A DNA stretch of 64,000 nt from Candidatus Atabeyarchaeum deiterrae (GCA_037310415.1 CP147780.1:2304001-2368000), one strand, 5' to 3'. Positions 1 to 64,000 are shown, counted from the first letter of the stretch. Made by a program: numbers and translations. Notes: generated by a model from the letters alone, not told the origin.

Positions 1-875
1 TTCTCGAATCCTGTTTTCCGGAAATAATCACGGATTCCTGCTACTAGGGCTTTGAATACCTCTTGCTCTCTGTCATATGGGTGCGGTTCGACGCTCTCTC
101 CTGATCCTTTCTCTAGGTTTAGATCGGTGATGATCAAGTCTTCTTCGAATTGCTTCCCCACGGCTATCAACTTGCCTGATCTGTCTACAGCTAGACTTTG
201 ACCATCAAAGACAAGCTCATCTTGTCCTCCGACCAAGTTCACATAGAATATCGGAATTCGGTTTTGAGATGATTTTATACTTAGCAGCTTCTCTCTTACG
301 AATCTTTTTCCAGCATAGAATGGCGAGGCTGAGATATTCACAATTAGATTTGCCCCTCTTCCTGCCAAAATCTCTGTGACTTTCACTTCATAGGTCTCGT
401 CCCAGAGGTCCTCGCATATCTCGACACCTAGCTTGCATATGTTTCCGTTCATCATGATTTCCACAGGTTGCACTTCTTCTTGTTTTTCCGGCTTGAAGTA
501 CCTGTCCTCGTCGAAGACATCGTATGTAGGCAAGAGAGTTTTGTGAATAATCTTTGCCAATTTGTTGTTCTTGAAAATGGCTGCTGCGTTGAACAGTTTT
601 TCTCCTTCATAGTCGACGAAGCCAATCACTCCAGCAATATCCTTCTCATTCTCCTCGATTAGTCTCAGAGCTAGTTCCTTGTTTGCTTTCACGAATGCAT
701 TTTCCAGCAATAGGTCTTGAGGTGGATACCCTGTGGTCGATAACTCCGGAAAAGCCACCAAGTCAGCTCCACGCCTACTCGCTTCAATCAGGAAGTCCCT
801 TATCTTTTTTCCATTTCCTGGCAAGTCTCCGACAGTCGGATTTGTTTGAGCCATAGCGATTCTCAAGCTGGACAA
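1..875 (-). CDS. nadE: Glutamine-dependent NAD+ synthetase, N-terminal nitrilase domain; gene continues off the left edge
   Basis: Manual translation from TTG at 875 (SD-like AAGGAGG upstream): MSSLRIAMAQTNPTVGD...FPELSTTGYPPQDLL...KTLLPTYDVFDEDRYF...EICEDLW...SASPF...NLVGGQDELVFDG...GIRDYFRKTGF. Not in the ORF track because no stop lies in the window. Confidence 0.9.
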   Translation of the reverse strand, partial: MSSLRIAMAQTNPTVGDLPGNGKKIRDFLIEASRRGADLVAFPELSTTGYPPQDLLLENAFVKANKELALRLIEENEKDIAGVIGFVDYEGEKLFNAAAIFKNNKLAKIIHKTLLPTYDVFDEDRYFKPEKQEEVQPVEIMMNGNICKLGVEICEDLWDETYEVKVTEILAGRGANLIVNISASPFYAGKRFVREKLLSIKSSQNRIPIFYVNLVGGQDELVFDGQSLAVDRSGKLIAVGKQFEEDLIITDLNLEKGSGESVEPHPYDREQEVFKALVAGIRDYFRKTGFE

Positions 876-903
876 GTTCCGAACCTCCTTGTTAGAACGC
901 AGA

Positions 904-1374
904 TTACAGCAATCGATAGTCTTCTTTTACCGTTGTCAAGACAACGTGAGTGTTTGATCTTTCTATGAAGGGAAGGGCAAGCACCGTCTTCGTAAAGTTA
1001 CTGAGTTCAGCCCTATTCCTGAACTTGGCAATGACCATTGCATCAGTCACACCTGTCACGTCGTAGACTCCACAGACGTTGGGTATCCTTGCGATTTCTT
1101 TCTCCATCTCAAGTAGTTTCCCTTTTGAGACGGTTATCTCGGATATGACGGTCAATTCATACCCAAGCTTTTCCTGGTCCAATACTGCGGTGTAGCCTTT
1201 GATAATCTTCTCTTGCTCCATTGCCTTGATCCTCGTGATCACCGTTGCAGTTGACACGCCGATTCTTTGTGCGATCTGTCTGCTTGATAGTCTGGCATAT
1301 GAAATGAGCACTTTCAGGATTTCCACGTCGGTTTGACTTATCTGCTTCGATGAGTGTTCGTTCTTCAAATCCAT
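904..1374 (-). CDS. Lrp/AsnC family transcriptional regulator
   Basis: N-terminal HTH (ARLSSRQIAQRIGVSTATVITRIKAME), IIKGYTAVLD linker, RAM domain (VYDVTG). Confidence 0.93.
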   Translation of the reverse strand: MDLKNEHSSKQISQTDVEILKVLISYARLSSRQIAQRIGVSTATVITRIKAMEQEKIIKGYTAVLDQEKLGYELTVISEITVSKGKLLEMEKEIARIPNVCGVYDVTGVTDAMVIAKFRNRAELSNFTKTVLALPFIERSNTHVVLTTVKEDYRLL

Positions 1375-1547
1375 TCACCACTGGACCAGATCTGTGAACA
1401 CATGTAAGAATTCGCGTCGGGAATATTTATGCGTTTTCGACCATAGTGAAGTTCTTATGTCGCACTCGTTAAGTAAAGGGAAGAGTGGGAATTAACGCTT
1501 GACGGGTCAAGAAAAGAAGAATCACATGTTGAGGGTGTGTGTTAATC

Positions 1548-2387
1548 ATGGCGATCCTAGTGGCAAAAGCAGATGGATCCAAACAACTTTTCGAGAAGGG
1601 GAAGATCATAAGCACTTGCCTCAAGATGGGAGCCAACATGGAAACCGCGGATGCTATAGCTCGCAAGATCGAGAACAAAGTCTATGACGGCATCCAATCG
1701 AGAAAGATCTTCACCATGATCTCCAGAGAATTGGGTAGATACATGCCGACTGTCAGGCATCTGACTGATCTTCGTAGGGCACTATCCCTAATGAAGCCAA
1801 AGCCAGACTTCGAGAAGTTCATCCAGCTCGTGTTCATTGAGCACGGCTACGAAGTCACTCCTAATCCGATAATAAGAGGGAAATGCGTCGAGCATGAATT
1901 GGATGCAATGGCAAGGAAGAATGGGAAAACGCTCATCATTGAGGTGAAACATCATTACAACCGCCACATACTGACTGGACTCGACGTGACACGCATCGCT
2001 AGAGCGATTTTCGAGGATATAAGTGAGGGATACACCCTCGGCTTGAATTCCGTGAATCCTGAAAGGGCTCTAGTGGTTTCCAACACGAAATTCTCGGATC
2101 ACGCCAATCGTTATGCACAATGCAGAGGAATCGAGAATTTAGGATGGAACACCCCGACCGGGCGCGGCTTGGAGAAAATGATAGAGGATAAGCAGTTATT
2201 TCCACTGACATACTTAAGAAACTTGGATCCAATGGTGAGAAATAGGATCATGGGTCACGGAATAATCCTCTTGAAGCAATTAGTATCATGTGATTTGGAT
2301 GAGCTAAGTGGTAAGATGAGGATTCCAAAGAACAGGTTGGCATCCACCTTTGAGATAGCCAAGATGATCCTTTTTGGCAAAGATTGA
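1548..2387 (+). CDS. ATP-cone domain plus Mrr-like PD-(D/E)XK nuclease domain protein
   Basis: N-terminal ILVAKADGSKQLFEKGKI (ATP-cone pattern); FEKFI...HELD...IIEVKHH nuclease motif. Start taken at ATG 1548. Confidence 0.8.
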   Translation: MAILVAKADGSKQLFEKGKIISTCLKMGANMETADAIARKIENKVYDGIQSRKIFTMISRELGRYMPTVRHLTDLRRALSLMKPKPDFEKFIQLVFIEHGYEVTPNPIIRGKCVEHELDAMARKNGKTLIIEVKHHYNRHILTGLDVTRIARAIFEDISEGYTLGLNSVNPERALVVSNTKFSDHANRYAQCRGIENLGWNTPTGRGLEKMIEDKQLFPLTYLRNLDPMVRNRIMGHGIILLKQLVSCDLDELSGKMRIPKNRLASTFEIAKMILFGKD

Positions 2388-2533
2388 CCTTGCGAAGTTC
2401 CTGCACTCGGACTTGAATGATGTAGAATCTGTATGTAAGATGTAAAAAGATATAGGGTACAATGCGATTTGTTTATCTCTGTATCCTAAAGTGAACCGTT
2501 TCACACAAGAATTGAATTTGGTGGGATTGAAAG

Positions 2534-3202
2534 TTGAGTGAGCAGCTTCTGACTTGGTTCACAAAAAGACGCGAAAGTTTGATTCTCAAGATGCTCAAGG
2601 AGAACGCTGAGCGAGCTGTTCTGGTGGCTTCTGAATTCAATGAAGCCGTGAATAGCAAAGCGAGAGGACAAGTAGGACGTCATGCGGATGTTCTACATAA
2701 GTACGACGACGAAGCGGATAGGGCAAGGAAGAAGATAGAGGGAGAACTTACTAAGGGGGACCTGCCTCCGAAAATCAGGGAGGATCTGCTTCATCTGACA
2801 AGGAGAATGGATTCCACAATGTTTCATTGCAAGGATGCGTCTAAGGATTTGGAGATCTTAACGCAGGGCCCAGTGAGGACCCCTGAGGGGCTTTGGTCGC
2901 TCTATAAGAAAATGAGCGCCAAGCTACTTGAATGCGTCAAAGCCATGAGAAATATCATTCTCTCGTTAATTCAAGCGAAGATGGAAGAGACTGAGCAATG
3001 GATCGATCAGGTTGAGAAACTTGAACACGATGTCGACGTGCTTTATAGTAGTACTCAGCTGGAGTTTATGAAATACGACAAAGTTATCCCTACTTCCGTA
3101 TTCTTGACACTCTACGACCTCTTGAAGGAAATAGAGGAGGCAGCTGATAGCTGCGAATATACGGCTGATCAGGCTAGGATGATACTCATAAGAGGTTTGT
3201 AG
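2534..3202 (+). CDS. DUF47/PhoU-like phosphate transport regulator
   Basis: Two helical repeats with DDEADRARKKIE...REDL and LEHDVD...IEEAADSCE motifs. Confidence 0.85.
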   Translation: MSEQLLTWFTKRRESLILKMLKENAERAVLVASEFNEAVNSKARGQVGRHADVLHKYDDEADRARKKIEGELTKGDLPPKIREDLLHLTRRMDSTMFHCKDASKDLEILTQGPVRTPEGLWSLYKKMSAKLLECVKAMRNIILSLIQAKMEETEQWIDQVEKLEHDVDVLYSSTQLEFMKYDKVIPTSVFLTLYDLLKEIEEAADSCEYTADQARMILIRGL

Positions 3203-3498
3203 AAGACTCGCAAATCTGTCAGAGAGAACCTTTGAGGCGACTGAAATAGCCAATGGCGCAACTCCATGGAAGGGCTCGAACAAGCGGAACTGCTGAGGTA
3301 GCTCATTCACGCTAATATATGCAGTCTCTCTGCAAGTGCTTTGAGAGACTCGTAACAGAATCGCTTGGCGATTGAGTGGTTTCCCGCATATGCTACAGAA
3401 TTGCCAATAAGGTCCATGTTATTGATGGCTGCTGACGAGAGATTTAAATAAGTGTTGTGAACCTTGAGTTGACTGAATGCGTTCCTGCATGAGGGGGA

Positions 3499-4200
3499 AT
3501 GATGAGCACAGACCTATCCATTGGTAACGCAGAAGAGGACAGCAGATGCAAGATTCACAACGTATACATTGCGGTTGATGGAGTTGTTGTCTTCCACAGA
3601 GTGTACGGTAGCATCGAGAAGGATCCTGTGCTTGTTAGCAGCTTCCTTGGCGCAATAGCTTCTCTGTCACGCGAGGTAACTGATTATGGCATCTTGAAAT
3701 CAATTGAAATTCCTCCCATGAAGATCGGTGCCACGCAAATTATGGATAGCCCCCAAGTTCTAGTCGCCATAGCCTCAAGCATGGATTTCCCTGAATTCGC
3801 CATGAGCAGGATCTTGGGCAACATAGGTGAGCTATTTCTCCAGAAGTATGCAGACAAGATAACCGTGGTTGGCGTGAGGGACCTTAGCGACTCTCTGAAG
3901 GACGATGTCCACAAAGCGATCATGACTGGAATCAAGGAGGCAACATTACCTTATGACCCTTCTAATAGGAATCACAGAATTCAGTCTTTACTGAAGAATA
4001 TCACCTCCCCAAGCTATTCATGCCCTTTTTATGATGCCAACTTGAGAGGTAAATGCAAGTTAGATCCAAGGACTTTTCGAGTTGCTGATTGTGAAGGTGT
4101 TGCTTTCTCGAAGGGATTACCATGCGCCCTTGCGACTCACGAGAGCATCGTGGAAGAAGCTCGCAAGATGAGAAGGAAAGCTGGGGACAGGGCATCTTGA
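3499..4200 (+). CDS. Longin-like domain protein with Cys-rich C-terminus
   Basis: IHNVYIAVDGVVVFHRVY..DPVLVSSFLGAIASLSREV..LKSIEI..F..KY matches the Asgard longin-like pattern; C-terminal CPFY..C..C..C. Confidence 0.6.
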   Translation: MMSTDLSIGNAEEDSRCKIHNVYIAVDGVVVFHRVYGSIEKDPVLVSSFLGAIASLSREVTDYGILKSIEIPPMKIGATQIMDSPQVLVAIASSMDFPEFAMSRILGNIGELFLQKYADKITVVGVRDLSDSLKDDVHKAIMTGIKEATLPYDPSNRNHRIQSLLKNITSPSYSCPFYDANLRGKCKLDPRTFRVADCEGVAFSKGLPCALATHESIVEEARKMRRKAGDRAS

Positions 4201-4208
4201 CATGGTCC

Positions 4209-5099
4209 TCAGCTAATCTTTAGTAGCCGCTTGGCATTCTTGTACAGAATTTTCTCTTTGTTTTCTGGCTTCAGCTCCAATTGGTCCAGCTCAGCTAGTA
4301 TTCTTTTTCTAGTCACCAAAGGATAGTCTGATCCAAAGAGGGCTTTGTCTGAAAGCCGGCTATTCATGTAGTGCACCACAATTTGCGGTATGTACTTCGG
4401 TGCCCAGCCAGCAATATTGAAGTAGACATTTCTGTGTCTTTCACAGATTGCTATCGTCTCTTCATACCATGGCCATCCAAAGTGTGCGATGATGATCTTC
4501 AGGTTCGGAAAGTCAACGGCGACATCATCTATGTAGATTGGTCGGCAATACTTCAGTCTTGTTCCAGTATGGAATTGGGTTCCAGCATGGAAAAGTACGG
4601 GAACGTCCAACTGTTGAGCCTTCTCGTAGAGAGGGTAAATGACCTTCTCGTTCGGGTTGAGTTCTATAAGATGGGGGAGCAGCTTCAATCCCTTGAAGCC
4701 GAGTTCCTTCACAGCTCGTTCAAATTCTTTTACTGCAATTACCCCTTTGTTTGGGTCCGCGCCGGCGAAGCCAATTAACCGTTCAGGGTATCTGCTTACA
4801 ATAGCGGCAACCATTTCGTTTGAGGTCTTGAAGCCAAAACGTGTTTCAGCGTCGATCGCAACTATCACAGACTTTGATACTCCAGCGTCGTCCATGTCTT
4901 TTATCATGGTGTCTAAGGAAGGAGACAGCGGAGCTGACTTGAATATGTCAGCATAACCAATACCCTTCTTCTGGGATTCGAAGAACAATTTCATCGATTC
5001 GGGATCTGGAGGTAGTTGGGAGTGACTGTCAATTATCTCCAAGGGTAACCTCACCTCTCGTGACTGCTCATTACTCAGCTGCCAGGTTTTCTCCTCCAT
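4209..5099 (-). CDS. Amidohydrolase family 2 protein
   Basis: IIDSHSQ, GFKGLKLLP, PVLFHAG, IIIAHFGWP, LFGSDYP motifs. Confidence 0.9.
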   Translation of the reverse strand: MEEKTWQLSNEQSREVRLPLEIIDSHSQLPPDPESMKLFFESQKKGIGYADIFKSAPLSPSLDTMIKDMDDAGVSKSVIVAIDAETRFGFKTSNEMVAAIVSRYPERLIGFAGADPNKGVIAVKEFERAVKELGFKGLKLLPHLIELNPNEKVIYPLYEKAQQLDVPVLFHAGTQFHTGTRLKYCRPIYIDDVAVDFPNLKIIIAHFGWPWYEETIAICERHRNVYFNIAGWAPKYIPQIVVHYMNSRLSDKALFGSDYPLVTRKRILAELDQLELKPENKEKILYKNAKRLLKIS

Positions 5100-5358
5100 G
5101 CCGTCTGTCCTTGATTAACGACCCGCCTAGTCCCTACACATTGATTGATTTCATCCATCCTAATAAGTCAAGGGGTTCTCCAAGTCCAGCACTTTCAGGC
5201 AACGTGAATTCACAAGTCTTTTTAGTGACTTCAAAGAGATTCAATCGGCAACAAATGTCGCGAACAAGGGGTTTTGCTGCTCAACAGCCGCTTCTTGTAG
5301 TCCTGTAAGCGACACTAAAGAAAATCCACTCGATCATGCCATGAGGTGATCACTTATC

Positions 5359-6231
5359 ATGATTGTAGGTACTGAAGTCGGTAGCCTAGCTGATGTCGTG
5401 GAAACCATTCAAGCAGACAAAGGAGACAAAGTAGAGACCAGTTTTGAGTCTCTCCGTTTGACCAAGCATGCTAGGAAGTTAGCACACGCAGGCTTTCGGC
5501 ACATTGAACTGGCACTTGACACAAGGTTCACAGTGCCAGGATCTGCAGATAACGGCGTTATCCATGAACTACTTGAATTGAGAAGAGCTAAAGGAATCTC
5601 ATACTCAGTTCACCTGCCAATCTATGATACAAGTTTCATGAGTCTGAATGAACGGATTAGGAAAGCAACCTTGGAATGCCTGAAAGAAGTGATTGTGGCA
5701 ACAGAGCCCCTCGAGATAACTGGCTACATTCTTCACCCGACTCGCTACGTTGAAAATGAGATAGCTAGCTTACCCTTTGCGGCTTCAACCAAAAGAAAAA
5801 TCTACAACTATATCCTAGGAATTGGTGGACTAGGGCTCTCTGAATTGATCGATGCCGCTGGCGACCCTATGAAGATTCTTCTTGAACCCGATTGCGCCAT
5901 TCCCTTCGATGCAATCATCGATCCGCTAGTTCAGAAATACGATGTTGGCATTTGCTTTGATTATGGACATCATGTTATGTTCAAAATGAACCCATACAAG
6001 TTCTTCGACGAACGCAAAGACAGGGTTAAGGAGATTCATTTCCATGACGTGCAGGTCCAGTATAAGATAGACCATCTGCCACTCGGAGCAGGAACAACAG
6101 AATGGGTTCAGTTCATCAGACATATAACAAGGAAAAACGGGTTCGATGGAGTTCTACTCCTCGAGATGATGCAGTCAGCCGCGATCATGTCGTTGCCAAA
6201 GCTACTTAGTGTACTGGAAAAGCAGAGATAG
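5359..6231 (+). CDS. Sugar-phosphate isomerase/epimerase, AP endonuclease 2 TIM-barrel protein (possibly CbiR-like)
   Basis: YSVHLP, YILH, CFDYGH, IHFHD, DHLPLG.G, LLE metal-binding pattern. Confidence 0.7.
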   Translation: MIVGTEVGSLADVVETIQADKGDKVETSFESLRLTKHARKLAHAGFRHIELALDTRFTVPGSADNGVIHELLELRRAKGISYSVHLPIYDTSFMSLNERIRKATLECLKEVIVATEPLEITGYILHPTRYVENEIASLPFAASTKRKIYNYILGIGGLGLSELIDAAGDPMKILLEPDCAIPFDAIIDPLVQKYDVGICFDYGHHVMFKMNPYKFFDERKDRVKEIHFHDVQVQYKIDHLPLGAGTTEWVQFIRHITRKNGFDGVLLLEMMQSAAIMSLPKLLSVLEKQR

Positions 6232-6250
6232 GAGAAACTGCTTCTTTTGT

Positions 6251-7315
6251 TCATCCTTCGTTGAGATAGGATCTATACTCTTTCATTACTTCCCCGAGTT
6301 TGGGCGAGTCGAATATCTTTGAGTGTGTGAACTCGTTTGCTGCTGATGTGTACATGTTCCTGATAATCTTCTTCAGCTCTGGGTCCATCTTTCCAGGGTT
6401 GGACTTGCATAGTTCTTTCCAGTCTTCGATACCCTTTGATCCAGCTTCTCTCTTTGCTTCTTCAAGATCCTTGTACCACTCGGTTTTCTTGTAGAACTGT
6501 CTTGCCACCTCTTTGCTCACGTTGGATCCTTGGTAGGTGAACCTGCACTCGTCCAATGTGCCGACGACATCAACAATAATCATCTGTCTCTTCGGGTTGA
6601 ATGCTAACTCGATTTTCCCATCTTCATTCTTGAGTTTAGCTTTTGAAGCGATGCTTGTAATCAGTTTGTCAACTTCCAGCAGTATGTCTTTGATCTCGTT
6701 TGTTTCATCATCTGTCAATCTCACGAGTTCTTGCGCTTCTCTCCACGTAAGATAGCGGTCTCCTTTCTCAAGTTTCGTACTCGGATCAAAATAGGGCTTC
6801 TTGAGTTGCTCGCCAGGTTTCGGATTGTGATCCAGCCCTAAGTCTTCAGGTCTCAGAATACCTTGATCAAGGCGTTTGAATATGGATGAGCCTTCAGGTA
6901 GTCCGTTTCTATATACAATCTCGAGCGGTATTAGGAAGTTTGTGAGCTCTTGCGTGTACACGCTATAATCGTATTTCAGTTCGCCTTTTTCAGCAACATA
7001 AGGTTTCGGTCTAATGACATTCACTAGGTCAACTTCCATGACATCCGTCGGTTCCTCCAGATCTTTGCTTCTGAGCCCGCTTTCGCCGTTTTGTGTTACA
7101 AGCCCCTTGTAGTGAGTTTTGATGTCAGTCTTCTTCTCCAGCTGCTCGAAACAATAAGCACCCATTATGCACAATGCTGCGCCTTTGTCCTCGATCAAAT
7201 CAGGCATTTCACCCCAATCGAAAACAGAATAACGATTTGAGAAATGGAATCTGCCTAGACCAAATTCATCCTTAGTTGGGGGGATTAAAACCTCAAGATC
7301 TTTGACACTTCCCAT
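6251..7315 (-). CDS. purC: SAICAR synthase (long archaeal type)
   Basis: MGSVKDL, FSNRYSVFDWG, IPLEIVYRN..GSS, STKLEKGD, DGKIELA, DVVGTLDECRF, SKEVARQFY. Confidence 0.92.
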   Translation of the reverse strand: MGSVKDLEVLIPPTKDEFGLGRFHFSNRYSVFDWGEMPDLIEDKGAALCIMGAYCFEQLEKKTDIKTHYKGLVTQNGESGLRSKDLEEPTDVMEVDLVNVIRPKPYVAEKGELKYDYSVYTQELTNFLIPLEIVYRNGLPEGSSIFKRLDQGILRPEDLGLDHNPKPGEQLKKPYFDPSTKLEKGDRYLTWREAQELVRLTDDETNEIKDILLEVDKLITSIASKAKLKNEDGKIELAFNPKRQMIIVDVVGTLDECRFTYQGSNVSKEVARQFYKKTEWYKDLEEAKREAGSKGIEDWKELCKSNPGKMDPELKKIIRNMYTSAANEFTHSKIFDSPKLGEVMKEYRSYLNEG

Positions 7316-7390
7316 TTTGTGTCACCACCTTGCTTACTTCCATGTTTCTGCATGATATTACGGTATCTACATAAGTAATATGATGGCTAT

Positions 7391-9085
7391 TCATCCAAGA
7401 GTTATCGGTGGTACGAGTTCGGTCGGATCTTCAGGAACGTCTATTACTGAAGGTTTACCAGAGTCCTCCGCTTCTTTCAAAGCGTCGACTATCTCACTCG
7501 GTCTCTCGACTCTTCTGCCGAAGCATCCGTATGCTTCCGCAATCTTACCATAGTCAAGCTCCTTCTTGAAGTCGACTGACATCGTGCGTCCTCCAAACAT
7601 CGCATTCTGCCCGAATTTGATGAATCCCAGACTGAAGTTGTTGTGAACAAGAACTGTGATTTGTGTATTGGTTCTAATAGCAGTGTCTAATTCTGTTAAT
7701 GACAACCCGAATCCACCATCTCCAATGAAGGACAGGACTCTCTTGTTTGGTGCAGCCATTTTCGCTCCTATGGCAGCAGGAAACCCATACCCGATTGGAG
7801 CTATGCCTCTCGGAGCCGCAAAGAATCTCCCTGCTCTCGGCATGTGATATAGCATCGCGCCCCACAGACCAGCTGTACTGGCGTCGCACACAAGGATATC
7901 GGTGTCTGAGAGGTAGCTTCTGATTTCTTTGATTATTCTATGTGGCGTGCATGGGAACTTGTCCGAGTCAGTCTTTGGCGCTAGCGAGTCAAGCCATTCC
8001 TTCCTGAGTTTCGCCAACTCACATACCCTTGGCGCTTCTCCGATCGATCTCCCTTTTTTCTCTGTTCTCTCCTTCAGCGCGATTGTAAGTGACTGGAGAG
8101 CCAGCTTGGCGTCTCCTACCAGTCTTACTTTGGTGGGGAAGGTCTTCCCTATCTGTTTGGGGTCCGCGTCTACTTGGATTATTGTTTGGTTCGCTTTTGG
8201 AATCGCGTATTTTGCGGTGTCATAGTCGGTAAGCTTACTTCCAACAACGAGAACTAGATCTGAGTCCTTCAGTGCATTGTTGGCAAACCTGCTCCCGTAC
8301 ATTCCGACTGTACCTACAGAGAGGGGATGAGACTCTGATATTATCCCTTTTCCAGTCATCGTCGTTGCAACAGGCATGACAAGGAGAGTTGACAAGGTTA
8401 GTACTTCATCGTATGCCTGCGATATGATCCCACCGCCTCCTACAAGCATTATTGGTTTCTCAGATTTCAGCAGGAGTTCCGTGGCTTCTTTGATTCTTCT
8501 TGGATCTGGGTTGACTCTACGCGAAGGGTACATTCCGCACCCTTCTCCAATGAAAAGCTTCTCCTGATCAACCGTGCCAGAAAGGATTACGTCCTCTGGA
8601 AAATCAAGGACAACGGGACCAGGTCTATCACTTGTTGCTGTTCTAAAAGCTTTTCTGACGGCATCTGGAACACCTTCGGCTTTGCTGGTTCTCAGGGCCA
8701 GCTTGGTTATACTTTTGAATATGCGAATTTGATCGCATTCATGGGTGGCGTTCCTGCCAACAAAAGCTGTTGAAATATCGCTAATTAGCGCGACCACGGG
8801 GATTGAGCTATAGTATGCCTCTGCTATACCGGTAACCATGTTAAGCGCTCCTGGACCAACTGTTCCGTCACATACGCCTGGCTTGTATGAGAACCTTGCA
8901 TACCCGTCTGCCATGAATGCACCGTTTCGCTCATCTCTTACGAGTACGTGTCTGATTTCTGGTTGGAGTTCTCGGATTCCGTCGTATATAGATAGGGTTT
9001 CTCCTCCAGGCAATCCAAACACGTACTTGACGCCATAGTCACGCAGAAGTCTTGCAACCGCTTTTCCTGCATTAACCTTCGCCAT
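7391..9085 (-). CDS. Thiamine-diphosphate enzyme, acetolactate synthase large-subunit-like
   Basis: FGLPGG, RDERNGAFMADGYAR, GPGALN, PGPVVLDFP, GDGGF..NN ThDP motif. Start likely MAKVNAG at 9085. Confidence 0.88.
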   Translation of the reverse strand: MAKVNAGKAVARLLRDYGVKYVFGLPGGETLSIYDGIRELQPEIRHVLVRDERNGAFMADGYARFSYKPGVCDGTVGPGALNMVTGIAEAYYSSIPVVALISDISTAFVGRNATHECDQIRIFKSITKLALRTSKAEGVPDAVRKAFRTATSDRPGPVVLDFPEDVILSGTVDQEKLFIGEGCGMYPSRRVNPDPRRIKEATELLLKSEKPIMLVGGGGIISQAYDEVLTLSTLLVMPVATTMTGKGIISESHPLSVGTVGMYGSRFANNALKDSDLVLVVGSKLTDYDTAKYAIPKANQTIIQVDADPKQIGKTFPTKVRLVGDAKLALQSLTIALKERTEKKGRSIGEAPRVCELAKLRKEWLDSLAPKTDSDKFPCTPHRIIKEIRSYLSDTDILVCDASTAGLWGAMLYHMPRAGRFFAAPRGIAPIGYGFPAAIGAKMAAPNKRVLSFIGDGGFGLSLTELDTAIRTNTQITVLVHNNFSLGFIKFGQNAMFGGRTMSVDFKKELDYGKIAEAYGCFGRRVERPSEIVDALKEAEDSGKPSVIDVPEDPTELVPPITLG

Positions 9086-9260
9086 GGGATAGCCACCATC
9101 GATCCACAAAGAGATTCTCATTTGAACCCATATATAAGGGCAGGAGCCAGACTACTTTAATTTCAAATCGCACGCATTGAAAGTTGGTCTTTCGAAGCTT
9201 TTTCATGTGAAGGCGACCATGGAACTGATCGCAGAGAGAAAGTAGATAGATATAAAACGA

Positions 9261-10007
9261 GTGAAGGCGTTCTGCTACGAATGGTGTCACATCTTGCCAG
9301 GCGACTCGAACGGCGGTGGCTCAAGGTTCTTCTACAGATTTCACCACTACAAGATAGACATAGTATTGATTGCAGCGCTGATGATCGTGTTCGGTTTTCT
9401 ATTTGTGGGATTGATCGGCGGCGCATTCAGAGCGATTGGATTCAGTTGGCAAGTCGCGATGATCATTCTGTTCGGGTCATTGCTTGGATCATGGATTAAC
9501 ATACCCGTAGCCAAAATTATGACTCAAAGCCAGGTCCTTCAGGCGCAGAACGTTGAATTCTTTGGGATAGTCTTTAGGGTCCCTGCAATAACGCAGGTAA
9601 GAAGACCAACGGTGATTGCAGTGAACTTGGGCGGAGCGCTAATCCCGATCATTATCTCGGTCTACCTTTTCATCACAGTTCCTTCGATTCTTGTTATGGC
9701 TCTGATTTCGATAACAGTTGTGGCATTAATCATGTATTTTGTTGCGCGCCCCATCAGAGGACTGGGAATTGCCGCGCCAGCGCTTGTTGCCCCTATCACT
9801 GCAGCATTGTGCGCCATCATACTTGCCCTGCCACCATACACGTCGTACGTAGCTTATGTTAGTGGTGTGCTGGGAACATTGATCGGAGCAGATTTCGGAC
9901 ACTTGAAAGACATATCCAAGAGCGCGCCGAAAATAGCGGCGATTGGCGGGGCAGGAACCTTTGATGGGATTTTCATATCGGGGATCCTTGCGGCAATATT
10001 GGCTTAG
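9261..10007 (+). CDS. DUF1614 family membrane protein (start uncertain)
   Basis: GSWINIPV, IAVNLGGALIP, GTLIGAD, IGGAGTFDGIFISG signature. Confidence 0.85.
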   Translation: MKAFCYEWCHILPGDSNGGGSRFFYRFHHYKIDIVLIAALMIVFGFLFVGLIGGAFRAIGFSWQVAMIILFGSLLGSWINIPVAKIMTQSQVLQAQNVEFFGIVFRVPAITQVRRPTVIAVNLGGALIPIIISVYLFITVPSILVMALISITVVALIMYFVARPIRGLGIAAPALVAPITAALCAIILALPPYTSYVAYVSGVLGTLIGADFGHLKDISKSAPKIAAIGGAGTFDGIFISGILAAILA

Positions 10008-10131
10008 AATTGAATCAAGGAACCGGCGAGTAGTCTGAAAGGACGGGCTATTGATCGCCATGCTTATTTACAATTGAGAAACAATAGATAACGTATAACC
10101 GAGAAAGAGATGAGAGGAGGAACCAAACAAT

Positions 10132-10287
10132 ATGCCGTTTGACATGAAAGACGTTCTGGTTGGCTTGATATTGATAACATTTGGAATACTATGCATCGTT
10201 ATCCCCTCGCTTATCGGATGGCTGGTCGGCATAGCATTCATAATAGTAGGGGCAGTGCGATTGTTGCCCTCCAGTGAAAAGAAGTGA
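10132..10287 (+). CDS. Small two-TM membrane protein, DUF3096-like (51 aa; missing from ORF track)
   Basis: MPFDMKDVLVGLILITFGILCIVIPSLIGWLVGIAFIIVGAVRLLPSSEKK, with GAGGAGG SD upstream. Confidence 0.7.
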   Translation: MPFDMKDVLVGLILITFGILCIVIPSLIGWLVGIAFIIVGAVRLLPSSEKK

Positions 10288-10306
10288 CTCTTTGACGTGG
10301 TTCTTG

Positions 10307-10819
10307 ATGAAGATGACTTTGGCGACGGAAAATGACGTCGATAGACTAATGGACCTAATCAAGGCTTGCGTAGAAGACATGACATCTCAAGGAATCTACC
10401 AGTGGAATGAAAAATATCCCAATCGGCAGACAATAAGAAATGATGTTGAAAGCGAGTCCATGCATATTCTAAAAGGGAATAATGGAGTCATAGCAGCTAT
10501 TTCGATAAATGAGGAGCAACCTCCTGAATACAGGAGTCTCAGTTGGCTGGACCAAGAGGGTAGAGTTCTAGTGTTACATAGGTTGGCGGTCAACCCCAAA
10601 TGGCAGAAACAAGGAGTCGGGGGAAGGATCCTAGATTATGCTGAGAACTATGCCGTTGATAATGGGTACACGTCCATCAGACTAGATACTTACAGCGGCA
10701 ATCCCAGAGCATTGAGACTCTATGAGAGGCATCAATATAGGCGAGTTGGCCAAGTTCGTTTTCCCGGAAGAGATCTTCCTTTTTATTGTTATGAAAAAAT
10801 CTTGAGGAAGAGGACTTGA
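10307..10819 (+). CDS. GNAT family N-acetyltransferase
   Basis: QGIYQWNEKYP, LHRLAVNPKWQKQGVG (motif A), IRLDTYSGNPRALRLYE. Confidence 0.9.
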   Translation: MKMTLATENDVDRLMDLIKACVEDMTSQGIYQWNEKYPNRQTIRNDVESESMHILKGNNGVIAAISINEEQPPEYRSLSWLDQEGRVLVLHRLAVNPKWQKQGVGGRILDYAENYAVDNGYTSIRLDTYSGNPRALRLYERHQYRRVGQVRFPGRDLPFYCYEKILRKRT

Positions 10820-11006
10820 TCATGATGGGTAACTATATAGTCCTTGTCACATTAGATTCTTTTCCCCATTTACGCTGGTGCTCGAGAGCTACACTGGTAT
10901 AAATCAAATACGTGGCGCATAGTGTGGGGTTATTTCAGGACTTGTTGCAAGAAAAATGATCGAGTCTATCTTCTTCTTTGAAGAGAAGTCTCTGCCTGTC
11001 TGAGGG

Positions 11007-12059
11007 TCAAGGCGGGATTATTGCTACCTTGGCTACGTCCCCCGTTTCCATCAGTTTAAGCGCTTCTACCACACTCTTCAGAGGCATCTCGCGAGTTATT
11101 ATTGCTTTGGTGTTTATGGCGCCGCACTCCAAAAGTTTCAACGCTTTTTCCACATACATCGGGGTGTGGTGAAAGACACCTTTGATTGTAAGTTCTTCGT
11201 AATGGAATCTTCTCGTATCTATAGTGAACTTTGTTCCAGCTGGAGCTCCTCCAAAAAGCATTGTGGTTCCAGCCTTTCTTGTCATCTCAATTGCCATTTC
11301 CCAGGTCTGTGGTAGCCCGACTGCTTCAATCACGATGTCTGCGCCTCTGCCCTCCGTTAGCTCTTTAACTTCTGCAATCTGTTCCTCATTCTTTGCGCTT
11401 ATCACAATATCAGCCCCAAGGGCTTTGGCCGTTTCCAAGCGTTTCTGAGAGAGGTCAGTGACGATCACTCTACAAGAGCCGCTTCGTTTGGCAAGCTGAA
11501 GTAGCATGAGACCTATCGGTCCTGAGCCTATTATGACTACAGTGTCAGCTAGACTTATGCCAGCGGCAGCTACACCGTGAGCCACGCACGCAAGTGGTTC
11601 GACCAGAGCGGCGTCTTTGAATGAGAGGGTTGGGGGGATCTCGAAGGTGTTTTGGCGTACAATGTGTTCAGGTACACGTATGTACTCCGCATATGCGCCG
11701 CTTATGATGTTCTCGTTCAGGTGCTCGCATATGTTCTGTCGACCCCTCTTGCAGTAGAAGCATTCATTGCATGGCGCTGAGTTCGCTGCGACAACCCTCA
11801 TACCTTGCTTGAATTGTTTCACCTTTTCGCCAACTCTCTCAACTACTCCCGCGAATTCATGACCTAGAATCATGGGAAGCTTCTGAACCACCACAGGGTG
11901 TCCCCTTTTGAAGGTCTTCAAGTCAGTACCGCATGTGAGCGCAACGTTCACCTTAACGAGAATATCTCCGGCACAGATCTCAGGAATATCCGTCTCTTCA
12001 TATTTCATATTGCCCGGTCCGTAGTACATTGCTGCTTTCATCTTGCCCTTTGCACTCAA
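11007..12059 (-). CDS. Zn-dependent alcohol dehydrogenase (threonine/sorbitol dehydrogenase-like)
   Basis: CGTD, GHEFAG, CNECFYC..C structural Zn site, GSGPIG Rossmann motif. Confidence 0.92.
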   Translation of the reverse strand: MSAKGKMKAAMYYGPGNMKYEETDIPEICAGDILVKVNVALTCGTDLKTFKRGHPVVVQKLPMILGHEFAGVVERVGEKVKQFKQGMRVVAANSAPCNECFYCKRGRQNICEHLNENIISGAYAEYIRVPEHIVRQNTFEIPPTLSFKDAALVEPLACVAHGVAAAGISLADTVVIIGSGPIGLMLLQLAKRSGSCRVIVTDLSQKRLETAKALGADIVISAKNEEQIAEVKELTEGRGADIVIEAVGLPQTWEMAIEMTRKAGTTMLFGGAPAGTKFTIDTRRFHYEELTIKGVFHHTPMYVEKALKLLECGAINTKAIITREMPLKSVVEALKLMETGDVAKVAIIPP

Positions 12060-12239
12060 CTTTCTCCGCCACCTCTGTAACTCGCCTGATACCCCTCAGT
12101 GGGATTAGGAAGAATAGACCAATAGTTCAGTCAAACTGTAAGTATTTCAGTACTGTCCTATCATATTGTGGAATACCTTTTTAAAATCTGTTGAGCAATT
12201 GCGAAAACTGCACGAAATGGAATGTGACAGCAGAGCATA

Positions 12240-12270
12240 CTACCTCTATCAAAGTGTTAGTTTGAAGAAC
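12240..12270 (+). repeat. Left terminal inverted repeat
   Basis: Matches the reverse complement of 24850-24880 at 6/6 terminal and 16/17 internal positions, with an identical 8-nt spacing between the two blocks. Confidence 0.75.
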
Positions 12271-12572
12271 CCTCACTCTCTTTTTTCCGTGCCGAAACCC
12301 TCTGTTTATGCGTCAATCACACCAGCTTTAGATGCGCCTCTCCTTCTCTTACTGAGTATTTAGTTACTAAGTGTGAGGCGTGCAACCATGCAATCATTCG
12401 CCTGGGACCTCTACCAATGTGAAAGCAAGCACTCGCATATCATCATAGTCGAGCACATCAAGGAACTACTCCGTGGGAAAGTCGCGAAGAAGTCCTTGCC
12501 TGCGCAACAATGTTGCTTCGGCCACTGATCTCGAGGGTCTTCTCACACTACTGCAAAAGGTGAAAGCACACT

Positions 12573-12761
12573 ATGACGAAGAAGATACTGGTAGGTTTTG
12601 AGGACGACCAATTTGAAGCACTCAAGACAGCCAAAGCTGGCCTATCTTGGCGAGACTTCATATTGAAGCTGCTACCTCAGAAATCGCCAGAACTCACTGG
12701 TACAAGCAAACCCCAAGCGGTAATGGAGATTGCTCTAACACTGAACTTCAAAAAAACTTAG
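12573..12761 (+). CDS. Small RHH/antitoxin-like DNA-binding protein (62 aa)
   Basis: MTKKILVGFEDDQFEALKTAKAGLSWRDFILKLL: beta-strand then two helices, a pattern typical of small archaeal MGE regulators; GGTGA SD upstream. Confidence 0.5.
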   Translation: MTKKILVGFEDDQFEALKTAKAGLSWRDFILKLLPQKSPELTGTSKPQAVMEIALTLNFKKT

Positions 12762-12886
12762 CAACCTGAACACCAAACTCGACCACGTGATTAACCTGCC
12801 ACACGAGGGTGAAACTATGCGACAAGAGCCACGTCAACCGGATATCGCCTTTAGATCACAGTTTCAGAACTAGGTGAACCGCAAGT

Positions 12887-15704
12887 CTTTCCAAACTACT
12901 AGGTCAATCTCAAACAGGAATTAGAGCAAAACGGTTTTCTAACGTTGTACACGTACTTTCCAAACTACTAGGTCAATCTCAAACTATCCAGATTCTTCTT
13001 TCCTTATTGGATGGACCATCTTTCCAAACTACTAGGTCAATCTCAAACGAAACTCGGGGTGCTGGCACACAGTGAATACCTATGCTTTCCAAACTACTAG
13101 GTCAATCTCAAACTGAAGACTCTGAGTTGGGTTCTCGTAGGCTTCACGTCTTTCCAAACTACTAGGTCAATCTCAAACGCTTCTAAGGCGTTTCTGGGGT
13201 TTCATTAGGAGACACTTTCCAAACTACTAGGTCAATCTCAAACCACTCTGGCTTGGAGGAGAACTCCAATGTGAGTTATCCTTTCCAAACTACTAGGTCA
13301 ATCTCAAACCGAGAAATGGGGCTTCCTCTTGCTGCCAGCAGCCTTAGCTTTCCAAACTACTAGGTCAATCTCAAACCCTCCGACCAACCTATTAGAATAA
13401 GGAAATGATTATTCTTTCCAAACTACTAGGTCAATCTCAAACGAAGGACGGGCTTATCTGTATGCCATATCCGCTTGCCTTTCCAAACTACTAGGTCAAT
13501 CTCAAACTAATGGAGGTCCTTGAGCATCTTGATGAGAAGCAGAGGGCTTTCCAAACTACTAGGTCAATCTCAAACGGGAATGTGGCATAAGAAGCCCTTG
13601 AAGTGGGTTCTCTTTCCAAACTACTAGGTCAATCTCAAACTAAGAAGCCGCAGGAAACGAAGAAACCTGAAGAACCTATCTTTCCAAACTACTAGGTCAA
13701 TCTCAAACAAATATTCTCTGATGCTTTCCGGTAACTCATTATTCTCCTTTCCAAACTACTAGGTCAATCTCAAACGAATACTACACAGTAGAACGCTGGA
13801 GCAAAATGATGACCTTTCCAAACTACTAGGTCAATCTCAAACTTGTGATTTTCACAACCATATTACATCACCACTCACATACTTTCCAAACTACTAGGTC
13901 AATCTCAAACTATATTGATGGAGATGAAGCCATATGAAAGATGAAGATCCTTTCCAAACTACTAGGTCAATCTCAAACTATATTGATGGAGATGAAGCCA
14001 TATGAAAGATGAAGATCCTTTCCAAACTACTAGGTCAATCTCAAACGAGGTAACACGTGCGTGGAATGCCTTCCAAGACGACATCTTTCCAAACTACTAG
14101 GTCAATCTCAAACTACCAATGTATTCCAAGGCATCATGCTTGACACCACATACTTTCCAAACTACTAGGTCAATCTCAAACCATAATACACCCCACTAAA
14201 GGAGAAGAACAACCATGATAAGAGCTTTCCAAACTACTAGGTCAATCTCAAACAGTTTAGGCCGAGGTGAAGAAGCTTGGGAGCATCTAGCTTTCCAAAC
14301 TACTAGGTCAATCTCAAACCTTTGGCGCCCAGTCCAAGACCCCATGCTCACCCCACTCTTTCCAAACTACTAGGTCAATCTCAAACCAGAGCTATTAGCA
14401 TGAAGGTGTTTCAACTATGGGTTCTTTCCAAACTACTAGGTCAATCTCAAACCACCGTATGGCACAATAGCCCTCGTTAACAATGGTCTCTTTCCAAACT
14501 ACTAGGTCAATCTCAAACGCAGCATCACAGTGTAGCGCTTGAACATGACGGGTGGGTCTTTCCAAACTACTAGGTCAATCTCAAACCATAATCAGCACCG
14601 GCTACACATACACGCTGTACTACTTTCCAAACTACTAGGTCAATCTCAAACAATATCACGAGCTGGCACACAATTGTTACTACAGGTTCGTCTTTCCAAA
14701 CTACTAGGTCAATCTCAAACAAGCAGACTACTATGTGGGCATACGGTTAACCCTCAACTTTCCAAACTACTAGGTCAATCTCAAACTCCGCGTCTCGCTG
14801 TGAGGTCTGCGGTTGCTTTCCTTCTTTCCAAACTACTAGGTCAATCTCAAACCAGATATAGCACTGGACAACTCAATTCATGTGGCAATTCTTTCCAAAC
14901 TACTAGGTCAATCTCAAACAGAGATCAAGATACTCCTTCCCATACGGCGGATCAGTCTTTCCAAACTACTAGGTCAATCTCAAACGTGGATATATCGCTC
15001 ACGGTTGCGTACTTTCTGCAATCTTTCCAAACTACTAGGTCAATCTCAAACGTGTGAGCACATGCTTCGAGTGGTCAACGAGCCAGTCTTTCCAAACTAC
15101 TAGGTCAATCTCAAACTCGACAGGACGGAAGGCGGCTACAACATCTTCATCATCTTTCCAAACTACTAGGTCAATCTCAAACTCTACACGATTGCCACAG
15201 CATACAGTGACTCACTGGCTTTCCAAACTACTAGGTCAATCTCAAACACAGGTGGACTCTACGGCATAATGAACCTAGGCATCTTTCCAAACTACTAGGT
15301 CAATCTCAAACTATCTTCTACTTCGTAGGCAACATAGTTTCTGGCATCTTTCCAAACTACTAGGTCAATCTCAAACGAAAGCCGGTGCAGCCATTGAGAT
15401 CTGCCTAACTCCTTTCCAAACTACTAGGTCAATCTCAAACTCTTCTGAGTCCAACTGGCCGGTGTACCGTCACCCCACTTTCCAAACTACTAGGTCAATC
15501 TCAAACCTTCCTCTGCCTCTACGTTGGGGTGCGCATGGTTCCCTTTCCAAACTACTAGGTCAATCTCAAACTTGAGGACCCACTTCTTATTTGGCTCGTA
15601 GCCATTCTTCCTTTCCAAACTACTAGGTCAATCTCAAACAGGTATGCAACATCATAGTTTCTTCTCAACCCTCATCTTTCCAAACTACTAGGTCAATCTC
15701 AAAC
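12887..15704 (-). CRISPR. CRISPR array: 43 identical 29-bp repeats, 42 spacers (about 35-43 bp)
   Basis: Repeat CTTTCCAAACTACTAGGTCAATCTCAAAC on + (GTTTGAGATTGACCTAGTAGTTTGGAAAG on -), counted manually. Orientation inferred from the GAAAG 3' end and the leader next to cas2. Confidence 0.98.
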
Positions 15705-15812
15705 CGAGCTTATGATGGCTGGTTTTGCCCAGAAATGCTCTTATTCTGGTTAGATTTGGTGTGCTGTTCGGTCAACCTGCGATACTGTTGCTTGCTTATA
15801 AAGGCTGACTAG
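15705..15812 (-). promoter_or_regulatory. CRISPR leader (short, about 108 bp)
   Basis: Non-coding gap between the cas2 stop and the first repeat; TATA-like CTTTATAAG on the minus strand near 15795-15803. Confidence 0.6.
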
Positions 15813-16076
15813 TCATAGTATGTTTTCTATTGGGTTCTTTTCTATGCCGATAACTTCGAGTTCGAGGTTCTTTTTGCTTGGGAGTTCGTATACTAACACG
15901 GAGTCTGCTTTCTCGTCTATCAGTTCTTTGAGTCTTGCCTTCACTCGTTCGAGTTGCGACGATGATAGGTTTCCTTCGAATACTGAGTTTTGTCTCCAAT
16001 GGAGATATGTTTTCAGGAACTTGTTCACTTTGTTTATGCGTTCCACGTTGATGTCGTAGACTATGACTACGTACGT
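15813..16076 (-). CDS. cas2: Cas2; conserved N-terminus begins at an ACG codon
   Basis: (T)YVVIVYDINVERINKVNKFLKTYLHWRQNSVFEG..DSVLVY..LEVIG. The ORF-track start at 16046 would delete the catalytic YD motif. Confidence 0.9.
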   Translation of the reverse strand, partial: TYVVIVYDINVERINKVNKFLKTYLHWRQNSVFEGNLSSSQLERVKARLKELIDEKADSVLVYELPSKKNLELEVIGIEKNPIENIL

Positions 16077-16079
16077 TTT

Positions 16080-17051
16080 CTACCACCACATTCTGAAGCT
16101 GTTGTACTTCTTGTCGCCGAGTATGTGTTTTATTAGTTTGTAGCATTCCAGTCTGATTAGGTACTTGTATGAGACTTTTCTGTTGAGGTCTGGGTGGCTG
16201 AGCGTTGTGCTGAGTTTTTCCTGGTATTCTTTGAGGAAGAGTTTCTTTCCTTTGTCTTTGAGTAGCACTCCTATTTCTCTGTCGAAGTCTTCTTCTGTGA
16301 GCATCTTGTTGTTTACGAGTGTGAAGATGACTCGCTCCACTATCACTGGCTTGAAGATGTCTGCGAGGTCGAGGGCGAGGGAGAATCTTCGCTCGGAAGG
16401 CTCGTGGAGGTAGCTTATTGAGGGGTGGAGATACGTGTTGTATATTTCGGAGAGAGCGGTTGAGTAGAGGAGGGAGTTGCCGAAGGAAATGAGGGCGTTC
16501 ATTTCACTTGTTGGCGGGCGGATTTCTCTCTCCTTCATCTCGAAGGTGCTAATGATTTCCCCGAAGCTCTGGTAGTAGGCTGCCCATATTCTGCCTTCGG
16601 CGCTCATCATGGTCGGGATGTCGCCATGTATGGACTCCTTTTCGATTGCTTCGATGAATTGGTCTACGTCTTTTTTCCTCTTCCTGTAGTATCTCAGCGT
16701 TTGAAGCACGTTGTGCTTCACTCCTTCTACGATCTCGCGGGCTATGTCTGCTCTTTTGCCAGCGTCTAGGTAGTGTTCTGCTTGTTTAACGACCACTAAC
16801 CCCGAGTTGAGCTGTATTCTCGGGTAGAGGGAGCCCTCATAGTAGCTGTATTTGTTGAAGAAGTGTGTGGGAACGCCCATCTTCATCAGTAGTGAGGAAG
16901 CACCTGAGCGCAGGGAGACTTTGCCGTAGCAGTAGATTTCGCTTATGTTCTCTATGGGAAGCGCCTTCTTCCCTTCCTTGTTCATGAAGTAGAGCGTGTT
17001 TCCACTTCTGATTAGGATTCCTTCCGAAGTTATGTAGAGTGGTTCTTTCAT
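16080..17051 (-). CDS. cas1: Cas1 (type I-B)
   Basis: GNTLYF, AEGRIWAAYY, NALISFGNSLLY, SYLHEP..RFSLALDLADIFKP, C-terminal MWW. Confidence 0.97.
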   Translation of the reverse strand: MKEPLYITSEGILIRSGNTLYFMNKEGKKALPIENISEIYCYGKVSLRSGASSLLMKMGVPTHFFNKYSYYEGSLYPRIQLNSGLVVVKQAEHYLDAGKRADIAREIVEGVKHNVLQTLRYYRKRKKDVDQFIEAIEKESIHGDIPTMMSAEGRIWAAYYQSFGEIISTFEMKEREIRPPTSEMNALISFGNSLLYSTALSEIYNTYLHPSISYLHEPSERRFSLALDLADIFKPVIVERVIFTLVNNKMLTEEDFDREIGVLLKDKGKKLFLKEYQEKLSTTLSHPDLNRKVSYKYLIRLECYKLIKHILGDKKYNSFRMWW

Positions 17052-17054
17052 TTC

Positions 17055-17561
17055 TCACACCATGCATAGTGCATAGTAAGAGCACCTTTTGCAGTAGCGT
17101 TTGGTCTCTGCTTTCGGCGGGTTTGGGTTCCGCGCAATCTTGGGGATCTCTTCGAGTATTACCTGTATTTCGTCCTCAATTTGCGGGGTGAGGGTGAGTT
17201 CTTCCCGCTTCTTCTCTCTCGGGTAGACCATCTCACCTTTTGCCGGTCTTCCAAGTTTCTTCGTGTACCATAGGTAGTAGTAGAGTTGCCACCTTGCTGG
17301 CTCTTTGAGCCGGCTGGACTTCTTGACCTCGAAGATCGTTATGTCGCCTTCTCTTCGGACGAAGTCGAATACTACTTCTCCCAGAGCGATGTTCTTCCTT
17401 TCCCTGGAAAAGCTCTTCTCGTGGATCAGCCTGCCCATCGAGATATTCTCGTCATCATAGTTCATGTTTATTTGGTGTGCGAAGAACCACAACTCTCGTT
17501 TACAGGACTTGTAGTATTGAACCATCACACCCGTTATTCTCATGAGGCTACTTGCCTCCAA
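17055..17561 (-). CDS. cas4: Cas4
   Basis: CKRELW, GRLIHE, D..EVKKS, QLYYY, CKRCSYYALC Fe-S motif. Confidence 0.95.
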   Translation of the reverse strand: MEASSLMRITGVMVQYYKSCKRELWFFAHQINMNYDDENISMGRLIHEKSFSRERKNIALGEVVFDFVRREGDITIFEVKKSSRLKEPARWQLYYYLWYTKKLGRPAKGEMVYPREKKREELTLTPQIEDEIQVILEEIPKIARNPNPPKAETKRYCKRCSYYALCMV

Positions 17562-17704
17562 TTACTCACCCCACGAGGCCCTTTCGCAGTTTGCTCCCGT
17601 CCCTATTATATTCGTCATTGTCGTCTCATGCGACTGCCCCCCCAGACGCAACCAAAGTACTCAGATTCCGTGCCTTCAGACTCGTACGGGCACGTTGCAG
17701 GCAT

Positions 17705-20131
17705 TTAGATTATTAACGGTCCTCCTTCGGGAATAAACCCCGTTTTTATGTCGTATTTTCTTTCCAGATCTGAAAGTTGGATGTGCCCAATATCATTCTC
17801 AAAACAGACACTACCAACCTTTCCCTTCGGAACTGATATTACGTAGCCGTAAAATCTTTTCTTAATCTCGAGAAGCCTCTCTCTCTTTTTCTTGGTGTCA
17901 TCCTTCTCCATTATTGATGCGAAAGTCTCCCATATTCTCCTAGCTTCGTCGTTAAGTTCCACAAATATGTCGACCTTTTCGTAGTCTTCCTCAATCAGTT
18001 TAAAGTCTCCAGTTTCCTTGAATTCGAGTTTGTTTAGATGCTCAAGTATTCTGCTTGACTCGTCGGTGCTTGTTGCGCGCTTAAGTCTTTCGAAATAGTC
18101 GTCAATGAGTCTGAGAAACTCCCTTTCTTCGATCTTGTCTCTATTCTTCAATACGTCTTTCGTCTTGTTCATAATGAAGCCGTCGTAGATGTACTTGTAG
18201 AATGGCTTGTTGGTTCGGTTGCCTTTGAGGATGTAGACGTTCACTTCTCCTTTCCTTTCTGCATTGTCATTGCGGTTGGATCTGCCTGCTGTCTGATTTA
18301 TGGAGTCGAGGGGGCAGAAATCGCGGTAGATCACATCTACGTCGATGTCAACACCCGCTTCGATCAGTTGAGTGGATACTATGATCTTCCTTTTTCCATT
18401 GCTCTTGTCCTTGATCCGTTTTATTCTTTCGAGCCGTTCAATAGGCACAATGTTTGTGGATAGATAAAGAACCTCGTTGGCTTCGTCATTGAGCTTGTTG
18501 AGCAGAGTGAACACCCTTTTTGATGAGTCGATTGTGTTCATGACTATCAGGAAATCTCTGTCTTTTCTCTTGCCTACGTCTTCTAAGACGATTTTTTCGA
18601 AGTCCTCGATTGGAGTCTCCTCAGTGATTCTGAGGTTTAGGACGGTTCTGTTAAAGCCCTCGAAATATCTCTCCTTGTTTTCCACAAGTGGCTTTGCTTC
18701 CCCAGTGGCTTCGTCAAGGATAAGTGGTTCTGTTGCGGTCATGAACACGAAGTAGGTCTTGAAGTACTTCGAGAGCAGTTGCAGGGTTTGCTTCAACAGA
18801 AGCCAGTACTCGTGCGGTATTGATTGAATCTCGTCGAGAAGTACAATCGAATTCACAATGTTGTGGAATTTCCTTATCGATCGGTTCTTGTTCGAGATTA
18901 GGCTGTGAAATAGCTGGACGAAGGTGGTGACAGTTATTTCCGAATTCCAGCCTTCTATTAGGAATTGGCTTCGGCCGGGGCTAAACTCATCTTCTTCGGT
19001 TTCGTAGAAAATATCTGAGAGATGATGGTGTTTGAGCAGAATGTTCGACGGGACAGTTTCCCCGAAGTGTGGAGACAATGCCTTGTCGAATTCTGAGAAG
19101 TTCTGGTCTATTATGCTCAGGAAGGGTAAAGAGTAGACTATTCGCGGTGTATACCCTCTTTCGTTTTTGACTCGGTCTCTCAGCTTCAGAGCGAATGAGA
19201 GTGCGGTTAGGGTTTTCCCTGCCCCTGTCGGAACGTTTAGGGAGAATATTCCGTTGTCGAGAGAGAGTATCTGGACTTGGCCATTGACTTCTCGGTATAT
19301 TTGCTCGCGTATCTCGTCGATTCTTTTCTTTGGTCTGCCAAACCTTGTTTGTTTGTAGAGGTCGACAAGATCAGGTGGGATGTCGGCGCGTTCGATGTTC
19401 CCCAATCCCATCGCCTCGGCTTTGTCCGAGTCAACCAGAACAGAGTAGAGAAATAGGGTTACGAAGTAGGGGAAGATTGAACCTCCATCCGAACGCAAAC
19501 GAGCCAAGGTTACGCTCTCCATAGCCAGTTCCTTCATGACCGTGAGGAAGCCCTCCTTGAACTTGGTGAATGATGGGGGTGAACTTGGGATCACGTCCGC
19601 AAGTATTTTTTCCATCTCCGCTTCGTCTATCGCGTCTAGCTGGGAGCAGAGTACTTGTTTTTCTCTCTCATCAGATACTTTCTCTCTCATCTCATTGACT
19701 TCGTCGTAACCGTTTCCGAGATTACCGTGATGCCTTTTCACAATTAGGAACGCAAGTACTGGCAACAAACAATAGACTTGATTCTCAGAGAAACCCATTT
19801 TTCTGATGGAATTCTTTGTGACATAATAGGTGAAAATCGCTGAGAGAAGACCGTGCTTCGTCTCTTTGTGTGCTTTTAGCCTTCTTTTCTTGCTTTCGTC
19901 TTTCTCGTTTAAGTACTCTTGGAAATATCTTGTGGCTTTCCCGAAATCGTGGGTCGCGCCGATCAGGTAAGCAAGCTCAGGTAGAGTTTCCGCGTTCAGA
20001 TGCCCCGAAAAGTCAAGCCTCTTGCTTTCGACGATTTTCCTGCAACTGTTCGCAACCTCTGAAAGATGGAGATTCAACGGCTTCTGCGGGTGAGACTGGA
20101 GTCTAGAAAGGAACAACTCTTGTCCCGTCAC
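17705..20131 (-). CDS. cas3: Cas3 (HD nuclease fused to SF2 helicase)
   Basis: HDFGK, RHH, DSD; VPTGAGKT, DEIQ, TAT, QTAGRSNR. Confidence 0.96.
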   Translation of the reverse strand: MTGQELFLSRLQSHPQKPLNLHLSEVANSCRKIVESKRLDFSGHLNAETLPELAYLIGATHDFGKATRYFQEYLNEKDESKKRRLKAHKETKHGLLSAIFTYYVTKNSIRKMGFSENQVYCLLPVLAFLIVKRHHGNLGNGYDEVNEMREKVSDEREKQVLCSQLDAIDEAEMEKILADVIPSSPPSFTKFKEGFLTVMKELAMESVTLARLRSDGGSIFPYFVTLFLYSVLVDSDKAEAMGLGNIERADIPPDLVDLYKQTRFGRPKKRIDEIREQIYREVNGQVQILSLDNGIFSLNVPTGAGKTLTALSFALKLRDRVKNERGYTPRIVYSLPFLSIIDQNFSEFDKALSPHFGETVPSNILLKHHHLSDIFYETEEDEFSPGRSQFLIEGWNSEITVTTFVQLFHSLISNKNRSIRKFHNIVNSIVLLDEIQSIPHEYWLLLKQTLQLLSKYFKTYFVFMTATEPLILDEATGEAKPLVENKERYFEGFNRTVLNLRITEETPIEDFEKIVLEDVGKRKDRDFLIVMNTIDSSKRVFTLLNKLNDEANEVLYLSTNIVPIERLERIKRIKDKSNGKRKIIVSTQLIEAGVDIDVDVIYRDFCPLDSINQTAGRSNRNDNAERKGEVNVYILKGNRTNKPFYKYIYDGFIMNKTKDVLKNRDKIEEREFLRLIDDYFERLKRATSTDESSRILEHLNKLEFKETGDFKLIEEDYEKVDIFVELNDEARRIWETFASIMEKDDTKKKRERLLEIKKRFYGYVISVPKGKVGSVCFENDIGHIQLSDLERKYDIKTGFIPEGGPLII

Positions 20132-20843
20132 CTACCTCCCAATACATGCTAGGCTGTGCCTTGATCGGATGACCTTCTTCCTCCACCAATATTTCTAGGT
20201 ACTCCTCCACCTCTCGATCTGCCTTCATCAAGGAGGGCACGGTTTCGAGAGAATATTTCTGGTCGGGCTCTGGCTGTACTTTGGCGAGCGGTTTGTCTGT
20301 GCCCGAGTTTCTGATCGGAACAACTGAATTCATCTCCAGATATTCACCGTGGCTCCCAGGTACTCTGGGTTCTGCATCGTACTCATCGATGTACCTGAAG
20401 TTGCCTATTAGCCCGCTTAGACCGAGAGCCGGGGTGTACACCGATTTGTGCTCGCCTAGCAGCTCCCTTAACCTTTCGTAGAACTGTTTGTCGCTGTGAA
20501 ACAGGTATAGTCTGTACTTCGGATCTTTGAGAAACTCGAAGTTGATGAGTGTGTGTTGCTTGAAGTAGTTCACCAGCGGAGGAGCGGCGAGGTGTTCGTT
20601 TTTCGTACTGATGAGGCTTATCGAGATTCTCGACTTCTTTACAGGGTTCAGCAGTCGAAGAGCGATTTTCGACTTGTCTTTGAAACGTTCTTGGTACTCG
20701 TTTCTCCCCAGACCAGCGATTGCCGAGATAAGTCCCACAATGGTCGTTCTGGGAGGAATTGAGTGGGTTAGAGGCGAGGTAGTTGTGTAACGTTTCTTGA
20801 AGTGGGCGTAGTCTCCCCAGACATCGAAAACAAGGACTCGCAT
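20103..20843 (-). CDS. cas5: Cas5 (type I-B)
   Basis: MRVLVFDVWGDYAHFKK..LTHSIPPRTTIVGLISAIAG; PKYRLY; YTPALG. Confidence 0.93.
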   Translation of the reverse strand: MRVLVFDVWGDYAHFKKRYTTTSPLTHSIPPRTTIVGLISAIAGLGRNEYQERFKDKSKIALRLLNPVKKSRISISLISTKNEHLAAPPLVNYFKQHTLINFEFLKDPKYRLYLFHSDKQFYERLRELLGEHKSVYTPALGLSGLIGNFRYIDEYDAEPRVPGSHGEYLEMNSVVPIRNSGTDKPLAKVQPEPDQKYSLETVPSLMKADREVEEYLEILVEEEGHPIKAQPSMYWEVGDGTRVVPF

Positions 20844-20854
20844 TTGCTTACACC

Positions 20855-21931
20855 CTATAATTCGAGCTTCTCGCACCTTAGCCCGGAATTCCTCAGAAAT
20901 TCGGCGAGTTCTTGCTCTTTGCCATCTATTGAAGTCTTGACCCTCTCATCCACCTTGTAGCCGATTGAAGAGATCTTTTCACTATGCTGCCTAAGCGTGT
21001 TAACGAGTCCCGTCACGTCAATCGTCAGATCCGAAATGCCTCGTAGCTGCTCATCAGGCACATCGCTTTTGTGTTCTATTAGCGCGTCTAGGTCGCCTAC
21101 GTGGTAGTTCTTGTCTTTGTAGTTCACCTTCAGCAGGAGGCGCGGCATCTGCCCGACTTTGGACCTAGAAATCAGGTTCTTTGTGCCATTCCACATGCCA
21201 TCGAGAAGGAGGGCTACGTCGTTTTCGGTGAGGCTGGTCACCTTGGCTTGGTTTTCGTTTATTATGCCGTAGAAGCATATCAGCGAATATGGGAGCACCC
21301 ACTCCTCCCTGAACGTCTTCTGCTCTTTCCTTGGCTTCGAGGCAAACGCACCTGTTCCCTTGACGTATTTCAGCTCCACCTTGTTAAGTGAGCGTCCCAT
21401 CTTAAACTGGACCGGGCCAGTATATTTTATGGAACCCTCCTCTTTCTCTGCAATCTCTTCTATCTCGTCAGACTCTTCGTTCTGGTTACTTTCCTTCTTC
21501 ATGTCGCCTTTCAGTGTGCCTAGAGGTATTACGCCACCAAAGAGCCTGACATCGATGCATTCTTCTACAATCTTGCCGGGGCTGTTTTTGAAATCCTTTG
21601 CCCTCATCTTCGCATCTTGAATGTTACCTTGATCGTCCTTGATCTCCCTCACGAAAATCTCTTTTCCCTTGAATTTGAGAAGGTGGTCTCTGATCGTTCT
21701 CTTCAATCTGACATCTGTCACTATGTTTTTGCGCGTTTCTTCGTCAATTCTCGGTTTGTTCTCGTCTGCGGGATCCCCATTTGGGTTGGAATCAGTTACG
21801 TCGTAGAGGAACAGGAGTTCAGACCTGTTTGCAACAATGTCGCTTACCGCTTTCGTATCCCCCTTTTCAGTTTTTCCTTTTTCTTTCTCAACCTTAGAGA
21901 TGGTTCTACTCATTGCTTTCAGCTCCTTCAT
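20855..21931 (-). CDS. cas7: Cas7 (Csh2/Cas7b type); alternative start at 21913
   Basis: NRSELLFLYD..NPNGDP..NKPRID, TDVRLKRTIRD, IDVRLFG, TGPVQF, SRSKVGQMPRLL. Confidence 0.94.
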   Translation of the reverse strand: MKELKAMSRTISKVEKEKGKTEKGDTKAVSDIVANRSELLFLYDVTDSNPNGDPADENKPRIDEETRKNIVTDVRLKRTIRDHLLKFKGKEIFVREIKDDQGNIQDAKMRAKDFKNSPGKIVEECIDVRLFGGVIPLGTLKGDMKKESNQNEESDEIEEIAEKEEGSIKYTGPVQFKMGRSLNKVELKYVKGTGAFASKPRKEQKTFREEWVLPYSLICFYGIINENQAKVTSLTENDVALLLDGMWNGTKNLISRSKVGQMPRLLLKVNYKDKNYHVGDLDALIEHKSDVPDEQLRGISDLTIDVTGLVNTLRQHSEKISSIGYKVDERVKTSIDGKEQELAEFLRNSGLRCEKLEL

Positions 21932-23762
21932 CTTTTTCTTCTTCTCTCCCCGTCTTGAACGCGTCTACCATATTCATTCCGACGACAAAGTAGTAACTCA
22001 CTTCATCATTGCTAAGACTCCAATGTTCACCAGCTGCCATGAAGTAGTTCGAGATCAGTTTCTCAAGCTCTCTGTAGTAGTTCTTGCCATATTCTTCCAA
22101 TTTCCCTTGTATTGCGGGCAAGAGCGCTTTCAGCTTTCTTTCGTCTAACTTTAGCCCGTTCAACTTCTCAACAAAGGGCCTAGACCCCCTCTCTTGGAAC
22201 TGTATGTTGAGCAACTTCTGTGTTAATACGCCTATCAGAAATATCGCCTTCTTCGTGTCAGAGTTAAAGAAGTCTTTGAATTCCGCGAATATCCCGTTGG
22301 CTACCTCAGTGTAGTTGACGGCTCCGCCACCTTTGCCGACTGCCTGCATCGGTAATTTCGCCACCGAGTCTTTTACACCTCCATAGTCATGCAATATTCC
22401 TAATCCGTGAAGATACGTGAAGAGCATTAGACCCTGCAGGGTTAGCTTCTTTACTTTCCGTCCTTTAACGAATTCATTTCTTATCCTTCTAATCAGAAAC
22501 GCCATTATGAGCGCATAGTCCACGTCCCGTCCCACAAACATCTTTCCAACTGTGTCAAGATAGTACTTTTGCGATGTGTCCTTCCCCTTTGACTCAAGGA
22601 AGATGTCGTGCAAGATTTTGAAGTTAAACGCGAGTCTTCCGTTTGCAAACAGTTTGATACTATCTACCTTTATCTTAGTTTCATATAGCCTTTTCAGTCT
22701 TGACGGCAGCACCTCGTTGATGCTCAGTAGTATCTTTAGCTCCTTCGGTTTCGGGCGTTCGTAGAACAAGAAGCTCAATGTAAGAACATCATTCTTCTGT
22801 TCACCTAGAAGCCGAAGCATTGTATCCTCACTGGCAACTAGCCCCCCAAGCCAGCCTCTCTCTTTTTCGGAGAAGGAAGGATCACGAGCATATTTCTCGA
22901 CTATGGCGAATACGTCATCATATGCATCCCTATTTGTTCTGAAAATGAACCTTGGGATAAGGTAGTATCTGAAACCTCCATAGAAACTGAGATTCAGCTT
23001 CTTTCCTAAATACCTCTTTCCAGCTTCAAGCTTAAGAGTGCAAGCGTGACAGATGGGATAAAGTTTCCAGGCATTTTGTCGGTTTAGCCCAGGCGCGAAA
23101 CCGCGCTTATCCAGCGTGTAGAATGGGAAAATATCGGATGTAAAGCCGTATACCTTTTCAGATTTCCTGAGACATATGCTGCAGATCGCATCTCTGCCGA
23201 GTGACGTAGTATTATATTTGTTATAGTAGTCAGAAGTCAGACGTTCAATGAAGACCTCTTCAAATATCTTATGATCACCGATGTATGTTGAGCTTCCGTT
23301 TTCTTCGAATTTGAGTGTCAATAGTGGTTTCCGTTCTTTTGGATCTAGGTCTGACGATGATTCCTCCATTTCTTTGATGATTCTTTCTTTGTTCCTTTCA
23401 AGAGTTGCTTTGATCTCCGCAAATTTCCCGCGCTCCTCTGGAGCCAGTCTTAGTCTTTTCATGTTTTCATCTGAAAACCAATAAAGAAACTTCTTTTCGA
23501 ATGTACGTTGAGGATCTAATAGTACAGAGGAGGGAGACACATTGGATCCCTGTGAAGCGCCGCGCCTGTAGAGGTATTTCTCTTTGGAAGCGAAGTCATA
23601 TTCTTCCAACTCCACCTTCTCGTATTCACAGCCGCCAGAGGTTCTCTTGAGGACTATGCTCAAAACATGCTTCGCTCTTGGATCGTCAACAAGTGTCGAT
23701 AGACCGCCTTTCTCTTCCTTGGAAAGCATGTACTCGCCGAGTTCCGCGACTGCTTCAATCAT
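21906..23762 (-). CDS. cas8b: Cas8b large subunit (TM1802/Csh1-like)
   Basis: MIEAVAELG start, CSIC and C..C Zn motif, FYTLDKRGF, YYLIP, C-terminal AIFLIGVL..LLNIQ..YYFVVGM; position in operon. Confidence 0.88.
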   Translation of the reverse strand: MIEAVAELGEYMLSKEEKGGLSTLVDDPRAKHVLSIVLKRTSGGCEYEKVELEEYDFASKEKYLYRRGASQGSNVSPSSVLLDPQRTFEKKFLYWFSDENMKRLRLAPEERGKFAEIKATLERNKERIIKEMEESSSDLDPKERKPLLTLKFEENGSSTYIGDHKIFEEVFIERLTSDYYNKYNTTSLGRDAICSICLRKSEKVYGFTSDIFPFYTLDKRGFAPGLNRQNAWKLYPICHACTLKLEAGKRYLGKKLNLSFYGGFRYYLIPRFIFRTNRDAYDDVFAIVEKYARDPSFSEKERGWLGGLVASEDTMLRLLGEQKNDVLTLSFLFYERPKPKELKILLSINEVLPSRLKRLYETKIKVDSIKLFANGRLAFNFKILHDIFLESKGKDTSQKYYLDTVGKMFVGRDVDYALIMAFLIRRIRNEFVKGRKVKKLTLQGLMLFTYLHGLGILHDYGGVKDSVAKLPMQAVGKGGGAVNYTEVANGIFAEFKDFFNSDTKKAIFLIGVLTQKLLNIQFQERGSRPFVEKLNGLKLDERKLKALLPAIQGKLEEYGKNYYRELEKLISNYFMAAGEHWSLSNDEVSYYFVVGMNMVDAFKTGREEEKDEGAESNE

Positions 23763-23995
23763 TTCTTCTTCCCATCCTCGCTCGGAAAACCTCTGCACCA
23801 TCGTCGTATTCGTCGAGCATGACCCTCTCCTCACTATTACTTATGTCTTGACCATATAAATGATTACCATTGGGCGCGTTCGAAATTCTGCTGAGTTACT
23901 GGAACTGCATGAAGGAACATGGAATCATAGCCGATAACATGTTGAGCTGACATGTTTGTCGGTACACTTTGCGCCCGTAGGAAGCCTGCGGACCG

Positions 23996-24703
23996 TTATC
24001 TCAGGGGGTTTATGAAGCCGAAACCTAGGCTGTTTTTCTCTCCGAGTCCGCAGTCCATTATGAACTCATAGAATTTTCTGTTCTCAACTGTGTCGATGCC
24101 GTATTTTTCAAGGAGTTTCCAGACGCTCCCTATTATTATGAACTCTTTCTCTCCTCGCTTTGCTCGTACTGAGACTTCCTTTCTGAATACTAGTCTATCA
24201 AAGATGTTCTCAGCAAGGTCGTATTTTTCCGAGTAGAAGGCGTTATACTTTCGTATGGCGTTCTCCTTGATGCGCTGCAAGAAGAAACTGAGGTCCCCGC
24301 TTCTCTCGAAGGAGTAGTAACGGTTCTCACGGCTGTCCTCGTAAATGGTTATGGGGCTTGCAGAGATGAATCGACTGCTCAAATCGGGTCGAACTACTTT
24401 GTACCTCGCTTCAATCTCGTGGTCGCCGAGTTTGAACCTTCGCTCTGCTCTAAGGGTTTTCGCCATGGATTCTATTAGGTATTCATTAGGGGATGAAATT
24501 AGAATGTTCTTTTCCTGTCCTACTCTGAAGTCGTCTATTGGAAAGATGTCTGAGAAGCAGAAGAACTTGAACTTTGGTAGATTATGGTATTCTTCAACAT
24601 CTTCTTCTCTGATAAGCGAGTAGACGAGCCCTTGAACAGTGTGCTTGTTTATCGAGTCGTAGGAGAAATCATCTAAAGTCGAAAACGTGAGAAGTAGACG
24701 CAT
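23996..24703 (-). CDS. cas6: Cas6 endoribonuclease
   Basis: FKFFCFSD, ISSP, C-terminal Gly-rich GLGEKNSLGFG. Confidence 0.95.
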   Translation of the reverse strand: MRLLLTFSTLDDFSYDSINKHTVQGLVYSLIREEDVEEYHNLPKFKFFCFSDIFPIDDFRVGQEKNILISSPNEYLIESMAKTLRAERRFKLGDHEIEARYKVVRPDLSSRFISASPITIYEDSRENRYYSFERSGDLSFFLQRIKENAIRKYNAFYSEKYDLAENIFDRLVFRKEVSVRAKRGEKEFIIIGSVWKLLEKYGIDTVENRKFYEFIMDCGLGEKNSLGFGFINPLR

Positions 24704-24849
24704 AGGTAGGAATTCATGAGCCTTTCTAATTTAAACTTGTTGACAAGACGGGTAGGTTTCACCGATCTGCCAAGGCCGCTTCCGTAGAGTTCATGAGCCA
24801 AGTGTTCAGCATATCGAGATCTCTACCTCGAAGCATTGAGCATAAGCGA

Positions 24850-24880
24850 GTTCTTGAAACTAACACAAATGTGTAGGTAG
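24850..24880 (-). repeat. Right terminal inverted repeat
   Basis: GTTCTTGAAACTAACAC-aaatgtgt-AGGTAG, followed by AGCATA. Confidence 0.75.
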
Positions 24881-25167
24881 AGCATATTATTGTCCAATAG
24901 GAGGAAGTCGAGACGAGGTGGGGGCGGCTGCACAGCGCTGATTATCAGGAAGATGTAATGAATACGTAGGTGAAAAGGCAGTTCCTAAGATAAGAGTCGA
25001 CGCAATGCAAGAAACGCTCTGCAACCCTTAACTATTTAAAGAGGAGCTATTTTTACTAGTGTTTTAACCCTTAACAATCATTCGGAAGAGGAACATGTGA
25101 AGTAGTGGTTTCATTGTTTCTCTCTAATAGGAATAAGAATGGTTGAATTTAGAGGTGAAAAAGAAGC

Positions 25168-25974
25168 ATGGCAAAGCTAACCGGGAAAGTTGCAATAATA
25201 ACTGGAGCAGCTAGAGGCATAGGACAGGCAACAGCTGAACTCTTCGCCAAGGAAGGAGCAGACATAGTTGTCGCAGACATGGCAGACGGAGCCGAGACAG
25301 TGAACAAGGTTAAAGCCACCGGAAGAAAAGCGATCTTCGTGAAGACTGATGTTTCAAAGTTTGACGAAGTCACCAAGTTAGTTGAGGCAACAATCAAGGA
25401 ATTCAAGAAGGTAGACATCCTGATCAACAACGCTGGGATAATTCGAGACAAAACTATCTGGAACATGACGCCAGAAGACTACGACCTAGTCCTTGGCATT
25501 AATCTGAAGGGCTGCTGGAATTGCATAAAAGCTGTGGCATCCGGATGGCGTGAGCGTGCCAAGGCTGACAAGACCTTCAAAGCAAAAATCGTAAGCGTAT
25601 CCTCCATAGCTGGATTACATGGGAACTTTGGACAAACAAACTACTCCGCAGCGAAGTCTGGCATCGTAGGTCTAACCAAGACTGCAGCTAAGGAGCTGGC
25701 AGCGGCAAACGTCTACGCTAACTGTGTCGCTCTGGGATTCATCGAGACTCAGATGACAGCGGAAACCGCCCTCTCAATTGGAGCCAAGACTGTTGATGAA
25801 GGCTTCAAGATAATGAAGAACAACATTGTCGGAGCGGGGCGAGAAGGAGTAGTAGCAAACCAGATCCCTGCAAAGCCGCTCGAAGCAGCTAAAGTCATCC
25901 TCTTCTTGGCATCAGACGACTCAGACATCATAAACGGACAGGTAATCGAGGCTTACGCGGGCTGGAAGATGTAG
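25168..25974 (+). CDS. Short-chain dehydrogenase/reductase (FabG-like)
   Basis: TGAARGIG, NNAGI, YSAAK. Confidence 0.92.
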   Translation: MAKLTGKVAIITGAARGIGQATAELFAKEGADIVVADMADGAETVNKVKATGRKAIFVKTDVSKFDEVTKLVEATIKEFKKVDILINNAGIIRDKTIWNMTPEDYDLVLGINLKGCWNCIKAVASGWRERAKADKTFKAKIVSVSSIAGLHGNFGQTNYSAAKSGIVGLTKTAAKELAAANVYANCVALGFIETQMTAETALSIGAKTVDEGFKIMKNNIVGAGREGVVANQIPAKPLEAAKVILFLASDDSDIINGQVIEAYAGWKM

Positions 25975-26010
25975 AGAAGCGATCATAGCCTCTCTTGGAA
26001 TACGCCAACC

Positions 26011-26026
26011 ACCTTTTTCTTTTTTG
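26011..26026 (+). terminator. Archaeal oligo-T terminator after the SDR gene
   Basis: CCTTTTTCTTTTTTG about 40 nt after the stop. Confidence 0.5.
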
Positions 26027-26224
26027 AAGCCGAGCCGAACAGGAGATCGCACAGGCTCTCTTTTTTGTCCATAAATGTGAATCTCACAAGATGTTCCTCG
26101 CCAGTTTGCCTTGTGTGCGTCCGTTTTTGGGATTGTGAACTAGTTTTTAGCGAAATATCGAAACTGATTTATGTGTGATGTGATGTAATAGAACATCAAG
26201 GAATATTCACGAGAGGATTGACAA

Positions 26225-26329
26225 ATGTCAAAGAAGAAATCGAAACCAGCTCACAAGGGAGCAAGGAAGACTCAGAAGAAGTCTTCAAAGAAGGAAGGAT
26301 GGTTCGCCAGACACTTCAAGGAAAAATAA
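26225..26329 (+). CDS. Putative 34-aa highly basic peptide
   Basis: MSKKKSKPAHKGARKTQKKSSKKEGWFARHFKEK; ATG preceded by GAGAGGA; sits in an otherwise empty intergenic gap. Confidence 0.4.
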   Translation: MSKKKSKPAHKGARKTQKKSSKKEGWFARHFKEK

Positions 26330-26663
26330 GGAAACTGATTCCACCAATACCAGCTATAGTCGATACGAAGGAAGGGGCTGTCTACCAGGTCAACTCGACC
26401 AATGCTATATTGAGCAGATGATGGTTCCTTCTGGTATCACAATTTCGATGTTTTCTGATGGCTTGCGAGGGACTGACTTTAGGGCAATATAACCAACGAA
26501 AAAGTGAAGTGGGGAATTGGGGAAGGCAGAAAGCTTCCTGATGCGGGGAAGTTGCGCCTGATATTCCCTTTTTTTGTTCTTGTTTTTCTCGGAAAGTAGA
26601 AATAATAGTTCACCCAAGATGATAAGCTTGGGAAGAGTCCTCTGGAGGAGGAAAGAGAGACAA

Positions 26664-28346
26664 TTGTCTAAGAAGAGTATTTACGAACAGAAACCTTGGC
26701 TGAAATCCTACGTAGAAGGGGTCCCTGAGCACGTCGAATACCCCGAGGTACCGCTTTTTGATGTGATTGATAGAGCTGGCAAAGAAATACCAGACAACAC
26801 TGCAATCTACTTTCTCGGTAGGAAGATAAACTACCGAGACCTGAAGGCAATGGTTGACAAGCTTGCAACTGCGCTCGCTGCACTTGGCGTTAAGAAAGGC
26901 GATGTCGTTGCTCTGTTTCTGCCCAATTATCCGCAGTTTGTAATAGGGTATTATGCAGCAATCAGAATCGGGGCAATAGTGACTTCATTGAGTCTGTTAG
27001 CAACACCTCCTGAAGCAAAGTATCAGCTAACGGACTCTCAGGCGCAGACTATAATAATCGACGAGAGAAATCTGCCGACCCTTGATAAGGTTAAGAGTGA
27101 AACTAAACTCAAGCATGTAATAGTAACAGCCTTACAGGATTTTCTGCCTGGAAAGCCCCCGGTTCACAAAGAGATACCTGGTGCGCAGTGGTTATTAGAC
27201 CTCATAAACAAGTACGAGTCCAACCCACCCGTTGTCAAGATAGATCCTAGGGAAGACGCAGCGATACTCCAGTATACCGGAGGAACGACTGGGGTTCCGA
27301 AAGGCGCCATATTGACTCATTTCAACCTGTATTCAAATGCTGTTCAGGTCAACGTTTGGATAAGGGAAGCGAAATACGGAAAAGAGGTTGTCATGGCTAA
27401 CCTGCCGTTCTTTCATTTGTATGGCATGGAAGCATGCATGAACATGGGGCTATACTGCGGTGCCATGCTAGTGTTGAACCCCGACCCCCGAGACATAACA
27501 TCTTTGCTATACTTGATCAAGGCAACCAAACCTACGCTCATGCCAGGAGTACCAACGCTTTACATGAAGATCCTAGATCATCCCGACGTGACCAAAGGAA
27601 AAATTGATTTTAGCTCTCTCTGGGTTCTGGTAAGCGGTGCAGCTCCGTGCCCTCCAGAAGTACTCAAGAGATTCAAAGCAATGACTTCAGCAAAACTTGT
27701 GGAAGCCTATGGGATGACTGAAACCTCGCCAGCAGCCACCATAACCCCATTCGGCGGAAAGATCAAACTTGGAAGTGTGGGTCTGCCGATATCTGACACA
27801 GAAATCAAACTTGTCGATATCGACACAGGAACGAAGGAAGTGCCTCTCAACGAGCCAGGCGAAATAGTCATCCGTGGCCCACAAGTCTTCAAGGGATACT
27901 GGAACAGACCCGAAGAGACCAAGAATCAACTTAAGAATGGCTGGCTATACACGGGAGACATAGGGAAAATGGATGAAGAAGGTTACTTCTACATTGTTGA
28001 CAGGAAGAAGGAGATGGTAATCGTCTCAGGCTTCAAAGTCTATCCACGCGAAGTCGACGACGTGCTCTATGAGCACCCAGCCGTCCAAATGGCTGCAACA
28101 GTCGGGATTCCAGACCCCGATAAGCCTGGCAGCGAGAAGGTGAAAGCGTTCATCGTGCTCAAACCAACCTATCAGCCCAGCGAAGAGCTCAAGGAAGACA
28201 TCATTGCTCATGCACGAAAGTCACTTTCCCCTTACAAGGTCCCGAAATTCATAGAATTCAGAAAAGAGGTACCCACTTCTCTCGTAGGAAAAGTACTGAA
28301 GAGACCATTGAAAGAGGAAGAACAGCAGAAGAATATCGGCAAGTAA
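26664..28346 (+). CDS. Long-chain fatty-acid--CoA ligase
   Basis: YTGGTTGVPKG, EAYGMTE, TGDIG, DRKKE, GKVLKR; TTG start after GGAGGAGG. Confidence 0.93.
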   Translation: MSKKSIYEQKPWLKSYVEGVPEHVEYPEVPLFDVIDRAGKEIPDNTAIYFLGRKINYRDLKAMVDKLATALAALGVKKGDVVALFLPNYPQFVIGYYAAIRIGAIVTSLSLLATPPEAKYQLTDSQAQTIIIDERNLPTLDKVKSETKLKHVIVTALQDFLPGKPPVHKEIPGAQWLLDLINKYESNPPVVKIDPREDAAILQYTGGTTGVPKGAILTHFNLYSNAVQVNVWIREAKYGKEVVMANLPFFHLYGMEACMNMGLYCGAMLVLNPDPRDITSLLYLIKATKPTLMPGVPTLYMKILDHPDVTKGKIDFSSLWVLVSGAAPCPPEVLKRFKAMTSAKLVEAYGMTETSPAATITPFGGKIKLGSVGLPISDTEIKLVDIDTGTKEVPLNEPGEIVIRGPQVFKGYWNRPEETKNQLKNGWLYTGDIGKMDEEGYFYIVDRKKEMVIVSGFKVYPREVDDVLYEHPAVQMAATVGIPDPDKPGSEKVKAFIVLKPTYQPSEELKEDIIAHARKSLSPYKVPKFIEFRKEVPTSLVGKVLKRPLKEEEQQKNIGK

Positions 28347-28382
28347 AACATGGCTATCTTAGACTAGCACCATTCCTTTTCC

Positions 28383-28895
28383 TTAGAATGTAATTGTCTT
28401 AGACGAGACTTGGACAGTTCCGCCTTGCCGTACTGTTGAGAGAACCACAAAAGTTGTTGTCTTTTCTACAGATGGGCATTGCCTGATTTTCTCGATTATT
28501 TTCTCGAGTTCAGTCGGGTTATTGCAGACAACTCTGACAACGTAATCGAACTCCCCGGTGACCGAGTATATTTCGACTGCTTCACTGATTGTTGTCAGTT
28601 CTTTGGCTACATCTTGTTGGCCTCTCTTTGTGTTCACCATTATTAGCGCTGCCACGGCTTTACCGAGTTTTGCAAGGTCCAAGTTTACTGTGAAGCTCTT
28701 TATCACGCCTGAGTCAGCCAACTTTCTTATCCTGTTTCTGACAGTTGTCTCTGACAGACCTAGTCTTTTGGCTATCTCGGCTGCTGGAGTTCTGGAGTCG
28801 CGCTGGAGAAATGATATGATTATTCTGTCGGTCTCATCCACAGTCGGCTCTCGTCCGACTTCGGTAACACTTTCTTCTCCTTCATTAGCAGTCAT
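28383..28895 (-). CDS. Lrp/AsnC family regulator
   Basis: DSRTPAAEIAKRLGLSETTVRNRIRKL; YSVTGEFD. Confidence 0.92.
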   Translation of the reverse strand: MTANEGEESVTEVGREPTVDETDRIIISFLQRDSRTPAAEIAKRLGLSETTVRNRIRKLADSGVIKSFTVNLDLAKLGKAVAALIMVNTKRGQQDVAKELTTISEAVEIYSVTGEFDYVVRVVCNNPTELEKIIEKIRQCPSVEKTTTFVVLSTVRQGGTVQVSSKTITF

Positions 28896-29207
28896 TTAGT
28901 GTCTCCTCCCTTAGTTCGAAGCTACCGACCTGCAATGTGACTTGGGAATCCAAAAGCATACCCTTAGAACTACTTCCGTTTCGACATAAAAGCTTTGCTT
29001 GGTAAGTGTTTTGGAACGATCTTTATACCGACCATCATACTAAACGGAATTCGAATCCATAGTTTGAATCAAGATAATCACACACATCTACAAGCTGGAG
29101 GTTGAAGTTCAGAAACCCACGTGATTGAATAGAAAGCTTCTAGTTACCGTCAGCAAAAGCTTATATTGATGGTGAAGGAAGGGACGTTCAGGGAGAGCGT
29201 GGGCGCA

Positions 29208-30128
29208 ATGTCGTCGAAAGAGTATTCTGTTTATGTGAATGGAAAGTTTTACCCCAAAGGGGACGCCAAGATATCCGTCTATGATCATGGGCTCCTTTAT
29301 GGAGACGGTGTTTTTGAGGGAATCAGAGAGTACGATGGCGTTGTTTTCCAGTTGGCTGAACACGTTTGCAGATTGTATCGTTCTGCTAAGGCAATTAAAC
29401 TCGGCATTCCCATATCAATGGACGAGATGACAAAGGCGACCGTTGAAACACTTCGAGTAAACAGGCTTCGAGACGCTTACATTCGTCTTATCGTTACAAG
29501 AGGTGTTGGAGATCTTGGCGTAGATCCGAAGAAGTGCACTAACTCCACTATAATAATCATAGCCGAACCTATTGAGGCAACTTACGGAAAGGAGGCAAAA
29601 GAGAACGGCATACGCGTTGGGTTCGTCTCCACAAGGCGGGATGTCGTCGATTCAACGACACACGAAGTGAAATCACTCAACTACCTCAACAGCATTTTGG
29701 CAAAGATAGATGCAAATGAGGCAGGATGGGATGACGCTATCATGCTCGACCACAGGGGATATGTGAGCGAGACACCTACGGCGAACGTTTTCATGGTCCA
29801 AGGCTCTGACACAATTGCCACGCCACCAGTAACAGCAGGCATACTCGACGGGATAACGCGGAGAAGGGTAATGAGAATAGGAAGAGATGTTGGATTCAAC
29901 GTTGTTGAAAAGGATATGACGCCTTTCGAGTTGATGAATGCTGATGAAGTCTTTCTAACTGGTACAAAAGCAGAGATGGTTCCTATTGTTAGTATCAGCG
30001 GCAGAACTATAGGCGATGGAAAAGTTGGTCTGGTAACCAAGCGCCTGCTGAATGAATTTGTTAGAATAAGGAAAGACCCTTCCGAGGGAATTTCAATCGA
30101 CACTTACAAAGGAGAAAAGAAGAAGTAG
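29208..30128 (+). CDS. ilvE: Branched-chain amino acid aminotransferase (fold IV)
   Basis: DHGLLYGDGVFEG, YIRLIVTRG, KSLNYLN, ILDGITR, ADEVFLTGT. Confidence 0.92.
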   Translation: MSSKEYSVYVNGKFYPKGDAKISVYDHGLLYGDGVFEGIREYDGVVFQLAEHVCRLYRSAKAIKLGIPISMDEMTKATVETLRVNRLRDAYIRLIVTRGVGDLGVDPKKCTNSTIIIIAEPIEATYGKEAKENGIRVGFVSTRRDVVDSTTHEVKSLNYLNSILAKIDANEAGWDDAIMLDHRGYVSETPTANVFMVQGSDTIATPPVTAGILDGITRRRVMRIGRDVGFNVVEKDMTPFELMNADEVFLTGTKAEMVPIVSISGRTIGDGKVGLVTKRLLNEFVRIRKDPSEGISIDTYKGEKKK

Positions 30129-30143
30129 CACCTTCTTGTTCTC

Positions 30144-32936
30144 TCAGGCATTTTGACTCTTGTGTCTTGGCTTCCGTCCTCTCGGATTGATTGAACTCAA
30201 GATCAGTTTGAAGGTTCTCACCTTGAATGGCGGCGCCTCGAACAGTACCTCTCCTTCACTTGTTATGATTAGCTTCTTCTTTCCTGAGGTTTCTCCAAGT
30301 GGTTCTTCGCGCATGTTTACTGGAAAGATCTTGCCAAGTTCACTGTGGGTTTTCAGTTTCCCATTGATCATTTCTCTGGTCGTGTTGTAAACCCTTACTA
30401 TGATTCCAATGCCGTCTTCAGCTTGCTTTATTGTGCTCACTAGGATGTTTGCCGGCTCAACCTTGAGAAAGCTTAGTTCGAGAGGCAAGGAGTGTGATTG
30501 CAGGTTGGCTGTCCTGGTCACAGTTTCTCTGAATTCGGCAGGAACCACGGACGGGTCTCCGATGGCGAAATCGTGGTCCACAACCTGAACGATTCTCATG
30601 GGAGTCTGGTGTTGCATTGCTTGCATGTATGACTTTGACTCTTCCCACGTACCACCATGTGGGATTACTGAGTAGCTGAAACTGTGTTTGCCGAGGCACT
30701 GAGCGCCCGGGGTTGGGATTATCGGCCCAGCAGAACCAATTCTGGTTGACAACTCTTCCCCAGACAGCCAGCCGACGCACCTTAGGAGTGTTATTGCGAT
30801 GGTTCCTCCTTCTTTGGCTTCGTATTCTTGGAGACCTCTTGCAGTTATAGTGATCCCCTTTTCTCTGTCGCTTATCGAGACATAGGATTGCATTGGATAA
30901 GTAGGAGAGGGAGGCTCGATCCACCCGTTTCCAGAAGGCAGCGAGATAGGTCTTCTTATTACATGAAATGCTTGGTCAGCGTGTACATGGTCAGAGGCTA
31001 ATCCAGTCGGGAAGACAACTCTCAGCCTGTGGTCTTCCACATTATTGTCGAATTCGAGCACGAAATCAACTCTTGGCACCTTTGGGGCTAAGGACACTTC
31101 GCAGGTGACACGGCATGGGATGAGTTGATCCCATCTTGTTCTCCTATCTTCAGCGGCGCGTGCGGGGAGCTGTAGCTCGTATTCTATTCTCAAAGTAGAT
31201 CTTGCTGTCCCTTTCGTGCAAACCGAATGTATTGTTCTGAGATCCTTATTCGAGTACAATCTGTCTTCCTTTGGAGGGTCATAGTTGTATTCGTCGCCGA
31301 CATCCCCTCCATCCTCAAGTGTGTTGAGGCCGCTGTAAGTCTTTCCTCTGATTCTATCGGTCAGTGTGATTGAACCATCCTTCTCAACCTTGACCGCCAT
31401 GTACTCATTATCTATCGTGTCTCCCTCACATGGAAAAGGTGGATGGGTTGACTGAATAGGGCCTTTTTGGTTTTGGTTGACGTCTTCCTTGTCGATGCGC
31501 TTGATTTTGTAAGTCTTGTAGCCACATGGCGGTATGTCTTCAGCCAAGAAGTTTATGTCGAAGATTCTTTCTTCGATCTTTGATGATACGGCCCACTTTA
31601 TGTCTCGTTTACAGAGCGTGCAGAAGTTGACATGCTTACCATTTGGATCTGTTAACTCGAATTCATCTGTGCTCTTCTTTGCGAGGATTGTCGACTCAAC
31701 GACATCGGTTCTACTCCAATTCAGTGGATTAAAGACAACTAGTGCGTAATCCTTTTGGCTAATACTGATTTTTGAGGCGATCAACGTGAGATCATCTCTC
31801 AGGACTGATTCCCCAAGTTGCTGCGCCGAAGTAAACCTCTTCATCATATCATCGTGAATTGAGTCAACTCCACAGCCACAGATATCGTCGTGAGGATGAC
31901 ATTGAAGAGTATACTTCCAAGCTTGCCAGATTAGACCATGATTATGTCTTTCACCTAGACTCCATGTCCAAGCGTCGAACGGTTCGACCCACCTCTCAAG
32001 CAACGTCTGCGTTTCTGCATTCTTCTGCTTCAGATAAGTTCGAGTTGAGGTGACCCCTGTAACTACATGGTGAAACTTCGAACCTCTAAACTCACCTTCA
32101 AACATCTGGAGTGATGGTCTCTCTGCTTTCACGAGTCTGAAGTATTCACCTATGGTTCCTATTTTGACATCAACGTCAGAGTTACTTTCATTGACGCTTT
32201 GGACGACCAGGGGAATATGAGGCTGGGCTTCAAGGTGGTCAGTGCCATTCATCAGGAGGACATTGTTAGTTGTGGCTTTGCTCTTCAATTTGCTAATAAC
32301 ACTGGTCACGAAGGACACTGCAGTTTTCATATTGGTGCTTACGCGATCAAGGTTTCCATAACCGAGTGTAAGCCAATGAGCCAAGACTGACGATTCTCCA
32401 TCGGGAGCACGCCATATGAACTCTGATTTCAGATTGTCTCCTTCGTTTCCGAATCCTCTCTCGAACACTGCTGTATTCAGTCCGAATCCTTGGAATATCT
32501 GTGGGGTCTGCGCGATTTGCCCAAAGGCGTCTGGAATGTAGCCGATCTTGGTAAGTTTGCCGAGTTCCTCTGAGATCCTCATACCGAGAAGCAGGTTCCT
32601 TATGTGCGCTTCGCCGCTGATTAGAAAATTGTCTGGCAGTATATAGAACGGGCCGACAGCGATTCGGCCCTGCTCAATACGTTTCTTCAGCTCTGCTTGC
32701 CTTTCGGGTCTAACTTCGAGATAGTCTTCAAGAGGGATTACTTGTCCGTCGAAAGTGAAGCAGGTGAACTTTGGATCGTTTGCAAGAATCGTGAGGAGGT
32801 TGTCTATCATCTTGACCAGGCGTATTCTGAATACGTATAATGGCGAGTACCACTCTCGGTCCCAATGTGTATGAGGAACCAGAATGGCCTTGGTCTTCAT
32901 CTTCTCTTTTTCCAGCTTGGGTTTCTTTGCGGACAT
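30144..32936 (-). CDS. Glycoside hydrolase family 38 (alpha-mannosidase/mannosylglycerate hydrolase-like)
   Basis: HTHWDREWY, DGQ, PDAFG, NGTDH, HPHDDICGC, DVGDEYNY, DHRLRV, ITLLR. Confidence 0.92.
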   Translation of the reverse strand: MSAKKPKLEKEKMKTKAILVPHTHWDREWYSPLYVFRIRLVKMIDNLLTILANDPKFTCFTFDGQVIPLEDYLEVRPERQAELKKRIEQGRIAVGPFYILPDNFLISGEAHIRNLLLGMRISEELGKLTKIGYIPDAFGQIAQTPQIFQGFGLNTAVFERGFGNEGDNLKSEFIWRAPDGESSVLAHWLTLGYGNLDRVSTNMKTAVSFVTSVISKLKSKATTNNVLLMNGTDHLEAQPHIPLVVQSVNESNSDVDVKIGTIGEYFRLVKAERPSLQMFEGEFRGSKFHHVVTGVTSTRTYLKQKNAETQTLLERWVEPFDAWTWSLGERHNHGLIWQAWKYTLQCHPHDDICGCGVDSIHDDMMKRFTSAQQLGESVLRDDLTLIASKISISQKDYALVVFNPLNWSRTDVVESTILAKKSTDEFELTDPNGKHVNFCTLCKRDIKWAVSSKIEERIFDINFLAEDIPPCGYKTYKIKRIDKEDVNQNQKGPIQSTHPPFPCEGDTIDNEYMAVKVEKDGSITLTDRIRGKTYSGLNTLEDGGDVGDEYNYDPPKEDRLYSNKDLRTIHSVCTKGTARSTLRIEYELQLPARAAEDRRTRWDQLIPCRVTCEVSLAPKVPRVDFVLEFDNNVEDHRLRVVFPTGLASDHVHADQAFHVIRRPISLPSGNGWIEPPSPTYPMQSYVSISDREKGITITARGLQEYEAKEGGTIAITLLRCVGWLSGEELSTRIGSAGPIIPTPGAQCLGKHSFSYSVIPHGGTWEESKSYMQAMQHQTPMRIVQVVDHDFAIGDPSVVPAEFRETVTRTANLQSHSLPLELSFLKVEPANILVSTIKQAEDGIGIIVRVYNTTREMINGKLKTHSELGKIFPVNMREEPLGETSGKKKLIITSEGEVLFEAPPFKVRTFKLILSSINPRGRKPRHKSQNA

Positions 32937-33146
32937 GTTCGATCCCTCTAGTCCTGGTCCAGGTAACGCGAGTATTGTGTAGTTACCTATCTGCTGGATA
33001 ATAACGCTTGTGCAGATGTGCACTCCGCAGTCTATTGGCGCCGTTTTTAAGCGCAAGAAGGTGATCAGAGGGCGATCACAACGGGTAAGCTGATCTAAAT
33101 TGGCCAGCTAGAAGTGGAATTTAACTATTCACGGTTTCTTGCTTCT

Positions 33147-33677
33147 TTAAGGATTTCTTCGCCCCGTCTGTGGCTTTGTCTGGTGTGCCTTTGGCTCCTT
33201 TTTGAGAACCCTTGGTTTTTCACCTAGGATTGGTTTCTTCTCAGCCTCTCTTGCTCCTTCGTCTCTTCTCTTCCGAATCTGTGCGAGTTCGTCATGCGCG
33301 CGACTGATCTCAAGAACCACTTGCGCGCTCATTTGACCTATTGTCTGGAGGGCTTTCTCAAGTTTGTCCAGAACTTCATCTTCGAGTTCAGCATCAGAAA
33401 AAGAGTCGCCCGTTTCCATATCCTTGGAGGCTGGTAGCTGGGCTGAACCCATGGTCATGCCCTGACTGGACAAAGTGTTGTCTGAGGCCTCTACTGCTCT
33501 TATGACATAGTCAGCATCCACCCATATTGTGGTGGAATGGATCGGGTCACCGTGTAAGTAAGCTATTGAGATTGGGAGGCTCTTTGCTTCGGTCAGCATT
33601 GAGTCTTCCACTTTTATTCTTAGGAGGTTACTGCATTTCGGACATTTGACCTCAACCAACCTACCAGCTGAAGGCAA
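33147..33677 (-). CDS. Hypothetical protein with N-terminal CxxC/His Zn-binding domain
   Basis: VKCPKC..LHGDPIHSTTIWVD..IRAVE; co-oriented with the Rab-like GTPase, 15 bp gap. Confidence 0.6.
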   Translation of the reverse strand: MPSAGRLVEVKCPKCSNLLRIKVEDSMLTEAKSLPISIAYLHGDPIHSTTIWVDADYVIRAVEASDNTLSSQGMTMGSAQLPASKDMETGDSFSDAELEDEVLDKLEKALQTIGQMSAQVVLEISRAHDELAQIRKRRDEGAREAEKKPILGEKPRVLKKEPKAHQTKPQTGRRNP

Positions 33678-33692
33678 GGCGTAAGTTCACTC

Positions 33693-34268
33693 CTAAGGCT
33701 TGTGACTATAGGCAAACGCCAATTCCGCCGCTTTGGCAAATACGTTCTCAACATTTAGACCTGTCTTTGAAGACACGTCAAAGTAGCTGTGAAGCCTGTT
33801 CTTCTTAGCGAAAGACTCCCCTTCATCAGGTTTCACGGTTCTCTTTTCTTCAATGTCAACTTTCGTGCCCACTAATATTATGGGTATGTCTCCAGAATTC
33901 TTCCTGATTATGTCCACCCACTCTGGAAGGTTCTTGACGCTTTGGAAGCGCGTGGTGTCGAAGGCTAGAATAGCTGCATTAGCGCCCTTGCAATAAGTTG
34001 GGAGAATGAATCTGAACCTTTCTTCTCCCCCGAAGTCCCAGATCTGGAGTTTGACTTTCTCATTCTCCAATTCGACATCCTTTGATGCGAATCCGACGCC
34101 CACCGTGGTCCTAGTGTCACTCTTGAAAAGACCTTCGCAGTACCTGATGATTAAGGTGGTTTTGCCGACCCCTCCTTCGCCAGCGACGACCAGTTTGTAG
34201 ACATATCTTTTTTCGCTCGAAGGAGTTGATGGTTTCTTCTGTTCCTTTGGCTTATCTTTCTTCCACAT
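33693..34268 (-). CDS. Rab-like small GTPase
   Basis: G1 GEGGVGKT, G2 TVGVGF, G3 IWDFGGEERF, G4 TKVD, G5 VSSK. Confidence 0.92.
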   Translation of the reverse strand: MWKKDKPKEQKKPSTPSSEKRYVYKLVVAGEGGVGKTTLIIRYCEGLFKSDTRTTVGVGFASKDVELENEKVKLQIWDFGGEERFRFILPTYCKGANAAILAFDTTRFQSVKNLPEWVDIIRKNSGDIPIILVGTKVDIEEKRTVKPDEGESFAKKNRLHSYFDVSSKTGLNVENVFAKAAELAFAYSHKP

Positions 34269-34437
34269 TTTCCTAACGGCACCTCGCAGGCATCTGACCT
34301 AGTCATGAGCGCATAGATATACTAATTGACGACAATCAGGTATAAGTCTGATTTAACTATTGTTATCGTGAATATATTTTGGTTCTCCTACTTCAATCTT
34401 TGTTTTCACACAGAAAAGTGGAACGGCAGAAACGGCA

Positions 34438-35208
34438 TTAGAACATTCCTGCGAGGATCCTTGAGATTAGAACATCTCCAATCACAAACGGAACAACTGT
34501 CGCGACTGTCCCCATTACCACCATTTCACCGCCAGAGAAAAACCAGTTTCTGCCCGTGAACTTAGTCTTCCACACACCGATAATGAACAGCAAGACAAGA
34601 GTTATGAAAGACGCGATAAGTATGTCAACATCAGGGATAACGGTCACGAAGAAGGCGGCAAGAGGTACAGATCCACCAAGCAAGAAGGCAGCGAACATTG
34701 TCAAAGCCACCTTGCTAGGACGCTCAAATCGTTCCTCAACGAGACCCAGTTCCTCCCTCAGCATCGTCTCAACCCAAGTCTTCTTCTCGCCAGTTAGGCG
34801 ACCGATTATCATGTCCAGCTCTTTCTCCGTGAACTTGGCTTTTTTGCAGTATATCTGACGGAGCTCTTCTCTTTCCACGTCTGGGAGCTCCTCGATTTCG
34901 TCTTTTTCCTTTTTGATCTGGCTTCTTAGGTATTCGATTTCGGATTTGGATGAGATGTATGCGCCGACGGCCATTGATATTGCCCCCGCTATGACTCCAG
35001 AAAAGCCTGCTATCAGCACACTGAGTAGGGTAAGGTTTCCGCCAGTGACACCTGCAAGTAGTGCTAGAGTTGAGACAGAGCCATCGTTGATTCCAAAGAC
35101 TATTTCTCTCATGTTGACTTTGCTGTGCCATTTCTCTCCTTCTTCGATTGCTTTCTTGGCTCTCTCGACTACTTCCTTTCTGCTTAGATTAGGCATTTTT
35201 GGCATCAC
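34438..35208 (-). CDS. VIT1/CCC1 family Fe/Mn transporter
   Basis: EIVFGINDG, AGAISMAVGAYISSKSE, EELG. Confidence 0.92.
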   Translation of the reverse strand: MMPKMPNLSRKEVVERAKKAIEEGEKWHSKVNMREIVFGINDGSVSTLALLAGVTGGNLTLLSVLIAGFSGVIAGAISMAVGAYISSKSEIEYLRSQIKKEKDEIEELPDVEREELRQIYCKKAKFTEKELDMIIGRLTGEKKTWVETMLREELGLVEERFERPSKVALTMFAAFLLGGSVPLAAFFVTVIPDVDILIASFITLVLLFIIGVWKTKFTGRNWFFSGGEMVVMGTVATVVPFVIGDVLISRILAGMF

Positions 35209-35485
35209 CTTAACTGACTAGTGCCCAAGTTAGCGGCCGGCTGCGAACCATGTCACGATGGTCCTTCTGATAAACTTTCCCAGTGGTGCTATCACTGCTT
35301 TCTAATATTCGAGGCTGCGCTATTTTTCCTCGCTTTTCGCGACTTATAACGTGTTATCATCAAAAACCAAGGGAATCGGAGAGAATTATCTGGGAAGGTA
35401 ATGTTTAATAATTCTCAGGTACCTAAATAGGAGTAGGTAGAATCTATCAGTACGAACTGTTGTCCCTTCTAGCGAGGGAGGTGGA

Positions 35486-36208
35486 TTGGCGGAGGTCAAT
35501 CAAACTTCGGAATTCGGTTTGGACGATGCGCTTTGTGTACTGAATGCGTACGGTGATTCAACGTACGAGTTAGAGGACACGCTGTTTCACAAGTACATTA
35601 TGATCTGCGCATCGATGAAGAAGGGAAAAGGTGAGGAGCTGGGCAGAGACAAGTTCCACCTACTTCTTGACCAGTTGTCCACCAAGGGCTTCGTCAAGCT
35701 GATTAGCAGGGGAGACAAGCTTTACTGGATGAGGCTCCGCTCACTCCTCGAATTGGAGGAAGGGATAGAACTCACACCAGAGAAGGCACAGCAGATGGTC
35801 GACGAAGCAAGAGTGAAGAGAGAAGCGGATGCCCAGCAGAGAGCGCAAGTGGAACGAGGAGAAGAAGAACCTCAGGTCTCCCAGAAACCCACTGTTGGTC
35901 AAATGGCTGACGTAATACTTAGTGAACTAATGAAGAAGTCTGAGCCTGACAAAGTAAAGTCTTACCACATCCGAGGGGAGTCTGGTGATGTGAGGACTCC
36001 CATAAGGGAGATGCATGAAGCACTCATCAGCGGCGAAGACGAGTTTCGTTTGTATATTGAGAGAAGCCTCCCCCCTAAACTCAAGGGGCAACTGACATAC
36101 TTCCTTGCGACTTCTGGAAGGGATGCACTTCTAGCAGCTCTCGCCGTGTCACTCAGCATACCCGTGCACCAAGCAGCCACAACTAAGGAGTCCACTTCGG
36201 GCACCTAG
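35486..36208 (+). CDS. Hypothetical protein, possible N-terminal winged helix
   Basis: Long ORF with GGAGGTG SD; LLDQLSTKGFVKL..KLYW resembles a winged-helix wing. Confidence 0.6.
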   Translation: MAEVNQTSEFGLDDALCVLNAYGDSTYELEDTLFHKYIMICASMKKGKGEELGRDKFHLLLDQLSTKGFVKLISRGDKLYWMRLRSLLELEEGIELTPEKAQQMVDEARVKREADAQQRAQVERGEEEPQVSQKPTVGQMADVILSELMKKSEPDKVKSYHIRGESGDVRTPIREMHEALISGEDEFRLYIERSLPPKLKGQLTYFLATSGRDALLAALAVSLSIPVHQAATTKESTSGT

Positions 36209-36353
36209 AACCATGCCAATCTCGGCGGACTTTTCTTCTGTGATCGGTACCCGAGTGAGAAGAGGACTTACTTAGCTTTTTGTATAGAGCATCAAAGCTC
36301 AATTCGGGAATTATCCCCAAAAAAAAGAAAAGAGGTTTTGGTGGAGTATGTTG

Positions 36354-37784
36354 TTACTTCATCTTCTCGAGTTCTCTTCCTCGTTGCTCCAGCTTCTTGC
36401 GCATTTTCTCAGCGTCTACTGCGTAAGTCTTGTATGCAAGTGTGTAAAAGATCAGACAGAGGATCCATGGAATTACGGCAACAAGGAACATCGCTTGGCC
36501 AAGTGCCGCCGTGTTCGCCACTGCCGCAGCGGGGTTGGCAGCGCGGAATTCTGGTACTGTCATACCTAGGGGCGGTTGGATGAATCCAAACAACAGTGAA
36601 GCCGCGCCTACGAACACTGTTCCCAAAGCTGCAACTGAGCCCTCAAACACTCGGTCAACTGAGAACACCGTGCCCCTGATTTCTGGTTCGAAAATATCGC
36701 TGAATATGGTACTGTTCTGGGGGCCGCACCATGATATGAGTAGACCCGTGAGTGCTCCGAATATCACGAAAAGCAGAATCGAGTCAGTTACTGCGGGAAT
36801 CAACAAGAAGATCACGTAAGTCAGTGGTATTCCGGAGAAGACTGAGATCTGCGCAGCAATAATCCTGCCGCTTCTCGGTCGCCATTTTGCAGCCCTATCA
36901 CCAATCCACCCACCGAAGAGGTTTCCCACAGCTGCACCTATCGCTACCAAAGCGAAAATCAAGCCGGCAGTTAGAGAGTCGAACCCTATATACTCGAACC
37001 AAGTAATCATGAAGAAAATCCCGTTCCATGGAAGTGATCCTGCGACGCCCTGTAACAGGATTATGTCGAACGTCTTGTTTGAGAGTATTTTCTTGAAGTC
37101 AGAACGTTTGACCTTGTATTTCTCCGCTTTCTGGGCGGTCAACACTTTCATTAGCTCTGGTTCCATTTCACCTCGTAGCGGATCCTTCGCTACGGCCAGA
37201 ATAGTCACACCGATGATTATGCTCAGGGCTCCCCATGTGAGAAATACGAACCTCCATCCAGTTATTCCCATGATCACGCTGTCACCTATTGCGGTGGCGT
37301 AGACTGTTCCAACGACAGCTCCAAGCACCCCTGTAAGACCCAGCCATCCATAGGCTTTTCCTCTCTTTTCTGGGGCTATGTAGTCTGCAATGAGAGACGA
37401 AGTCGTGGGGATAATCACTGCAAGACCGATGCCTGTGATTGATCGCCATATGAGCATGTCAACGTAGGTCACAGAAATTGCCGTCAGAATCGTGAATATG
37501 GACCAGAAGAAGCATCCAAAAGCAAGTACACGTTTCCTTGAGTGCTTGTCATTCCACCACCCCCACATCGGGGTTGTCGCAGCTTGAAGGAATGATCTTA
37601 TCCCGGTAATGGTCCCTAATTGAAGTGGGTTTAGTCCAACGTCGGTTCCTATTTGTGCGTAGAGTGAAGGGAACAACTGTCCATCAGAGTTGTCAATGAT
37701 GTTGGCGGTGTTGATGACTGCCTGCGTTCGCCCTCTGCCAGGTATTTTTACTTCCTTGGTTTTCGCCGGTTTCTCTTTTGACAA
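36354..37784 (-). CDS. MFS transporter (Spinster-like)
   Basis: About 12 TM segments; WNDKHSRK motif A, LIADY..EKRGKAYG, GGWIGD. Confidence 0.9.
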   Translation of the reverse strand: MSKEKPAKTKEVKIPGRGRTQAVINTANIIDNSDGQLFPSLYAQIGTDVGLNPLQLGTITGIRSFLQAATTPMWGWWNDKHSRKRVLAFGCFFWSIFTILTAISVTYVDMLIWRSITGIGLAVIIPTTSSLIADYIAPEKRGKAYGWLGLTGVLGAVVGTVYATAIGDSVIMGITGWRFVFLTWGALSIIIGVTILAVAKDPLRGEMEPELMKVLTAQKAEKYKVKRSDFKKILSNKTFDIILLQGVAGSLPWNGIFFMITWFEYIGFDSLTAGLIFALVAIGAAVGNLFGGWIGDRAAKWRPRSGRIIAAQISVFSGIPLTYVIFLLIPAVTDSILLFVIFGALTGLLISWCGPQNSTIFSDIFEPEIRGTVFSVDRVFEGSVAALGTVFVGAASLLFGFIQPPLGMTVPEFRAANPAAAVANTAALGQAMFLVAVIPWILCLIFYTLAYKTYAVDAEKMRKKLEQRGRELEKMK

Positions 37785-38047
37785 TCTGTAGCTCTCCTCC
37801 TAGAGTTCTGCGATTATCTCTCCTCTCGATTAGATTTATGAACGCCGTATATGTCGATAACTCGTTAATAAAGCATACTACTACCTGCCAACTTGTCACC
37901 AGACTTGCTCTCTAAATTTGCCAGATCTCAACGTGATGGATTGATGCTATCCAGTTCCGCTCAGTTTCTCGCCTTATATATGATGCCTTGTTGATGGCAG
38001 TTCAATCCAGTCTTGATTTGAAGGATGGGCATGAGGCGAGAAACGCC

Positions 38048-39679
38048 ATGAACCTGAAAAAGATTGTCATAATTCAGAAGGCCAAGAAATCAGCGAAGGA
38101 ATTCGATTGGGTCACCGAGCACCCCGTGGAGTGCCAAGAGAACTTCGTCCTAATGCTAGCCAAGATGAATAGGAATACTCTGTTTGGAAAACGGCACGAG
38201 TTAGATAGAATCAGGTGTATTGATGATTATCAGATACGTGTATCCGTGAATAATTATGCCGATTTGAAGAAGTACATTAACCTGATAATGAAAGGTGAGC
38301 GCGATGTCCTGTTCCCAGGCGCACCAGTTTGGTGGGCAAAGACATCAGGGACTACCTCTGAACCGAAGTTTATCCCGATGTCGAGAGAGATGACCAAGTA
38401 CTACGATACCGGATCGAGGTTTCTCTACTCTTTCATATTGGAGAATCCCAAGGAGAACATAGACATCTTGTCGGGTAAACTTCTCTACCTCAGAGCACCC
38501 TCGATCGTTGAGCACATCAATCGCATTCCTGTCGGATACATTAGCGGCATAACTGGTCGGACTCAGTCCAGATTCGCTAAACGAATGGTCGTACCAGGCA
38601 GCGAGACAACTGAACTCGGCAACTGGAATGACAAGTTTTACAGAACAGTTCTAGAGACTGTAGGAGAAAATGTCACAATGGTAGTCGGAGTGACGCCGCT
38701 CCTTGTTTCCATGTTTAGAAGAATGGCGGAGGAATACCCTCCAAGGCTGCTCCTTGACCTGAAGAATGAATATGACAAAAAGAAGGTACGAAGAGCTTTG
38801 AAGAAAGGAGGAGGGAGACTTCTGCCAGTTAATTGCTGGGAGAATTTGAAGCTTTTCTGTCCTTCAGGCGCATCAATCAAGCCATACCTCGCCCAATACA
38901 GGGATCTCTTCGGGGACGTTCCTATAAGGGAGGTGTATGCTGCCACGGAGGGGCAATTCGGAGCTGCCGATGGAGAATGCAACGGGTTACTAATGAACTG
39001 GGACAGGTACCTTTTCGAGTTCCTCCCCATCAATAAGAGGGCAGAAAAACGCGACGGGGAAGAGGCAGAAAAACTTGGTTCACCGCAACCCGTAGACGAT
39101 AGGTTGACCGTCGCGGAGTTGAAAGTTGGCAACCTTTACGAATTACTCATAACAAATCCATTCGGGCTTTATTCGTACAGAATTGGAGACATAGTGAGAC
39201 TTGAATCAAAAAGCCCGTACAGGTTCACTTTGGTCGGCAGAACAAAGATGACATTGAATGTATTTGGGGAGAAAGTCTGCGAGGAGCATGTCTCGACTGC
39301 TCTGAGGGTTGCCGAGGAGGCAACAAAGGCGATCATTTCTGAATACAGTTGCACCGTCCTGTTAGAAGAAAGCGGGGGACCACGCTACGTAATGTACGTC
39401 GAATTCATTAGACCGCCTTCAGATAAGAGGAAATTTGTAACAACGTGGGACAAGAAACTGCAAGAAGTAGCGCCCGCCTACGGTTGTTTTAGAGCTAATG
39501 ATTCGATGCTCAAAGCTCCAGAGATAGTGATGCTGATGAATGGTGCCTTCCGAAAATTCGAGGAGAAGCGCATGAGGAGCGTTCAAGCTTCGGGTCAACT
39601 GAAGCCACCGCACATTGCAAGCGCTGGGGAATTAATCAATGAATTAGGTCATCCGCTCTATCCTACCCAAACGAACTAA
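38048..39679 (+). CDS. GH3 family acyl-adenylating/amido synthetase
   Basis: KTSGTTSEPKFIP, YAATEG, YRIGDIV, GRTK..LNVFGEK, GQLKPP. Confidence 0.88.
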   Translation: MNLKKIVIIQKAKKSAKEFDWVTEHPVECQENFVLMLAKMNRNTLFGKRHELDRIRCIDDYQIRVSVNNYADLKKYINLIMKGERDVLFPGAPVWWAKTSGTTSEPKFIPMSREMTKYYDTGSRFLYSFILENPKENIDILSGKLLYLRAPSIVEHINRIPVGYISGITGRTQSRFAKRMVVPGSETTELGNWNDKFYRTVLETVGENVTMVVGVTPLLVSMFRRMAEEYPPRLLLDLKNEYDKKKVRRALKKGGGRLLPVNCWENLKLFCPSGASIKPYLAQYRDLFGDVPIREVYAATEGQFGAADGECNGLLMNWDRYLFEFLPINKRAEKRDGEEAEKLGSPQPVDDRLTVAELKVGNLYELLITNPFGLYSYRIGDIVRLESKSPYRFTLVGRTKMTLNVFGEKVCEEHVSTALRVAEEATKAIISEYSCTVLLEESGGPRYVMYVEFIRPPSDKRKFVTTWDKKLQEVAPAYGCFRANDSMLKAPEIVMLMNGAFRKFEEKRMRSVQASGQLKPPHIASAGELINELGHPLYPTQTN

Positions 39680-39855
39680 GAAGTTGCCTTTGTCACGCCG
39701 AGCAGGTCATTTGTCTGATGTAGACGAACAAGCCCCACTCCAATCTAGATTAGTCGAAAGCGCGATCCTCCAAAGCCTAGAGCTTTTTTATACTCGGATT
39801 CGTACTTGAGAAACAGTTGTCGGAAGACTATAGCAAGAGATGGCGTAGGAACTAG

Positions 39856-40206
39856 ATGAGGTTTCACAGAAGATTTGAAAAGGCTGTGGCTGCGATCAAC
39901 GAGCGTCGTCACCGAGACCCCAAGATCCAACAAGCGCTTGATCGATACCACAACAGAAGCTTCGTCTTCAAAGTCCGCAAAGATGCAACGTATGTCTTCT
40001 GCATTTCAAAAGACGGCGTAGAGTATCAGGTGAATCCTGCGAATGAACCCAACGACATGTATGTCGAAATGGACTTAGATAAAGCCAAGAGACTTGTGTA
40101 CCGGCAAAGTCTGGGCATCTTTGATATGTTGTCCGTTGTACACAGAAATATCGGAATGGCTGAAATAGACTTTGCGAAGAAACTATTCGGAGAAAAGAAA
40201 ACCTAG
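39856..40206 (+). CDS. Hypothetical protein, possibly SCP2-like
   Basis: 116-aa ORF with an alpha/beta pattern reminiscent of SCP2; weak. Confidence 0.45.
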   Translation: MRFHRRFEKAVAAINERRHRDPKIQQALDRYHNRSFVFKVRKDATYVFCISKDGVEYQVNPANEPNDMYVEMDLDKAKRLVYRQSLGIFDMLSVVHRNIGMAEIDFAKKLFGEKKT

Positions 40207-40287
40207 AAAGACAAGCCATAGGAATTCTGCACATATATGAAATACTATTAAGGTAAATATGTTGTGCCGTGTCAGGCGGTGAGTCGA

Positions 40288-40740
40288 ATGACCACACAAG
40301 TGAGAAGAATCGAGTTCAAGGTAAACTTGGCTTGGGATGGCAAAAGCGGCGGCGAGGTCACATTAGCCAGTGGCGCGACTCTACATGTCGACCAACCCAA
40401 AGAGTTCGGTGGAGAGGGAAAGCATCTTTGCCCTGATGATCTTTTCTTCTCAGCAATAGGTGGATGTCTCCTTACAACATTTCTCTACATGCATAGAAAA
40501 TCAAAGTTCAATCTCAAAGGCGTCCACATATCCGTGAACGGTGCGGTGGAGTCGCTTAGTCAAGAAGGCTACAGAGTGAAAGGCGCAAGAGTAAACATGA
40601 ATGTGGAGACTGACAAAGAAGGCGATGAGAAAGCTCGCAACTGCATTGAAATGACAAAGAGATTCTGCCACATAACTCGAAGCATAGAAAAATCAATCCC
40701 CATACAAATACTATCGACCGTAACAGTAAAAAGCGAATAG
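40288..40740 (+). CDS. OsmC/Ohr family protein
   Basis: DQPKEFGGEG..PDDLFFSAIGGCL..FCHITRSI (two conserved Cys). Confidence 0.88.
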   Translation: MTTQVRRIEFKVNLAWDGKSGGEVTLASGATLHVDQPKEFGGEGKHLCPDDLFFSAIGGCLLTTFLYMHRKSKFNLKGVHISVNGAVESLSQEGYRVKGARVNMNVETDKEGDEKARNCIEMTKRFCHITRSIEKSIPIQILSTVTVKSE

Positions 40741-40782
40741 CAAATGGAAAAAGGGCTCAACAACGACGACACGTAGATTTCT

Positions 40783-41397
40783 CTACATGTCCCAGCCGCT
40801 CGTAATGTTCACCCGGTAGAATTGGTCTACGAAGACGGTCTTCGCGGACTCCGTAAAATAGTAGTAGGGACAGACATGTGTGTCATATGAGATGACGCTG
40901 AAGTGAATATGGGCATGCTCTCCGTGACACAGCAGATAGCCTAGAGTTTGATTAACTGCAACGTATTGCCCCACATGAACTAAGATCTGATTGGCTTGTA
41001 GTGCACCATATGTACTATTGAGTGCCCAAGATTCGAAGGGAATACTGATACGCCATTGAGCATTGAGGCGTAGCTCAACATTTGTCTGCCAGTGTCCTCC
41101 CCTTTCATTGTACCAGTTTGACTTTATGTCGAAAACATAGGCGTTGCATGGAGCGACAATAACCGTGGTATCATTTACTCCGAAATCAAAGCCATTATGG
41201 TAATAATCCAAGTGAATTTGTCCAAATCCTTGGATGAAATCATTATGAGAGAAATCATACAAAGGAAGTATCAATAGAGGATTCTGGCCAGAAGGCACCG
41301 TGTCAGGGTATCTGAAATAAACGAACCATACAGAAAAGCTTGCGATACAGAGAAACATGATAGTCACCGCTGCGACGGCCTTGGTTTTGCGAGACAA
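40783..41397 (-). CDS. Secreted/membrane-anchored M23-like metallopeptidase
   Basis: N-terminal TM, HNGFD (HxxxD), VAPC, GQYV..Q.LG, HIHF (HxH). Confidence 0.7.
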   Translation of the reverse strand: MSRKTKAVAAVTIMFLCIASFSVWFVYFRYPDTVPSGQNPLLILPLYDFSHNDFIQGFGQIHLDYYHNGFDFGVNDTTVIVAPCNAYVFDIKSNWYNERGGHWQTNVELRLNAQWRISIPFESWALNSTYGALQANQILVHVGQYVAVNQTLGYLLCHGEHAHIHFSVISYDTHVCPYYYFTESAKTVFVDQFYRVNITSGWDM

Positions 41398-42135
41398 GAT
41401 GAACCCCTACTTCCCATGTCAAAGGAGTGCTTATCCTGCATTAAGTCTTGTGGTATCAGATGATAGTTTCTATCTTTACAAATCATTCTGCAACTCTGCC
41501 GAGGAACTCCCTCGTTTTTGGAAGTTAGATTTTTGATTGTCGCCCTTCTTACGAAGATACTCAAGAGAATCGTGGGGTAGATGTGGCTTTCTATCAAATC
41601 GCGGATCGATTGTGAAGAGAAAAGAGAAAGATAGCTGGGCAGAAAGGCGAGGGCTGACGAGTATGAAGAATGCCAGAACCAGACACTCACCAAACTCGAA
41701 TTCATCCAAGCGGAACCCGCGCCAAAATCTGGAGCTAGGTTGTGGGAAGCGGGTTCCGCCGACTGCGATCCTCACAAGATAGTGCGATGATCGCAATAGG
41801 TTTCTAGTCAAAGGACGTAAGGTTAATACAGAGAATTTCCTCCATGAATAGTCTCTAGGCGCGGAAATCGGGTATCTGAGAGTACTGGCTATCCTCTTAG
41901 TGGGGAGAATTCAATGGGACCAAAGGCGTCATCAAGACCTAGAGTTCATTCCTTTTTCTCTTTGCTCTTCTTGTCTAAAGTAGGAAAATTCCTCTTATCA
42001 TCTAGCGGCATCTTCATGACAGAATCAAACTGCAAAGCCAACCGCGTAATTCACAAACTGGAAGCCGGCTTTGCACGATCACGAGGAATGCCAGAATTGC
42101 TTCAGACTTAGGATTGAGGGGGAAATAAGTCGACA

Positions 42136-45100
42136 ATGCGGTCTACCCTTCGGTGGTCAAGATTGGATGGTAAACACAAGACTGGAAGGAAATTGAAGGG
42201 GAACAGGAACTTCATTTTGTTGACCGCCGTATTGATGATCTCATTCATGATAGGACCGAGCATGTTTGTAAATTTCGCCGCAGCAAGCTCGACAACTTAC
42301 ACTGGAAGTGGCAACAATCGCTCAATTCTAGAGCGCGCGAATAATCTATGGTCAAGCTCAGTCAATGGAAACAACACTCTTTTCAACGCAACTCTGCCAG
42401 GCAGCAGCTGGACCGGCTATCAGTTGGGTACAACCTTCACGAACATCGCAAGAAACGCCGACTACGTCGCGAACGGACAATTCACCGGACCTGGTCCGAG
42501 TTCACCGAGTCCGTGGTCCTACTCAGAAAGCGGTGACACAAGTTACCTTGACGGCGCTTTCGCCACATCACCTCCAACAGGAACCACAACTGGCAGCGAC
42601 TACATCACACTGACGGGGAAAACTGTAGTCGTAACCCCAATAACCAACATGAATTTCACCTCTTCAGGTAGTCCCTGGGTGGCCAAGACTGTACCATCAT
42701 CTACAAGTTATGGAACGTACACGAACGCGTGGAACAGCAATGAGTGGAACCAAAAAGGTGCCTACAATAGATTAGCATCTGGCAACCCAGCTACTGTATA
42801 TGCAGATATGTACTGCGACCAGAATTTTACTGTTAGCGGAGCAACGTTTCCACTGATTCTTGCAACGCTGACCTACAAGACCTGGGTTGACATCTATCAG
42901 GTTGCCACTAGTGCCACACTTCGTATACGAGTAATCTTCAGTTACTTCCCCACACCCAGCACATCAACTGATACTACGATACTCGATTGGACACCCCTAG
43001 GCACAAACTCGAAACCCACCAGTAACAGTCTTTATGATTTGACCAGCAGAATAGCTTCGAATGGAAACTACAGAGTTAGACTCTGGACTTACGTTTCCAT
43101 GACTATCAACACCGTGGGAGCCAGCTCTACTTTGAGTTCACGTTTTGATGACGTAGGCATCTACATGAGAAATACAAAATTCTCATCACCAAGCCAAGCG
43201 ACATGGGGGCAAACATTCAACTTTGGCCAGTACGCAACAACCGACGGAAGACTGACCTTCAAGTACTACACGGATCTCACGACACTTGCTCCACCCACTG
43301 ACTCTTATCTCTCAGCTTGGGTTGGATCAAACCGCTACGATATCGCAGCCTTTTCATCAATTGCGACAGGAGGCTGGCGAACTGCTACTACTATCATTCC
43401 GTATTCCGTGTTCAACGGGTCAGCAACAATATCAATCAAAGTCGGTGTCTATATTGGTTCGAATCTCCAGATACAGACTGCGACCAATCCGCGATTCTAT
43501 TTTGACAACGTCACCTTCTTCATCAAATACAAGCCGACCCCTGCATCCATCAAACTCGGCATATATGACGATGCCAATCATCAGAGGTGGAACGATACAG
43601 AAACAACGTATGGTTCGGGAACTCTGACGATCAAGCCCTATGCGCCTCGTTCTGCACCTTGGGGCGGGGAATTTGCGACATTTTATTTTGTAACCAACGG
43701 TACCAATGGAAAACTTGGTTACAATCTCACGACCTTAACTTACAGCTATACTTCAACCATGTATGTCAATAGGCAAACTGAGACTGATGTCTCAACTTTC
43801 ACAGTCCATGACGACACAAGAACAAGTTGGTACTGCAACTATTCTACCCCGACTGATATTGGTGGATACCAGAACTACAACGTCACAGTCTACGTGCCTA
43901 CAGACTGGATATGGAGCGGTTTAGTGACCCAGATCAGGTTTGCTGCTACTGTGGTGACGAACTACGCCACAGCATCAAACGCGTCAATTGCTTGGATCAA
44001 CATACCTGCAACCGTGTTTGCTCCAAATCCACCAAAGTACCCACTTGAAATATGGACCTACTCGCCTAATTACTCAGGCCCATCAAGCTTAAGAACACTG
44101 ATTTTCACGCAATGTAACACAACGAATCTCCCGACTCTCGCGCCATGGGTAAATGAGACTTCCTTCATCCCAAAGAACGTCACTCGACTTGTGGGTTACA
44201 TAATGGATTTGAATGGTGGCGTTCCCCTTGATGTCAATTCATCTTCAGCGAGCATTCGACTCTACAACGAGTCCGGAGGCTTCTATACAAGCTTCAGTAG
44301 AAGCGTTAATCCTTATTCGAACGGAACATTCTTTGTGCAACTTGATCCTTGGAGTGATAGCAACGTCACTTGGCATGATGTGGGCGGCGAACATGCAACT
44401 TATTGGCGTTTCACCGTAAACTGGACCAATGGCTATGAATGCGCAAACGGAATGGCTAGATTCACCACTGACAACGCAACCTCTCATTTCACACCTACCA
44501 CGCTCACCTCACCCAACCAACCTTACACCGCGACGTATCTCAGAGGATTCACCTTAGTGGCTCTATATTGGAACGCCAGAAATGGCAGCGGCATTCAAGG
44601 CGCGACGCTGACTTGGAACTGGAATGCTAGTGGCACACCCCAACCCTTGGTCGAAACGGTACGAGGCAACTACATTGCAACCATTAACGGATCGGAAGCA
44701 TACAACAACCACTTTGCACCAGAAGGGACTTGGATTCAAGTTAATGCTACTCTCAGTGGCTATGTTGCGCGGAGCATCATGGTTCGAGTCTTTGTTAGGG
44801 ACGAAGCGACGACGGGAAGTTCTTCTAGCTTCGTAGTTCCATACCAGACCTACGGTTGGAATACCACGATACCGGCATCATTGTTATTCCAAGACGCTGA
44901 TAACAGTTCGAGTGGAATACCCGGCGCCAAGCTCTATGTCAACGGCACATGGGGCAACGCGACCGTGCTAGGTTCCTCAGGGATCGGATGGTGGTACAAA
45001 GACTCTGGAAATGGGAACTATCAGATAACTTTCCTTGCGAATGCATCTTCGACAGGACTAAGCGCATGGGCATTCACCATCAAGGTAAACAAGACATACT

Positions 45101-46950
45101 ACGCGGCAGCGACATTTGGCCTGAACGGCTTCAACATCCGGGACAGATTCACAGCACATAGCGAGCCATCGCTATCAGTCACTACGCCTTGGGCTGACAA
45201 CGCCACGTTCCTAGTGACTTTCCGAGACACAGATGCAGGCGGAGCGCCTATTTTCGATGCAAGCGCAACCTCCAATTGGACGATCAACACAGGGTGTCCA
45301 TACGCTGTTGCCACTCTCGGCAATGGGACTTACAGATTCTCTTTGAGCGTGACTGGCCTTGCACCGCAGACTATTTCCTTTAGTTTTAGTTTCTCGAAAC
45401 CTCACTGGACTTCCATCACTTTCAGCGCTTGGGTCATTGTTAGAAATATCACAACAACTTTGAATTCAGCCCCTGCTGTCATCGCGGTGTCGTGGGGAGA
45501 CAATGCAACAGCGACCGTTATTTACAGAGATGTTGACCATAACAGTAACATTTCGTCAGTGAACTGGGATCTCGTGCGGGTTTACGACGAGCACACGGGA
45601 ACTGACTACACTGGCAACTTGACATACAACATATACTGGAACTCGACCGCTAATCATTGGGTCATCCGGATTAATGGTTCTCTGCCTCTGGGCAGCTACA
45701 CACTCTGGATGCATGCATTGCCCCAAAGCGGCTATTATGATCCGCAGTTGATCTTCACAACTTTGAATGTCAATGAGATAACAACATCCTACACTGTGCG
45801 GGGCTTTCCGACACCGCCCTTTGCTATCGTGGTGTATTGGAGCGATCTGGGTCAAGTCATTATCAACTACACTGATGTTATTCATGGAGCCGGCGGGACG
45901 CCAATATCAGGAGCAACCATCAACGTAGTGGGCAACACATCAATCCCGATTCAGTGGTTCGACAATAGCACAGGCGTATACACAGTGTTTTTCAACTCCA
46001 CTGGATCTACTTATAATGAACCTTTTCACGCCTACGGATTTACCGTCTTCATTGAGAAGCTCCACTACGGTACTGCAACAATCCAAGTCACCTTGGTAGT
46101 TGCTTCGATCTCTGCGAGAATTGAGGTAGCACCTCCGGCACCAGTGGCGAAGGGACACTCAGCCGAGTACACGGTACGATTTTTGGACACGACTCACACT
46201 CCGGAGAGACCTATCGTCAACGCTACCATAACGCTGGATGGAGTGGATCCCTCTCATTACACTGTTACAGAGGTCGGGGATGGTTACTACAGAATAACTC
46301 TGAACACTGATTGGATATCAGAGGGTCAGTCCGTTCCCTTCCTCATAAACGCCTCTAGATCGCATTACTCTACGGCGACTGCACCCGTCACTTTCAGATT
46401 CGAAAGCGGAATCACTACGCTGATGGTCATCATGGTTGGTGGAGCAAGTAGTGGTGCCGTCATAGTTGCTGTCCTTGGGTTTATTCTGTACCGAAGATCG
46501 AAGATACCGTTCGTAATCAAGAAGATAGATCAAAGTATCAAGCTGATCAACAAAGGTGTCCAAGCTAAACTAATCCCAGAACTAAGAACCAGAGACGATA
46601 CGCCTCTAGCACTGCTAATGACCGAACTCGGATTAGTCGGAATGGCACCGAAAGAAGAAAAACCAACAAAAGGGAAAGCTGAGCCAGTGGCAGCGGTGAC
46701 AGAAGCGGAAGAAGTTGAAGCAGCTCAACCTGAAGTGACAGCTGAGGAACCAGTGAAGCCAGTTGAGGAAGAATTGGAGGAAGAAGAACGAGATGAATCA
46801 GTAGAAGAACTGATGGCACAGCTCAGGCAAGTCGAAACGACTGAACTTCATCCAGCTGAAGAAAGCAAAGCGGAGCAAAAGGAACCAGTGAAGGAAGAAA
46901 AACCTTCCAGAGAAGGAGAGGCAAACGATGACAGTGAAGGGGGTAATTGA
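42136..46950 (+). CDS. Large single-pass surface glycoprotein with tandem Ig-like beta domains and an acidic cytoplasmic tail
   Basis: Signal-like hydrophobic N-terminus; T/S/N-rich with many NxS/T sequons; repeated (F/Y)xD..PIxGATxx..GxY module; TM near aa 1430-1455; E-rich tail. Confidence 0.85.
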   Translation: MRSTLRWSRLDGKHKTGRKLKGNRNFILLTAVLMISFMIGPSMFVNFAAASSTTYTGSGNNRSILERANNLWSSSVNGNNTLFNATLPGSSWTGYQLGTTFTNIARNADYVANGQFTGPGPSSPSPWSYSESGDTSYLDGAFATSPPTGTTTGSDYITLTGKTVVVTPITNMNFTSSGSPWVAKTVPSSTSYGTYTNAWNSNEWNQKGAYNRLASGNPATVYADMYCDQNFTVSGATFPLILATLTYKTWVDIYQVATSATLRIRVIFSYFPTPSTSTDTTILDWTPLGTNSKPTSNSLYDLTSRIASNGNYRVRLWTYVSMTINTVGASSTLSSRFDDVGIYMRNTKFSSPSQATWGQTFNFGQYATTDGRLTFKYYTDLTTLAPPTDSYLSAWVGSNRYDIAAFSSIATGGWRTATTIIPYSVFNGSATISIKVGVYIGSNLQIQTATNPRFYFDNVTFFIKYKPTPASIKLGIYDDANHQRWNDTETTYGSGTLTIKPYAPRSAPWGGEFATFYFVTNGTNGKLGYNLTTLTYSYTSTMYVNRQTETDVSTFTVHDDTRTSWYCNYSTPTDIGGYQNYNVTVYVPTDWIWSGLVTQIRFAATVVTNYATASNASIAWINIPATVFAPNPPKYPLEIWTYSPNYSGPSSLRTLIFTQCNTTNLPTLAPWVNETSFIPKNVTRLVGYIMDLNGGVPLDVNSSSASIRLYNESGGFYTSFSRSVNPYSNGTFFVQLDPWSDSNVTWHDVGGEHATYWRFTVNWTNGYECANGMARFTTDNATSHFTPTTLTSPNQPYTATYLRGFTLVALYWNARNGSGIQGATLTWNWNASGTPQPLVETVRGNYIATINGSEAYNNHFAPEGTWIQVNATLSGYVARSIMVRVFVRDEATTGSSSSFVVPYQTYGWNTTIPASLLFQDADNSSSGIPGAKLYVNGTWGNATVLGSSGIGWWYKDSGNGNYQITFLANASSTGLSAWAFTIKVNKTYYAAATFGLNGFNIRDRFTAHSEPSLSVTTPWADNATFLVTFRDTDAGGAPIFDASATSNWTINTGCPYAVATLGNGTYRFSLSVTGLAPQTISFSFSFSKPHWTSITFSAWVIVRNITTTLNSAPAVIAVSWGDNATATVIYRDVDHNSNISSVNWDLVRVYDEHTGTDYTGNLTYNIYWNSTANHWVIRINGSLPLGSYTLWMHALPQSGYYDPQLIFTTLNVNEITTSYTVRGFPTPPFAIVVYWSDLGQVIINYTDVIHGAGGTPISGATINVVGNTSIPIQWFDNSTGVYTVFFNSTGSTYNEPFHAYGFTVFIEKLHYGTATIQVTLVVASISARIEVAPPAPVAKGHSAEYTVRFLDTTHTPERPIVNATITLDGVDPSHYTVTEVGDGYYRITLNTDWISEGQSVPFLINASRSHYSTATAPVTFRFESGITTLMVIMVGGASSGAVIVAVLGFILYRRSKIPFVIKKIDQSIKLINKGVQAKLIPELRTRDDTPLALLMTELGLVGMAPKEEKPTKGKAEPVAAVTEAEEVEAAQPEVTAEEPVKPVEEELEEEERDESVEELMAQLRQVETTELHPAEESKAEQKEPVKEEKPSREGEANDDSEGGN

Positions 46951-48071
46951 TAGCAATGCCAAAGGCTCTTGTTGTCGTCAGATGGGACGACAGAATCGGA
47001 ACAGTCATCGAAGCATCCTACCCCAAAGGCATACCGGAATTGACTCCTGACTTAACGATGAAAATCTATGGAACTCACACGCTCGGCAAGGATCTTCCCA
47101 CCCCTGACTTTCTCGTTGCCAAGATGGAGAACTTGAACATAGCCAGCTTCTATGGCGGGTTGGCAATTCAACATTTTGTGCTACTTTTACTTGAGCAGGA
47201 TGAGAAAAGTGAGTTATACGAAGATCCACTGATAGAAGTCTCTTTCAAGATCTTTGAGAATCTTGAAGGAAAGAAGTATAGGGAAACATTAGAGGAATTA
47301 TTCGGGCACCTTGAGCGATACGCATCAATGACAGAGGAACAAAGGCTTGCGCTGTTCCTTTCTGATCCGAATAGGTTCGCAGTACTAGATCGCTTAGTTG
47401 TCGACGGAGCAGTCACCAAGGGCGAGTTAGCGGAGTACGTCAAGAAGAAGACGGGACGCTCACTTGAGATCGACGTCTCACTGGCCCAACTCGTGAAGTT
47501 TGGCCTCGTCCAAACCGAGTGGGTTGAAGGTCTGTCAAGTGAATGCGCGTTTCTCACGAGGGACGTGTTCCCCATGAGGATGCCTGCAAGGGCCATTGTC
47601 GAGAAAGCAAGGAAAGGGCTAGTGCCGAAAGAAGTGGCGGCAGAGTACCTCTCAGAAGTTCAGAGCTTTTTCAGAGATTATGCTGGTCGCTTACGAGGAA
47701 GCCTTGAGTGGCTGAACCAAGAGGCTCCTCTAATTCTGTGGGCGGTTCAGGACGTGAATGTGAGTGACATGGTTCGTGTTTTGCATAATGAAGTCGTGAA
47801 AGTCGACGAATTGCGGGAGCAAGTCAAAATACCCGAGAAGGCATTTGACAAATCACTATCTGAGCTCGTCAACGCCGAATTCGTTGCAGTCATCAAAGAT
47901 AGCAAAGGTGGGGAATACGCTTTGCTCAAGTCGGACCCGCGAATAATCTCGGCATATCCAGATCACATCGTGAATACTGCCATTGACCTTTACAATAAGG
48001 GGCTTGTGCAGCCAGCTCAGATCACACGTTACTTCACTGTTCTGAAGGAAAGCTATCCTAAGGGGGGTTAG
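46947..48071 (+). CDS. uDENN/longin-like N-terminal domain plus winged-helix-like domains
   Basis: ALVVVRWDDRIGTVIEASYP resembles the uDENN start (F/W-D-x-x-x-G-P/T..YP); later LAQLVKFGLV and LSELVNAEFV resemble wHTH ends. Confidence 0.6.
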   Translation: MIAMPKALVVVRWDDRIGTVIEASYPKGIPELTPDLTMKIYGTHTLGKDLPTPDFLVAKMENLNIASFYGGLAIQHFVLLLLEQDEKSELYEDPLIEVSFKIFENLEGKKYRETLEELFGHLERYASMTEEQRLALFLSDPNRFAVLDRLVVDGAVTKGELAEYVKKKTGRSLEIDVSLAQLVKFGLVQTEWVEGLSSECAFLTRDVFPMRMPARAIVEKARKGLVPKEVAAEYLSEVQSFFRDYAGRLRGSLEWLNQEAPLILWAVQDVNVSDMVRVLHNEVVKVDELREQVKIPEKAFDKSLSELVNAEFVAVIKDSKGGEYALLKSDPRIISAYPDHIVNTAIDLYNKGLVQPAQITRYFTVLKESYPKGG

Positions 48072-48078
48072 GAACAGG

Positions 48079-48966
48079 GTGATACGGGGATTCTTCGTCT
48101 TCAGAGACAACGGGGAAAAGCTGTTCGACAAGGTTTACGTTCCAGTCAAGGATCTCGACTTGGAAAGCGCCGTCAAGTTGGTAGTATCGACTGCGGCGAA
48201 GGTCAAAGCTGGAGCAATGGAAACAACTGAACTCTACCGTTACAGGTTCTTCTATACCTGTAGTGAAGGATGCGTCTTCGTAATTCTGACAGATAGGACG
48301 AACATTACAGAAGAGATCAATGAGCGCCTGTTCGCTTTAGCCGCTGACTTCTTCAAGAAATTCAAGGATACTCTGCCAACCTTGAAGGCAGATAACGGAT
48401 CGTTCAGCGAGTTCTCCAGTAGCGTCGACGATACTGTGGCGAGCCTACCACTGAAGATAAGCTTAATCGGATTCGGAGGAGTCGGCAAAACTACTCTTCA
48501 GAGACTCGTAACAGTGGGAGAGCCACCTCAGGACTATAATCCAACTTTCTGGGGGGACCGCGTGATCCTTCGCGGAAACATATTTGACAACTTCACTGTC
48601 GCACTTTTCGACTTGGGTGGACAGGATCGCTTCATCGGCTCGTGGCCACAACTAATTGCAAGATCCGAGGTGTCAATCGTAATCACAGATTCGTCCTCGG
48701 AAGGTGTGCAAAGAACCAAGGATATCGTGTTGCCCATCCTTAAAGAGAGACTGCCCTACAGTAAGACTGTAGTAATCGCCAATAAGCAGGACCTGCCCAG
48801 TGCGCTCAAACCTGATGAAATTGAGAGAATATTGGGCTTCAAGACTTATGGGATGATCGGAAATGACCCTGAGTCGAGAAACACCTGGATTAGCATTCTC
48901 AGAGATGTTGTATTAGAGAGGGTCGATCTTGCACTTATGCAGGATGCGGGGAAGGTGGGAGCCTAG
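48079..48966 (+). CDS. Longin domain fused to an Arf-like small GTPase
   Basis: MIRGFFVFRDNGEKLFDKVY (sigma-adaptin/longin-like start); GFGGVGKT, YNPT, DLGGQDRF..W, ANKQDLP.A. Confidence 0.85.
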   Translation: MIRGFFVFRDNGEKLFDKVYVPVKDLDLESAVKLVVSTAAKVKAGAMETTELYRYRFFYTCSEGCVFVILTDRTNITEEINERLFALAADFFKKFKDTLPTLKADNGSFSEFSSSVDDTVASLPLKISLIGFGGVGKTTLQRLVTVGEPPQDYNPTFWGDRVILRGNIFDNFTVALFDLGGQDRFIGSWPQLIARSEVSIVITDSSSEGVQRTKDIVLPILKERLPYSKTVVIANKQDLPSALKPDEIERILGFKTYGMIGNDPESRNTWISILRDVVLERVDLALMQDAGKVGA

Positions 48967-48980
48967 GAGGACTGATTCTC

Positions 48981-49397
48981 GTGCCAAGAAAGATATTGAC
49001 ACATAAAAAGACAACAGCAAACAAGATGTTTGCGCCCAAAAAGGTGTCTTCACGTGGAGTCGTACTTGCTCCTGTAGGAGTACCAGGATTTGGTGTCGTT
49101 ACTCGGAAGCCTCCTGCCAAATTCCATCCTGAGCCTGTTGAAATGGGTAAAAGAGATTTAGCTAAATGGGAGAAACTGAAACTCGAATACGATCGATTGA
49201 AACAAGAGCGCAGCAAGATACGACTGAATATAGTGGAACTTGACGCCAGATTAGCGAGTGGTGCCATTTCTGAGAGGGACCGTGACAAGGAGTTTCGCAC
49301 CATGCTGGTTAGGGCGGGAGACATCTCAAGGCAGATATCTCAAATCGTTTGCACGATGAGCGAGATCGGCAAGGTCCCTGAGGACTACGCAAGATGA
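48981..49397 (+). CDS. Hypothetical basic/coiled-coil protein
   Basis: Operonic ORF; heptad-like helical C-terminal half. Confidence 0.65.
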   Translation: MPRKILTHKKTTANKMFAPKKVSSRGVVLAPVGVPGFGVVTRKPPAKFHPEPVEMGKRDLAKWEKLKLEYDRLKQERSKIRLNIVELDARLASGAISERDRDKEFRTMLVRAGDISRQISQIVCTMSEIGKVPEDYAR

Positions 49398-49427
49398 TTG
49401 TGCAATTATATCAGTGAGTGGATTCGA

Positions 49428-50117
49428 ATGTCTACACCAGCTCCCGACTCTGGTCAGCAGGCAACAAAGATCCGGTCAATCGAAGTGGCACTGAATTCAT
49501 TTCAATCCAGAGTTCAGGCATCTCTTTCTTCTCATGTTGAGACGTTGAAAAGCAAGATGGAGATCGTAGCATCAAAAGTCAATCCTAGCGTTTCAGAATT
49601 GAACAAGCCTCAATTGAGTGTGGGAGACCTTCGCAAGGTAGCTGAAGAGATAGATAGGATCGTACAGAAAGATCTCCTAGAGGATACCACAAAACTAATC
49701 AACGAGAAATTTGTCGAATTCAACGGATTAGTATCTAGGCTGAGAAACGCGTTGGTGGGTTCTGGCTACGTCCAACAATCAAACCAGGTCGCTCCGATCC
49801 GTGGAACCAGCGCTCCGTCCGATATGGGCAAGATGCTAGAAGAGAAAGACGGCGAGATTGCATCGCTCCGTGAGGAGATCAACCGTTTGTACAATCTTAC
49901 GGAGCGGGAGCCGCGATTTCAGGCGTTCTGGGTTCTCAGGGATGCCTACCCAAACTTCATTCAGATAACAAAGATTGCCCAGACCTTGAGTTCGACTCCC
50001 ATTAATGTGCACGAGAACCTCAAGGTCTTTGAGAGCATCGGCCTAGTTGAGGTTAAGGGAGGCGAGGCACGAGCTCTAAAACTCGTCAGACCCATGAAGC
50101 CCACGTCAAACAAATAG
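49428..50117 (+). CDS. Coiled-coil protein with C-terminal winged-helix domain
   Basis: LEEKDGEIASLREEINRL coiled coil; IQITKIAQTLSSTPINVHENLKVFESIGLVEV HTH plus wing. Confidence 0.65.
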   Translation: MSTPAPDSGQQATKIRSIEVALNSFQSRVQASLSSHVETLKSKMEIVASKVNPSVSELNKPQLSVGDLRKVAEEIDRIVQKDLLEDTTKLINEKFVEFNGLVSRLRNALVGSGYVQQSNQVAPIRGTSAPSDMGKMLEEKDGEIASLREEINRLYNLTEREPRFQAFWVLRDAYPNFIQITKIAQTLSSTPINVHENLKVFESIGLVEVKGGEARALKLVRPMKPTSNK

Positions 50118-50178
50118 AGAGCTGCAGACGCGATTATCTCTTTGAATGTTTGGTTTTACTGACCAAGTCTGATTCGCA

Positions 50179-50730
50179 TCATTTCTTTTTGCCTTTCTTC
50201 GGTGTAGGCACACTGTCTGCGATTAGCAATTGAACCATTTTCTCAAATGCCTTTTCTATGTTTTCGCCCGTCCTTGCTGAGGTTCCTATAAAGTCTGCCT
50301 TCATGGCGTTGGCGACCTTTTGACCAATGGTCCAGTCAACTTTTCTTGGCAGGTCGATCTTGTTCTCAACCAAGACTACCTCGACTTTCTCTTGTATGAA
50401 TTTATGCAAGTCTTCGAACCAAGTTGGGATGTTTTCAAGGGTTTCGGGTTTTGTGACATCATATACTATGAAAGCAGCTTTCGCACCCGAATAGTATTTT
50501 TCTCTCACTTGTTTGAAGATCTCTTGTCCTGCGATGTCCCAAATCATGAGTGTGACAGAATGCCCAGCCATGTCGTAGTCTTTTGAAGAGATATTTACGC
50601 CCAAAGTGGGAATGTAATTCTCCTTGAAAGATCTACTGATATGCTTAGCTACTATGCTCGTCTTGCCTACCGACGGATCCCCTATGAAGACCACTTTGAA
50701 CACGTGTCTTGGCCTGAGCATACGAATCAC
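50179..50730 (-). CDS. Rab-like small GTPase with polybasic tail
   Basis: GDPSVGKT, PTLGV, IWDIAGQE.F, YYSGA, NKID, TSAR; ends PKKGKKK. Confidence 0.93.
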   Translation of the reverse strand: MIRMLRPRHVFKVVFIGDPSVGKTSIVAKHISRSFKENYIPTLGVNISSKDYDMAGHSVTLMIWDIAGQEIFKQVREKYYSGAKAAFIVYDVTKPETLENIPTWFEDLHKFIQEKVEVVLVENKIDLPRKVDWTIGQKVANAMKADFIGTSARTGENIEKAFEKMVQLLIADSVPTPKKGKKK

Positions 50731-50829
50731 CCTCCAGATAAGTCAATTTATATAGTCGCGCTATCGAATAAACCTTTTGACAGACTGATAAATATCTTTC
50801 GACGCAATGCGCACTTCGTGGTGGTCTTT

Positions 50830-60353: not shown

Positions 60354-60962
60354 TTAATCAGCATGACAGTTCCTCTGTTTGCGGGGTGCGCCAGCTATGT
60401 TCTCGAACCGTTTCTGAATACAGGGATGTGTGTCGAAGAGCCGTTTCATCCTGCCAATCAGTCCATGTTTCTCGGGATTGCCATACATGAGCCTCAACGC
60501 CTGCCTAATGGACTTCTTACCTGCAATTTTTGCAGCCAGAGTGTCAGCCCGCAACTCATCCCTCCTGTCTCTCCACCTTGAGATCAAAATGGAGACACGA
60601 TAACTGACGTATAGAACGGCTAATATCGCAAGCAACGTTACATCACACCTAACGAAAGGAGGAAGCGCTGCAGCAAGCATTGGATACATCACAACAAAAA
60701 TGATCGCAGACAGGATCTCCAGGGCAATCAAAAGCATGATATGCAAGCAAAGGCGTCTCCAGTAATTCCTGCAATGGTACCCCTCGTGAGCAATCACGCT
60801 TCTCATCTGCTGCTCGCTTAGACTTGAAACGAGTATAGGTGCGATGCTTATCCTCCCGTATTTCGTATCCGCATAATGAGCATCAACCGAAACTGCAATT
60901 TTGGGGATCTTTTCCAAACCTATCTTTACTGAAACCTCCTTCGCAAGCTTTCCTAAGTTCAC
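60354..60962 (-). CDS. M48 (HtpX-like) membrane zinc metallopeptidase
   Basis: VIAHEGYH, two TM helices, ELRAD, THP..KR. Confidence 0.85.
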   Translation of the reverse strand: MNLGKLAKEVSVKIGLEKIPKIAVSVDAHYADTKYGRISIAPILVSSLSEQQMRSVIAHEGYHCRNYWRRLCLHIMLLIALEILSAIIFVVMYPMLAAALPPFVRCDVTLLAILAVLYVSYRVSILISRWRDRRDELRADTLAAKIAGKKSIRQALRLMYGNPEKHGLIGRMKRLFDTHPCIQKRFENIAGAPRKQRNCHAD

Positions 60963-60964
60963 CC

Positions 60965-61150
60965 TTACATGCCCCCATAGACAGCCAACTTCTCTACGTT
61001 TGTCTTTGCCACATCTTCGATCTTCCCAGTCAAGTCTCCAACCTCTGCTGATTTTCCCTCTCCACTAAGGAATTCCCCCTTCACTGCGATGTCAATACAA
61101 GCTATGCTATGTGGCGTTCTTAAATCTTCCATTCCTCCCACAGACGACAA
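60965..61150 (-). CDS. Small hypothetical protein (61 aa, start uncertain)
   Basis: Stop lies 2 bp before the M48 start, suggesting an operon. Confidence 0.4.
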   Translation of the reverse strand: MSSVGGMEDLRTPHSIACIDIAVKGEFLSGEGKSAEVGDLTGKIEDVAKTNVEKLAVYGGM

Positions 61151-61552
61151 ACCCGTTATCGGTATTCGCTCGTCCTCGTTGTCGTCTTAAACCTAGTGGA
61201 AATTTATAGAATAATGTCCCTATTGAAATAGGTGGCTTTCCATAGGAGTCGATTCAAGGTGCACTGCACCGAAACCGAGCCCCTCATCGGAACGCAACAG
61301 TCCGTTTACATAGTATTGCGCGCTGCAAGCTCTCAGCCCACATTTGTGTTATTTGCCGAACTTAAGAACTCAACGGAAGTAGTTCCGCAATTCCTCCATC
61401 CTTTGAAAAAAGGGTGGTCTCCTTGCGGAGGTTTCTATGAGGCGACTCATATCCTTTCTTGCGGATAGCGGCATTTACCTTCATCCGAAAAATCAATAAA
61501 TATCTGTTCTCTCTCTTGGATCCACTATGCTCGAAGGAGAGGTGTGACTCAT

Positions 61553-62449
61553 ATGAAGATTGAAAATGTTAGGAAGATTGCTGTTCTTGGCTCTGGCATA
61601 ATGGGAACCGGCATAGCGGAAGCGGCTGCAAAAGCTGGTTATTCTGTTGCGATGACTGATGTCTCCGAAGAACTGGTCAAGCTTGGGATTGAGACTATAA
61701 AGACAAGTTTGAACAGGATTGTTAACAAGGGTAAGATAAGTAAAGCAGATGCAGATGCCGCGCTGTCAAGGATCAAGGGAACAACCAACATGAAGGAAGC
61801 GGTAAAAGATTCGAATGTGGTAATTGAGGCGATAAGCGAAGATATCACCCTGAAGAAGCGAGTCTTCAACGAATTGGATCAGATCTGCCCCAAGGAGACA
61901 GTCATTGCTTCAAACACATCTGCCATAATGATAACGGATCTCGCTTCGGCAACAAAGAGAGGAGACAGGTTCATCGGGATGCACTTCTTCAGTCCTGCGC
62001 AGATCATGAAACTCGTCGAGATTATCAGAGGAACAGAAACGTCAGAAGAAACATATCAACTGACAAAGGATCTTTCAGTCAAAATGGGCAAGGTACCCAT
62101 TGCCGTAAATGATTCGCCAGGCTTCTTCACGACAAGATATATCACAGCCTGTGCCGCTGAAGCCGTTAGACTTTTCGAGAGCGGAATAGCCGGTATAAAG
62201 GATATAGACACAATGTGTAAGCTTGCGTTCAACTTCCCTACCGGACCTATTGAGTTGGCAGATTTCGTGGGTTTGGACACAATGCTCCATGTACTAGAAT
62301 ATCTTTTTGCGGAGACTGGAGACGCCCATTACGCGCCCCCGCTGATTGTAAAGAAGCTGGTCAAATCTGGATTCAAGGGGTTCAAACCAGGGTCAAAAGG
62401 AGGATTCTATGAGTATTTCAAAATAAAGAGAGAACCGCTACTGAAGTAG
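61553..62449 (+). CDS. 3-hydroxyacyl-CoA (3-hydroxybutyryl-CoA) dehydrogenase
   Basis: GSGIMG.GIA, IEAISE, SNTS, GMHFF.P, DSPGF, GPIELADFVGLD. Confidence 0.93.
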   Translation: MKIENVRKIAVLGSGIMGTGIAEAAAKAGYSVAMTDVSEELVKLGIETIKTSLNRIVNKGKISKADADAALSRIKGTTNMKEAVKDSNVVIEAISEDITLKKRVFNELDQICPKETVIASNTSAIMITDLASATKRGDRFIGMHFFSPAQIMKLVEIIRGTETSEETYQLTKDLSVKMGKVPIAVNDSPGFFTTRYITACAAEAVRLFESGIAGIKDIDTMCKLAFNFPTGPIELADFVGLDTMLHVLEYLFAETGDAHYAPPLIVKKLVKSGFKGFKPGSKGGFYEYFKIKREPLLK

Positions 62450-62492
62450 TGCAGCTCTTCTCTTACTGGATTCCCTTTTTTGTCGCAACGCG

Positions 62493-63650
62493 TTAGTGGC
62501 CTTTGATGTATCGGAGAACATCCTTGAGTATCTCTAGTGATTCCTTGTTCTTCACGGGTTCTATCATACCCGTCATGTTCCAAAAGACAATATGCTGCAA
62601 CCCCGCTTTAGCAAGTTTTTCTACGTTTCCGATGATTTCGTCCTTAGTGCCGTGAACCAAGCAAAACCCGACGGCTTTCTCAGGCACCTTCTTCATTGCT
62701 TCAAGCATCTGCGCTCTTGTGTATCTTGTTGGAATAAACTGGGTTAGGACGTTGAACTTCTGTCCCGGAGATGAGAAAGGGTGCCTGACCATGGCGGCAT
62801 CGAAAGCTCCCTCTTCTGATGTTGCCAGTGTCCAAGCTTTGGCTAGGGGCTTTTTGAATAGCTCGTGGCATTCATCATGAGTCTTAGCGACGAGTATCAT
62901 TGCGTAGAGACCAGCTGTAATCGAGTCAGGGTCGCGATCAACCTTTTTCGCTGCGTCATGAATAATCCCGAGATTCTTTCTGTACAGATCGTCAGCGTTG
63001 GGTACGTTGACGCCGACAGGTAGCCATCCGTCTGCGAGTTCGCCCGTGATCCTCAGCATCCTAGGACCCATGGCTCCAAGCCAGATCGGCGGATACTTAC
63101 CTTTCTTGTAAGGCTCAAGAGTCAGGACGGCGTCTTTTAGTGATGTGAACTTTCCTTGGAAGTCCTTTTTCTTGACTTGGTCAGACCAAAGCAACCGAAT
63201 GATTCTCAGGTTCTCCTCAAGCTTCGACACAGGGCAACTGAAGTCCATGCCGTATGGCTCGACGTTTTCTATTTCACCTGCGCCTAGACCAAGGATTGTT
63301 CTGCCTCCGCTTATGTGGTCCAGGGTCAGCGCTGTCTGCGCGACAACAGCAGGATGTCTTCTTATTGTTTCAGTGACGCTGGTTCCGAGAGTTATCTTGC
63401 TTGTGGCAGTTGCATGTGCTGCCATTAGAACAAGCGGGTCAGGAAACGTATGAGGGGAATTCTGAAACATCGCCAATGGGGTTATGTCTGGTGTCCAAAT
63501 CGTCTCAGAAAGCCAGCCCATTAGGTGATCAGGGTACCACATCGAGTCATAGCCAAGTTCCTCTATTCTCTTGGCGGACTGCACTGATTTGTCATAAGGG
63601 AAGACAAACGGAGCGAGAGTTCCGACTTTTACCTCGTGGATGTCTACCAT
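62493..63650 (-). CDS. Luciferase-like (LLM) flavin/F420-dependent oxidoreductase
   Basis: GYDSMWYPDH, LGTSVT, RHPAVVAQ..TLDHISGGR.ILGLGAG, PPIWLGA.GPRMLRITGELADGW. Confidence 0.9.
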   Translation of the reverse strand: MVDIHEVKVGTLAPFVFPYDKSVQSAKRIEELGYDSMWYPDHLMGWLSETIWTPDITPLAMFQNSPHTFPDPLVLMAAHATATSKITLGTSVTETIRRHPAVVAQTALTLDHISGGRTILGLGAGEIENVEPYGMDFSCPVSKLEENLRIIRLLWSDQVKKKDFQGKFTSLKDAVLTLEPYKKGKYPPIWLGAMGPRMLRITGELADGWLPVGVNVPNADDLYRKNLGIIHDAAKKVDRDPDSITAGLYAMILVAKTHDECHELFKKPLAKAWTLATSEEGAFDAAMVRHPFSSPGQKFNVLTQFIPTRYTRAQMLEAMKKVPEKAVGFCLVHGTKDEIIGNVEKLAKAGLQHIVFWNMTGMIEPVKNKESLEILKDVLRYIKGH

Positions 63651-64000
63651 TTCATTTCTTCACCACTTAGGCATTCAACTATGAGCTATGTTCTTGAATA
63701 AGTTCAGTAACTCGTCTATTCAGTTCTTCTACTTAAAATTACTCACAACCAAAAACTGGCTTCCCATGAAGCATCTGAGTGGAAGATTTAGCGGAAGACC
63801 AGATCGTGTTTGCTTCATTCATAATTGCGGTTGATGCTTGTAGGCAATGCATGTCTCAAGTCAACATTCATGAAAACAAGGGGGGGAGCGGTGGGGGTTG
63901 AGGCTGCAGTGGACCTGGGTGGAGTGGGGTTGGGGGATCTGGCACTGGGTCAAATGGGTTTGGCATTTGCTTAATCACTGTCTTCAGTCTTTGCTGAACT

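What the first reader, a model, noticed from the sequence alone, without database searches (positions are those of the whole stretch)
12234..24886. An entire type I-B CRISPR-Cas system packaged as a transposase-less mobile element (TIRs plus 6-bp target duplication)
Seen: the left end reads AGCATA|CTACCT-ctatcaaa-GTGTTAGTTTGAAGAAC (12234-12270). The right end reads GTTCTTGAAACTAACAC-aaatgtgt-AGGTAG|AGCATA (24850-24886). The ends are bipartite inverted repeats (6/6 terminal, 16/17 internal, equal 8-nt spacing), and AGCATA lies immediately outside each. They enclose cas6 to cas2, the array and a few tiny ORFs, and separate two ordinary metabolic genes (ADH and SDR). Established: bipartite IRs with a short target duplication are the signature of DDE transposition. 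CASTs carry TnsABC and usually lack Cas3; casposons use a solo Cas1 with PolB. Neither description fits, because this element has intact Cas3, an adaptation module and no recognisable mobility gene. Inference: this is a non-autonomous immunity transposon mobilised in trans. Alternatively, the ends are tyrosine-recombinase sites: a circle junction would read AGGTAG-AGCATA-CTACCT, and the empty site GACAgcag-AGCATA-ttatTGTC is also weakly dyadic. Mobilisation by the element's own Cas1 is a more speculative third option.
Basis: partly seen in the sequence, partly recalled or inferred. Interest (0 to 1): 0.92.

Follow-up and report, generated by a model that had tools for sequence, protein, structure and literature searches.

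The report
CRISPR-Cas cassette inserted as discrete element
A complete type I-B CRISPR-Cas immune system in an Asgard archaeon (Atabeyarchaeia) is a discrete 12.6-kb insertion with inverted-repeat ends, a 6-bp duplication and no recombinase gene, and strains about 96% identical carry the untouched empty site; this shows a whole immune system moving as one cassette, though the enzyme that moved it is unidentified.

Summary
Window 12240-24880 (12,641 bp) carries cas6-cas8b-cas7-cas5b-cas3-cas4-cas1-cas2, a 43-repeat array and about 615 bp of orphan sequence. It ends in CTACCT-N8-17-mer inverted repeats (6/6 and 16/17), and AGCATA abuts both ends.

Two JGI metagenome contigs (about 96% nt identity; SDR protein identical) and one contig from an independent soil run have ADH and SDR adjacent. 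Their site equals the window with 12240-24886 removed, with no footprint. Two sister-genus genomes also have the empty site with a single copy of the core (AGCATA or AGCATG).

The ends are found nowhere else: not in this genome, 400 Asgard genomes, 185,579 species representatives, JGI metagenomes or IMG/VR. No recombinase lies inside. The sister genome (Atabeyarchaeia-1) carries a related I-B locus at a different site, and that site is empty here.

So a once-mobile, non-autonomous CRISPR-Cas cassette is well supported. The mechanism is not settled.
- **Favoured:** site-specific recombination of a circular form. The duplication sits in an imperfect 19-bp repeat (15/19) between the element's right end and the target.
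- **Close rival:** DDE transposition in trans.

With only one copy known, the variable-versus-constant duplication test could not be run.

The parts
11007..12059 (-). Left flanking host gene: zinc-type alcohol dehydrogenase
   Evidence: Pfam ADH_N and ADH_zinc_N. The orthologue lies next to the SDR gene in G001, G002, L099 and L100.
12234..12239 (.). Left copy of the duplicated AGCATA. Identity extends to AGAGCATA (12232-12239) and, imperfectly, to 12221-12239.
   Evidence: Present as a single copy in the empty sites.
12240..12270 (+). Left inverted end: CTACCT, 8 nt, then the 17-mer GTGTTAGTTTGAAGAAC
   Evidence: (I4)
12271..12886 (.). Element-specific non-cas DNA holding only tiny orphan ORFs. 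One example is the 62-aa ORF at 12573-12761, with a faint VapB/RHH-like hit at E 0.044.
   Evidence: no homologue among 5.8 billion clusters; absent from G001 and G002
12887..15704 (-). CRISPR array: 43 identical 29-nt repeats and 42 spacers of 35-43 nt, one of them duplicated. On the minus strand the repeat ends in TTTGGAAAG, so the array is probably transcribed with the cas genes.
   Evidence: G001 has the same repeat.
15705..15812 (-). Short region between cas2 and the array: the putative leader
   Evidence: This is an inference from repeat orientation and from the degenerate distal repeat in G001.
15813..16079 (-). cas2. It is in frame directly after the cas1 TAG stop, and no canonical start precedes the first beta strand.
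   Evidence: Pfam CRISPR_Cas2, E 8.8e-18. Translations.
16080..17051 (-). cas1
   Evidence: Pfam Cas_Cas1, E 2.7e-81
17055..17561 (-). cas4
   Evidence: Pfam Cas_Cas4, E 2.7e-53
17705..20131 (-). cas3 (HD nuclease plus helicase)
20103..20876 (-). cas5b
   Evidence: TIGR02592
20855..21931 (-). cas7/csh2
   Evidence: TIGR02590
21906..23834 (-). cas8b/csh1
   Evidence: PF09484, E 2.3e-147; TIGR02556 and TIGR02591
23996..24703 (-). cas6
   Evidence: It is 91% identical to G001 Cas6.
24850..24880 (-). Right inverted end: 17-mer, 8 nt, then AGGTAG
   Evidence: Identical in seven independent Logan contigs.
24881..24886 (.). Right copy of the duplicated AGCATA
25168..25974 (+). Right flanking host gene: short-chain dehydrogenase/reductase
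   Evidence: Pfam adh_short

Best explanation
**Shown.** Window 12240-24880 is a 12,641-bp cassette that entered the ADH-SDR intergenic region of this Atabeyarchaeia chromosome as one piece. It duplicated AGCATA, and the ancestral state of the site is empty. The cassette holds a complete type I-B CRISPR-Cas system and no recombinase, and its two ends are 31-nt bipartite inverted repeats.

**Inferred.** The cassette is non-autonomous, or has lost its recombinase. It was integrated by an enzyme supplied in trans that recognises the inverted ends.

The mechanism I favour is site-specific recombination of a circular form. Its joined ends make a 68-bp palindrome (17-mer, N8, AGGTAG, AGCATA, CTACCT, N8, 17-mer) that acts as attP. 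Strand exchange occurs in the 6-8 bp core that attP shares with a chromosomal attB, and attB is itself weakly dyadic about the same centre. On this reading the cassette resembles a cis-mobilisable element: att sites without an integrase.

Nothing in this genome carries matching sites, so the cassette is probably stranded here now while its CRISPR-Cas system works as ordinary host immunity. I am more than 0.9 confident that this is a discrete insertion. The confidence value of 0.45 is for the recombinase class.
For: - **Empty sites in close relatives.** L099 and L100 (JGI metagenomes, about 96% nt identity, SDR protein 100% identical) read exactly as the window with 12240-24886 removed.
- **Independent run.** A contig from run X7 joins 12239 to the right flank, with 115 intervening letters that equal the length of 24887-25001.
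- **Outgroups.** G001 and G002 have ADH and SDR adjacent, with a single copy of the core (AGCATA in G002, AGCATG in G001) in a conserved block.
- **No recombinase fits inside.** cas genes and the array fill 12887-24703, and the remaining 615 bp holds only orphan ORFs of 65 aa or less.
- **Support for recombination rather than a plain target duplication.** The repeat extends to 15/19 between the left flank and the right-end interior. Outside the 6 bp that a duplication copies automatically, 9 of 13 positions match; my binomial estimate is p about 0.001, or about 0.01-0.02 after allowing for post-hoc choice of window.
- **Symmetry.** AGCATA is exactly centred both in the joined-end palindrome and in the target dyad GACA-N14-TGTC.
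- **Lineage context.** Documented Atabeyarchaeia integrated elements mostly use tyrosine integrases, short att repeats (11 bp) and circular forms (PMC11529989). This genome encodes three tyrosine recombinases.
- **Polymorphism.** The cassette is joined to two different flank haplotypes. In X5 a minor strain with L099-like SNPs runs into the left end. A third haplotype has a scarless empty site. This fits reversible, precise recombination or spread through the flanks.
Against: - There is no integrase in or next to the cassette.
- The target half-sites next to the core resemble CTACCT poorly (3/6 and 2/6).
- No other DNA with these ends was found anywhere, so no helper element is known.
- Flush terminal inverted repeats with a 6-bp duplication are also the textbook DDE signature.
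- The extended repeat was noticed after the fact.
Confidence: 0.45

Rival explanations
1. The cassette is a non-autonomous DDE transposon, of the mobile insertion cassette kind. A transposase encoded elsewhere bound the bipartite terminal inverted repeats and inserted the cassette by staggered cleavage, making a 6-bp (possibly 8-bp) target-site duplication.
For: - The inverted repeats are flush with a short direct repeat, and a tip-plus-inner-block layout is typical of IS ends.
- The empty site is base-perfect with a single AGCATA.
- This genome holds other transposase-less units bounded by inverted repeats with 8-bp duplications: tnpB-only units with GGTTCTGTTACCT-type ends and the duplication TATATGAA. 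It also holds one IS6-family transposase. So trans-mobilisation of such elements is plausible in this lineage.
- Palindromic target preference is common among transposases.
Against: - Only one copy exists, and no partner with matching ends was found in this genome (17-mer, up to 2 mismatches), in 400 Asgard genomes (up to 3 mismatches), or as exact matches in 185,579 species genomes, JGI metagenomes and IMG/VR.
- The resident IS6-like ends are unrelated apart from a GGTTCT hexamer.
- The 15/19 repeat between the element end and the target is unexpected for a target duplication.
- No DDE_Tnp_1 (Pfam PF01609) transposase is present; other DDE families were not screened.
Confidence: 0.33
2. The insertion was a one-off illegitimate event. 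A circular or hairpin-ended DNA carrying the CRISPR-Cas locus and a long palindrome was broken at the palindrome centre, or crossed over at 8-19 bp of microhomology (Campbell-type), and was joined into the chromosome by host repair. No dedicated recombinase and no dedicated ends were involved.
For: - An imperfect 19-bp repeat flanks the insert, as a single crossover at short homology would leave.
- Only one copy is known, and no helper was found.
Against: - The crossover falls exactly at the centre of a 68-bp two-block palindrome and of the target dyad, which random microhomology would not do.
- Eight base pairs of perfect homology is very short for host recombination.
- The two conserved blocks at fixed spacing look like protein-binding sites.
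Confidence: 0.1
3. The cassette's own Cas1, with Cas2 and Cas4, integrated it in a casposon-like way.
For: Cas1 is the only integrase-type enzyme encoded inside. Casposons do have terminal inverted repeats and target duplications (my own knowledge).
Against: - Casposase makes duplications of about 14-15 bp, and casposons carry PolB. Cas1-Cas2 staggers its cuts by one repeat length (29 nt here). The observed duplication is 6-8 bp.
- This Cas1 is an ordinary I-B adaptation Cas1 beside Cas2, Cas4 and an active-looking array.
- The nearly identical adaptation module in G001 has no such ends.
Confidence: 0.02
4. The locus is not mobile. It is ancestral, the relatives lost it, and the inverted repeats are chance or regulatory sites.
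For: None beyond the fact that a deletion between 8-bp repeats is formally possible.
Against: - Both outgroup genomes and three independent close-relative contigs share the same scarless empty site.
- The inverted repeats exceed all 1000 shuffles and abut the breakpoints exactly.
- The 17-mer is not upstream of cas6 in six related I-B loci and is not repeated in the genome.
Confidence: 0.02

Closest known systems
Cis-mobilisable elements (CIMEs) and other integrase-less integrated elements bounded by att sites, mobilised in trans by a related integrative element (described for streptococcal ICEs; from my own knowledge)
   Same: A discrete island bounded by short repeats and recombination-site-like ends. 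It has cargo only and no recombinase of its own. The empty site is scarless.
   Different: No helper element or integrase with matching sites is known. The host is an Asgard archaeon. The cargo is a complete CRISPR-Cas system. The att-like site is a two-block 68-bp palindrome rather than a tRNA-derived repeat.
Mobile insertion cassettes (MICs) and other non-autonomous IS derivatives carrying passenger genes, such as MIC231 of Bacillus cereus (from my own knowledge)
   Same: Terminal inverted repeats, a short flanking direct repeat, no transposase and passenger genes.
   Different: At 12.6 kb it is far larger than typical MICs. It is single-copy. No parent IS with the same ends was found. The repeat extends imperfectly into the element.
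Integrated mobile elements of Atabeyarchaeia (Valentin-Alvarado et al. 2024, Genome Res, PMC11529989): Yucahu-i, iMGE-xvi and two 'defense islands'
   Same: The same organisms and the same sampling site. These are elements of 1.3-40 kb with short att repeats (11 bp) and presence/absence polymorphism among strains.
   Different: Those described in the main text carry tyrosine integrases and use an AT-rich att (AATTAACTTAT). The main text does not describe the CRISPR-Cas locus as an element. I could not read Supplemental Table S1, so I cannot exclude that this locus is one of the two listed 'defense islands'.
CRISPR-associated transposons (Tn7-like CASTs, including I-B CASTs)
   Same: CRISPR-Cas genes lie between transposon-like ends.
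   Different: There is no TnsA/B/C or TniQ. An intact Cas3 and a Cas1-Cas2-Cas4 adaptation module are present. The array is long, with 42 spacers. The ends are not Tn7-like. It is not a member.
Casposons
   Same: Terminal inverted repeats, a target duplication and a Cas1 gene inside.
   Different: There is no PolB. The duplication is 6-8 bp rather than about 14-15 bp. The Cas1 is a standard adaptation Cas1. It is not a member.

Membership tests
Type I-B CRISPR-Cas system | Cas8b/Csh1 large subunit with Cas7/Csh2 and Cas5b | tested here: met
   TIGR02591, TIGR02556, TIGR02590 and TIGR02592 all score above their cut-offs. PF09484 scores E 2.3e-147.
Type I-B CRISPR-Cas system | Cas3 with HD nuclease and helicase; Cas6; adaptation genes cas1, cas2, cas4; CRISPR array | tested here: met
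   There are 43 repeats.
Non-autonomous DDE transposon / mobile insertion cassette | Terminal inverted repeats flush with a short target-site duplication, and no transposase | tested here: met
   No recombinase ORF was found.
Non-autonomous DDE transposon / mobile insertion cassette | Several copies, or a parent IS, sharing the ends, with different duplications at different sites | tested here: not met
   The ends occur once. No match was found in the own genome, 400 Asgard genomes, GTDB species representatives, JGI metagenomes or IMG/VR.
Integrase-mediated integrative element (tyrosine or serine recombinase) | Identical core shared by attL and attR, present once in the empty site | tested here: met
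   AGCATA/AGAGCATA lies within a 15/19 imperfect repeat and is single in L099, L100 and G002 (G001 reads AGCATG).
Integrase-mediated integrative element (tyrosine or serine recombinase) | Integrase gene inside the element | tested here: not met
   There is no such ORF. The three PF00589 genes of the genome lie 277 kb or more away.
Integrase-mediated integrative element (tyrosine or serine recombinase) | Excised circular form carrying the joined ends | tested here: inconclusive
   No 24880-to-12240 joint appeared in four runs. However, only assembled contigs were available, and these drop rare forms.
Xer/dif-exploiting element (IMEX) | The junction resembles the host dif site (11-6-11) | tested here: not met
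   The dif-like site beside the Xer-like gene reads ATTGCACATAA-GATGTA-TTATGTGCAGT. The cassette's junction arms are unrelated to it. No AGGTAG-N6-CTACCT site occurs elsewhere in the genome beyond chance.
CRISPR-associated transposon (Tn7-like) | tnsA/B/C and tniQ inside; effector without Cas3 | tested here: not met
   Only cas genes are present, and Cas3 is intact.
Casposon | Cas1 casposase with family B polymerase; duplication of about 14-15 bp | tested here: not met
   There is no PolB, and the duplication is 6-8 bp.

The most novel reading that the evidence does not exclude
The 31-nt bipartite ends define a previously undescribed family of recombinase-less defence cassettes in Asgard archaea. 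A dedicated helper recombinase, encoded on a virus or plasmid, would shuttle them between chromosomes, so that whole CRISPR-Cas systems are exchanged as plug-in units. The reciprocal empty and filled sites in the two Atabeyarchaeia genomes, and the swapped effector module, would be traces of that traffic.
Probability: 0.12. Interest if true: 0.85.

Novelty: new variant of a known kind. Interest (0 to 1): 0.6.

Why it matters
CRISPR-Cas loci are known to move between genomes often, but the physical unit and the mechanism are rarely visible. Here the unit is defined to the base: 12,641 bp holding array, adaptation and interference genes, with inverted ends, a 6-bp duplication and scarless empty sites in strains about 96% identical. 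The host belongs to the Asgard archaea, whose mobile elements are barely charted.

The case gives a concrete substrate (the 68-bp joined-end palindrome) and a concrete target (the AGCATA dyad between the ADH and SDR genes) for finding the enzyme that moves immune systems in these archaea.

It also shows modular turnover. The sister genome keeps the same repeat, cas6 and adaptation genes but has a different effector module, and its locus lies at another site.

Tried and rejected
- **Second copies or a helper with the same ends.** None was found, and all hits were at chance level. I searched the own genome (17-mer, up to 2 mismatches), G001 and G002 (up to 3), 400 Asgard genomes (31-nt pattern, up to 3), GTDB species representatives (exact 17-mer: 47 single hits, none with CTACCT at -8), JGI metagenome contigs (0 hits) and IMG/VR (2 hits without extension).
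- **Ends at the related G001 locus.** No inverted or direct repeats above chance were found. The G001 filled site and the own empty site could not be aligned in the intergenic DNA, so that locus has no defined borders.
- **The 17-mer as a cas6 promoter or regulatory element.** It is absent upstream of cas6 in six related I-B loci.
- **IMEX/dif idea.** Rejected.
- **tRNA or RNA gene as integration target.** None was found in the window.
- **Near-identical cassettes elsewhere.** Searches with Cas6, Cas8b and the 62-aa ORF found nothing outside this population. The next-best Cas6 is 69% identical, the next-best Cas8b 62%, and the ORF is an orphan. All contigs with the exact Cas6, or with its cluster variant P0122, show the same SDR junction.
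- **Circle junction or empty-site reads within the source samples.** No such joints were seen, and the depth of the cassette equals that of the flanks in X1, X2 and X5. These were contigs only, so this does not show absence.
- **Resemblance to resident IS6-like ends.** Only a shared GGTTCT hexamer was found. I judge this to be chance.
- **Supplementary table of PMC11529989.** It is not held.
- **The 116-aa ORF at 15796-16146.** I first took it for cas2, but it is the wrong frame.

Full report
**1. Observation.** The two ends read exactly as reported.
- Left: AGCATA at 12234-12239, CTACCT at 12240-12245, eight unrelated bases, then GTGTTAGTTTGAAGAAC at 12254-12270.
- Right: GTTCTTGAAACTAACAC at 24850-24866, eight bases, AGGTAG at 24875-24880, then AGCATA at 24881-24886.

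The tips are 6/6 complementary and the inner blocks 16/17, at identical spacing. The spacers match at only 1/8.

The match is not chance.
- Between the two intergenic regions, the best 17-mer inverted match in 1000 shuffles was 15/17.
- At the equivalent flanks of the sister genome's CRISPR locus, the best is 12/17.
- The 17-mer occurs only at these two places in the 2,756,679-bp genome; the only third hit, with 2 mismatches, is at control level.

There are two refinements. The perfect direct repeat is 8 bp (AGAGCATA), overlapping the last two bases of AGGTAG, so the duplication is 6-8 bp. It is also embedded in a 19-bp imperfect repeat: AATGTGACAGCAGAGCATA on the left flank against AATGTGTAGGTAGAGCATA inside the right end (15/19).

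**2. Contents.** On the minus strand, from right to left, lie cas6, cas8b/csh1, cas7/csh2, cas5b, cas3 (HD plus helicase), cas4, cas1 and cas2. After a gap of about 108 bp comes an array of 43 identical 29-nt repeats at 12887-15704, with 42 spacers, one of them duplicated.

Between the array and the left end lie about 615 bp with only tiny ORFs. The 62-aa ORF at 12573-12761 has no homologue among 5.8 billion protein clusters and only a faint RHH/VapB-like hit. There is no room for a transposase or integrase.

The flanking genes are a zinc alcohol dehydrogenase and a short-chain dehydrogenase, transcribed divergently. G+C content does not differ from the surroundings. The window holds no tRNA or Rfam RNA.

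**3. Organism.** The closest complete genome, G001 (2,808,651 bp), is CP147779.1, 'Promethearchaeati archaeon SRVP18_Atabeyarchaeia-1'. The window therefore comes from the sister Asgard lineage. This is presumably the Atabeyarchaeia-2 genome of Valentin-Alvarado et al. 2024 (PMC11529989), which is my inference from kinship and from the wetland runs that hold it.

That paper lists 18 integrated elements, including two 'defense islands'. Its main text does not describe this CRISPR-Cas locus as an element or mention these ends. Its Supplemental Table S1 was not available.

**4. The decisive comparison.**
- In G001 and G002 (same family, about 74% nt identity) the ADH and SDR genes are neighbours, 370-475 bp apart. 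The intergenic alignment shows a conserved block with a single copy of the core at the junction, AGCATA in G002 and AGCATG in G001.
- Two JGI metagenome contigs carry an SDR protein identical to the window's and an ADH from the same 90% cluster. They are L099 (sample 3300039214, 7,316 bp) and L100 (sample 3300032797, 6,559 bp). They are about 94-97% identical in DNA to both flanks.
- Their intergenic sequence equals the window with 12240-24886 deleted. The 60 bases to the left and 17 to the right of the junction are identical, with one AGCATA and no footprint.
- A 796-nt contig from an unrelated soil study (run X7) independently joins position 12239 to the right flank. Its 115 intervening letters equal the length of 24887-25001.

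So the ancestral state is empty. The cassette was inserted precisely, and its borders are exactly the inverted repeats.

**5. Population picture.**
- In the source wetland runs, the cassette has the same depth as its flanks, and no excision or circle joints appear. These were contigs only, so rare forms would be missed.
- Seven independent Logan contigs have an identical right junction.
- In run X5 a minor strain (depth about 35) carries most of the L099-type SNPs in the left flank yet runs into the left end. It then jumps from 12248 to 12345.

The cassette is therefore present on at least two flank haplotypes and absent from a third.

**6. A related locus elsewhere.** G001 has an I-B locus with the same repeat. 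Across the array and cas2-cas1-cas4 it is about 76% identical in DNA, and cas6 is 87% identical in DNA (91% in protein). Its cas3, cas5, cas7 and cas8 genes do not align at the DNA level and differ in length.

That locus lies between a 532-aa gene (unannotated here) and a 406-aa gene. In the window's genome those two genes are adjacent. The two genomes therefore have reciprocal filled and empty sites. No inverted or direct repeats mark the G001 locus.

**7. Search for copies or a helper.** The ends were not found anywhere else.
- Cas6, Cas8b and the orphan ORF have no near-identical copies outside this population.
- The 17-mer is not a cas6 upstream element in related loci.
- The genome encodes three tyrosine recombinases (one Xer-like, beside a dif-like site) and one IS6-family transposase, and has no DDE_Tnp_1 (Pfam PF01609) transposase. 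None of their known sites resembles the cassette's ends.

**8. Mechanism.**

*Shown:* a single precise insertion with a 6-8 bp repeat, bipartite inverted ends, and no recombinase inside.

*Inferred:* an enzyme acting in trans, or a gene since lost.

Two classes of enzyme fit.
- **DDE transposition** would explain flush inverted repeats with a short duplication. This genome also holds other transposase-less elements bounded by inverted repeats, with 8-bp duplications.
- **Site-specific recombination of a circle** would explain the same picture, because the joined ends form a palindrome around AGCATA. It also explains why the repeat extends imperfectly for 19 bp. Outside the six bases that a duplication copies automatically, 9 of 13 positions match; my binomial estimate is p about 0.001, or about 0.01-0.02 after allowing for post-hoc choice. 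It further explains why AGCATA is centred in a dyad in the target, and it matches how known Atabeyarchaeia elements integrate.

My odds are about 0.45 for site-specific recombination, 0.33 for DDE transposition, 0.1 for a one-off illegitimate event, and about 0.02 each for Cas1-mediated integration and for 'not mobile'. With a single copy, the test of variable against constant duplication could not be run.

**9. Verdict.** I know of no described case of a complete CRISPR-Cas system bounded in this way, and two literature searches found none. The general phenomena, defence islands and non-autonomous elements, are well known, so I class this as a new variant of a known kind.

Noticed in passing
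window 16040-16091 (minus strand); also L077 12140-12199: The cas1 stop codon TAG is in frame with cas2 and is followed directly by cas2's first beta strand (MWW*KTYVVIVYDI...). No ATG, GTG or TTG start lies before that strand. The arrangement is identical in the sister genome G001. Possible explanations are a non-canonical start, a truncated Cas2, or stop read-through giving a Cas1-Cas2 fusion.
   Followed up: partly
L077/L078 (G001:C1:2220934-2231902) versus window 12885-24740: The sister genome's I-B locus shares the repeat, cas2-cas1-cas4 and cas6 with this cassette. Its cas3, cas5, cas7 and cas8 module differs (757, 233, 315 and 444 aa), and it sits at another chromosomal site that is empty in this genome. 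This indicates an effector-module swap plus relocation.
   Followed up: partly
window 12221-12239 plus 24887-24897; empty sites in L012, L013, L099, L100: The insertion point lies in the only well-conserved block of the divergent ADH/SDR intergenic region. In G002 the block is a clean dyad (ATGGTA-GAGCA-TACCAT). It is probably an operator for the two promoters, and the cassette has now split it.
   Followed up: no
window 12248-12345, run X5: A minor strain (depth about 37) joins 12248 to 12345. That skips 96 bp, including the left 17-mer, and the same strain has L099-like SNPs in the left flank. It may be a variant cassette with a crippled left end.
   Followed up: no
window 17636, 22842, 22863 (run X2; locus L091): In one wetland sample the only contig over the cas genes has single-base indels, and cas8b is called as two ORFs (323 and 327 aa). 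This is either a strain with a broken cas8b or an assembly error.
   Followed up: no
window 12950-15710, runs X2 and X5: Many contig joints inside the array skip or replace spacers, so spacer content varies among coexisting strains. One spacer is duplicated in tandem (repeat-spacer units at 13879-13946 and 13947-14014).
   Followed up: no
G000:C1:2274599-2275890 and about 2230447: tnpB-only units are bounded by GGTTCTGTTACCT-type (IS6-like) inverted repeats with 8-bp duplications. The genome has a single IS6-family transposase at about 1,518,918. These look like candidates for mobilisation in trans. They were first flagged by earlier notes of this scan.
   Followed up: partly
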